Of a DNA stretch of 60,000 nucleotides, positions 1 through 60,000 are shown piece after piece; positions within the stretch are counted from its first letter, which is position 1, and the number at the start of each line of letters is the position of its first letter. The notes under the pieces are model-generated. The model did no database searches and was not told where the DNA came from. It saw only the letters and a program-made list of their open reading frames with translations. Both the position numbers and the translations under genes were made by a program. The stretch comes from Lama glama (lineage: Eukaryota), in the NCBI GenBank assembly GCA_028534125.1, contig CM052816.1, forward strand, positions 7,876,001 through 7,936,000, written 5' to 3'.

Positions 1-84
1 CTGTTGGGCCATAAAATGACTGTGAGTCTAACTGGCTTTGCTGACTCGTGACCTGCCTAATACTGTGCTTCTTTCCTTCCGTAG

Positions 85-298
85 CATTATAGCCTTCAGA
101 AAGGCCAACAAAGTGGGTATTTTCATCAAGGTGACCCCACAACGTGAAGAGGGCGAAGTGACCGTGTGCTTTAAGATGAAGCACGATTTTAAAAACCTGG
201 CAGCCCCCATCCGTCCCATCGAGGAAAGTGACCAGGGCACAGAAGTCATCTGGCTCACCCAGCATGTGGAACTCAGCCTGGGTCCGCTTCTTCCTTAA
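85..298 (+). CDS. DCTN4: Dynactin subunit 4 (p62), terminal coding exon
   Basis: Polypyrimidine tract and AG acceptor at 83-84. Reads (D)[73 protein letters not shown], which I recognise as the DCTN4 C-terminus. Synteny with RBM22 agrees. Confidence 0.96.
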
Positions 299-320
299 AA
301 TGTTCCCCTGGGGGGCAGAT

Positions 321-820
321 NNNNNNNNNNNNNNNNNNNNNNNNNNNNNNNNNNNNNNNNNNNNNNNNNNNNNNNNNNNNNNNNNNNNNNNNNNNNNNNN
401 NNNNNNNNNNNNNNNNNNNNNNNNNNNNNNNNNNNNNNNNNNNNNNNNNNNNNNNNNNNNNNNNNNNNNNNNNNNNNNNNNNNNNNNNNNNNNNNNNNNN
501 NNNNNNNNNNNNNNNNNNNNNNNNNNNNNNNNNNNNNNNNNNNNNNNNNNNNNNNNNNNNNNNNNNNNNNNNNNNNNNNNNNNNNNNNNNNNNNNNNNNN
601 NNNNNNNNNNNNNNNNNNNNNNNNNNNNNNNNNNNNNNNNNNNNNNNNNNNNNNNNNNNNNNNNNNNNNNNNNNNNNNNNNNNNNNNNNNNNNNNNNNNN
701 NNNNNNNNNNNNNNNNNNNNNNNNNNNNNNNNNNNNNNNNNNNNNNNNNNNNNNNNNNNNNNNNNNNNNNNNNNNNNNNNNNNNNNNNNNNNNNNNNNNN
801 NNNNNNNNNNNNNNNNNNNN
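321..820. other. Assembly gap (500 N) inside the DCTN4 3' UTR
   Basis: Run of N. Confidence 0.99.
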
Positions 821-1048
821 AGAAACTACAATTTGAGGAACTTAAGGCTAAGTGAATTTGAATTTGTGATTTGATTAGCCCACCACAGTTTTCTTTTGTT
901 CAAAGTGCTTATAGGCGTAATGAGCTAAATGTCATGCATATTTGTGAAGAAGCATCCTTTTTGGTCCCTTTTGGGAATGAGAGACACTCCTTGATCTTTA
1001 TGAATGACAGGTTACTGTTTTGCCTTACTGCTTAACTTAATGTAGTGA

Positions 1049-1054
1049 AATAAA
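1049..1054 (+). terminator. DCTN4: Probable DCTN4 poly(A) signal
   Basis: AATAAA followed about 20 nt later by a GT/T-rich element (gtctgttttctgtttggtttc). Confidence 0.7.
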
Positions 1055-1359
1055 GCAGACAAAGCTTGAGTCTGTTTTCTGTTTGGTTTCATGGAGACTG
1101 ATTGGAATAGCATGACGGGTGGACTCAGCAGTTAGCTTGAGAGTCAGTGGGGCATGCTCCCTCCTTCCATTTCTCCAAATGAACTAAGCTGAAACCTCAT
1201 CAAGTGACTTCACCGTAACATTATGTAGATAGATGTTGCTTGCGCTCCTCATGGACATATTCTCAGAACAATTATGTAAATGTTATGTTGTTAGGCCTCT
1301 ATCAGCTTTGATCCTGGGTCATTGCCTTTTAAATGTACAAAATGGCCCAACCCTCATAA

Positions 1360-3148
1360 GTAGCCACTCATCCACTTCCGTCTGCGCTCAACTTTCCCCT
1401 CCTTTTATGTAGATGAATTGTTCATGTTCTTCTGTCTAAAGCCAGCCCCACCACTTACTGCACTCAATTTCATACTCTTAGCTATTCAAGGACATCGCTT
1501 CAGCCATTTCTCCCCCTCCCTCTCCTCCATCATTTCCATCAGCGTTTCTCTTACCTTAAAAAAAACAAGTTGACCTTACACCCCTCTTCATCCACCACCC
1601 CATTCTTCTATTCCCTTTACAGCAAAACTCTTAACTCTGCCTTCCAGTTCCTCCTCCCATTCTCACCTAAACCCATTCCACTGAGGCTGCCACCCCCACC
1701 ATGTCACCAAGCTGTTCTTGTCAAGGTCCCCAACGATCTACACCATTAAATATAATGGTCAGTTCTCAGTCCTTATCTATTTAGTCTTTGAGTAGCATCT
1801 GACAGCTGAAGTCTCCCTGCATGAAAGAGTGACTTGGTTTCTAAAACACAACTCTCCTGGTTTTCCTTCTGCCTTACTAGCAGCTTTTCTTTTGTATCCT
1901 TTGCTAGTTCTTTCCCATCTTCCCAGCCTTGGGGTGTACCAGGTCTCATTTCTTACAGTGCTTTTCTCTCTACACTCACTCTTAGTGATCTCACCCAGTT
2001 TTTAGGCCATTTCCCAAATTTACATACCAACTCCTGTCTCTGAAAGTCTAAGAAGACCACAGCCTGGATTTTCTGTTACCACCTCTGCCTCTCTAGCATT
2101 CGTCCCTAACTAGATGGCAGTTGTATCCCGTCAACTGCTCACAACAAAAACCTTGGCATCACCCTTGACTCTAACATGCCACAGCCAATGTCAGCAAACA
2201 CTTTTAACTCTGTTTTCAAACTGTGACCACTTCACAGCCTCTCCAGCATTACTGTCCTGGGCCAAATCATCGTCATCTACATGGAGCGCTAGATAATGAT
2301 TTACAGTAGCATCTAAACTGGTCTTGAAGCCACTCTGGTCCTTGCCCCACTGTTGTCACTTTTCAACGTTGTAACCAGAGTGATTAAGTCATTTCTCTGC
2401 TTAAAATCCTTAGGCTTCTTAAGACACTGTGTCTTCCACTTCTCTTGGGTTTCTGGCTCTGAGAGAAGCCAGCTGTCATGTCATGAAGACATTCAGCCAG
2501 CTCTATGAAGAGGTCCAGAACCACTCAGCTAAACTGCTCCCAAATTCCTGACTCAGAAACTACATGAGATAATAAATACTTGTTGTTATCTTGAAAAAAC
2601 AAAATTCTCAGGCTTCTTAGTTTGCTCAAGAGCAAAACACAGAGTCCCTACAATAGCTGAGGAGGTCCTACATGACCTGAAACTCACTGCCCACCCCTGC
2701 CTCCCCAGATTCATCTACTGCTTCCCAGTGCTCACTCCATCTCAGCCACACAGACCTCTGACAGCTGAAGTCACCCCAGGAGGTGGCCTCTCGGGGTCTT
2801 TGCACTGGCTGTTTCCTCTGCCTGGAAAGCCCTTCTCCCAGATACCTATATAATTGAGACCCCTGCCAGTCAGGTCTTTACTCACATGTTTCCTACTTAG
2901 GTTTTCCCTGACCTCCTTATTTAATAACATAAACTGCCTTCCCCGAAACACATATCCCCCTTCTTTGTGTCTTTTTTTCCCCGTAGCATTAATCATCCAG
3001 CATTACATACTTTGCTTTTGGATTCACCTTACTAGAACTTAAGCTTCATAGAATAGGGATTTTTATCTTTTTTTAATTGATGTATCTGCAGAGCCTAGAG
3101 CAATGCCTGGAAAATAGCAGGCAACCAATATTTGTTAAATAAATAAAG
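1360..3148 (+). mobile_element. Fragmented L2 LINE, interrupted by an MLT1 piece
   Basis: L2-type pyrimidine-rich motifs (ttgtcaaggtccccaacgatct..., ctggctgtttcctctgcctggaaagcccttctcccagat) and an L2 3' tail (gcctggaaaatagcaggcaaccaatatttgttaaataaataaa). Boundaries approximate. Confidence 0.75.
2420..2595 (+). mobile_element. MLT1 (MaLR) LTR fragment
   Basis: gaagccagctgtcatgtcatgaag ... aaattcctgactcagaaact...gagataataaatacttgttgtt are typical MLT1 motifs. Confidence 0.6.
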
Positions 3149-3546
3149 TAATATCATCATCCTTTCCCTTATTTATATAACTATTGATCCCTTACCTTTA
3201 AAAAAAATATATCCACATGCCTCTTTTTGTCATACACCAAACGTCTTACCTGCCTTGAGCTTTCTTGTTCTGGTCTTACCTCCACCTGGGATACTCTTCC
3301 TTCTCTGTCCCACCTCTCCCTTAGTCCTATCGAGATGTAATCTTAATCTGTAGTGCTTACCTCTCCAGGGCATTTACCTCTTCCTAGTATTGGGTTTTGT
3401 ATGTTTGGGTTTAGCTCCTTTACTGGATTGCAGACTCCCGCAGAGCCAAATCCAGGACCCTTTGTCATCTTTTTCTCCTATATTCCATTCAAAGGGTAGC
3501 CTGGAGTAAACTCAAACTCAGCTAAGTTACCTGTTCAGCTGCAATG

Positions 3547-3776
3547 TAGTTGATCCTTGAACAATGTGGGGGTTAGGGGCCCCAGTGCTGGGACAGTCAA
3601 AAATCTGTATAACTCTGCCATTGGCCCTCTGTATCTGAAGTTCCATATCTGAAGTTCCGTATCTGTGGATTCAACCACTATAGATTGTGTAGTACTTGTA
3701 TGTATTTAGTCGGGGGAAAATGTGTGTGTTAAGTGGATCCATGCGGTTCAAACCTGTGTTGTTCACGGGTCAACTG
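3547..3776 (+). mobile_element. MER8/Tigger2-type DNA transposon relic
   Basis: Terminal inverted repeats agttgatccttgaacaa ... ttgttcacgggtcaactg, followed by TA. Confidence 0.75.
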
Positions 3777-4199
3777 TAATTAACTTCATCTCCATTTCCT
3801 GGTGGTCAGGGACATCTATAGTGAAATATAGTTCACAATACAAGCCACCTGTAAGACGATGACTAAGTATTAAGTGAAAGTAACATTAAATAATATGGAA
3901 CCAAAGAGTGAGACAGTTGTTTCATTTGCACGCCCTGTGCCCTGGCCACCTCTTCTCCTCCATCCTTCTGGTTAAATCAGGGATGAAGTATCAGTTCTCT
4001 TATGTATGCTTTTTTACAAGAAAAAAAAAAAGGCTTCTGGCTCAGAGCCCTTGACAGACAACAGTTCTATTTACTAAAAAAATTGTTTCATTTTCATCGT
4101 ACTTGTTCTTAAGGCTACATCTACATGTGTGACACTAGTTTTCCATTTACAGAAGTGATCAAAAATGTTCCTCTTAAAAACATATTTAAGTAAAATGGG

Positions 4200-6490
4200 G
4201 AGACTCAGGAGTTCCACTTGTGCCTGTGATGTAGATATCTGAAAAGAAAGTCACCCCAACTCAAACAAAAAAATTGGATAGGTTACAAAATCTGACATTT
4301 TATTGGATCTATAAGAGAGGTGATGTGGCAGGGCAGTCAAATAGCCTGAATGTCAAGGAAGGACAAATCCCTCCAAGGAGAGAGTGGATGCAGACTGGCT
4401 CACCTGCAGCAGAGCATGGGAGGAAGAAGTGCTGACCACCATGCAAGCAGGTAAGAGGACATCAACTAAAATGTTAAAGAATTGCTAAAGGCCAAACTGG
4501 GGCTAGCAGGACAGTATAAAACCCCCGGGCACCTGTGACACCAAGGGACCTCGCCTGCACTCACAATCTCTTTCCAAAACCACCAGGTGTGGGAGTGCTG
4601 GAGCCTTACAGAGCCTCCCTAGGTTTGGAGGCGTGCAAAGGAAAGGAGGCATAGGAAAGGCACGAAATCTTGGCTGCCCCTGCGTAGGCCCTTCCCTCAT
4701 TAGGACCAAAATGGCCTAAACCGCTGGGGGAGAAGCAGAAAAATCTGTCTCCCCAGCGCACAGATAAAGCCCCACTGCTGCCGGGGCATGGTAAGAAAAA
4801 AACCTCAACACTTGGTAGGGACAGGATTCAGTCCTGAGCCCCAGGATTTTATATTAATACCATTAAAGTCCTCCTGCCACTGCAAGAGGGGCAGGAAAAT
4901 CCCCCACAAGACCAGCCACTGACACAAGTCATGGTTTCGCTGCCACAGACAGGAGGGGCAAGAATGCTGAGAAAAGACCCATTCCCAGGGCCTGGGCATA
5001 AAGGACATAACTAAAGACAGAGGCTGAATTAGAACAAAGAAACACTGACTCCTCGCCCACTACCAATGGAACAAGTAGCTGGTAACAAACATCAGCTGCT
5101 AGGGGTGTGGGCAAGGGGGTAGGGACCACCACTATGGTGCCGTTGTGCAGGACAGCTGAAAGCTAAGGACAAAGTACGAACACTTGAGAACACTTCTTCA
5201 GCCCCAACCTAAAGCACGAAATAACACTAGCAGATATGAAATCTCTTGGTACACTGAAGGCCATGATAGCAACAACAAAACCCAAACCTAGCTAAGTTCT
5301 TGACTAGATTGACCAAACTCCACACAAATGGCCTTAGAGAAGAAGAGGCTTGCCTGTTTCCAAGCATTAATATTATTTACTTCAGTCTCTACTGTTTTAT
5401 AAGTAGTGACTGGCATTCAATAAAAAGTTCGAGATACACAAAGTAAGAAAAATCAACCCATTTGTGATAGACAAAATAATCAACAAGACCATATACAGAC
5501 ATGACCCAGATGTTGAAACTATTGGACAGGGACTTAAACTGATTAACACGTTGAAGATCTAGTTGAAAATATGTATAATATGCACGAATAGACTTCGGCA
5601 GAGAGGTAGAAATTATAAGAAAGAGACAAATTGAAATAAAAACCACAGGATCAAAGATAACTCTTACGGGCTCATCAGAAGACCTTGTCATGCCTGAGGA
5701 AATAATCAAGAATCTTGGAAACAGGTCAGTAGAAATTACCCAAACTGAAACCCCCCCAAAAGAAAATAATAAGAGTATTCAAGATCTATGGGATGATATC
5801 AGATGGTCCAATGTGTAATTGGAGTCCCAGGTGGAGAAGAAACTGGGCAGAAAAATATTTAAAGAGATGATGCCTAAGAATTTTCATAACACAAGGAAGG
5901 ACAACAAACCACAGATGCCCGAAGCTCGCTCAGATTAATCCAAGCACTTCTCATACAGGGAAAAATATACTTACTATTTTATCAAGTAATCCCACTCCTA
6001 GGTATTTACACACGGAAAATGAAAACCTATGTCTATACAACAACCTGTACGTGAATGTTTTTAATAGCTATATTTATATTAATTGAAATCTGGAACAATT
6101 TAAATAACCATTAACTGACAAATTTTTTAACCCCCTGGTACCGCCATACAATCGACTTTTCAACAATAAAAAGGAACAAATCACTAATACATGTAACAAT
6201 ATGGATGGATTTCAAATATATGCCAATAGAAAGACATCAGATCCAAAAGGCTATATAAGATTCCATTTATGATATTCTGGAAATGGCAAAACTATGGGGA
6301 CAAAACAGATCAGTGGTTTCCGTGGACCAACTGTTGAGAATCGTGGATTCACTGAGCACAAGGGAAATTTTCGGGATGATGGAACTATTGTATACTTGTG
6401 GTAAATATATGTAAAAATTTGTAACTGTTCAACTAAAAAGGGTAAAATTTTACTGTACGCAAATTATACTTTAAACCTGACTTTTAAGAA
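4200..6490 (+). mobile_element. Old L1M fragments (5' region, degenerate ORF1, 3' UTR)
   Basis: ORF1-like remnants at about 5450-5950 (acatgacccagatgttgaaacta..., gtaattggagtcccagg). L1 3' UTR motifs at about 5980-6480 (aatcccactcctaggtattta, attccatttatgatattctgg...ggcaaaactat). Confidence 0.7.
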
Positions 6491-6788
6491 ATGAGGGGAC
6501 AAACGTCAAAAATTATGGATATGGGAAAAATTATGAAAGTGGTACCAAAACACTTGAAATTCATAAAATATTGGCAGAGTGGCTGTGAGTTGTTCCAAAA
6601 ATGATGTAACAATAAATGTATTGATCCATAAGACCCTTTTCATTTCAGAAGTTGGAAAAACAGTACTACTCTTTTTGGATTTGTGGCTTCACCATTTTTT
6701 CAGCTACATGACCAGAAGCAAGTTGCTTGATTCCTCTAAACCTCAATTTCCTTCTATAAAGGAGGTACAATCATGCTTGCCTAGAGGG

Positions 6789-6966
6789 TAGTGGTTGCCA
6801 GATAAAATACAGGACATCCTGCTAGATTTGACTTTCAGATAAACGAGTCACTGTTTAGTATACGTATGTTTGGAACATATTTATACTAAACTAGGGTTCA
6901 CTGTTTATCTGAAATTTAAATGTAACTAGATATTCTGGGTTTTGCTTGCTAAGTCTGGCAACCCTA
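6789..6966. mobile_element. MER53-like palindromic MITE inserted in a MIR
   Basis: Ends ggttgccaga...tctggcaacccta. Internal inverted arms (tttcagataaac / gtttatctgaaa; tttagtata / tatactaaa). Flanking direct repeat TAGAGGG at 6782-6788 and 6967-6973. Confidence 0.8.
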
Positions 6967-7194
6967 TAGAGGGGCTATTTTGGGAGTTAAGACTCTGTCA
7001 CAGCAAGACGTTCCCCCACCGTTTGGTATAAGCGCTCAGTGGGGGCTAACGCTATTTTAATCCCAGCCCATTCTTCATTACTTGTTCCTTTATTCTTTCA
7101 CTCTATTTTTAAATAAATCAATTGTACTTGTGACTCTTCACCCCTTGCAGGCACCAACTCAGAAGAAACTCCAGGACATCAATTGTTAAGCGAA

Positions 7195-7800
7195 GAAATT
7201 CCGAGCGGATGACGTCATGTCGCGCTAGGCCCCGCCCCCAAGGGCGCATACGACGCGTGAATAAGACGTCGACGTGCCGGGAGGCGGCCTCAGGGCCTGA
7301 CGGGATTGTGGCGGTCCTCTTTTTCAACTCGGAAGCTGCGGCTGCCTCCAGACGCTCTCAACATGGCGACCTCTCTGGGTTCCAACACGTACAACAGGCA
7401 GAACTGGGAGGATGCGGTGAGTGTGCCGGCCGGAGGAGGACCGAAAGAGGCGGCGAAGCCAGGCCTCCAGCGGGCTGGCCGCGACGTGGCTGCGGCGCTG
7501 CCGAGGGAATTCCGGGGAGAAGCCAGCACCGCGGCCTAGCTCGGCCACGGCTGAAGGCTGGAGGGCAGCCCTCCTGGGGGCTTGGAGGGAGAGGGTTGAG
7601 CCAGGATCCGGGACCAGCCCCCTTTCCATCCCTGCCCCCTCCACTCTTTTGGAGCGGGTCTTTTGTCGTTTGCCGGAAGTGCAGACAGCGCCACCTCCCG
7701 CGACCGGGCCCGTGCTGGACCTCGGGTTCGTGCTGGACCCCGTGGCCTTGCCCGGTTCCCCAACCTCGCTCCTCGCCCCTTCCCCCAGCCCTACGACTGT
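7195..7800 (+). promoter_or_regulatory. RBM22: RBM22 CpG-island promoter
   Basis: Dense CpG. Perfect CRE ATGACGTCAT at 7209-7218, further GACGTC half-sites near 7265-7275, GC box ccccgcccc, ETS CGGAAG at 7330-7335, and YY1-like CAACATGGCG over the start codon. Confidence 0.85.
7363..7416 (+). CDS. RBM22: Pre-mRNA splicing factor RBM22, coding exon 1
   Basis: ATG 7363, MATSLGSNTYNRQNWEDA, donor GTGAGT. Confidence 0.97.
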
Positions 7801-7859
7801 GGCTGAAATGGCAGGGTCTTCGGAGCCTGGCCTTCAACCAGATTTCCCATTTTCATCAG

Positions 7860-7913
7860 GACTTCCCTATTCTGTGCCAGACGTGTCTTGGAGAAAACCC
7901 ATATATCCGAATG
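7860..7913 (+). CDS. RBM22: RBM22 exon 2
   Basis: cag| DFPILCQTCLGENPYIRM |gtgagt. Confidence 0.97.
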
Positions 7914-8839
7914 GTGAGTGATCGCGTATGAAACCGGACTTACTGTCTGTGTTCTGTCAGTGTTGTGGTACTTGCACACTGTCGGTGATGGGTTTCTCTT
8001 AGCCAAGAAGTAATGATGCTCCTTTACTAACCCAGAGCGTGGGACGAATTTGCAAAGGACTGTCATGCTTGTTTGGAACTCAGCGACAGCCCAGTGATGT
8101 AGGAGTCATAATAGCTAATATTCGTTGAGCATTTACCTGGGAGATAGGTCTGTTAATCAAGGCAAAGAGAGTTTATGTCTTTTCAATATAGCCAGTAAGG
8201 AGTGGAACTGGGATTTTAATTCAGATATTCTAACTCCAGGGATTTCAGCAAATCAGGAGAACCAGGACTAAAATCTAGGTTTCCCAACTCCTGATCAAAT
8301 GCCTTTTGGCCACAGCACCTTGTAATCTGTTTAGTGTGAGGTGTCGCCTATCCTTATAAATAAGAGTAAAATTAGCAGCAGTTAACATTTAATAATTAGA
8401 TTAGGGCTGTGTTGTGATCAATCTCAAAGGTATTGATTAACCATATACAGGGGATCAGCACAGGATGAGTCTATAGTGGTTACCTCTGACTAAACTGAAA
8501 TGGGCTGTCCTTGGCTGCATCCTTCCTAATTTAGGGACTATGGAAACCATTAAGAAAGTTTTCTTGGGCAGGAACTTGGGAGCCAGATGTGAATCTAAGG
8601 GTTGTTGTGTAAAGATACATAGTTATCTTGTGTTAGATCCATAAGATTTTTAAGAGGTTGTGACTTGTAGGTCATTAGATTATATCCCCCCACCCCCAAA
8701 AAGGTGGGTTCCCCCACTTCTCCACATCCCTTGAAGATGCCAGGGATTTCCAGATACATTTCTTGGGTCCTGTCTAGGGAAGGAGCAGACATCTTTTTTC
8801 TTTCTTTCTGTAACTTTTCTGTTTTTTTTTCCATTTTAG

Positions 8840-8869
8840 ACCAAAGAAAAGTATGGGAAGGAATGCAAA
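8840..8869 (+). CDS. RBM22: RBM22 exon 3 (30-nt small exon)
   Basis: Long pyrimidine tract, tag| TKEKYGKECK |gtaagt. Confidence 0.95.
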
Positions 8870-9478
8870 GTAAGTATGTTAAAGAGTAATGATTTAATTT
8901 TACATTCCTTTTCTCTTCAACTTGCTGAGCTTTGAAGTCCTTTATAAAAATGAGTGCTACACACACTTTCATGTATCATTTATATACTCGTTGGCCGTTA
9001 ACTATCTAATGTGGGGGTAAGAAAATGAGCCCTTTAATGTAAAAATTCTTAAGTTGGTGTCTGTGGTTGGATTTGAGCCCCCTGAGATTGTATATCCCAA
9101 GTGTTTGTGCACATGAGCATTTTAGCTGAGGAGGAAGGATACAGCTGTCATAAGATTCTCAAAGGAGTATATGACACTCCCCACTCTCCCCATAAAAGAT
9201 TAAGGGATATATTATTAATGGTGGTGACCCCTAAGGTGGGGAGGACTTTGATTTTTGAATATTTTATTTCTATACTATGTGAATTTTTTAACTACTGAGG
9301 AAGGGTGTTGTAAAGGATTGAAACATCATATCATGTTTAGACTTGATGATTGCTAAGATCTCTTCTAAACCCTAGATTCGGGAATCCTTGCTTTGAATTC
9401 CCCAATGCTATTGAATCTCCTGAACTGATTGTTCAGATCAGGACCGTTAACACTCTGTGACTTTATTTTGTGTTCCAG

Positions 9479-9611
9479 ATCTGTGCCAGACCATTCACAG
9501 TGTTTCGCTGGTGCCCTGGGGTCCGCATGCGTTTCAAAAAGACTGAAGTGTGCCAAACCTGCAGTAAATTGAAGAATGTCTGTCAGACCTGCCTCTTAGA
9601 CCTAGAGTATG
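9479..9611 (+). CDS. RBM22: RBM22 exon 4
   Basis: cag| [44 protein letters not shown](G) |gtatgt; Cys-rich zinc-binding region. Confidence 0.97.
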
Positions 9612-10645
9612 GTATGTTTGCCCTGTCCAGTATGTCTGAAAGTGTGTAGCTGCTCTAGACACAACAAACTGATTTTTTTGTCTCCTGTTTCTCTGGTTCT
9701 GACCCCACTTTGAAATGTCCCCTGTGCCTTGCTTTTCCCAGGAAGACAAGGCCCATACCACGTTATTTTAGAGTTCTGAACAACAGTAGGAACTTAAGGA
9801 GAAGTTGGGAATTAATCAGAACTGAGCTAAACATCTCTCATGTATATCCTTGTAGCCAAGGTGAGGTGAAGGTGTTATTGCTGTGATAGGTAATTTCTTT
9901 GCCTTGGGCTTCTTTCTAGAGCCAAAGTTTTTTTCCACAATCTCTACCAGAAGCTCAAGCTAATTATTCTTTAGATTTTTGTATAACTGTGTTGTTAGAA
10001 TTGTAACACTGTATTGGTACTGTTTAACTGCTTTTGGGAGTGATTTTCTTTTTAACTGCAGGTGACTTTTTGTTTATGAAAAAATATTCTCTCAGCAAGA
10101 ATTTCTACTATACAATAAAATTAAAGGGAAAAGGAAAGCATGAGTTTCTGTAAGTTCAGAAAGTTAACTCTGCTAATCAGAGTCCTGGTCACATATTGTT
10201 TAATATTTTTTACATGTTTGTTAAGGAGGTGTTCTGCTTCTGGAATACAGTGAGCCTTATGTGACTGTGACTAATCTAGAGGGTCTGTAGGACAAGCTTA
10301 AAAATAATCCACTTTTTACATTTATTTTAAATAAATCATGTTATAGTAAAAGCTAGATGAATTATTAATTACAGGTCAAAACTGACTATAATAAAAGTTC
10401 GTTCATCTAAAAGATTTTCTAAAACATTCATTTCATCCAATGTTAAGAAAACTCAGGAATTTATACAATTTCTTAGAATGTTCTATATTAGTATTGGCCT
10501 GATGGTGCTAAAGATTTTGAATTAAAATAAAGCCTCTGGTACCAAATAGGCAAGTGGAGAAAGGAAGAATGATATATTCCATGTTCATAGTCAGTTTGGA
10601 TATGATTTAAAATACATCCTGAGTTCTTTTCCTCCTTTGTTCTAG

Positions 10646-10746
10646 GCCTTCCCATCCAGGTTCGTGATGCAGGATTGTCTTTTAAGGATGACATGCCAAA
10701 GTCAGATGTCAACAAAGAGTACTACACACAGAATATGGAGAGAGAG
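10646..10746 (+). CDS. RBM22: RBM22 exon 5
   Basis: tag| (G)[33 protein letters not shown] |gtacac; phases consistent with neighbours. Confidence 0.96.
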
Positions 10747-10833
10747 GTACACTGCCACTTGCTTGATAAAAGAATGCTAGGGGATTAGCATAGTCAGTAT
10801 AATTTATCTTTTGAATGTGTCGTTCCTTTGTAG

Positions 10834-11006
10834 ATTTCTAACTCTGATGGAACACGGCCAGTTGGCATGTTGGGGAAAGCCACATCCACCAGTGACATGC
10901 TGCTCAAACTGGCTCGGACCACACCCTACTATAAAAGGAATCGACCCCACATTTGCTCTTTCTGGGTGAAAGGAGAATGTAAGAGAGGAGAGGAGTGTCC
11001 ATACAG
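10834..11006 (+). CDS. RBM22: RBM22 exon 6 (CCCH zinc finger start), ending at a GC donor
   Basis: tag| [57 protein letters not shown](R) |gcaaga. Confidence 0.94.
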
Positions 11007-11854
11007 GCAAGAGCTAAACTGCATTTTCAGTGTTTGCTTTCACATGATTACTCACTAAGAAGTGGGAGACGCTGGCTTAAACTATTTCTGCTTTAAAATA
11101 GAAATCTATACAACTAATGTTGTGTATCTCAAGTCTTAGGACTATTACATTTAAAAGAGCTTGATTAAATTGATGTCTTTACTTACAGTGGAACTTTTAC
11201 TTATAACCAAGCCTTGGGAAACTAAATTGCTCTGCCATATGGTATGCATGTTGACCCTAAAAGTTTTGACTTGAGATATAAGTCTTTACTATCATGGGGT
11301 AGCTGGCTTGAATCTCAATGTATAGTTGAAGTCAGATTAAGGCCAGACTTCTAAAGAACATGTGGGTATGTTTGAGTCAAGACTGTCAGGCGTCTGGATT
11401 GGGAATTCTTACCTTGGGGCTGGTTAACCCCACCCTCACCAAAAAATGATCTATGCCTTTTTCTGGGCCTGGTCCGCAGATTTAATCAGACTCTCAGTGG
11501 AATGTAGTACCTCAGATACATTAAGAACCATTGACCTAGGGAAGGGTAACTATGTTGTGGTTACCTTTTGTTTTGGAGTGGATTGTGCCAAAAACATTTC
11601 TTTATAAGGAAACTCTGCCATCCTAGATGGCCATCTAAGTGGCTTTTAGGAGGCCAGCAAGTCCTTGTGTGATACAGTAAATCCCTTGGTATTAGCTCTG
11701 TTCTGATAATTATGTTTCAGTATGACCATGGTTTCTAGTTCAAAGGGCATTTCAGGGTATTTATTTGGGACTTACGTAGTTAATGTTGGGTACTACCTGT
11801 AAATTTTTTTTTCCTTCTTTTCATCTTTATACATTGTTCTTTCTTAAACCATAG

Positions 11855-12055
11855 ACATGAGAAGCCGACAGATCCAGATGACCCCCTTGCTGATCAGAAC
11901 ATTAAAGACCGATATTATGGAATCAATGACCCTGTGGCAGATAAACTTCTAAAGCGGGCTTCAACAATGCCTCGTCTGGACCCGCCAGAGGACAAGACTA
12001 TCACCACGTTGTATGTTGGTGGTCTGGGCGATACCATTACTGAGACAGATCTAAG
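11855..12055 (+). CDS. RBM22: RBM22 exon 7
   Basis: tag| (R)[66 protein letters not shown](R) |gtttgt; contains RNP2 LYVGGL. Confidence 0.96.
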
Positions 12056-13025
12056 GTTTGTGAATATAATTTTTTGAGTTCTTTTTGCTTTCAGCTGCCC
12101 TGGAAAAATTTTTTTTTCATGAAAATACAGGAAAACATGATGATTTTGTACAAAGTACATTTTTCTATAGTTCACTCTACAGTTAGTGCGTGTCACTTAC
12201 TGGAATTTTTATGAAGTTGTCCTTTATGACACCAGGATAGTAATATTCATCAGCAGTGCTTATTCCATCCTTGCGTCTGGTAATAATTACATGGGGTTGT
12301 ATTTGACCTAATAGTCATTAGAATTTTTAAAGATGGCACATATCCAAGTATGATTAATTATGTAGGGAAGAGAGAGCTTTACAATGATAGAACTCTTATG
12401 GTTTAACTTGGCTTTTTAAAGAGATTGGTATTTGGTAAATTTGTATTATTCTTGGCTTATATTTTGCTTGGCTAGATGAGACATCTCGACAGATGGTGAT
12501 GGAAATTGCCTCTTGCAAAGGGATACAGTAGAGAAGAAACTTCTATGTACAACCTGCCCTTGGTAGCCTGTTTGCATTAAACTCTGTCTAGTAAGTGAGC
12601 TAGGCAGTCCCCAGAGGGTGGCAGACTTTTTTTCCACCTCCTCTTTTCTTTTCTTTTTTTCACAACCTTAAAATTTTTTTTTTAAAAAACATGTTTGGCT
12701 CATGAGCCGTAGGGGTATAGTTTGTTAGCCCCTTATCTAAGGTTTAAGGTCCTTAGAGGAACCTGCTGGAGCCCCCTTTCCTCCTTGGGGAAAACCTTGA
12801 GGTGTCTGATAGCCTTTGCCTGTTCTTTTTCTTTCCCTCTCTCATACCCGGCACCCCCAATAGGGTGTAAGGTATTGAGGGGACCACCTGCCAGTGATAA
12901 GGCAGATCACCATGGTGCCACCTGCCTTGTGGTAAATCAGTGAAAGAGTTAATGATCCATATTCAACTTCCTGGGAACGTCTGTGTGTTGTTAACTCTCG
13001 TTTTTCTCTACTTGTATCCCTACAG

Positions 13026-13190
13026 AAATCATTTCTACCAGTTTGGAGAGATCCGGACGATCACTGTTGTGCAGAGACAGCAGTGTGCTTTCATCCAGTT
13101 TGCCACAAGGCAGGCTGCAGAAGTGGCTGCCGAGAAGTCCTTTAATAAGTTAATTGTCAATGGCCGCCGGCTCAACGTGAAATGGGGAAG
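13026..13190 (+). CDS. RBM22: RBM22 exon 8 (RRM)
   Basis: cag| [54 protein letters not shown](R) |gtgagc. Confidence 0.97.
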
Positions 13191-13203
13191 GTGAGCATTA
13201 GAC

Positions 13204-13252
13204 TTAAAATATCATTTTAAAATATCATTTTAAATCGTTTTAAAATATCATT
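13204..13252. repeat. AT-rich 13-bp tandem repeat (TTAAAATATCATT, about 4 copies)
   Basis: Three exact units and one degenerate unit, directly after the exon 8 donor. Confidence 0.85.
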
Positions 13253-13958
13253 AGTGAGATTTTCAAGAAACCTTTGCATTACCTGGGGACTAGTAAGCTT
13301 TTGGTGAATAGGCTTAAATCAGAAAGACCTTTAAAAAATAATTTTTCTTTCTACCTGACTCTCCATTCCTGTGGAAGTTGGGAAGATGCTGCTTTGGAAA
13401 TTCATTCAGGGTATGGGTGTAATAATCTGATCCTTCAAAGGTTTATGTTTTTTGTGACCAATTATTAGAGGCCAAGTGTAATGCTAGGGCATGAACGGTG
13501 GCATGAGAGTTTACAAAGAAATTAGTCCTAGATTTTGTCATCTATTGGCCAGGTGTCTTGTGAAGAACAAGAGCTAATTTAAGTTTGAAAGTGATGATTG
13601 CATGAGAGACACAGGTCAAATGTCGTGATTCGTCAAAGATGGAACATGGAGCTTGGAGCCAGGGAGATCTCTCATAGAGGCAGCGGCCCTCATGGAGTAC
13701 TTCCTCAGCACTGTGCTCAACACATGGGAGTTCCTCCTCCAGTCCCTACAGTGATTCCCATGAATTTTGACCCCAGATCTTTTCTTGCTTCAAAACCTTT
13801 GCTCTTACCCACTGCATGGTGGCATTTATGGGAAGAGTGTTCGCTGAAGAGGAGGCAAGGAGTGAAGAAACTCTGTTTGACTAAGAAACAAGAGAAACAG
13901 AGGTGGGAGAGAAAGTGGGACCAAGTGATGATGGTGTGTGTGTGTCTGTGTCTCCTAG

Positions 13959-14047
13959 GTCCCAAGCAGCCAGAGGAAAAGAAAAAGAGAAGGATGGAAC
14001 CACAGACTCCGGAATCAAGCTGGAGCCCGTTCCAGGGCTACCAGGAG
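13959..14047 (+). CDS. RBM22: RBM22 exon 9
   Basis: tag| [29 protein letters not shown] |gtgaga. Confidence 0.96.
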
Positions 14048-14251
14048 GTGAGAACAGACTTTCTGCCTACCCTGTAGCTTACTAACTTCAGGCGCTTACA
14101 CTGCCTCGATGTTCCACCAGTGTTGAGAGAGACCAAAGTCTCTGGCTCGCAGCAGCTGTGTTCTCCCAGCAGGCTTCCTAGGATTTCAAGGTGGTGAAAA
14201 CACTGTTGCACAGTTGTCTTCTTCTCTAACTGGCTATTTTCTCTTCTTTAG

Positions 14252-14383
14252 CTCTTCCTCCTCCTCCTGCTGCAGAAGAAGAAGCCTCTGCCAACTACTT
14301 CAACCTACCCCCAAGTGGTCCTCCAGCCGTGGTGAACATTGCCCTGCCACCTCCCCCTGGTATTGCCCCGCCCCCACCCCCAG
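14252..14383 (+). CDS. RBM22: RBM22 exon 10 (Pro-rich)
   Basis: tag| (A)[43 protein letters not shown] |gtaact. Confidence 0.96.
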
Positions 14384-15236
14384 GTAACTCATCATCCTTC
14401 TTAGGAAATAGGTTTGACTTAGCCCAGGGAAGTCCTTGTGAAGTCCTGTCCTCACACCTCACCATTACGTCTAACATGTCTAAGTCCTTTGGGTCTGCTC
14501 CTTAGAAGTCTACAAGTAAACCTGATTTTTTGGCATTCCTGGTATTCCATTTTCTACTGGCTCGCTAAGGAGAGGAAAGTCTCCAATTCCCTTAACAATT
14601 TGAGTATACGTGTAATTAGAATGGGAGTTACTGTGAATACAGTGATTTGTCATCAGTTTTTTCCCTGTTCTAAACGAAATCCTAACAATACCCTAGCGTG
14701 CCATTGCTTAAACTGTAGGCTGTGGATCTGTGTTACTCTGGGGTGTTATTACCTACCTGCAGCAAGATAAGGAACTCGTACCAGAATATAAATTCATTAA
14801 AAAAGTTCTGTTACCAGAAAGTTGTCAGACGACTTAAATAGTGTGCTTGGTCATGTAATGAAGTTATGTTTTGACTCAAGCTCTTTATCTTGTTGATGGC
14901 CAGTAATAAACAGTTCAAAGACCAGCAGTTTGGATAGCACTGCTCTAAGTAGCACTGTCAGTGCCAGTGGAGCAGTGTAGGTAAACCACAAGTAGCCGGC
15001 CGGTTCTCCTGCTGCAGAGTTCCCATGCTTTTTGAAGGAGATCCTGGTTTCTGAACACCCGTGACTCAAGTATAAAGCACTGAGGTTAATGATGACATGG
15101 TCTTATATCCATCAGCCTGATTTCTGTCTCACCTCCCAAATCCTGACCGAATCCTGTCTGGTAGGATTGGCATGTTTGATCCATAGCAGAGGCTCAGATG
15201 GTGGCATCCTAGCAATACCTTGAGACTTGTGGAGGG

Positions 15237-15267
<31 letters not shown>

Positions 15268-15455
15268 CCCGCAGGGAAAGGTTTCTAAAACCAAGGAAGT
15301 AACACAGGTAAACATCCCTGAGCAAGTCTTGTGAACCAACATTTTCTGAAGCCCCATGTCAATTTGATTTCTATTCAGGTGGTTTTGATCTTAGAAAGAT
15401 TCAAGCGTTTGAAATGTTATCAAGAGCCTAACAAATTTGTTCTCTCCACCTGTAG

Positions 15456-15586
15456 GTTTTGGGCCACACATGTTCCACCCAATGGGACCACCCCCTCCTT
15501 TCATGAGGGCTCCAGGACCAATCCACTATCCTTCTCAGGACCCTCAGAGGATGGGAGCTCATGCCGGGAAACACAGCAGCCCCTAG
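15456..15586 (+). CDS. RBM22: RBM22 exon 11 (terminal)
   Basis: tag| (G)[45 protein letters not shown]. All exons sum to 1263 nt = 420 aa plus stop. Confidence 0.97.
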
Positions 15587-15654
15587 CATATTGTCACCAC
15601 ACTATGGCTCTACGCAAGAGAGGGCACTTAAAAATCCCAGTAAATGAGTCTTGA

Positions 15655-15660
15655 AATAAA
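15655..15660 (+). terminator. RBM22: RBM22 proximal poly(A) signal candidate
   Basis: AATAAA about 70 nt after the stop, with T-rich downstream sequence. Confidence 0.5.
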
Positions 15661-16575
15661 TACATTTTTCCTTCCTTTGTAGTTTTCATGGTAGCTGAAT
15701 ACATTCAGATGTGGGCAGTCAGAGAACGACAGCCATGCTTTCCTACGTGTGTTCAAAGGATTGCTGGACCTCAAATAAGCTGCCGTTAACACATCTGGTT
15801 ACTACCGTAACATTGCTAATAGAACTTAATGCCTCTTCCCCTTACCTCTATGGGGAGCAAGCAACTGGGTGAATTGGAATGTCCATCGGAGTTGCCATCC
15901 CGATTATATGTTCATTTTGTATCTCTTGGGGGTGGGTGTTGGGGTGGGAAATTGACCTGCAGTTTGAAAAAAAAAAAAAAAACCCAGTGACAAAAACTTT
16001 TGACCATTTTTATGTCCATTGGGTAAACGTTTTCCTTTCTATCATCTAAAAAAGGATCACTGGTACTAATCATTTTAGTGGCATGAGTGTGATTTAACAC
16101 TTCTCAAGTCACACTCTGAGAAAGACAGGTAGAAACCAGCACCCAGTGCAGCCCGTATCTTACTTCTTTCCTCATTTATTCCTAAAGGAATCTGGCTGAT
16201 AATTTTACTTCTTTATGCTACCAAAAAAGACAAAAGTTAAAAATTACTATTTGTTCCTATCAATCAGATGGAAACAAAAGTGTCATGGGACTGTGTATCA
16301 CTGAAAAAACCTGGTGTCTGGGATAGAATTATTTTAAGGAACTTCCTGTAAAACACTTTAACTGTGAAGGGAAAAACATTAGAGTGTGTTTGTGTGGAAG
16401 ACTTGTGACCTACAGCTGGAACTTTGATCTTCAGCATTCACCTCTGTGTGTCTTCAGCGACTCATTTTAATTCTCTGCTTTTGGGCAGGGGACTCTGGTC
16501 TTAGAATATTTGGATATAACTGAGTTGTAGATGGAAAAAAAAATTTTTTCATGTTGTGTTTTTGTTTTTAAAAAA

Positions 16576-16581
16576 ATTAAA
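16576..16581 (+). terminator. RBM22: RBM22 distal poly(A) signal candidate
   Basis: ATTAAA preceded by a U-rich tract and followed by GT/T-rich sequence, about 1 kb after the stop. Confidence 0.55.
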
Positions 16582-17459
16582 ACGGGTCAATTTTCCAAAT
16601 GTTGTCACAGGTTTATTTCTAGATTTCTGTTTTCTTTATCCTTTGTAGATGAACTTGAGGTCAGTGGAAGTTAGAAACAAGTTACATAAAAATTGAAGGT
16701 TTTGCTTGAGGCTGTTTTGATACTAATCTTTATCCATTCTAAGAGACCCAAGCCTTTTTAATACTTACGTCAAAGGTTAGTTATGGGGTTGAAATAAGAT
16801 AATGAACAGAAGGCATTCAGCAGAGTCTGCCACATGGATGGTAGCTCTGAAAAGTTATCCTAGTATTATACAGGTCATTTTAAAGGGAAACAGGAAAAAC
16901 TTATCTACAAGTGTATTTCCCGAAGTCAATTCCCATGTCACTTATCTAAAATATATTCTCGTGGGCTGGACATACCCCCATTTGACCCTATTTTTAGCTT
17001 CTCTGGAGAATTTTTTGTTGTTTTCCTCTAGAGGGCTTTATCTTGGACTTTTTTTTTTTTAAGATTAAAAAAATCTAGAAGCACTTATAAGTTTGATTTT
17101 ATTTCTAGTAATATCAAATGTGAAGCAATGTAGAGGTAATTTCAAATATTTTGACACCCATTTGGGTAGAGTTTTTTGGGAGGTGTCTGCTTTTGATCAT
17201 GTAAGAGATTTTTAGCTAGTTTGTTAATAATAATGTGAAGGAAAGTGTTTTTAATAATTTCCAAATTCAATTATATCCTATACATATAAACACATGTAAT
17301 TGACTATCCAATTGTGTATTCTTGACTTTTTGAGAAAGATTCTAAGTTTCGTGCACTACCTGGCTATGAATATGTATTTTTTTTGAAGCATAAGCCAGCA
17401 TAAGTTGAAGTATAGAATAGATGCTTAATGAGTCTTAAGTAAATCAGTTATGAGTAATG

Positions 17460-17795
17460 AGATTTTGGCAAAAACTCAGGTGCTTACCAAACTTCATATC
17501 CTTTTCCTCTAGGGCACACAGCCAGGGGTACACTTGGCGAAAAGTAAACTTTGCCATTCCCAGACTTCGTCTGTAAAAACATCTCACCCACCCAGCCCCG
17601 TGAGCTCTTTCCCCATCTGCTGGCTGAATGCGCAGGAGGAGGATCTCTGGAAGATGGCAGTCACACGATGGAAGGAGCCTGGGTTCCTCTATCACTGCTT
17701 CAAGGAGAGCACTGTGATAAAAGGGATTTTTGTTACAGTAAGCCATTGAGACCTGGGGTTTATCTGTAACAGCAGCTAGTGTTACTCTAGTAACA
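17460..17795 (+). mobile_element. MLT1 (MaLR) LTR fragment
   Basis: gatggaaggagcctgggttcct...agccattgagacctggggtttatctgtaacagcagctagt is an MLT1 3' signature. Confidence 0.65.
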
Positions 17796-18049
17796 GATGC
17801 AGTCAGATCTGATCACACACACACACACAAAATCCATTTTTGTTTGTACTGAGTAATGATGATTTAAGCAGACTTTTGAGCCAGATTACCTGAGTTGAAA
17901 TCCTCACTTCAGCGACTCCCATCTGTGACCCTGGGCACATAACCTCTGTCTAGTTTTCATAATACCTCACCTCCTAACCCTTCTCACTGCCTATAATATT
18001 TTGAGCTCCTCCCCTCTTGGAGAAGGCTCAGAAGGTACAGCCTCATGAC

Positions 18050-18470
18050 AGCAGGACGAAGGCAGTGATGGCCCATGGGGCAAAGAGTGAAATGTGACAG
18101 ATGTTTTGGAAGCCAAATCAGTGAGACATTGTGACCTGAAATAAATGGGGGTGAAAGAGGAGGAGTCAGAGTGATCCTTCTCCCCTCACCACTACCCTTC
18201 CAAGTATCTGGCTTGGTCAGCTGGTTGGCAGTATGTCTTTGCCCAAAATAGAGAATGCTGGGGAGGAGAGTGGGATTGGGGGGGAGGAATAGGAAAATGA
18301 ATCCAATATTGGATCTGGTGAATTGAAGGTACCTATGAAACAGGCCTGTGGAAATTAACCAGCCCAAAGAGAATTGGAGCTTAAGACAGGTCAAGATTTG
18401 GGAGTTAGCCGTGAAGTGATGGCATCTGAAGCCCTGGGTGTGGAATAAAATCCTCCAGGATGGGGATATA
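18050..18470 (-). mobile_element. L2 fragment
   Basis: Purine-rich antisense L2 motifs (gaggagtcagagtgat, aattgaaggtacctatgaaacagg, gatttgggagttagc). Confidence 0.55.
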
Positions 18471-19877
18471 GAACATTAGTTCTTAAACTTCAGCGGGTCT
18501 CAGTAAGTGCCTAGGTGTTCTATGTTGGTGAGGCAAAGACCACCCTTTGAGAAACTAGTATAGAATGAGGTCACGCCTAAGATTAGAAAATAGTGCCCTC
18601 CCCAGAGATCCTGTAGTCTTTGTATTTCTCCCTAACATTTTATTATAAAAATTTTGTAACATACAGGAAAGCTAAAAGGATTTTACTGTGAACAATCATG
18701 TACCCACTAGCTAGACCTAAAATTAACATCTGGCCGTATTTGCTGCATCACATATCCATTTCTTTATGCATTCGTTAATCGATTTTTATGCATTTCAGAA
18801 TAAATTGAAGGCATCAGTACACTTCACCTTTAAACATGTAAGCATTTGTATAATTACCCAGAGTTCAGTATTTGTTTATGAATTTTTTAGATAAAACTTA
18901 ACATAGATTGAAATGCACAGTTCTTGAGTATGCCATTCAAGACATTTAACAGCTGTATACAGCTATCTGGCCCAAAGCCCTGCCAAGATTTAGAACATTG
19001 CTATCCTCCAGAAAATTTCCCCCTGCTCTTCCCAGTCAATACCCATTTCCCACCAGTCTCCAAAGGCAACTACTATTCTGATTTTTTCCACCATAGATTA
19101 TTTTACTTATTTTAAAACTTAATATAAATGGAATCATGCCGCAGAACTCTTTGTGTTTGGCTTCTTTACAGCAACATGATGTTTTGGAGAATCAGCCATG
19201 ATATTAAATATAATTTCCTCCATTTTACTGTTGAGTTAGCATTCCAGTGTATGACTATACCCTCACTTACCTATGCACTTTTTGCTATTATGACTTAAAA
19301 CTGCTACGAACATCCTTTTACACATTTTTTTCGTGAGTATGTTTTTATTTCTTTTGAATAAGTATTTTGGAATGCAATTACTGGGTCATGAGGCAGGTGC
19401 CTGTTTAGTTTTAAAAGTAACTGTTGGACCTTTTTCCAAACTGGCTGTACCATTTTACATTTCCACCAGCAATGCATAAAAATTGTTCTGCAACACCATG
19501 AACATTTGGTGTAAACAGTCTTTTGAATTTTAGCCATTCTGGTGGGCATATAGTAGTATTTCATTGTGTTTTTAATTTGCACTCCCATTATGACAAATAA
19601 GTTGAGAACCTTTTCTAATGCTTATGGTCATTTATTTATCTTTTGTGAAGTATCTGCTCAAATATTTTGGCCATTTTTACTGGGTATCTTTTTATTAACT
19701 AGTTATAGGAGGTTTTTTTTTTAATATGTCCTAGAAATTAGTTCTTTATCAGATATATGTTTACAAATATTTTCTCCGAGTCTGTGGCCTGCCTATTATC
19801 TTCTCTAATGATGTCTTTTGACGAGCAGAGGTTTTTCATTTTATTGAAGCCTAATTTATTGTGTAGTAGACCAAAAT

Positions 19878-20215
19878 CTGTATTAGTTTGCCAGAGCTGC
19901 CATAACAAAGTATTGCAAACTGGGTGGCTTAAACAGCTGATATTTATTGTCTCACCTTTCTGGAGGTTGATGACCAAGATTGAGGTGTTGCCGAGGTTGA
20001 TTCTTTCCAAGACAGTGAGAATCTGTTCCATGCTTCTCTCCTAGCTTCTGGCGTTTGCTGGCAGTCTTCGTCATTCCTTGGCTTGTAGAAATATCACCCT
20101 GATCTCTACCTTCATCTTCACACCATGTTGTCCCTGTGTGCACGACTGTGTCCAAACTCCCCCTTATTATAAGGACACCAGTCACATTGGATTAGGGCCC
20201 ACTCTAATGACTTCA
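19878..20215 (-). mobile_element. MLT1 (MaLR) LTR inserted in L1
   Basis: tgtattagtttgccagagctgccataacaaag...tgggtggcttaaacag...taaggacaccagtcacattggattagggcccactctaatgac. Confidence 0.8.
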
Positions 20216-21087
20216 TTTATTGTTGAAAAGATTTTCCTTCTTTAGGTCTTTTGTATTTCCACATAAACTTTTAAATCAATTTGTCAATTTCTACAAAAAC
20301 ACAGGACTATGATTGGGATTGTGTTGAATCTATAGATCAATTTGGGGAGAATATTGAGCCTGCCAGTCTATGGGCATGGTATAGTTAATTAAGTTTTCTT
20401 TAATTACTCTCAGCAGTGTACAGGGCTTGCACGACCTTAGTTACATTTATAACTAAAAATTTTGCGATTTGTTGCTATTGTAAATGGACTTTCATAAAAT
20501 TTGTTTTCCAGTTGTTGCAGCTAATACATGACAATAGGTTTTATTTTTATGTATCAGCCCTGCATCCTGTGACCCTGCTGACTTCACTCAGGGTTTCTAG
20601 CAGTTCTTTTGTAGATTCCTGTGATGAGCTACATAAGTCACATCATTTGGGAATAACCATTTTACTTATTTATTTCCAATCTTCATGCCTTTTCTTTCTT
20701 TTCCTGGCTCTACTCACCTGGCTAGGACCCTGAGTAAAATATTAAATAGAACTGGTGAGAGTGGACGTCTTTGTCTTTTTCCCACTTTTCAGAGTATATA
20801 GTATTCAGTATTTTACCCTTAAGTACTTTATTAACTATAGATTTTTTTGTAGCTGCCTTTTATCAGATAGAATTTACCTTCCAAATTTTCTGAGTTTTCG
20901 CCATAAATTTGTGTTGAATTTTGCCAGTGCTTCTTCTGTGTCCTATGGTTTTCTCTTTTACTATGTTAATGTAGTGAATTACACTGATTGATTTTTAAAT
21001 TGTTAAACCAAGCTTGTATTCCTGGGATTCACCTAACCTAGCCATAATGTTTTTTATTTTTATATATTTATTTACATTTTTTAGTTT

Positions 21088-21395
21088 TATATTTTCCAGT
21101 TTTATTGAGCTATAACTGACACATAACATTGTATTAGCTTAAGGTGTACAACATAATGATTTGATATATGTACATATTATGACATGCTTACCAAAATAAA
21201 TTTAGTTAACATCTATCACCTTACATAGTTAGATTTCCTTTTGTTGTGACGAGAACTTTTAAGATCTACTCTCAGCAACTTTCAAATTTATAGCACAGTA
21301 TTGTTAACTATGGTCACTATGCTGTATATTACATCCCCAAAACTTATTTATCTTGTAACCAAGAAGTTTGTACCTTTTGACCACCTTGACTCATT
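21088..21395 (-). mobile_element. Younger L1 3'-end fragment nested in older L1
   Basis: ccagttttattgag...aaggtgtacaacataatgatttgatata...tttaagatctactctcagcaactttcaa...agtttgtaccttttgacc. Confidence 0.7.
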
Positions 21396-22566
21396 TAAAG
21401 CCATATAACACAATACAGTCATATATTTATCTAAAAAGCATATATTGACATATTTATAAATTTAAGTATATAACTTATTTTTTGTGTCTGTGTTCATATG
21501 AGATATTGGTGTTGAATTTTCTTCTCTGTAACATCAATTTTCTTCTAGCCTTATAAAATATATTTGGAAATGTTACCTCTTCCTTTATATTCTGAAAGAG
21601 TTTGTGTAACAGTGCTATTATTTTTTCCTTATATGTTTGATAAAATTCGCCAGTGAAGCCATCTGGGCCTGGAGTTTTCTTTGTGGGATTTTTTTTTTTC
21701 CCCTTTAGTTTTAAAACTTAAAAAAACCAAAAAACAAAAAAAAACCTTTAGATTTACAGAAACGTTGCAAAGTTAATGGCGAGTTCTTGTGTACTCTTCA
21801 CCCAGCTCCCCCTAACATTTACATCTTACGTAGCCATGGTTTATTTGTCAAAGCTAAGAAATCAACATTGGTACAATACTGTTAACTGAATTAAGTCTTG
21901 ATTTGGATTTCCCCTCCGATATCCTTCTTCTGTGCCAGTATTCCATCCAGGCGCCCACATTACATTTAGTTGTTGTGTCTCCTTAGACTCCTCCAACCTG
22001 TGACAATTTCTCAGTCTTTCCTTGTTTTTCATGATCTTGATATGTTTGAAGAGGACTGGTCAGATATTTTGTAGAATCTCTCTCAATTTGTATTTGTCTG
22101 ATGTTCTTTCTGTTTAAACTTATTCTTTTAAACCCTGTTTAGACAGGGTTATGGATTTGGTGAAAATACCACAAGGGGGAGTGCCCTTCTCATCACTTTA
22201 TATGAGGAATTTTAATTCACTCATGATGTTAACCTTGATCATTTGGTTAAGGTGGTGTCTTTGTAAAGTTACTATTTTGCCTTCCTATGCTTTATTGTTT
22301 GGAAGCGAATCAGTAAATCCAGTCTATAATCAATAGGAGGGGAATTAAGCTCCACTTCCTGAAAGGGGCAGTATCTACATATATTATTTGGAGGTCTTCT
22401 GTAAGGAAGGAAGATTTGCCCCTCCCCCTCCCTATTTATTTATTCAATCATTTGTTTATATCACTGAATTCATGAATATTTAGTTTATTATTAGAGTTAT
22501 AATCTCCCATGGGTTGTCTTTTCACTCTCTTGGTAGTATTTTTTGATGCACAAAGGTTTTTTTTTT

Positions 22567-22666
22567 NNNNNNNNNNNNNNNNNNNNNNNNNNNNNNNNNN
22601 NNNNNNNNNNNNNNNNNNNNNNNNNNNNNNNNNNNNNNNNNNNNNNNNNNNNNNNNNNNNNNNNNN
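22567..22666. other. Assembly gap (100 N)
   Basis: Run of N, flanked by a duplicated 13-17 bp sequence (see findings). Confidence 0.99.
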
Positions 22667-24524
22667 CTTGGGGGATGCACAAAGGTCTTTAATTTTGTGT
22701 GTTCATTTTTAAAAGTGTTTCACAGGTAGTTGAAGATGAATATTGTCTAATTTGGTGGTGTGGAATTCTCCATTTTCACTTGATTGTTTAAATTTTCTAT
22801 ATCCTTATTCATTATTTGTCTGATAACCAATCAACAATTGAAAGAATTGTGTTAAATCTTCCCCTGTGATAATGAGTTTATTATGATGTAAGGATATTTA
22901 TCACAGAAATTTTTTTTGCCAGAAAGTCTCCTTTGATGTTAATATGGCTAGCACACATTTCTTTGGAATAGGATTTAACTGGCTCATCCTTTTCCATTTC
23001 TTTACTTCACTTTTGTGTCATATTTTTAGGCATGCTGCTTTGTGAACAGCACAGAGCTGGAGTTACTTTTTATCCACTGTGTGAGTTTCTGTCTTTAAAC
23101 TGGTGAGTCTCATGCATTTACATTGATTGTGATACCTGATATATTTAAATGTAGTTATACCACTTTATTTTATGCGCCTTTTTTTGCTTCTTTTTCATCC
23201 TTCCTGCTGTCTTTTGAATTGATTTCTCTGGTCACCATTTCTTCTTAGATTTTGTACTTTCTTTGTTGATCTTTTGCAAAGCACGTTCTTTTGTAGTTCT
23301 TTCAGGGGTTAGTGAAAGCTCTCGTCATATTTATTTATCTGAAAATTAATTTATTTTGCCCTCACTTCCTGAAGGTATTTTTCCATAATTAGTCATTCTA
23401 AGTGTTGTTCTTTTGTAGGTAATCTAAGTCTTTTGTCTGGGTGCCTTTGAAATACCTCTGTGACTGTGGAGTTCTGCCATTTCACTACAGTGATTCTTCA
23501 GTGTGGCTTTAATTTGTCCTTCTCATGACAGGGTGAGGATTGTGTAAATTTATGTCTTTTATCAAATCTGGAAAATCCCAAGTCATTTTAAACTCCTTCT
23601 GGAACTCCTGTTAGTACTGTTGGACACTTGCTTTGCTTTTATTTGCCATGTCTTTTCATTTCTCTCCCTATTTTCCTTCCCTTTACCTCTCTGTGATGCA
23701 TGTGGGCACTTTTAGTTCACTAATTCTTTCTTCAGTACATCTGATCCACACTACTAATCTGTCCATTAACTTTTTTAAAGGAGATATTGTTTTGGTAAAA
23801 TGTAACAGGTACATAAAAGTGCATAAACACAGACGTACAACTAAATATTTTAAAGTGAATATGTATGTAACAGTCACTCAGATCTAGAAACAGAGATTGT
23901 CCAGCTTTCCTCAGAAGCATTTTATTCTGTCCCTTCACAATCACAAACCTTTCTTTCCTCCAAGTTACCGCTATCCTGACTTCTGTATTAAACACCTCGT
24001 TGCATCAATAAACGCATATTTGTATATCTGCCTCCTTTGATCACCATTTTGTTTCTGAGATGCATCTGTATTGTTGCATGTAACTGTCCTTTCATGTCTC
24101 ATGTCAGGTTTCCCAGTGTCTGGGCTATTCTCAGCCCGTTTCATTTCCATATCACTGTATGATTTCATTTATATAAAGAACAAAAACAGCAGAAGTATAG
24201 CGTTTACATGAAGGGCTTGCTAGACTCCCAAATGAAAAGTTAATGACCTCCTTTTTCAGGATCCAAATTTTACTTGTTGAATAAAGAAGCAAAATACAGA
24301 AAAACAAATATCGTAGCATTAAAAGAAAGACATATCTTTGTACTTACGCATCTATACACATGTATATATTTATTCAAGTAAGTCTAGAATTCTAGAGGGA
24401 CCAAAGCATTCTCAGCGGTTGCCTCTGGCATGTGGGAATGGGGCAGAATGCCGGAGGGTGGAAGGTCTATGTACGTGCAGGGGAGGAGCTTTGTGGGCAG
24501 ATACCTTCACATTTTACATCTTTG

Positions 24525-24530
24525 TTTATT
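24525..24530 (-). terminator. MYOZ3: Probable MYOZ3 poly(A) signal
   Basis: TTTATT on + (AATAAA on -), about 2.4 kb past the MYOZ3 stop. Confidence 0.55.
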
Positions 24531-26059
24531 TATTTTTACAATAAGCATTTTTTAAAAAAAAACAACATTGGCGAAAGTCACATCCGAAGAAGAAAGGAAT
24601 GAGAATTAGCTTTGGGGTGCAGCAGACTCCCCATGAGGCTCTCCTCTGCTGTACCTGGTGGCTGCCATTACCCTCCAGAGCACAGCAGAGCCAACCCAAG
24701 GCAATCCAGATCCTCTCTTCTGGGTTCCAGACACTTGAATGTTTGACTTTCGGCATATGGAAACATACCTTTAAGTGGCAGCCCTCCAATTAAGACAGCA
24801 CATCAGTCGCAAGCAAATATAAGAGTCAGGCTGCTGGCCCCTTGAGTCTGTGTGGGGCACAGCGAAACTCCAGAGCAAAAGGAAAATGCAGCCACTATCC
24901 CATGCACCCTGGCAACCAGCCGGATTCCTGACCTTCTCTTCTCCCCCCACCCCCCGAGGAGGCAGAGGGAGGCAGCGGGTGAAGGAGGTAAGTCATGTCC
25001 AAGTGGAGCCCTACCGTGATCAGAGGCTTTCCTTCAGGTTTCAGCTTTGCTCACCCGCAGTGACATTTGCATGAGCCTTCTTCTCAAGCTGCATTCACTG
25101 CAAGAACCTCTTACCCAGCCCAGGGCAGCAGTTACGTGATAATGTAATCTGATAATGATTGCTTATTATGCATCCCTCACTATGTTCACAAAACTGTGCA
25201 GGGGCTTCTATTCTTGTGCTCATGTTACAGGTGGAGAAACAGAGGCCCACAGGTGAGAAATGACTTGCTTGAGTTCACACAGCCAGCAGCAGCCGTCAGA
25301 ACCCTCCCCATCCAGTCTGACCCCTCAGCCTGCACTCTTCACCTCTAAACTCTAGAGCAAGGCACCATGGTTAGGTGATTCCAGAGTGAATGGGCACTGG
25401 CTTGGCCGCCCAGCAGGGTGATGAGAAACATCCACTGGAGTCAGATAGATTCCCAGTTTGGCTCTGTCCCAGGACAAGTCACTTGCCCCTCTTGAGCCTG
25501 GGTATCCACGTCTGTAAAACGGGGAGGTAACTTTGTCTCCAGGTTGTACTGCGAATTAGAAATAGGATATGCAGAGGACCTACCGCCAGCCCACGCACTG
25601 AGGCGCCCAATAGAAAGAAAGCAGCCACCAGCATCATCATCACCACCTGAAGCGTATTGCTTTCTCTCCCCAGTGAGCCAGGCAGACGCGGAGCTACTCC
25701 TGGTGACGACTAGGATGAGATCTGCCCTGGGGCCTGCTCTAAATGGTGAGTGGAAGCGGGTGGAGAGGATTTATCCTTGTCAGCACCCCACTCTGCACTT
25801 GTCCTGTAAGGTGTCGGGGTACCCCTTCTTTCCAACCCCACAGCCGCCTCTCCAGTTCAGGCCTTGTTCCCTGAAGGATTCCTGGCTTCCCTCCTTACGC
25901 CTCTCCAATCCGTGCCCCACACAGCAACCAGCGAGACCCCTCACTCCCCAGCCTAGGAACCTCCCCATTTCCCTAGTGCAGCGCACCCGACTCTGGCCCT
26001 CTAAGGAGTCCCCAACTCCTCTGACATCGCCCCCACTTCTCTAGAACACCTGTACCCAT

Positions 26060-26410
26060 GTCAGTTCCACACCTTTGCACAAGCGGTCCACTTGCCAGGA
26101 ATGCCCTCCCCCTCGCACCCTCTTGCCTTGAGGGACTGTCTCTCTTCTTCTGAGGTCCACTCAGATGCTCTGGGAAGCTTCTCAGAACCTGCTGTCCCCC
26201 CCGCCGCCCCCGCCACCAGGGTTAGACACTCCCTCCTCTGCTTCACGGAGCTCTGTTCCTCAGTCATCAGTTAGCACACTTTAGGGAAATCTTAGATGAT
26301 TTACTCCTTTACAAATCTGTCTTTTCCTCCCCAGGGCCCCACACACTCTCCCTGGGCTGGCACAGTGTCTAGCACACAGTAAGTGCTTAGTAAATGTTAA
26401 CGGCATGACT
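26060..26410 (+). mobile_element. L2 3' fragment in the MYOZ3 3' UTR
   Basis: cctttgcacaagcggtccacttgccaggaatgccct ... gcacagtgtctagcacacagtaagtgcttagtaaatgtt. Confidence 0.65.
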
Positions 26411-26594
26411 AGATAAAGACCACTTGTGTCTCAGTAAAAGGAAAAACTTTCTAATTCTCAGAGTGATTCACAGGTCAGTGGGCAGTTAATGAGCCTCCTG
26501 TTACTGGGGGAGTGTGAGCTGGAGTATAGGAGCAGGGAACAGTGGACGCATGGACGTGAAGTCATTGGTGGTTTGGATTCCTAAAGATACGAAC

Positions 26595-26760
26595 CGGGGG
26601 CAAGTTTTACTCAAATCACCTGGGAGTACTAGTTACTAAGTAGAGACTTCTCAGCCCAGGAGATTCTGATGCTGCAAGTCTGGGACAGGCCAGAAATCTG
26701 TATTAGAAACAACACTCCCTGGTAATTGTGAAGCATACCACATTTGGGGACTACTGAACT
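26595..26760. mobile_element. MER5-type hAT relic in the MYOZ3 3' UTR
   Basis: aatcacctgggag...gagattctgat...aagtctgggacaggccagaaatctgtatt...tttggggactactg. Confidence 0.6.
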
Positions 26761-26895
26761 TTGGGACCGTCGAGGCGATGTGCAAGAAGGTTTTGTGTGT
26801 GATGGCCCTTTGTAAACTGTGAAGTGCTGTCCACAAGTCTTGGCTCCAGATGTTACTCAAACTCTGGGATGGGGGATTGAAGATTCAAGCTGGGG

Positions 26896-27064
26896 CTACA
26901 GCTCCTCGGACTCTGGGAGGCTGCGGACCCAGCCCTGGGCCACTCTGTTGAAGCTGGGTCTGAGGCGGAGGAGTTCCAAGCCACTGGTGAGCTCTGGGAC
27001 GAAGGGGGTACCTGCCCTCAGAGTGGCTTCCCCCACCAGGAGTCCTCCAAAGGGCACGGGGGTC
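26896..27064 (-). CDS. MYOZ3: Myozenin-3 (calsarcin-3), terminal coding exon
   Basis: cag| (K)TPVPFGGLLVGEATLRAGTPFVPELTSGLELLRLRPSFNRVAQGWVRSLPESEEL-TAG; myozenin C-terminal PDZ ligand E[ST][DE][DE]L. Confidence 0.96.
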
Positions 27065-27459
27065 CTGGGGAAAGAAAAGCAGCAGGAGAGGGGGGCTGTG
27101 TGAGAAAGGGAGGGCAGAACACTGGCATGTGGGCCACCATGTACAGCCCCTCCCTGCTTCTCTCTGGCTTCAGTGTCCCCTGCTATTCAGCAAGTTTTGT
27201 GCTATCTTTAACAGGTTTCTGCAGCTCTTCATATTCCCAAGTCTGCCCCTACTCAGGGTGGCTTGTTGCTTAAAAATGGGAGTGAAGTTTTCAGAGTTAG
27301 AATTGTCTTGTTTTAGGCAACACTCTAGACTCGCCCTAAGTCAGGTAGGTCCAGATGGGAGTGGAATTGGAATAAGGTTTTTCCTTCCGCTTGTCACTTC
27401 CCCTTAGAACGGTATATCACAAACTGGAGAGAGAAGGGAGGATGAGAAAGAACTCTGAG

Positions 27460-28170
27460 AATCAAGGAATATAGATTACAACAAAGACATGCCATTTCTT
27501 ACCCATAAGACTGGCAAGAAGAAATAATTTGGTAATGGGGCAAAAGTTAGTGAGGTGGTAGGGTAAAGTGTCGCTCATATACTGCTGGTTGGAGGGTAAA
27601 TTAGGGCTGCTACCTTGAAGGACAATTTGGCAGGATCTTTTAAACCCGCAAATGTGCAAATTCTATCAACCAGCAACTCCACCTGTAAGCCTGTGGCTTA
27701 GGGAGGTAACATGCTCTTATGTAAGGAAGCAGATATGAGCAGTGGCTAGTGACAAACCAGAAACAAGCCATATGTCCATTGGCAGAGGAATGGATAAGAT
27801 ATATGTCATAGCTTAACATGGTGGAGTACTATACAGCAGCTTAAAAGGAAGGGAAAGAGCTCTATGTATTAAAAAGAGATTTCAAAAACATAATGTTGAG
27901 TGAAAAAAATCAAGTAAATACAAAGCGTTAAAACACACACACACTAAACAATGCCACACAGAAAATGTTCCCTTGTAGAGAATGTTCTGGAAACATACAC
28001 ACTAACCTGACAACAGTGTTACCTTTAGGAAGGGAGCTGGGATTGGAGGATGGGGAACAAAGGGAACCTATCTTTATTTGCAGTTGCCTAGGTTTTATTT
28101 TTTTTTAAGAGGATATAAGTACATGATTTTTTACTTAGTTTTTAATTTTAAGAAAATAAGAAGCATTGCT
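27460..28170 (+). mobile_element. L1ME-type 3' fragment in a MYOZ3 intron
   Basis: ctcatatactgctggttggagggtaaatt, gaatggataag, ggagtactatacagcagcttaaaagg, aatgttgagtgaaaaaa. Confidence 0.65.
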
Positions 28171-29249
28171 CATGTAGCGTTTTCCCTGTAGCCTGGGACC
28201 AATGGAAAGAGGGGAATGCCTGCCCCAGGGTGGAAAGGCAAACCTTCGGCCAGAGCCTGGGTTCCAGCCAGGACATTTTCTGCCTGGACCACCCCAGCTG
28301 TGGTGGCAACAGCCAGGCCCTACAGGAACAGGCTGGGCAGTTTCCAAGTCGAGCAGGCTTCACAGTTGGGCCCTTGACAGGGAGCCCAGAGCCCTGGATC
28401 CTGAACAGGGCTTGGCCACCAACACTGCTGTTCCTTCTTTCTTTGCCTCAGTTGCCTTTTCTGTCCCAGGAGGGGCCTGGGCTCGGGGCTCCCTAAGACC
28501 CTCCTGCTGTTGGCGGGAACGTGCCTCAGCCTGTCATAGCTGAGGTGTGAGATGGAGGAGCTGTGAGCTACACTGGCCAGCCTGGAAGCTGGCTACCAGT
28601 ACTGAATGTCTGCTGAGGGTTTTAAATAGCTGGACAGGCATGGCCAAGGGCCCCAGAAGGAGCGACAGCATAGTCCTGCCTGGCAGGAAACCCTGCAATG
28701 TCTGCCAGTGGCTCATGGTTGCACAGTGCCTGTTGGGCCCAGTTCTTCCCCGTCAGGGTCCTCCCTGGCTATCAGCTGTTTGAGGGCAGTCACAGCCCTC
28801 CTGAGCAGTCTCTTCTCAAGGCTCAGCACCGCCAGTTCCTTCAGCCCTCCCTCAGAGGGCCTGCTCTCCAGGCCTAGCCAGGCTCTGGAGCCCATCTGTC
28901 TGCCTTTGTCAGACAGACAGCCTCCACGTGTGGTCTGAGCAGGTGCCAGAAGAGCTGGACTGTGGCCTCCTCTCTGCGGACCCTCCTCGTTCTCACTTAA
29001 CGCAGCCCAAGCCAGAGGAGCATTTTTCAGAAATAGCATCAGACAGAGGAAGCCAATCGCAGTTGAAATGCATCCCTCAGCCCAGGCCCTTCCTCCAGTG
29101 CCAAGCTCCCGCCTTGACTGCTATGATTTGTTTTCAGTCCCCCAGAGCAGAATGCTAAAGTCATCCCTTTCTAGTTCTCCCCTCTTGGCTTTTCCAGCCA
29201 TCATTTCAACCTGTAAATATAATAATAATAATAATAATAGGAACAGGAA

Positions 29250-29960
29250 TAATGATGGCTACCATTTATTGAGAGCTTGTCACTTGCTAGAAACTTTGCC
29301 TTTGGTGTCTCATGCCAGCCTCACAACCATCTTATGAACTAGCTACTATAATAGTCTCATTTTACAGGTGGGGAAATGGAGGCCCAGCAAGGTTCGGTCG
29401 CTTACCAACAATCACACAGCCAGCTGCAGAGATGGCATTAAGCTCTTGTCGAGGCCCCACATTCTAAACACTATGAGCCACTGCTCTGTGGCTCTCACTT
29501 CTGGTGTTCAGGGTTCCACTCCTCACAGTGGTATGGTACAGCCTCAAGGCCAGTTTCCAGGCCTCTTCCAGACCATTGATCAAAGTGGGGAAAAGGCTGA
29601 GCTGGCCCAGGACTGATAGACCTGCGGCCCTCATCCAGGGCAGGACCCGCACCTCGAAGGATGCGCACATCGAGGAGGTGGCACACAGCAGTGATGCAAA
29701 ACAAGAAACTGGGCTCTGGAGTTGAACAAACTTAGACTTGCATCCCCGCCTTGTCACTGCTTCCTTGCTTTGTGATTTTGGGGCAGATTGTGGATAATAC
29801 CCTTCATGGCAGAATAGGAAAAATTGTAGCACCTGCCCCACCCTGTTGTAGGGGGAGGATCCAACAAGATGTGTGCCACATTCACCCATTCATTCCTTTA
29901 CATTTATTGAGCACCAACTATGTGCTAAGGGAAGAGTTCTACTGAGTTTCAGCAAGAGCT
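29250..29960. mobile_element. MIR fragments
   Basis: MIR core ctcattttacaggtggggaaatggaggccc and the reverse-orientation tgtgattttggggcag...cttcatggcagaatagg. Confidence 0.6.
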
Positions 29961-30078
29961 CAATAAACATATAAGACATTAGGACAGAGCCTGGCAAGTA
30001 GAAACCACCTGCAGTGCTTGTGACCGGCTCCTGGCCCATCCTCCCTCCAGGACCCTCCCCAAGCCTGCCGCCCCTTAC

Positions 30079-30241
30079 TTGTTGAAATTTCGATACTCCA
30101 TCAGGTTGGGGGTGTGACTGCAGCCCTCGCGCTGGTAGTCCCGGTAGCTGATGAACTCCTGCCACGGGCAGCGGTAGCCCTTGGGGATAGCTGTGTGGTT
30201 GAACTTCTCAGGTGGGACGCCCTTCAGTGGCTCAGCATAGC
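30079..30241 (-). CDS. MYOZ3: MYOZ3 coding exon 5
   Basis: tag| (G)YAEPLKGVPPEKFNHTAIPKGYRCPWQEFISYRDYQREGCSHTPNLMEYRNFN(K) |gtaagg; 163 nt. Confidence 0.96.
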
Positions 30242-30514
30242 CTAGGAGTGGAGCAGGGAGCCTGGTTTCCTTACTCGCTCGGCGCCACTGCCCACCCCAC
30301 AGACACTGTCTAGGGGTCTGAAGTCAAGAGATAGAAAAGGGGAGTAGGGGGAGGGGCTGGAATGTGATGCCAAAGTTGTTCCCTGGAGACAAGGACTAGG
30401 GCAGGGGAATCATGAGTTGGGGTGCAGACTGTAGTTTGGTTTGGACTCTGGCTCGCTGTGTGACCTTGGCTGCATTGCTGCACCTCTCTAGGCTTCTGTT
30501 GGGCATGCGGAGGG

Positions 30515-30518
<4 letters not shown>

Positions 30519-30560
<42 letters not shown>
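30519..30560. repeat. (TG)n microsatellite
   Basis: About 20 TG units. Confidence 0.95.
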
Positions 30561-30561
<1 letters not shown>

Positions 30562-30671
30562 GGGAAAGAGGTGAGCTAGATGCTCACTGGGCATCCTTCC
30601 TGCCCTGCCACGGAGCACATCCTCACTCCAGTCCCACAGTCCTGGTCCTGGGATGGGGGGAGGCCACTCAC

Positions 30672-30807
30672 CTGGCGCCAGGGCACTGGGGCTGTGGGCG
30701 CTCTCCACCCGAGAGGCTGCAGACTGGGCATCCTCAGTGCCCCCTGGTGAGGACGGGAAGATGTGGAGCTCAGAGCGGTAGTTCTGCCCCTCAGGGCTGT
30801 TGGCAAC
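30672..30807 (-). CDS. MYOZ3: MYOZ3 coding exon 4
   Basis: cag| VANSPEGQNYRSELHIFPSSPGGTEDAQSAASRVESAHSPSALAP |gtgagt; 136 nt. Confidence 0.93.
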
Positions 30808-30911
30808 CTGGGCACAGGGGCAGGAGCTCAGAGGCAGTGGGCTGAGGAAGTTGAGCTGTCTGGCCCCTTCCTCATGGCTTCCCCACCTGTGGGGTCTCCC
30901 TCTATGCTCAC

Positions 30912-30965
30912 CATCCCAGGCTCCGCTGTTCCGGTCACTTTCCCCTTGGTGCTTCCAGCCACTGT
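30912..30965 (-). CDS. MYOZ3: MYOZ3 coding exon 3
   Basis: cag| TVAGSTKGKVTGTAEPGM |gtgagc; 54 nt, phase 0-0. Confidence 0.9.
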
Positions 30966-31919
30966 CTGTAGGGGGAGAGATAAACCACAGGGAGGCTCAG
31001 CAGGACAAGGGTCCAGAGTTCTCCCTCCACTAAAAAAAAGGTGGGCAGTGGTGGGGGCATAATCCTAGAGCGCACTTCCCAGGGATGCTCGGGGGATGAA
31101 TTAATAGTGTAAAGCACTAAACCCAGTGCCTGGAACAGAGACGTGCTCTTATATGTGTTAGTTGCTATTATAATATTGACCCTGGGTATACGCTTAATTT
31201 CTCTGAACCTCAGTTTCCTTCTCTGTAAAATAGAGATGATGATAATAGTATCACTCTATGATCATTAAATGAGATGGTATATGTAAAATGCTTAGCTAGC
31301 ACTGTCCTAAGGCACGTAGCAAAAGTAGATGTTTGGTCATCTTTATTATTCTGCCACATCGCTCCCTCTCATCCCCTCCTGTCTCACCAGAAATTGAGTG
31401 GAGCAGGTTGAAAGGCCCTTGAGTTCATTCGAAGTGCCTCAGACTGCCTGCCGCCCTTTTGAAGCCTGGGGACAAACCACTCTTGCCTCCTTTCTCTACC
31501 AGCAGACTGTCTCATGGCCTTTGCTTCTTCCAGTGGGAAGAAGAGAAAGGGGGTCTGCATTTTCTCTTTTAGATAAAGCTTAGGTCCAATCTAAGTCCTG
31601 CTTGCTGCAGATTCAGTCCTGAGCACCTGGCTGTTCTGCACTTTTTGTAGAAGCCAGAGTCCCTTCACTCCAAGGCTCATCTGTCCCAATCCACTTTATA
31701 TTTTGTATCTGGAGAGAGATGCCTAAAGAGCTAACCCTTTTCTAGGATCACACAGCAAGGTAGGGGTCAGTCTGATGGCAACATCACAGCCTGCCCCAGC
31801 TGGGATTTGAGGGACCCCCCAGAGGGGCCAGAGGTCCTCACCTGGCTGTTTAGCTCTAGGCTAATGAGGGGCCCTCTCTGGGCCTCAGCTGCCTGTGAGC
31901 ACAATGTGGGCTTACTCAC

Positions 31920-32074
31920 CGCCCGCTGGCTGTCTGTGAACTCAAAGGTGAATTTCTGCACACGGCGCTGTCTCTTCTGGAAGAGGAGGGATCCTCGGTT
32001 GTTACGCAGTGATAGCTCCTCCATCATCAGGTCCTGGGGCACGCTCAGCTTCTTGCCCAGGTCCAGCACCGGGA
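31920..32074 (-). CDS. MYOZ3: MYOZ3 coding exon 2
   Basis: cag| (V)[51 protein letters not shown] |gtgagt; calsarcin signature. Confidence 0.97.
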
Positions 32075-32369
32075 CTGCCAGGAGAGGCCAGAGCCAGCTC
32101 TTACCATCAGACCCTCAGGGCGCTAGGGCTGCGGCCCCTTAAGAGGACCTCCTCACAGCTCCACCCGTTCTGTATGAGAAGGCCGATTTCTCCCCATACT
32201 TGCCGACACGGGGTGGAATCTTTGTCCACTCAGTGGGCAGAAATGATGTCCCTAAGTTTAATTTGCACGTATGTGATGCTCAGTGAAATTGAGCATCATT
32301 TCAGATGTTCTTTGGCCAGTTGTATTGATTCCAGGCACTTCCCGTGCAGCTCTTTGCCCACAGGGGTGA

Positions 32370-35030
32370 AACTAGTGAGAAATGATCAGGTTGTAGATAT
32401 CTTTTAAAGGCAGGCCATGGGAATGGAATATAAGAAAGAGGAGTGGAGGGTGACAGCAGGGCTTCTGGCCCGAGCCACGAGGAGGATGGAGCAGCTGCTC
32501 CCTGACATGGGAAGGCTGGAGGAGGAGGAGTGGGGAAAGACCAGGCATGCGGTCCTAGACACTTTTCATTTTAAAATAGCCTTTTATTATTATAAAAATA
32601 TCATATTGAAGAAAGTTAGAAAATACAGACGTATGAGAAAAAGAAAATACCATTTTCTACCACCCAGTAGAACACCTGTGAACACCTCAGTGTTTAGCCT
32701 TTCATATCTTTTCCAGTGACTATATATTCATATGTGACTTTTTAACCAAAATGGAATCATAGCATAGATTCTTTGTCACTTGCTTTTATCATCTAAAGTT
32801 GTCTACCTTCCCAAGTGAATGGATTTGTTTTATATAATGCCTAGTCTGCATTCAAACTCCCCTAATTGTCTCCAAAACTGGGCATAAGGTTTGAAGAGCC
32901 TTACAGGCATCCAAGTGGAGGTGCCAAAGAGGGAGCTGTGAGTCTAGTGTTCACGGGAGAAGACTGACCTGGACATAGACATTGAGGCACCTCAAGAGGA
33001 CAAATGGCATTTGCTGTTGTTTTTTAATGAAGACGGTCACATTTATCACTTTTCTCGTAGTTAGGACCAGTCATTATAGGCATGTAGAGGGTTTCCAGGA
33101 ATGATGACTGTCCTTGGTAGTTTGGGGGCCCATCCTTTGTGCTTTCCCCACCAGCAAAATGCATCCTTTTATGCTGGCTCAAAACGGGAAGCCTTTTGGA
33201 AGAAAGGAGTGACAAATGGTGGGGGTGTTGGTAGGAGGGGGCACCTCCGGGCAGCACGGCCAGAGTTGTCATCTCTAAGATCACATATGCATAGGTTCAT
33301 ATTCCAGCTCTATAAGTGGTATTTTGAGCCTGGAGGCTGGGTGAGATCACCAAGGAAATGAGGATGGATAAAGAGATTGAACGACTGAGCCCTGGGGCCT
33401 CCAACATGTAGAGGGAGGAAACAAGGAATCAGCCCTGGAGCCTGGGAAGAAGCACCCAGCCAGGTAGGAGGAAATCTCAGGAGTGTGGTGTCCTAGAACC
33501 AAGCGATGAAAGCACTTCAGGGGAGGTGGACTCATCAAAGGAGTCAAAGGTTGCTGATACGTCAAGTAAGATGAGAGCTGAGAATTGGCCATTATATTTA
33601 GTAACATGGTGTTATTATTGGTTATCTCCACAAAAGCAGTTCCTGTGGGGTATTTGGCTGTGAAAGCCTTATTGGAAAGGGTTCAAGAGAAAAGGGACAG
33701 AGGAACACAGCTTAACCGCAGCACGAGGAAGCAATGAGCCAAATCTAGGATGTGGGACATTCTGTACAGCAGCTGGCTTGGTTTCTTCAAAGGAGTAAAT
33801 GAAATGGAAAAAAGGGTGGGGGTAAGTATTTTAGAATTAAGGCAAGATTTAAGAGACAAATAAAAACAATGGCCCTTGAGGGTATTAAACTAAGTGAAGT
33901 CAGACAGAGAAAGACAAGTACCATATGATTTTGCTCACATGTGGAATATAAAAACAAACAAACAAATAATCAAAAAATAAATGAACAAAGCAAACAAAAA
34001 CAAACATGTATTTGCAGAGAACAGAGGAGTGGTTACTAGAAGGGAGTAGGGTTGCAGGGGAGGGGTAAGTGGGTAAAGGGATCAACTGTGTGGTGATGGG
34101 CAGAAACCAGCCTTTTGGTGGCAAGCACGCTGTGGTGAATGGGGAAATAGAAACGTATCTTTTATATATGAAACTATATGTTATCAGCCATTGTTATCTC
34201 AATTAAAAAGTGGCTCTTATTGTTCGTGGATCCTCATTAACAAACTAGAAAATCAGAGAAAGTTGACTAAGGGACTGGTTATTAGATAGTATTAAATCAA
34301 TATTGCTAACTTTGTTCATTGTGCTAATATCTTTGTGGCCTGTAAGGGAGTGTCCTTTTTGTTACTTTTTGATGCATTATGAAATATTTGAGAGATGAAA
34401 TGGCATGCTCTTTGGGATTTGCTCTGGACTCCAGGGAAAAAAGGGGGGCCGTGGGGATTTGAAATCTCTACTTCTATGTGTGTGTGTAAGTTGCTTAATG
34501 TTAAAAGGAGAAAAGGAGAGGAAGAAGGTAAAGACAGCTGTTTTGAGGAGCTGTGCTCTGAAGGAGCATGGCTGGAGGCAGTTGTGGGAGCAAGAGGGGT
34601 TTGTTTATTTTTAAAGAGGGAGAAACAATAGCATGTGTGTTAGTGGATGAGAAAATCTGACAGTGAAACAGAGAGAGGGGAGGATTGCTGAAGGGATGTC
34701 CTTGAGCAAGAGAGAGAGGAGAGAGGGGGTCCGCTGCCCAACTGGAGGGGTTAGCTTCAGACAGGTGCCAGGAGAGTGCACTGATCACATCAGGAAGGAA
34801 AACTGAGAACAGGGACACAGATGCAAACACGTGGACAGATGTGGTGGAGGGAGCTGCAGAAGTTCTCTTTTAGACACTGTATTTTCCTCAGTGAAATAAG
34901 AAGCAAGGTCATTAGCTGAGACTGAAGGTGGGGGAGGTACTGGAGGTTTAAGAAGAAAAGGTTGCTCAAACTGTCTCAGAGAACAGTAGGGGCAAGTGAA
35001 TGGGTCAGGGAGATGGATGTGGTTACCAGC
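32370..35030 (-). mobile_element. Fragmented antisense L2 with L1 insertions
   Basis: L2 motifs (gagtggagggtgacagcagggcttctggcc, gagatcaccaaggaaatg, gtcaagtaagatgagagctgagaattggcc, tattttcctcagtgaaataagaagcaaggtcattagctgag). Boundaries approximate. Confidence 0.6.
33870..34210 (+). mobile_element. Lineage-specific L1 3' end (laurasiatherian/ungulate type)
   Basis: ttgagggtattaaactaagtgaagtcagacagagaaagacaagtaccatatgatt...gggatcaactgtgtggtgatgg...ttttggtggcaagcacgctgtggtg...tctcaattaaaaa. Confidence 0.8.
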
Positions 35031-35478
35031 AGCACTGAGGGCCGTTCAGGTGCTGTGACTCCATTTCTTTCAATGGAATCCTAAACAGCCTTAAAAAAAA
35101 AAAAGGCTCGTGTTTTCTTTCAGCAAATATATAGAGAGCACCTTCTACAAGAGGAAAAGAAATCCACTGTAGATTAAGAGGGGGGAAAAGTAAATTTCAG
35201 AAGAATCTACATTCTAAGATCCCACCCATGTATTTTAAAAGATGGGTATATGTTTATGCAGATATTGAAAGATCTGCAAGGAGACATGCCAGATATTAGC
35301 AGTGCCCACTCATGGGACATAAGAAGGAGGAGGGCTGAAAATTGTTTGCACTGTTTTTGTCTTTTAACAAGAAAATATACTGCATACTTAAAAATGTGAA
35401 AGACTATTTATACCTAAATGCATAATGGAAGTCCCCTGGCATCATATTCTCAAATACTAGTCAGATGAACTGAGCTCA

Positions 35479-35479
<1 letters not shown>

Positions 35480-35516
<37 letters not shown>

Positions 35517-35571
35517 ATATGTATATATATATATATGTGTGTATATGTATATGTATATACATATACACATA
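35480..35571. repeat. (TA)n/(TATG)n compound microsatellite
   Basis: Long alternating TA tract with TG interruptions. Confidence 0.95.
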
Positions 35572-36364
35572 TTTTTTAAAACTATCAATAAAAAGCTATT
35601 TGACTAAGCAATTCAATTTCTAGGCATTCACTCTTGGGGAGAAAAGTTGAATAAACATGCCTGAAGATGAACGTACAAGGATGTTTACTGCAGTGAGGTT
35701 TCAACTTGTGAAAACCGGGGCTCAGCCTTGTGGTGGATGCTGCCCAGATGGTCTTTATCAGTGACGAACAGCTCACAACGGCCCCCTTCTGCAGAGAACT
35801 GCCCCGGTGAGTAGAGGCTGCCACGGCCCCCTTGTGGAAGATGGGATGAATTCTGTGGGGCAATCAGTTCATGCTCTGGGGCCCACATCCTTACTGAGCA
35901 ACTACCTCTGCCCGATCCTGCTTCTGTCACTTCCCTTCTCCTGGGAGCGAGACCTCAATAAGTCACCTGTCCAGGAATCCTCAGGGTCCCACCCTGGGGC
36001 GAGCCTTCGTCGTGACCACCCTTAGCGGGTGTGTGTGTGTGTATAAATGTGTATAACGTAGTATATTCTGGGGGAGCCAGGGGAGGGAAGATGGTGAGAT
36101 AAGTTGTACTAGGGTGGAAAGAAGTCTGTGGCACGCCGCTGAGTGAAAAAAAATTACGATGAAGAACACAGTGCATGGTATTTAGCCCACATGTATATGC
36201 TTTTATATAAATATGTTTATATATGAACAGAAGAGGAATTTACACAAATCTGTTAACAATGGTTATCTCCAGATGGTTCCGTTATGAGGAACTTGCACTT
36301 TCAAAGTCATTCATGTCTGTTTTATCTGAATATTTCATAAAATAAATGTTTTATTTATATAAGC

Positions 36365-36600
36365 ATGTGGTAAAGGAGCAGTTTTGGGAGACAAAAAGAT
36401 CTGAGGTCAGATCTCAGCTCTACCAGCTACTAAATATGTGACTTCCTAGCTTCTCTGAGCCTCAGTTTTCTTGTCTGCAAAATGGGGATACTCATATTTA
36501 ACTTACAGAGTATTTGTGAGTTTAGATACCATAAAGTGCAAATGCTCTTAGCACAGTATCTGAGACATGGTTAGCACTCAGTCATGGTTAGTGTTTTATT
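36365..36600 (+). mobile_element. MIR
   Basis: ctcagctctaccagctactaaatatgtgac...ttctctgagcctcagttttcttgtctgcaaaatggggata. Confidence 0.7.
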
Positions 36601-37044
36601 GTTCTTCTACAACAGCTAGCTTTTGGTGGTATCATGAGATTTTTTTCCTTTCTACTTTTCTTTAGTTTCAAAATTGTCCTTAATTAATATCCGACCAGTA
36701 GTCAACGATTCATGTATTTCTAGTCTGGCGTAAATGATGCGTGTCAATATCTGGGGGGTCTGTAACTAATTAATTACTTAGACAAGAGAAAAGAAAATGC
36801 ATTGCCTGATTCTTCTAGTTAGAGCATCAGTAGCTCCCAAAGCTTGACTATTTCAACACACAGGAAATGAAAATCATGAAATGAAAAAAATTGTGAAATG
36901 AAAAAGAGAAACAACACCAACAACAAAGGGAGGCAAGAACATACACAACAGCTTTCAAGTACGACACACAGATAAAGTCCTACGACATTAAGGGCTTCTT
37001 AGAGCTATGAAGGAGGCAAAGCTGCAGCACTGCCCTTAGACGCG

Positions 37045-37232
37045 GGTTTTTCAGAGCTTGGTTCACTGCCCGCCTGCATTGGAATTACCTGGGTAATAAT
37101 CTAAAAGGCTAATACATGGCCCCCTCTCCATGTCCCCTGGATCAGAATCCCTGGGGGTGGATGCTGGGAACCTGCCTTTTTAACCAATGATGCCATGCTG
37201 CTACAGCTCACACTAAAGTCTGAGAGCCCTGA
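37045..37232. mobile_element. MER5-type hAT relic
   Basis: gcattggaattacctggg...atcagaatccctgggggtgg...aacctgcctttttaacc...aaagtctgagagccctg. Confidence 0.6.
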
Positions 37233-37794
37233 CTTAGTTGAATTTGTTTTTAAAATACTTGAAATGCTCTAAAGTAGGCCAAATAAACAGACTCCAAAAT
37301 TACACCAAGAGTTCTGGAAGAGGTCTTATAAAGTTGATAAAAATGTGTTTTAGATGATTTATCCATTGGATGAATCGGGTTTTAAGTGAGATGGTTTGAG
37401 TCAGATTGGGAAGCCTGTCCTTGCCGTACCGGCCCCTGACCCCTTGTCTCTTGCCATGGGGGTTCAGTGAGACCCCCAGTTACAACAAGCAGGGGCAAGT
37501 GTGTGGGGAGCTTGGACTCGATCTGGGGTTGAGGTAAGAACTTTGCTGGGGCCAGGGCCCAGTCTAGGGCACTCAAACTGAGCTCTTGGATGTGCAGACA
37601 TCAGGGGAAGGCCCCTCCCAGTGCTTTGGGAAGCTTCCCAGGCCAGGCGGCAGATTCCACAGACACTCCCTCAGGGCTGGCCTGGAGCTCAAATCTGTTT
37701 GCCCAGGCCTGGGGCCAGCAAGCCTGAGCGGCTGTGTTCTGGGACCAAGAAAGGATGGGCTCTGAGGAACACACAAAGTCTGGGTCACCCTTAC

Positions 37795-37855
37795 CTGGTC
37801 CAGTGAGGTCCCCCATGGCAGTCATCACTTGTCCGTTCTGCTCCTTGGGGATCAT
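37795..37855 (-). CDS. MYOZ3: MYOZ3 first coding exon
   Basis: cag|G ATG at 37855: MIPKEQNGQVMTAMGDLTGP |gtaagg. The ATG is 1 nt into the exon, so a 5' non-coding exon must lie upstream. The six exons sum to 738 nt = 245 aa plus stop. Confidence 0.94.
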
Positions 37856-39249
37856 CCTGTGGAGGAGAGACTCCCCAGAATGGGCCAGGCTGCCTCCATT
37901 CCTCCCCAGACCTCCCAGTCCCTGGTCCACCCAGCCCCAGTCCTGAATAGCTTTGCCCCACCCTAAAGTCTCAGGCAAGGGCTGTCTGATTTGGAGAGAG
38001 GAAGCTGAGGTCCAGGGAGGGTGAGGGAGATGCAAGGTCACACAGATCTGCTTCCATGTTGCTAGGGTAGCACTCACTCATTCAGCTAGTTTCTGGGACA
38101 TTAGGGTTAGGGGAGGCGGGGGTCTCAGATGTTGTCATCCACTGACTTAGATAAGCTCTAATCAGAGGATGAAAGAAGCTGGAGGTTTAAGATAGCAGGT
38201 AAAGGGGTCTTGGGTGATTAGGCTGGTCTGCAAGGCTGGTCCTCCCCTCATGTCCCCAGACTCATGTCCTCTGAGGCTTGAGGGCACAGGCTGGTCCAAG
38301 GAAGCTGAGAGAACCATCGCGCCCATCCTCTCTCCCACATCCTTCAGCTAACTTACATCGTGCTCTTTTCTGCCTTCGCCCCTTCTCTCCCTCCTCCCCC
38401 ATTCTCCCATTGGCATCTCATGGCATGTCCAGGAACCTTGGAGGATATTACAAATCAAATGAGATCCAAAGTCCCAGAGAAGCCCTGCAGGTCCCGAGTC
38501 CACATTCCCTAACTTGCCCCCTTGCCCTCCTGACTGCCTATGCACTCCTGTGCCCCTCTGCTTTGCTTCTAGGTTTTCTACACTCCTTCTTTTAGAAAGA
38601 CAATCTATCTCCATCAGTACCCCCCACACCCACCCCGGGCCCCAGGTCGGCGGGCGCTGAGCTGGATAACCTGCAGTCCGACCGATATGCCTGACTCCCT
38701 CTGTCACTGGGAGCAAGTAGGTCTCCAACTCTGTGTCTCTGTGTCCCCTCTGTCACGTAAAGAGGTTAGGCTAGATCGTGGGGATCCATAGGTGGGCTTT
38801 AGGGCATCCACAGACCCCCTAAAATTGCATGCAAACATGAGCACGCTGGCATGCACTTGGGGTGAGGGTGAGACCATGAGATGGTTGAGAGCGCTCCAGC
38901 TGTGACCACTTAGCACTCACAGCCCCTGGATCTGTTTCTTAACAAATACTCTTCTTACAGAAATTCACAGACATTGGGAAAGATCCCTCATTTTACAAAC
39001 AGGTGCCCTGTCTACTGCCTAAAGATCTTGGAGTCCTGAGCAGAGCCATTTCCTGCCCCCAATCTCGAATCCTAGCCACCCCCTCCCCATTGAAGCCAGT
39101 GTAACCCAGAGCTTAGAATCCCTCCCCTCTCCACGGAGGATCCAGGCTTCCATGAGGCCTCACACTCCCTGGACGTCCCTATGCAGCTCTTCCTCTGCTC
39201 TGGAAATTGGCTCATCCCCTCTGCCCACTCCCCACAGCCCCTCGAGCTC

Positions 39250-39640
39250 CCCTAGGAGTACCTGACAGATGGAACCACAGTGGGCAAGAGGGAGTGTCAG
39301 ACCCTCAAGATTAACACCTCTGTTGGGAAGCTGAGAGTTGAGTGGTCGGTGTCGGTGCAGGCGGTCGGCGGGCAACAAGCAGGGTGTGCCTTGCAGCCAG
39401 CTCTGGCCTCAGCTGACGAGAATCGTCCCTGCCTTGTCGTGGCTTACAAGCCTTATTTCTGGCTGCAACAGGATCCAGGGACAGATGCTAAAAGCACCAG
39501 GCCCCAGGGAAGACAGGTGCCCCGGCAGCAAGCCCTTGCAGACAGAAGGCTTTGCACACGTATGTATAGCACACGTATACATGCACACAGCAAAGTCACC
39601 TGGAAATGCTGAGAGGAGGTCACCGGTCACCTGAGCTTGC
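39250..39640 (-). promoter_or_regulatory. MYOZ3: Candidate MYOZ3 promoter / non-coding first exon
   Basis: Unique, locally CpG-richer segment between the SYNPO poly(A) site and the first MYOZ3 coding exon. Several E-boxes (CAGCTG, CAGGTG, CACCTG) and a possible donor cag|gtactc near 39260. Position is inferred, not demonstrated. Confidence 0.35.
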
Positions 39641-39719
39641 TAGTTGTGTCCTTAGGGCCCCAAGCAGGGCTGTTCCTGCTAGGAGCTCAACAGATAGTTG
39701 TTGAATGAATGAATGAATG

Positions 39720-40700
39720 AGTGGATGGATGAAGAATGAATTGTCCTCCAATATCTTTGCTTGTCTTGTTCATTCCTCCTTTCCTTTCTTCTTTCCTGCC
39801 TTCATTCCCTCCTTCTGCTTCCTCCCTCCTTCCTTCCTTCTTCCCTCCCTCCTTCTTCCTTCTCACATTCTCTGAGCCTCTCTCTGTGGACTGAAAATAA
39901 ATAAGGCAGGGCTCTGTCCTCAAGGAGTTCAGCCAGGCCCATGTCAGACCCGTAAACAGCCTTTGCGACGCATCATGGGAAATGCTCTGGGAGGGCCCAG
40001 GGGAGGGAGCCACCTGCTCAGCCCTGGGGGTGGGGAAGGCCTCTTAGAGGAAGAGACATTTGAGCTGGGCCTTGAAGGCTGAGTGGGAGTTCATGGGGCA
40101 CGGGTATCTCAGGCCAAGGCCAAGTCCCGTGTAAGGATGTTAGGGGTCAGGGAGTAGAGCTAGAACTGGGGGCTGGGGTGGTGCTGAGAGATGAGGCCAG
40201 ACAGGTGGACAGGGGCCAGATCACAGCAGGCTTTTCAAAAGTAAAGTGTATTTTAAAAAGGGCTGTTGGAGTTTAAAGCGCCGAAATGGAGCAGTCAGGC
40301 TGGCATTTTCCAAAGATATCTCTGGCTGCCCTGTGGAAAGTGGGTTGGCAGGAGCTAGACGGCAGGCAAGAGGATGTCACTGTGGTCAGGTGAGAGATGG
40401 GGTGGCTGGACTGGGGCAGTGACAGAGGGCATGTGGAGGAGGAGAGGCTTGAGAGGTATTTGGGGGAGAGACAGGATGTGGGAGGTGAGGAAAGGGCCAC
40501 TCCCATTTCTGGCTTGGATGACAAAGGAAAATAACAGTGGGGGTTTGGGGAGGCAGACTGGGGTGGGGGCAGATGCTGAGTTCAGTGCGGGATGAACTTG
40601 GTTTGAGGTGTCTGGGCACCAGCATCACCAGTAGGTAGGAGGATACTGTGCTCAGGAGAGATGTCTGCTGAAGATAAAGATTGGGTCAGAGGTATACTAA
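39720..40700 (-). mobile_element. Antisense L2 fragments
   Basis: aataaggcagggctctgtcctcaaggagttcag, gacatttgagctgggccttgaaggctgag, gatgctgagttcagtgcgggatgaacttggtttgaggtgtctg. Confidence 0.6.
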
Positions 40701-41472
40701 CCACTCCCGGGTAAGGGTCGGACCAGCAGGGACGTGCTGGGTCCAGGGCAGGGGCTGTACCAGTGTGCCAGGCAGACCATGCAAGGGCGTATTTCTGACG
40801 TCCTCTTAAGAAGAAGCCTGGACTCTGTTGTGGACCACCTGAACTCGGCTTCCTCAAAGTCCTTTACCCAGCCTCTGCTGGGCCTGAGCTTTTGGAGGGG
40901 AAGGTGAAGGATGTCCCCAGGACAGCCTTGCCGTCACGGGGGGTGGGGCCACAATCCCCTTCTCTGGGCAAAGGACACCCCCATCAGGAAGGGGCCACTC
41001 CTGATGGTCTGGGTTCTGAGCTCATCAGAGTTGCCTGGACTGTGACGTTACCTCCCAAAGGGGCTCCTCTTCCTGCCTGAAACCCCGACCTGCCGCCAGG
41101 AAGCAGCGCCAGAGCAGCCCCTGATGCAGCTTGGACCTGGCCACTTCAGGGACAGTGCCCTGGGGCCAAGGCCTGGGAAATACCACCTTGAGACATCATG
41201 CCGCCCAGCTCATTCATTACACAGATAGGAAAGCTGAGGCCCGGAGGAGTGGGTTTACCCAGGGTCACCCAGCTAGTAGATGACCGGACCAGAACTTCAA
41301 CCCAGGGACTTCTATGGCCGGGTGTTTTCGTTGTTCCCCATCTCTCCTCATGATTGCTACTTCCCAAGCTCCCAGCCACCCAGCGTCCCATGGATCTTCC
41401 ATGGTTGGGGAAAGGGGCAGGGCTTTAGACATAGCTGAAAATGACACGGGAGGCAGAAGGACGCAGGAAGCA

Positions 41473-41478
41473 TTTATT
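41473..41478 (-). terminator. SYNPO: SYNPO (long isoform) poly(A) signal
   Basis: TTTATT on + (AATAAA on -), about 2.06 kb after the stop, with downstream GT-rich sequence on the - strand. Confidence 0.75.
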
Positions 41479-43536
41479 AAAGGCCAGAGCTGAATTCTAC
41501 AGGAGGCAAGAGGCAGGGCACAGGCAGTCTCTAGTGGATTAGAGGAAAGGACTGAGGAGAAAGGCAGTGATGGAGAACAGCCAGATAGAACTTGAGCTTC
41601 CCAAGGCTGCCTCCTGTTGGCTCTTTGAGGAAAATGCAGGTATAAGTGGATTTTCTATGCCACTGTTTCAACCAGTGGCCTGATAGTATCTTTTCTCTGA
41701 AAGAAGCCCTTAGCCCCAGCCTCCCATGCTACAAGGGTCCCTACAGCAAGTGGGGACTTCAGTAAATGTGATCACTCATCATTGACCAAGCTGGAGCACT
41801 TTCTTATCTTCTTACCAACAGGGCCTGTGTTCCCCATCTTTAGGCCCTAGGAATCCTCCAGGATCAGCCCTTTATTCCAAAACATCCACCCACCCCACCC
41901 CTGAGTCTCTCCCATCCTGACCTCAGCTTGCCCTAGCCTCCCTTAGGGGTTCCAGGTTTGCTATCACCCTGGTGTGTGGGTAAGTCTACCCCTAACCTCA
42001 GATCACACTCTGTCCCTCACCTTTGGCAACATCCTGGTATCCTTTCACCTATAAACAAACTTTTGATCGTCAGCCAATTCCAACCCCCCACCCACACCCC
42101 GACACTTAGTATCCTGAAGCTGATATTCTGAACCTCTAGAGGGCACCACCAGCCAACTCTGGGAACTGTAGGACTAAGGCACATGCCTACCTGCATCCCT
42201 CCTGGGGATTGGAGTCAGAGTCACTATGGCTTAAGGGACAGGCCAGGGGCTGCATCCAGGCTCCCCAAGGTCACTGGGCACCAGGCACTGGCTAGGCTAG
42301 ATGGGAAAGAGATGAGGCAGAACAGTGCCCACTCATCTGGGCAGGATATGGATGCTGGAGCCTGCAACTGAAGAGTGGGCTACTTCCTAAGAAACCAGAA
42401 ACACAGGCCAGCCCACCCACGCAAGCTCATCTGCCCAGCCAGTCCTCTAGCACTACTCTCCCTCACTTCCTAATACCATGGATTGCATTTCAGGATGGGA
42501 AGAGCCCTCAGAGGTCATCTGAGCCAATCCATTCCCTACTAGAATCTCCTCTATGCATCCTGGCCACTGCTTGCATACCTCCCATAACCAGGAACTCTTT
42601 GCCTTCCTGCTTCCAAATGGGCAACCTCAAACTCAGGAACATCGGGTAAAGCCAGAGGGTAGCATTTAGCTCCATATTAACTCTTCTCTCCCCAGCTAAA
42701 CTTTGAGCCAAGCCTGCCGTGAAAGGGCCCAGAAGAGACAGATGGGTTGGAGGACCCTGTAGAATTCCTGGAGGCCCAAGTCCTGCATATGGGGGAAATC
42801 GTTGCCTTACAGCTTTCTTCTCTGGCTGCAGAAAAGATGCCCGGGGCAGTCTGAGCTGGGGTGTAGAAAAGCATGAGAGGGATCTGAGAAGAGGAATCTT
42901 CCCGCCTCTTTTTCTCAGAGAGGACAGCAGGGCACCTTGAGCTGGCCCGGGAGACCCTCTCTAAAGGTCACCATGGTAAAAATAGAGCTTGTCTGGGAAG
43001 GGATGGAAAACAGCTGCTCTTGCCTGGGACTTGGTGCCAGGGAGGCGGATGGTCAAGCCAGGGCCTGGACAGGGAATTTAGGCATAGGATCTTCTGAACA
43101 CACCCCTCATTTGCCAGACTCCAGAGACAGGAGCAGGGCAGGGAGGGAGGGATATAGAATCTTTCAATGCAGCAAGTCTGGGGGTCCATATGTACAACAC
43201 CCTACCTCTTCCAAGGCATTTATGTGCGTGTATTGATGGAAGGGGGAATTTAGACCTCTGGAGATTGCCTTGGCCAAAACTCCATTAAACAGATGGGAAA
43301 GCTGAGGGGCAGTAGAGGAAGGGTCTTTCCCACAGTGACTTGAGCAAGGGCTATAACTCAAGCTTGGATCACTACCCTAACCACAAGCCCAGAGCTTTCA
43401 TCCTCTGACCCCTTATCTCTGGGTCTATCAAAGAGGCCAGACCCCGTGGGGATGCGGTGCTGGGATCTTGCAAGTCCTGATTCTTCTTTCCGCCTGGCCC
43501 TCCCTGGGCAGGGATGCGGCGGGGGCAGGGACGGCT

Positions 43537-44226
43537 TTAGGTGGTGCAGGAGGCCTCGGTGGGGAGGCTGCCACGCTTGAGCCTCAGGCTGCCATTCCAC
43601 CCGCGGGGACAGATGTTGTAGCCGAGGATGCCGGGCGACTTAGCCCCGGAGTCCTCGGAATCAAGGGACACGTCGGAGTCCGTGGGCGAGCGGCGGTAGG
43701 GGAATGGCTTGGGCGGCACGGGCAGCGGGCTCTGGGGACTGGTGCAGAGCGAGGGCCCGGTGGGCAGTGGGCTCCGCGGGATGGGAGCGAATGTGGCCCC
43801 GGGCACCGCGGCCGAACCGGGGCGGGCGGGCTGCGGCGAGCGCATGCGCGGCGGCGGCGGCGGTGGCGGCGGCGGCGGCGGCGGAGGCGCCCTAGGCGGG
43901 GAGAACGGGCGCAGGCTCTCGGCGCCCGCCGGCCGCGGGGAGGCGCTCTTGCGCCGGGCCGCATTGATGATGTTTCGCGCCAGGAGCGCCTGCAGCTGGC
44001 GGCTGGGGGGCCGCGCCTCTGTCTCAGGTCGCAGCGGGGATACTGAGCGCTCGCTCCACGACGGGGACATGGGGGGCGGCGGTGGCGGCAGCGGCGGGGG
44101 GCTGCTCATGCTGCTCCCACGGCCCGGCTCCCACGGCCCCGGGCTCACCCAGCCATCCAGGCTGCTGGGGGGCCGGGATGTGCCCGGCGTCCAGGGCGGG
44201 GAGGTGGGTAGGCTCTCCCGGCGGTC
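43537..44226 (-). CDS. SYNPO: Synaptopodin long-isoform terminal exon
   Basis: ccag| DRRESLPTSPPWTPGTSRPPSSLDGWVSPGPWEPGRG...RQLQALLARNIINAARRKS...GYNICPRGWNGSLRLKRGSLPTEASCTT-TAA. 690 nt, phase 0, matching the donor at 49350. CpG-island-like. Confidence 0.95.
   Translation of the reverse strand, partial: DRRESLPTSPPWTPGTSRPPSSLDGWVSPGPWEPGRGSSMSSPPPLPPPPPPMSPSWSERSVSPLRPETEARPPSRQLQALLARNIINAARRKSASPRPAGAESLRPFSPPRAPPPPPPPPPPPPPRMRSPQPARPGSAAVPGATFAPIPRSPLPTGPSLCTSPQSPLPVPPKPFPYRRSPTDSDVSLDSEDSGAKSPGILGYNICPRGWNGSLRLKRGSLPTEASCTT
43849..43887. repeat. SYNPO: Coding (CGG)n repeat encoding poly-Pro13
   Basis: (CGG)5 TGG (CGG)6 AGG on +. Confidence 0.9.
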
Positions 44227-46307
44227 CTGGGGAGAGAGCAGAGAGGGTGGGGGCAGGCGTTAGTGCTGGGCTCCTCTGTACTGGGCTTTCAGAAGGGACC
44301 TACTCTGTTGTGTCCATTGTGCAGAATCGAGAAGCCAGCGACCACAGTCAGGTAGTGCCTGCAGTGAAACGCAGGTGCCCCAACTCTCAGCCCAGATGCT
44401 GGGAAGAGCCCACGCTGCCTGTCCCTGGGCTTCACGGGGAGGGGTTGACTAGCGATTAAGAACGCTCGCTTTGGAGATAAACCACTTTGCTTACTAAATG
44501 AACTCGGGCAAGTTGCTTCAGCTACAGAAGCAACTCAAAGCCCCTGGGCTTTAGTTTCCTCCTCTGTGAAATGGGAGTATAGCATCAGCACATACCCTAC
44601 AGGACTGTTGTGAGGAGTAAATGAGATAACTCATGTAAAGCAGTATCACTGTATCAGAAGATTCCCTGGAAGAGGGTAAGGTGCAACAGATGTTAGTTAT
44701 GGTAAAGGCATACTGGAAGGATACATGTGAAACCAACCAGAGTGGTTCCCTATTAGGAAACTGGGTGAACAGGGCAGGGTACACAGCCACAGGGGTAGGA
44801 ATAAAGCTGTTAAGGTATTACTTTTTAAATAAGTTTAAGGTTTTGAACTATATGGCTATATTATCTATTCAAAAAATTAAAACCAAAAATACTGGTCATT
44901 GTTACTAAGGTTGGACTTGAGGAAAGGCCCTCTCAGTCCCAGTCCCCTGCTGGGTTGCCATGGTCACCTCCTAATTGTTCCTTGGATACCTTGAACAGGG
45001 AGGAAGTTCCCACTGACAGATGGAAACATAAAGGGATGCTGGGTGGTTCCTCCCTAGGCAGCACAACCCCCTCAGTGGACTTCTTGCCAGCATGAGGTGA
45101 GGAGTGTGGACTGGGTGAGGCCAAGCTGGTGAACTTTGAGGTTATAAAGCACTGCTCTGCTATACACTACCTTTCCTGCGTCCTACCTCCTTAGGGACTT
45201 TCCAGCCTACAAAGTTCATTCTCATCCTTACTCTCTCACTAGCTCCTCACAGCAACCTGGTGAGGTAGCCTGCATTCTCACACTCATTTTACAATGATGA
45301 AAATGAAGTTCAGAGGTGTAAATAACTATCCGGTGCGTTCTGCCCCACCGGGATGTGTGTTTGTGTGAGAGAGACTATCTGCTGCTCATAGGCAGGGACA
45401 CCAGGCTTAAACAGCTTGACTGGCTTGAAAGTACAAGGCTTGGAGATCCATGCCCAGCATGTATCTGCTAAACCATCCAGTTGTTCAGCCAATCAGATTC
45501 CAGCAATAAGCCGGTTCACTCAGTCTTCAATCCAAATTCACCAGCAGTCATCCCTCAGAGTCCATTCAGTGTCTCCTACCCAATCAAAATCTAGAACCAT
45601 TCATAAGCTCCATTCTCTCATCCAATCAGTAACCAGCCACAGCCAAGCCAGTTGTCCAATCAGAATCGTCTCATCCAATCAGACTCTAATTTCTCCCAAT
45701 CAAAAAGAAGCAACAAAATATATGTCTTCTCCAAACAATGCAGCAGCTATTAGATGATAACAGACTCAGAAACAGAGCCCTTTAACCTAAAGAGGAATGT
45801 GGTGTGAATGTGTGAACAGGAGATTTTTCACGAGATGGTAATGTTAGGGATCTCCTGGGGACATCCAAGGCCCCAGTCATCAAGTAGGAAAGTTAAAGCT
45901 CAGCATGGGCTCTACCCTCCTTTACACCCAGGGTCAGAGTTGTCATACATGAGCCAGAGACACTGGGAGCTGCTGTCCCTGAGACACCTCAGGGATCTTT
46001 CAGTCAGTCTGTCTGTGGGAAGTGGAGCCAAGAGTTTATGATCCAAGCCCATCAGCGAGCACTGAGGCAGAGGAACCAGGGCTTTCAGTCAGGGGAAGAG
46101 CAGACTGGGGCAGGAGGAGCTATGATAACTGTCTGAAATCTCTAAAGGCTGTCTCTGCCTTTAGTAGCCACAAGGGGAAGGCTAGGCCAGCAAGTGGAAG
46201 GAATTTACTTCTCAGAACCCTAGGCTGGAATGGTAGGGGCAGTGGCGAGCAGCTCCTCATCCTTTGGAGCTGGGCCAGGGCCTGACCTCATCAGATCCAC
46301 CATGTCT

Positions 46308-46315
46308 GGGTACTG

Positions 46316-46355
<40 letters not shown>

Positions 46356-46358
46356 CTG

Positions 46359-46392
<34 letters not shown>
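46308..46392. repeat. Duplicated gggtactgac-(TG)n compound microsatellite
   Basis: Two units, each GGGTACTGAC followed by about 16 TG. Confidence 0.92.
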
Positions 46393-46394
<2 letters not shown>

Positions 46395-49319
46395 GGCGGC
46401 TGGGTGCATAATACCAAAAGGCTGCAGGGAATCAGAACTATTCACTTTCTGTCAACGACCTTAATGCACTGTACACACCAGAACTCCTTGGAAATGCACG
46501 TGGGTGAAAATTCAGAAAGGAGCACCCACTTAACCCAGCCCCAGCCCCAAAGCAGGGCATGTGTGTGGGGTGAGGGTATGAGCAGAACAGAGTCAGACAG
46601 GAACTATCAGAGTGCACAGAGAGCTAGCTCCCAGACAGCCTCTGTAATCCTCCCATTGCATGGAAGGGGAAACTGAGGCCCAGAGGTGGAAAGGGTTGTC
46701 TAAGGTCATACAAGGAGTCAGGTGCAGATCTGGGACTAGAACCCATTTTTCTGACTCTTGATGGCAGTTTGTTCTTCTCCACCAGGGGCAGAAACTCTGT
46801 TTTCAGGAGCCAGGTGGTGATGACTGTGGGAAGTGGCCAGATTTAGATAATAGGGGTGGAGGGTTGCGGGGGGGCAGTGACCTGAGGAAACTGGAAAGAG
46901 TATATGCTCTGGCTAAAGGCACTTAAATTCTACTCTTAAGGAATTAAAATAAAGCTGGGCCTTAAGGGGCATGGGTTTTCCCCATGCTCTACAGACTTTT
47001 TGGCTAAACTTTGAAGGAAAACAGAAGAATGCAATTTCCACAGGATCTTGGTTCCTCAGTGCTGACCCGGGGAGGGAAGAGGGCAGCCCTCACTTCCAAG
47101 CCAGCACACAGCTGTACCCTTGGCAGATCCAGACACTCAGCAGATGCAGGCAGCACGCGGAGATGTACCACAGGCTCACACGCAGTAACTGAGCAGCCCC
47201 CACCCCACCCACTTCCCAGGCCAGAATCAGGGAGGAGGGAGAGGGCCCTGACCACCAGCCAGCGAACGCGGAAGAAAGAAAGAAGCAAGACAGATTTGAG
47301 GCAGAATGTATTGAGAACAGGAGAGAAAACAAAGTTGAGGGAAGAGCTTGGCCAGCCTGGCCGCAGGAGCTGCAGGATGAAGGGTGGGCTCTTCCATTGC
47401 TGGCCCTCAGGGGTCGAAGGGAGCAGGGGTCCGGAACAGGGGCTTCACTCTGTCCTGGGAGGGGCCTGGCATGAAGGAGCTGAGCTCACTCATGACTCCC
47501 CCACGCATGCCCCCATGTTCTGGGCAGAATGAACTCACTGGGAAGGCACCCCTGTTCCCATGGAGACGAGCTGAGAGCTCACGAAAACTGCAGGCTCAGC
47601 CCAGCATGGGCACCGCCTCCACCACCCCTCGCCTCGTCGGGGAGCCCAGAAATAGGGCTGGGAAAGGGAAAGTGGGTGGTGCTCGGCCCCCGGTCTTGGG
47701 AAGCTTCCATCTGAATTCTGCCTCTTGCGTCTATATTCTCTCATCCCCCCACAAAGCCTGGTTTTGGTGGAGGGGGCTGCAGCACATCAAAGGTTCAGAG
47801 GTGGTGAGGATCTCAGACTACCTGACTCAAAACCCTCACAGCGTGAATAGGGAAACTGAGACCCAAGGATACACATGGAGACCATGTTTTAGAATCTAGA
47901 TCTCATAAGTCCCAGCCTTTCCCTCAAAACCATAAGGTCTCCTAGGTCCCGTCCCTAGCTGCTGTGCTCCCACCCAGCCCTTGCTGTGCTCCCACCGTCT
48001 CCAGGCAGTCCTGAGCCTGAGCCATCCCAACCTAAACTTCTGATCCCGGGCCTCCTGCAGCAGCTCATTCCAGCCACACCCTCCCCAGGATACCCTTGCA
48101 GACATCTTCTCCCCATCTGTCCTACAGCAACTAGGACCGTTCCTTCCCCTCTCTTCCCGGGGGGGCTGTCTTACCACTTACAAGGCCTTTCTCCCAAAGC
48201 ACCAGCCTATCCTCTCAATTCTCACAGATTCTCACAGCTACGAGGGCCCCCATTGAGAAAATAGGCCCAGAAAGGGAAAGTGACTTGGCCAAAGTCACAC
48301 AGCAAGTGGGAGGCTGAGATGGGACCAGAGTCTGCCTCTCCCGCCTCTCCCCCTGTGGCCTCTACTACTGCACGGAAATGGCTGCTTTCAGTCGTGTAGA
48401 TCTTGGCTGAGGTTAAGCCAAAACAGCCAATGGATACATCACTAGCGGCTCTCTTCAAGCTGCACACCCACCACTGCACATCCTTTTACAGGGCTCTCTC
48501 TCAGGGATCCCCTGGGCCTCCCACACCCCAGAACAGTGAGGGCAAGCCAGGTGGAATCAGGACTGAGGTCTGGGATAAACTGCATTAGCTGTCTAGAAAG
48601 CGGAGCCAGATGTTTGGAGAGGGCACAGAGGCAGCTGAGCAGAGGGGCAGGAAGAAAAGCATCAGACAGCAGTGGTGGGCTAAGTCCTCATCCAGCAGAA
48701 CCCAGGAGAGAAGAAAATATGAAGGCCAAGGCAAAGGTCTCTGAAGCAGCAGAAAAGAAACAGTGTCCAGAAGGCAGAGGTGGAAGAGAGACCTGTGGAG
48801 GTGAGAATCCAGCAACAGGCAGAAAGATGCCAGAGCTGGGGCCACAATGAGGGCAGGCCCACCGGGGCGGCTGAGGAGGCAGGCCCTTGGCTGGCTGGTT
48901 CCACAGGCACGGGCAGGCTCTGTTTGTTCCAGAAGCCCCTGTTAGTTCCCCTGTAGGCCTTTACCCAGCAAGACGCTGGCATCCCTACTGCTCACAAAGG
49001 CCAAGGGAAGTCCCCCAGCCTCGTTAGGGCCTTCCAAGGGAGCTTTCTCTCAGGGACCCTCCTCCCCACCCAGCAGCAGGCTTCAGATCCTTCAGACATG
49101 GAGCCCAGCCACCTGTGGTAGGGAAGGGGCAGCTGCAGCTCCGAGAGGAGAGGTGGCCTGCCCAAGATCACAAAGCTAGCCACTGGCAGCATCAGCCCTT
49201 GAGCCCTGAGTCCACATACTCCTGACTGTCAGCCCTGTGCCACCTCCTGCCATATCAGCTCTCCATCCAGCCCTCTGAGAGGGGGGCCCTGACAGGCAGC
49301 GGGATCCCCGTGGGGTCCG

Positions 49320-51736
49320 TTACTTGAAGCAGAAGGAAGGCTTCCACACCTGAGCCTCGATCCCGGCATTACGGGTGGAGAAGGAGGGCCTGGGGGCCTG
49401 CTTGGCTCGGGGAGACCAGGCCCTGGAGGGAGACACGGGGGAGATATCACTGCTGTAGGTAGGGCTCACGGTAGTGGGCTGGAGGCCATCCTGGCCAGGG
49501 GAGGTGTAGAGGCCCGGTGAGTTGCGGGAGGGCCGAGGCAAGGCAGGAGACGGCGGGAGGGCCGCCTTGGGCAGGCTGGGTGCCAGGTCCAGGGAGCTCG
49601 GCTTGGCAGGTGAGGCGGCTCTGGGCGAGGCAGCTCTAGGCGAGGCCTTGGCAGGTTCCTTGATGGGTGAGAGGACGAACAGCGAGGGCCGCAGCTGGTA
49701 GGGTGGCTGCTTGGTGGGCTCTGGGCGCAGGACCCCGTTCTCAGGCAGGTAGCCATGGTAGAAGGAGGCAGGCGGGGTCCGAGCTGGGCTTCGGGATGCC
49801 ACTCGGAAGCCGCCAGGCGCATTCGTGGAGTACTTCCAGGATGAAGGCAGGGACATAGTGGGCGAAGGGCAGCGGGCCAGTTCCGTGTGGCCCGAAGACT
49901 CGATGACGTACTTCTCCATCCGGGACTGGCGGCGGGCGTAGAGCTCAGCCCCCTTCCCGGAGGCCTCGGAGAGGTTCTGGTTGGGTTTGGGCTTCGGCTT
50001 GGCCTGGATGCGCGGCGACTTGAGGCACGAGGCCCACTCGGGGAGAGTCTCCTCGGCGCCCGCGGGGCTGGCCCTGTCCCGGGCTGTGGGCTCCTGCTGG
50101 AAGTTGGAGGCCTCGGCCCCCAGCGCGAAGGGCTCCTCCTCCACGCCCGCCTCCCCCTGGTCTCTCTGCCTCCTCTTCTCATCAGCCGTCTGGACCAGAT
50201 CCAGCAGGTCTGGATTCGGGGTCACCTTGGGCTTCTCCACGAAGGTGAACATGGATTTCCGGCTGCCCCTGCGGGCCATTGACTCCTCCAGAATGCCTGT
50301 CTTGCTGGCAGGAACCGCCTGGCCCCTTAGATGAGAAGGCTTAGGGTCGGAGCAGGGGTACAGGGCAGAGTAAGAGGGGGGAGACCTAACCCGGGAAGCC
50401 AGGGGGGCCGTGGACAAGGTCTCAGCATAGGTAGGGGGCGGGGTGAAGGCTCCCAAGGGGCGTCTCTCCAAGGCGGGGCTTCGCTGTGCCATGGGCCTCC
50501 TCTCCAGCATGGGGCTGTGGGACATTACGTGTCTCTGTGGCCGAGGGCTCCGGTCTGCCATGCTGGGGGGCTGGGTAGCTGGGGCCTTCTCCCCAAGATG
50601 TCGTCTCTCTATCATGGGGCTCCGCTCCATCTGGCTGGTGCTCCCTGAAGCCTGGATCCCAAAGGGCCTGGCTGTCCTGTTGACCACGGATGGGGGCTTG
50701 GCCAGCGTGAGGTGGACCTCGCTGTACAGCTTGGTGGGCATGGTTGTGGCTGCCTGCCCGGACATCTCTTGTTCTGCTGACACCACTGGGGCGCCGAGCT
50801 GGACATCGATGAGCAGGGAGCTGGACATGAAATCTGGGGCTGGGGGCCCGGAGCTGGAGATGGGAGTAACTTCTCTGGAGAAGGCGCTGGTGGTGGTAGA
50901 TGGAGCTGATACCTTATCAATTACGAGGGTGCTGGATCTCACCTCTGCAGCTGGCTCCTGGGGCTGCCCACCAGCACACAGGGTGCTGGGTTTGAAATCT
51001 GGCACTGTGCCATTAGGCGGGAGTTGTGCTTCTGAAGAATTCTGTTGGACACTAGAAAGTGGCAGGCTCTGCGGGGTGACAGTTGCCGGTAGGTTCTGAT
51101 TGACATCTGTGGCTGGCAGGTTGTGGTTGCTGTTAGAAGCTGGAGTGATGAGCGTGGTGCTGGATGAGGGGAGGTTTTGGTTGACATCTGCGGCTGGGCT
51201 GTGGACCTCCGGGGGTGGGGTTGGTGGGGTTGGTGGGGTTGGTGGGGTCTCCTGGGCTTCTCGGTTCTGGGACAGGTGGAGCCCATTGGCTGTCAGCAGG
51301 GCGGCGTTCTCCTTTAAATAAACCACCAGTGGTACCTCTTCCTCCTCACTGGCCATCTTCTCCAGGTGCCGCAGCAAGCTGGCCTCCTCTGAGCAGCCCT
51401 CCATGCTGTGACCAGGGACCCTTATATCAGAGCTCTGGCAGTTGGGGTTTCTCGGAGGGCCTGGCTTAGGGACTGAGGTGGCACTCAGGCTGAGCCCTGG
51501 GGCATGGCCTGTGGGGCTGGCAGGGGTCACTCGGAGGGACTCCTGGCTGGGCTTCTGTCCCCTCTGGCCGTGGCTCTCCAAGGTGAACTCATTCACCCTC
51601 TGCCGGCGCCTGTTGAAGAGCTGGACTCCGCGGGAGTTGGAGCTGGGAGGGGTGGTCAGCTGGGCTGCGATCTGCTGGCTCCTCGCCTTGGCCTCTTTTA
51701 GATCCTTCTCGGTGAGGCTGGTGCTCCGGCCCAATG
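49320..51736 (-). CDS. SYNPO: Synaptopodin large central exon
   Basis: Acceptor ctgcag| at 51737. Open frame (A)[26 protein letters not shown]...; first in-frame ATG at 51404 (MEGCSEEAS). Contains PPTY and PPSY motifs. It either reads through to [18 protein letters not shown] (694 aa from MEG) or splices at CAG|gtgtgg (exon end 49350) to 44226 (914 aa). Confidence 0.96.
51214..51248. repeat. SYNPO: Coding 9-bp tandem repeat (GGTGGGGTT, about 4 copies) encoding (TPP)4
   Basis: Read directly; protein [16 protein letters not shown]. Confidence 0.9.
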
Positions 51737-52019
51737 CTGCAGGAGGGACAGAGGCCCAGTTAGCAATGGAATTGCAGAGCCACAGGGTACACAGGCAGAC
51801 AGACAGACAGTCACCCGTGCTCCTCCTACAGACGGCCTTTTCCCGTGGAATTTGATCTTTACTCACTATTTCCTAGAATCCCCTCTCCTCATAAACATCC
51901 CTGACCCAATCATCATGGCCCAACTCAAATGCCACAGCCTGTGTAATACTTCCCCTGATTACCTTTTCAATATTAACCAATCCCTTCCTTGTTTGGATTC
52001 CTCCCGAAAGGTTATTGAC

Positions 52020-52515
52020 ATGGCCTTTTACCATACCCAGCAGGAACACCTCACCCTAGCAGTCAAGTCCCCACTACATCCCAGACTTATCTCCCACCAC
52101 CCTTCTCCTCTCTCACTGGACTCTGCCCAGCTGGCTTTCTGTTTCTTGAAAATGCCAAGTTGCTTCTGCCCCAGGGCCTTTGCACTGGAATGATCTTTTC
52201 CCAAGTGGCTTCCATGTTGGTTCCTTCTTACCACTCAGGACTCACTTGAATAACGCCTCTCCAGAGGGACCTTGCTCTATAATCAACTTTACCCTCACCT
52301 AACCCATCTCTTTGTTTTATTTTCTTCACAGCATTCGACACAATTCAGAATTATCTCCTTTACACATTTCCGTGTTTATTATGTCTCCCCGACCTAGAAC
52401 ATAAGCTCTAAGGGGGCAATGACTTTGCTTGACTTGTTCATTACTCTAACCCTGGCCCCTAGAATAGTGCCAGGCAAAATGTGGGCACTCAGGAAGCATT
52501 ACTGAATGTATGAGT
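52020..52515 (+). mobile_element. L2 3' fragment
   Basis: ccccagggcctttgcactggaatg...tagaacataagctct...cctagaatagtgccaggc...gcactcaggaagcattactgaatg. Confidence 0.7.
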
Positions 52516-52879
52516 GGACCCCCAGGACATTTTCTATGTGCATATCTTAGGGCCTTTTATACCTTCAAACTCATAGAGTAGTCATTTGTTAATACTAACA
52601 CTAACACTTCTTCTTTTTAGAATAGGTAATACATTCACATGGTCTAAATTTTTTTTAATTTTAAAATAGCAAAAGGTATACAGTGAAAAATGTCCCTCCA
52701 TCTCTGAATGCCCTGTACCACAAGTCACATAACAACCCTTATTAGTTTCTTCTAAGTCCCTGCAGAATTTCTTCCCATCTTCATTTAAACAATCTTTTCA
52801 AATTCTCATATTTTAGTATTATAAAATAATAATAAAAATTTAAAATATTATAAAAGTCCTAAGTGGGGCTAATTTCAGC

Positions 52880-55800
52880 AGTGACTTTACTAGAACATTG
52901 CATTACTTCATTTTATCCTCACAAGAACACTAGGACACAAGCATTACTCGCCCATTTTACAGAAGCGGAAAATGAGGTCCAGAGACTTGTAAGAAACTCA
53001 CCCAAGTTCACACAGCAAAAGGTGGCAAGGCTGGAGTCATAACAAGTTCTCACTGGGTCCACAGCCCATGCTCAAGCTGCCTGCTTGTCCCAAAGATCCC
53101 TTTGGGACATACAGGGATAGAGTCGGTGGGAGTTGGCATTCAGTCTGGGGCTGGAGTCTGAGGCCTGAGGTCAGGGGTTAGGTCCCTATTAATCTGTAAG
53201 TTCACTACATGCAACCATTTTTCATTACATCCCCAGTGCCCAGCTGGTACACAGTCAGTGCTCAATCTGTGCTTATTGAATAAGGAATAAAGAAATGAAT
53301 GTGGGAACAAATGGTCCGATGGACAGATGGATGGGACAGCCTGTGGCCAGGGATGGCAGCTCAGTCAGTGGCTTTGTCACCCCACCCTCACTGTGGGCAG
53401 CTAATTAGTTCTTGAGGAATCTGACCCTGCCTTCCCTCCTACCTTGCCCTCATTAGCACTGGCCATGACCTCCTGAGTGGGTCTCCAGGGACAGTTTTTC
53501 TAGGCTTCCTGCCAGTGAGGCTCAGAACTCATGGACTCTCGGAGCTGGAAGAGCCCTTACAGAGGAGGCCTTTCACTACCACCTCCATTTTACAGATGAA
53601 GGGCCTGAGGTCCAGAGAGTGGCGCAGGGTGGAGCTCACACTTGGGTCAGCAGAGAGCCCACACAGAAGCAGCTTTACTGGGAACAGGCCCAGCAGCCAC
53701 AGGCCTCTGTCCTCTACCTCCGACTTCCCTCCTCCCATCACAATGTGACCCCCCCCCAACACCTGCACCCACCTGTCCAGAACAGGGACAGCACACAGCC
53801 TGCCCCACGCACCCCTGACACCTGCTTTCTCCTGGTAGGACTCCCCTCCTACCTGGATCACCCCATCTATAAAAGACGAAGGCTCTGGGGGTTGGGCCAG
53901 GCTGCTACCTGGGAGGGAGTTTAGGTAGGGGGAAGCCAGCCACACAGGAGGGCCCTGAGAGGTGGCTCGGCTCATGCAGGGCCCATGTCCTCTGCTCTGC
54001 TTAGAAACCAGGCCTCCCGGCCCAAATCCAGGCTCTGCTGTTTGCTAGCTGCATGACCTTGGCAGGTTACCGCACCTCTCAGAGCCAGTTTCCTTAACTG
54101 AGAAGAAGGTGATAAAAGCACTGACGTTGGGGTTGGGAGGCTACGCTGAAGTCATGAATGCCAAAGAGATTACTGTCGTCTGGCCCAAGTGGACGGGCAG
54201 AGGGCGCATGCTACCTTGGGATAAGCTGACAGTTGGTGACCCCACTCAGCTCCTGGGAGGGGTTAGAGCTTCTTCTAGCAAAGGAGATTTACTCCACAGA
54301 TCTCGGTCCTGAAAGGGGATGAGACTCCCTTCAGGTCACACAGCAGGGGATTCCAGAGTTACTGGAAGCCGGGATTATTGCCCCAAGTCACAGAACCAGA
54401 ATCTCAGGGGTGGCTGTCATCGGGTCCAGTTCCCTACATGATTCCTGTTCCCCTACAGCCATGCCCCTGAGGTACTAGCCTCTGTTTACACACTCAACTG
54501 ACAGGGAGCTCGCTACCCGGAAGAAGTGTCTTCCACTAATGAACATTCCTCAGCTATAAAGTCACTCCTCACGTTCGTTTCACCTCTTGACACGGCTCAG
54601 CCCCCCCTGCTCCCCAGGTAAAGAGCTTTCTCTCTCCAGCCTGACAGCCCTGCAGAGACTCAGCCACAAGTCACAGCCCCATGGAGCGTGGTCAGGACAC
54701 ACATCCCGAGACCTGCCTCTGCTTCTTACGGCGCAGCTGCAGCCATCGTAGCTCACACCGATCAGGCTCTTACTGTCTACCCAGACGTGCACTTCACACA
54801 TACTATCTTGTTTAATTCCCACAACAATTCTATGAAGCACAAATTATTAGTCACTTTGTAGTGGTGAGAAAACCAAGGCTCAGAAACAGCGTGAGCTGTC
54901 CAAGGTCACAGGGCCGGAGAGCAGTGGGGCAGCTCCCCCTGGCTCTTCATGACTCCAGAGAGCACCAAGCTGTCTGGCTAGCAGGTTCCCACAGTGCCAG
55001 GCTCCTAGGAAGGGCTTCAGTGTTGGGGTATTCCAGAGCTCCCAAAGTCCTTGCTCTTTTCTGTTTTTCTCCTTACTTCTCTGCTTCAGTCCCCCAGGAT
55101 GTGGGGACAGAAAATGCTCAAATGTCAGAGCATGAAGGGCCCTCAGGGAGAAGCTGGTCTGGGAGGCTTTGGAGAGGGGAAGGGTCTCAGGGGAGACCGT
55201 GGGCCAGGACCTGGGGTTTAGGGACAAGAGGAAAGCAGCAGAATGGGCCAGGTCGGGAGAGAGCGCTGCCTCTGACGGAGCTCCCGCGCCCTCCATCCCA
55301 GCCCGCAGTGACTCCACAGAAAAGGAATTCGGCAGGAGGCTTGGACCAGACCCAGCCAGCAATCCAGGCAATTTTTGCCACCCTGCACAAACAAAGCTGA
55401 GAGAAGGGGGGCTGAGCCAACTATGGGCACCCCAGAGTTCCCCAGTGCAGGGCACCAAGGGAGGCAGCTCCATCCAAAATTCCCCAGCCTAGGGAACTGC
55501 CACCCCAGTGATGCCCTAGCCACCAGGCTCCAAGATTGTGGTCCCTAGCGTCAGAGACGCAAGAGATGGCCGAGGGCCACAGGGAAGAGGTCCTTGCTGA
55601 CCTGCCCCCCCCCAAGTCTGCCTGGTTGCAGTCTGTTCCCGGACAAGTCATAACCCTTCTCTAAGCTTCTACAGGGCCAAGTTGGGGTGCCGGCCCTTGG
55701 AAGACCCACTCTGGACAATGGATGAGGAACTCTGAAGACAGGCCTTCAGGAGAGAAAGGGGTGAGGGCAGATACAGGGAAGAGCTGGTCTGACAGGGCTG

Positions 55801-56090
55801 AATCCCTGAATTGGGAAGGGGGACAAGAGGCCCTGAGTTCAGCCTTTGGAATGAAGATGGCAAGGACTGCTGGAACTAGGAAGCCCTCACTGTGGCCCGG
55901 GACCCCGTATAAAGTGCTGTGCATGCGCTTTGTACCCATCTTCTTGTTCCGTCCTCCCAACAACCCCAAGAGAGAAGTATGATTGTTTTCCCAGTTAACA
56001 GCTGAAACCAGAGCTCAGAGAGACCTGCCCAGGGTCATACAACCTGTAAATAGCAGAGCTGGGATTCAAAACTCAAAGTCCAGTTGCTGA
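52880..56090. mobile_element. Scattered MIR fragments in SYNPO intron (about 52880-53070, 53570-53650, 54000-54160, 54760-54920, 55900-56090)
   Basis: Repeated MIR cores such as cccattttacagaagcggaaaatgaggtcc, ccattttacagatgaagggcctgagg and gcagagctgggattcaaactca. Confidence 0.55.
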
Positions 56091-57174
56091 ATCTCATTTC
56101 CTAACTCCCCTGCCCTCCAGACCCTGACTCTAGAAGGAGGTGCACCAGTAGATGCTCTGGGGCACCCGGATGGGGGTCTGCAGAGTCCTCTGTTTCCGCA
56201 GCTCGCGATCAGCACCCCCAGCAGTGCCCTCTCCTCTGCACGCTCAGCTGCCTAGAACAGCTCATGCTTTCTCTCCCTTCTGCCTCTCGGGAGAAGAGCT
56301 GATAAATGCATTCTTTCTAAGGCAGAAATGACCGCTAGGACTAAAACACCAGTGGAGTGGAAAGAGCACAGTATTGGGAGTCAGGAGACCCAAGTTCAAG
56401 TCGGGCTCTGATGGGGATAAGCCCTTTCTCCCACCCCTATCATTTCTGTAGGCAATCAGTTCTGCTGGCCACAGGCCTTTTGGACTGAGGATCCAAAGGA
56501 GGTGGTGCAGGGGAACGGAGGCCAGAGCAGAAGGTCAGGTCAGGGAGAGAATTCAAGGAAATGCTTCTTCACACGGCTGCCGTCAGTGGGAGTGCCCAGG
56601 CCCCGGGTAGGGTGGAGAGGGACGGGGAGCCAGAGGTAGGAATAGAGACTGGCTGGAGACGGCCCATTGTGGCTGCCTGGGAGTCTTGGCAACGGGACAG
56701 GTAAACAGGCTGGGTAAACTGCCCCCCTGGTGGGGTCAGGAAGGAACCAATGGCTGGCCGCTGCACAAGCTCAGCCTCAGCTGGGGCAGGAAGATGAACT
56801 GGGCCTGAGTAATGGCCTGGCTACCTTGCCAGCCCCTGCCCCACATCCTCCCTGCTGAAAGGAGGAAATGACACAGCCTCCATTCCCAAGGGAGTTCTCC
56901 ATCCATGCCAAAGTCCTGGTGAGTGCAACCTGATGGAGCCCCGGCAGACTGCTAGGCCTCGTCTCAGGAGGAGAATAATTCATACTAAGGTGGGAAGGAC
57001 TGCCAGACACGAAAGATGCATAGGAATGGAAGTGGGGAGCCCTGCCACTAACCAACTGGCAGAAATCATCACGTGCCTCTCCCTTGATGTCCAGAGGGGA
57101 ACTGAGACCAAAGAGGGATGCAGAATGCCCCAAGTCACACACCCTAAACCGCAAAGGCACCTTTGGGTGCTCAC

Positions 57175-57355
57175 CTTACTCACTCCGGCTGGGTCCTCCC
57201 TGCAGCCCAGCTTCCCCCGGATGCTGAGCCGGCCTCGGTTCCCAAAGCCTCCGGGGAAGGCAGCCAGTCGACTAGCTGACAAAGAGGAAAATCCCACATC
57301 GACGGCAGCGCGGAGGAGCTCGATGTGACTTCTCTCCTCCACAGATGACTCAGCT
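57175..57355 (-). other. SYNPO: Candidate SYNPO 5' (first) exon
   Basis: CpG-enriched unique segment ending in a strong donor AAG|GTGAGC (exon end 57175), with further GT donors 5 and 9 nt upstream. Lies immediately downstream of promoter motifs. Resembles my recollection of the mammalian SYNPO 5' UTR (not verified). Confidence 0.65.
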
Positions 57356-57600
57356 CAGCTCTTTATCAGGAAAAATGATTTTGCAACAGCCTTTTAAATG
57401 GCCTCTCCGCCACAAAGTCTCTCCCCCGCCAATCTACCCACCCCACGCTGCCAGATTCATCCCCCAGCCCCCACCCTGGCTCCACCGGTGTCATGCCTCT
57501 TTCCTGCCTCTCCAGGACGAGGAGGATCAAGCGGCAACTCCTCATCCTGGCATTCAGGGCCCCTGACGTCAGGGCCTGCCTGAAGGCTTGCTCACCTGCT
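57340..57600 (-). promoter_or_regulatory. SYNPO: Candidate SYNPO promoter
   Basis: AP-1 TGACTCA at 57346-57352, GATA site near 57363-57368, TATA-like CATTTAAAA near 57392-57400, GC box near 57424-57430, and perfect CRE TGACGTCA at 57564-57571 inside a 14-bp palindrome. Confidence 0.6.
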
Positions 57601-60000
57601 CTCTGTACCCTCAGCAGCCAGAGGGAGTCCAACGGCTCACGTTCCCACACCTGCCCTGTGAGTTCTGGCCTTCGCTGTGGGGTTTGCACACACCCACCTG
57701 GAACCCTTCTGTTTCCTCTCCTTTCTACATGCTCAACCCCCTCAGCCTTCCCACCTAACTTGAATGGCACCACCCCCTCCAGAAAGCCTCCCTGTTTTAT
57801 CTGCACCCTTAATAACCTCACCACGTTGCATATTATTCATTTCAGTAAGAGGTTCCCTCCAGGGCGTGCTCACCACATGCCAGGCCCTGGTTTCATTTAC
57901 AGCAGCCACAAGGCCAGCAGTCCCCTCACCTCCATGTTAGAGAAGAAATGGGCTCAGAGGGGTAAAGTGACTTGCTCAAGATGGCAAAGCTAATCAGAGC
58001 AGAATTGGGATTCAAGCCCAGGGTGGCCTAGCACCCAGCCCGAGGCCCATCACGTGGGCCATGCTGCCTCCTCCCAACATCTTGCCCTGCAGCAATAAGT
58101 GTCTGGGTCTTATATCCCCCCAGAGATTGCAAGCACCTTGGGGGCAGGAGCCTCAAAAGCGTCATTCCTGTGTCCTGCCTTATACCCTACACCTTCCCCG
58201 GGGCTTGCAGAACAATGATGAAGTCCATGAGGATGATAACAGCCAACATAAGAGGAGTGACAGATGCTGGCAAGATAAGGGTTTAGCATGTATTTTCTCA
58301 TCAAATCCTCACCAAAGCTCATCAAGGGAGGCCCCCTTACCTCTGTTTTACAGACGAAGAAAATGAGACCCAGAGAATTAGCAAACTCACCCCGGCTCTC
58401 ACACCCAGCAAGGGACAGGCAGAGCAAAGCTGGAGCTGGGAGTCTTACTGATCCCAAGCCTGGGCCCCTCCTTCTGAAGAGCTCAGCCCACAGAGCACAC
58501 TCACTTTCCCCACCCACTGCTTTGGCCCAGCCCAAATGCCACTTCCTCCAGGAAGCTCTCATTAGTCCATCCAGACTCCTAGATGACTGCTCCTCCCCTG
58601 CTCAACCTGGCCCAGGGGCCTTGGAACAAGAGAGGGGCTTGTAGGAAGCAATGGGTTGAGAAAGCTCAGGAACCAAGGCCCAAGGGGAAGGAGGCTGAGA
58701 CTGGTCCAACTCCTAGTAGCTTCTTGCTGGCAGGAGGTCGGGATCAGGCGGGGCAGGATGGGTGGGTTGGGGGGAACCTAAGACAAGGGCCCCCAGGTCG
58801 GCATGGGCCTTGGGTAGCAGCTATCCTTGCAGACCACTACTCACTGCTGGCTGACGAGGACCCTGCTGTGGGGTCCTCCTCTGCCAAGGGCCAGGAGCCA
58901 CCACCTCCCTCCTACCTACTATACTGGACTAAACATTAATCTACAATTAGATTTTTAGGGACTTGGAAATGGTGACCCAGAGAGAGGCAGGCTCCACCCC
59001 AGGTGCACAGCAAACTGGAAAGGGCTGGTTCACAGGGAGCCAAGCTCAGACCCAGCCTCCCACCTCCCAGTACATCCCTGGTAAGCCAGGCCTGCCCTCC
59101 CCTCAGGCCCCTAGCGCTCTCCTGCTGCATCAGTCTCCATCATCCCAGCCCTGAAGGCCTTGAAGGAACAGAAACGATGCCAAACCCTACCCTTCCAGAG
59201 AAAACACTTAATCCAGGAGACAAAAAGGTGGTGCACCAGGGCAGGAGAGAGAGAATTCTGCCCAATCTGTGCCTCTGCCAGGGGCAGGGCTGGGCCCAGT
59301 CTATCTCTGGGTCCTCAGCCCCCAGCCCAGGGCCTAGCACACTTTGGGCCCTCTACAATGATACAGCTCTTCCTTTTGGCCCTGTGGCAGCCTGGGGCTA
59401 GGGCTGGTCCCATCCTCTCTCAATGCCCTGGACTCAGCAGAGGCTATCACCTGGGACAGGTTCACTAAGCGTTGACTAAATAAATGACTGAAAGTTGAGC
59501 ACTCCCACAATCCAAATCCACCTTCACGTTTTACTCCACCATTCATCCCCCGAGATGAAATCCAGATTTCTCTAGATCCGAGACTCATCTAGATTCTAGA
59601 TCAGAGATCTAGAGGTTGATTCCTAGAGGAAAGACGGGAGAGGAAGGAGGGAGGGAGCAACAAGTGGGTGAAGTAGAAGATGAAATCTCAAATGGCAGCG
59701 TTAGATCTAAGAGGCAGAATATTCCACTGAGTGTCGGGAAAAATATAGAGTCTAAGAGCACTGAATCAGGATGAAACAATCTGGGAAGGCTTCCTGGAGG
59801 AGATGGCGTGTGCCCTAGGTCTTGAAAGATGGACATGTGTAAATCCCAAGCCACAGGATAGCCCAGCGGGGCCTGGAAGGTTCAAAGCTATCTTCACCCT
59901 CTTTCCTTACCCTCAACTCCACTCACAGCCCCATCAAGACAGCTGGAGAGAAAGACTGAGGAACACGCCCACTCTGTGGGTTTGCCCAGAGGCTGTAGGT

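Follow-up and report, generated by a model that had tools for sequence, protein, structure and literature searches.

A tandem-donor cluster at the end of a non-coding SYNPO first exon in Lama glama and the reading frames that it joins to synaptopodin

Tandem donors, non-AUG extensions and the isoforms of SYNPO

N-terminal extensions of annotated proteins that start at non-AUG codons are reportedly covered by a review (PMC12045569). According to the available sections of one human catalogue, thousands of mRNAs carry such extensions, without evidence of selection (PMC9789052). Tandem 5' splice sites have been described as well (PMC2423196, PMC8055015, PMC1779574): in the accessible part of PMC2423196 (Table 4), the motif GYNNGY is found at 58,098 of 113,356 constitutive human donors, while the accessible part of PMC8055015 reports that in human tissues one site of a tandem donor usually prevails, the minor one being at least ten times lower, and judges most minor sites to be noise. 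As for SYNPO itself, a 2026 paper on its isoforms (PMC13759171), from whose available text the exon numbering and the human primers used here are taken, has the SYNPOa and SYNPOb mRNAs (short N-terminus) begin with exon 3 as their first exon, and derives the N-terminal extension of SYNPOc and SYNPOd from exons 1-2 together with the start of exon 4a. The same paper names mouse gastrocnemius as lacking the 5'-extension RNA.

The window (the whole stretch of 60,000 nucleotides of Lama glama DNA analysed here) carries on its minus strand a SYNPO leader exon that can be set against each of these systems. As in the tandem sites of those papers, its GTs lie 4, 5 and 9 nt apart in donor-like contexts, the pair 4 nt apart arises from the consensus GTGAGT itself, and the cluster sits in non-coding sequence, where a shift of any size disturbs no coding frame; it differs in that the site closest to consensus (exon end 57175) is not the junction type of the relatives, and in that use of more than one site is putative. 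As in the non-AUG extensions catalogued in PMC9789052, a CTG preceded by a purine at -3 would lie in frame with the AUG in the form spliced from 57184, with no stop between them, but the leader frame is unconserved, the CTG has C at +4, and the greater part of the "extension" belongs to the known coding sequence of another isoform. Compared with the SYNPOa-d promoter and first-exon isoforms, as far as the available text of PMC13759171 describes them, the same exon 4a codons give an N-terminal extension and the leader exon is the first exon of SYNPOa/b transcripts, whereas the known route to the extension is a separate AUG exon 19.5 kb upstream and not the leader. Finally, Equus quagga isoform X2 (P0012) has the orthologous exon in the 57184 frame, with the junction ..GGPSRT/LGRS.. 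(a slash marks a splice junction throughout), although the zebra AUG is absent in the window, where a TAG stands four codons before the conserved ..GCL...

Gene, leader exon and source of the open codons

The features on which the locus is built are the following.

49320 to 51736, minus strand: large coding exon 4a/4b, entered in phase 1, with the main ATG at 51404-51402 and the stop at 49322-49320.
57175 to 57365, minus strand: non-coding SYNPO first exon of the short-N-terminus mRNAs, with an estimated 5' end and its 3' end at 57184 or 57175.
57392 to 57398, minus strand: TATA-like TTTAAAA, read directly, about 30 nt upstream of the estimated transcript start and putative in function.

The gene had been named as SYNPO in the preliminary description, and this is confirmed by the 99% identity of the large ORF (49320-51872, minus strand) to synaptopodin of Vicugna pacos, the closest named protein. 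The segment in question had also been called a SYNPO first exon. At 57287-57306 lies a match, differing at 2 bases, to the human exon-3 forward primer (hu 3f), where 0.01 chance matches are expected; the exon is therefore that non-coding first exon, "exon 3" in the available text of PMC13759171, and is orthologous to the human exon used for SYNPOa/b-specific RT-PCR. Five runs catalogued as RNA, from two studies, contain 16-17 of the 27 sampled words of 57150-57420 at the level of a word index, and this share would fit an exon of about 180 nt starting about 30 nt after TTTAAAA. It is because of the RNA word share and the TATA-like box that the start is estimated to lie near 57365. A retrocopy preserving the junction was rejected, as a DNA search of the llama's own genome with 57100-57420 returned the locus itself only.

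Position 51736, preceded by a pyrimidine tract and CAG (...tccctcctgcag), opens the next exon, whose first ATG is at 51404; scripted translation reproduced the earlier statement that this exon is entered in phase 1 and stays open for about 110 codons before that ATG. The N-terminal extension has its second half in the first 110 whole codons of the large exon. Outside the window, the same assembly matches residues 1-134 of P0001, the alpaca protein, at 99% (G000:C1:7952643-7953044, minus strand), and this AUG-bearing upstream exon, which lies about 19.5 kb upstream of the leader exon, reads ATG CTG GGC CCC CAC ... AAACCAG/GTAAGT (MLGPHLPPPP...). It ends in phase 1 and therefore supplies the G of the junction codon G/CA. 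By eye, the human exon-2 primer, as given in the available text of PMC13759171, can also be made out in this upstream exon, at 2 differences. The 110 open codons are thus explained, because AUG-started isoforms with the long N-terminus use them as coding sequence: they are ordinary coding sequence of those isoforms.

The extension had further been described as holding a calsarcin-like motif, a claim that stands as a likeness but not as a family assignment. The whole large exon has a Pfam Calsarcin match at residues 587-628 (31.5 bits), while the 111-aa extension part scores 15.9 bits against PF05556 (E 0.0098, residues 33-73), below the cut-off of 24. The motif of the extension does resemble that in a neighbouring exon at 31770-32114 (minus strand), which has a Calsarcin/myozenin match of 72.8 bits (E 4.2e-20) and most likely belongs to the neighbouring myozenin gene. 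Among UniRef entries, P0063 from rat bears the name "Myozenin 3" but is a synaptopodin-like protein of 986 aa.

At the other end of the gene, the short isoform continues past ..GIEAQ into VWKPSFCFK and the stop at 49322-49320, and the stretch 43540-44229 (minus strand), matched at 86% by residues 912-1141 of Orcinus orca isoform X1, is the exon that gives the long SYNPO isoforms their C-terminal extension. The window holds 600 N in two runs, away from the 5' region of SYNPO.

Donors, joined frames and an upstream ORF

The 3' end of the leader exon reads on the minus strand ...CCCAGCCGGA/GTGA/GTAAG/GTGAGCACC, that is ...CCGGA/GTGA/GTAAG/GTGAGC, with GT dinucleotides at 57183-57182, 57179-57178 and 57174-57173 and hence possible exon ends at 57184, 57180 and 57175. 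Direct reading of the strand thus bears out the three overlapping GT donors of the preliminary description. They lie within the spacing used to define tandem sites, at least two GT or GC donors within 2-12 nt. Scores come from a simple weight matrix (PWM) of human donor frequencies and from duplexes with the U1 5' end.

57176 to 57186, minus strand, including two further intron bases: donor 1, GGA/GTGAGT, exon end 57184; 1.96 bits by PWM, U1 duplex -8.1 kcal/mol.
57174 to 57182, minus strand: donor 2, TGA/GTAAGG, exon end 57180; 0.32 bits by PWM, U1 duplex -5.0 kcal/mol.
57169 to 57177, minus strand: donor 3, AAG/GTGAGC, exon end 57175; 6.84 bits by PWM, U1 duplex -9.6 kcal/mol.

Donor 57175 is the closest of the three to consensus, and its score is equalled or exceeded at 20 of the 5951 GTs in the window. 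The GT of donor 57180 is the +5/+6 GT of donor 57184 (GTGAGT), so that the 57184/57180 pair is the consensus GTGAGT read twice, with an apparent second donor. On the two strands of the window taken together, there are three places where three donor-like GTs, none scoring below 57180, fall within 10 nt. SYNPO was not found in the searched part of the PMC8055015 supplements (9 files, about 101,000 characters), which probably does not include the full catalogue.

Each donor was joined by script to the acceptor at 51736 and the product translated. Two further positions matter for the frame of donor 57184.

57272 to 57274, minus strand: TAG that closes the 57184 frame upstream, found by scripted translation.
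57203 to 57205, minus strand: CTG, in frame when donor 57184 is used and 7 codons ahead of the junction codon; its context has G at -3 and C at +4.

Joined from 57184, the frame is open back to the TAG at 57274-57272, with 140 codons free of stop or AUG before the main ATG and the CTG at 57205-57203 in frame, which reproduces what had been described. Donor 57180 does lead into a different open frame, also as proposed, and this one extends to a TGA at 57357-57355 over 169 codons (AESSVEERSHIELLRAA...). From donor 57175 the mRNA has a TAA at 57178-57176, immediately before the donor, then the junction codon G/CA and 111 open codons before ATG 51404. The earlier claim that this donor closes the frame holds in that the TAA is present before the junction. 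It does not hold as an "off" state for non-AUG access, because the second codon of the next exon, TTG 51734-51732, stays in frame whichever of the three donors is joined to it. The in-frame near-cognate codons with no stop before the ATG are CTG 57205, in the 57184 form only, and TTG 51734, in all forms; the context of the TTG, with G or A at -3 and G at +4, is better than that of the CTG.

We then asked how much of the open leader is expected by chance. Among 20,000 shuffles the 29-codon leader frame was open in 54% and the 58-codon frame in 17%, and the open frames were accordingly rejected as a coding signal. A hairpin downstream of the CTG that would boost initiation was likewise rejected, as the minimum free energy of -19.4 kcal/mol is nothing special against shuffles (z -0.55). 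Comparison with the wolverine found the reading frame of the leader part of the extension not conserved across species: the N-terminus of that species corresponds first to the 57180 frame of the window and then to its 57184 frame, and there are additional shifts. The zebra keeps the 57184 frame across 28 residues. Conservation does extend over the exon 4a part of the extension, there as coding sequence of the AUG-started isoforms. Since the wolverine frames shift relative to the window and the open frames are at chance level, the leader shows no coding constraint, and the pattern of donors and open frames is mostly at chance level.

The leader also contains an upstream ORF (uORF) in the third frame.

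57297 to 57299, minus strand: upstream ATG (uATG) that opens the uORF, in a weak context with T at -3 and T at +4.
57180 to 57182, minus strand: TGA stop of the uORF, retained with donors 57180 and 57175 and destroyed with 57184.

This uATG is the sole ATG between 57400 and 57175; it precedes CTG 57205, which is located inside the uORF. With donor 57180 or 57175 the uORF counts 39 codons, and with 57184 it counts 87 and ends at a stop in the next exon (51591-51589). Donor 57184 removes the uORF stop, and therefore donor choice would alter translation of the leader even if no extended protein were made. In one reading this is how donor choice acts, 57184 lengthening the uORF into the next exon and lowering re-initiation at 51404, while donors 57175 and 57180 retain the short version. 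The uORF was computed in all three splice forms and its uATG is common to human, where it falls within a published primer of PMC13759171. The weak context of the uATG speaks against such a role, as do its apparent absence from the wolverine, whose protein has Ser where the window has Cys, and the distance of at least 185 nt that separates the end of the uORF from the main ATG in every splice form; in addition, use of both donors is itself only putative. We regard control through the uORF as very unlikely.

Leaky non-AUG initiation would need no switch at all: a few ribosomes would start at CTG 57205 in the 57184 form or at TTG 51734 in all forms, yielding, independently of donor choice, low levels of synaptopodin that carries the second half of the extension. 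With donor 57175 or 57184, the 111-140 codons left open ahead of the ATG would permit this, the TTG with its purine at -3 and G at +4 and the CTG with its G at -3 are suitably placed, and the weak uAUG context would let many ribosomes scan past. UUG is a poor start codon, which counts against leaky initiation, and there is no stable structure after the CTG to assist it. Thousands of human mRNAs do have such extensions, as PMC9789052 states, and SYNPO was not found in 12 of the 13 supplementary files of that catalogue, an absence that is weak evidence because the catalogue may have used the long isoform as its reference. The preliminary description had allowed that non-AUG initiation of SYNPO might already be reported, but no such paper was found in the literature searched. 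Altogether we consider leaky initiation unlikely, while granting it a real share of the probability.

Junctions in relatives and the reading of the locus

In order to see which junctions relatives carry, 163 SYNPO proteins were sorted by the residues that precede ..LGRSTS... A 57184-type junction (..PS?T/LG, junction codon A/CA), which links the leader exon in its 57184 frame to the large coding exon, is present in 4 of the 163, whereas 57175-type and 57180-type junctions were found in none, the 57175 type being invisible in proteins if the TAA is conserved. This count, four against zero for the other types, is what is new here. The join from the upstream AUG exon (..QKPA/LG..) accounts for 67 of the 163 proteins, and nine ORFs begin exactly at the TTG codon, which is compatible with either a 57184-type or a 57175-type junction.

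The four proteins come from distant sources. P0012 is isoform X2 of Equus quagga (XP_046522442.1, an NCBI model); it starts MSEVIGCLSRRLGEPRPAQHRGETGLQGGPSRT-LGRS, its N-terminus is 82% identical to window 57265-57182 over 28 residues, and in this predicted gene model the orthologous exon carries an AUG in the 57184 frame. P0138 is a partial protein of Gulo gulo, the wolverine, P0046 is an ORF from an assembled public run with 99% identity to a hedgehog protein, and P0036 is an assembled-run ORF that is hystricomorph-rodent-like, being nearest to Octodon, Heterocephalus and Fukomys. As this junction is present in relatives belonging to four groups of mammals, the 57184-type donor appears to be old and authentic. 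The AUG-started zebra model through the orthologous exon means, in turn, that in-frame translation of the leader is not far-fetched. Short ORFs spanning the junction gave 4 matches among 22 candidates, none of them from the leader exon, and residues 1-40 of the zebra isoform used as a query retrieved only the zebra itself among 7 candidates.

Besides, other short AUG-bearing first exons join exon 4a in the same phase (..A/LGRS) in many species, as models or assembled ORFs: such variants are P0006, P0015, P0018, P0028, P0035, P0074, P0096, P0129 and P0161, with first-exon peptides that include MDLAAWA in minke whale, MNDGTQCEA in Equus and MRGPLAAAGA in rabbit-like ORFs. With so many models of alternative first exons, access to the second half of the extension seems therefore to be common in mammals. 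Within the window, an ORF at 58395-58562 (minus strand; MRASWRKWHLGW...) shares 84% identity with residues 1-56 of Pseudorca crassidens isoform X2 (P0003, an NCBI model), in which that stretch runs straight into ..GRSTS..; there may therefore be one more alternative first exon, some 1.2 kb upstream of the leader. At the position corresponding to the P0003 join, the window shows no obvious donor GT.

The preliminary description had seen in this arrangement a regulated switch, in which the choice between 57184 (open, with a CTG start) and 57175 (closed by the TAA) would set whether a partly extended protein is made. The sequence anatomy is exactly as first described, the 57184-type junction is real in relatives, with an AUG-started version predicted in Equus quagga, and donors 57184 and 57175 both look usable by PWM and U1 pairing. 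The in-frame junction of donor 57184 is accordingly the part of the idea that survives. The part that does not is the "off" state, since 57175 leaves TTG 51734 in frame. The CTG also has its C at +4 and sits within the uORF that starts at 57299, the leader frames are not conserved in the wolverine, the minor sites of tandem donors are mostly noise in the accessible part of PMC8055015, and donor 57180 is merely the intrinsic +5/+6 GT of donor 57184. We give such a regulated switch scarcely any credence.

A broader form of the same idea would have a tissue-dependent competition between 57184 and 57175 set the level of a CUG-started synaptopodin (AUG-started in the zebra) that contains the calsarcin-like half of the extension, independently of the far-upstream promoter. 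Here the downstream donor, stronger-looking, would both insert the TAA and restore the uORF stop, and 57184 would be the conserved partner. This proposal as a whole seems to us highly improbable.

On a modest balance of the evidence, the segment is probably an ordinary non-coding first exon with a cluster of tandem donors, one of which is dominant, and with translation from ATG 51404. The mRNAs from the exon-3 promoter would encode the isoforms with the short N-terminus and start at that ATG. The exon would end in the consensus-type donor GGA/GTGAGT (57184), with the further consensus donor AAG/GTGAGC nine bases on, and one of the two would probably dominate in any given tissue, as is usual for tandem donors; the relatives favour 57184 as the dominant site, consensus strength favours 57175. 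Isoforms with the long N-terminus start in the AUG exon, some 19.5 kb upstream, from which exon 4a is entered in the same phase. For the leader exon itself we infer that one donor dominates and that initiation is mostly at 51404; the in-frame join of the leader through 57184 is most likely fortuitous, and any protein from CTG 57205 or TTG 51734 would be a minor by-product and not the output of a splice switch.

Some observations run against the ordinary first exon. Donor 57175 scores 6.84 bits against 1.96 for 57184, yet the relatives show the 57184 type, which would fit competition between the two sites. Moreover, the 140 stop-free codons of the 57184 form, with their CTG and well-placed TTG, have the classic layout of a non-AUG extension.

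If the switch between donors were true, cells with a silent far-upstream promoter could still make a partly extended synaptopodin, and this could account for unassigned bands on synaptopodin blots. As it stands the finding matters little, since a leader with tandem donors is very common and the open frame is explained by known isoforms. Its useful by-products are a 57184-type junction common to distant mammals, an AUG in frame with it in one species and a uORF whose length depends on the donor.
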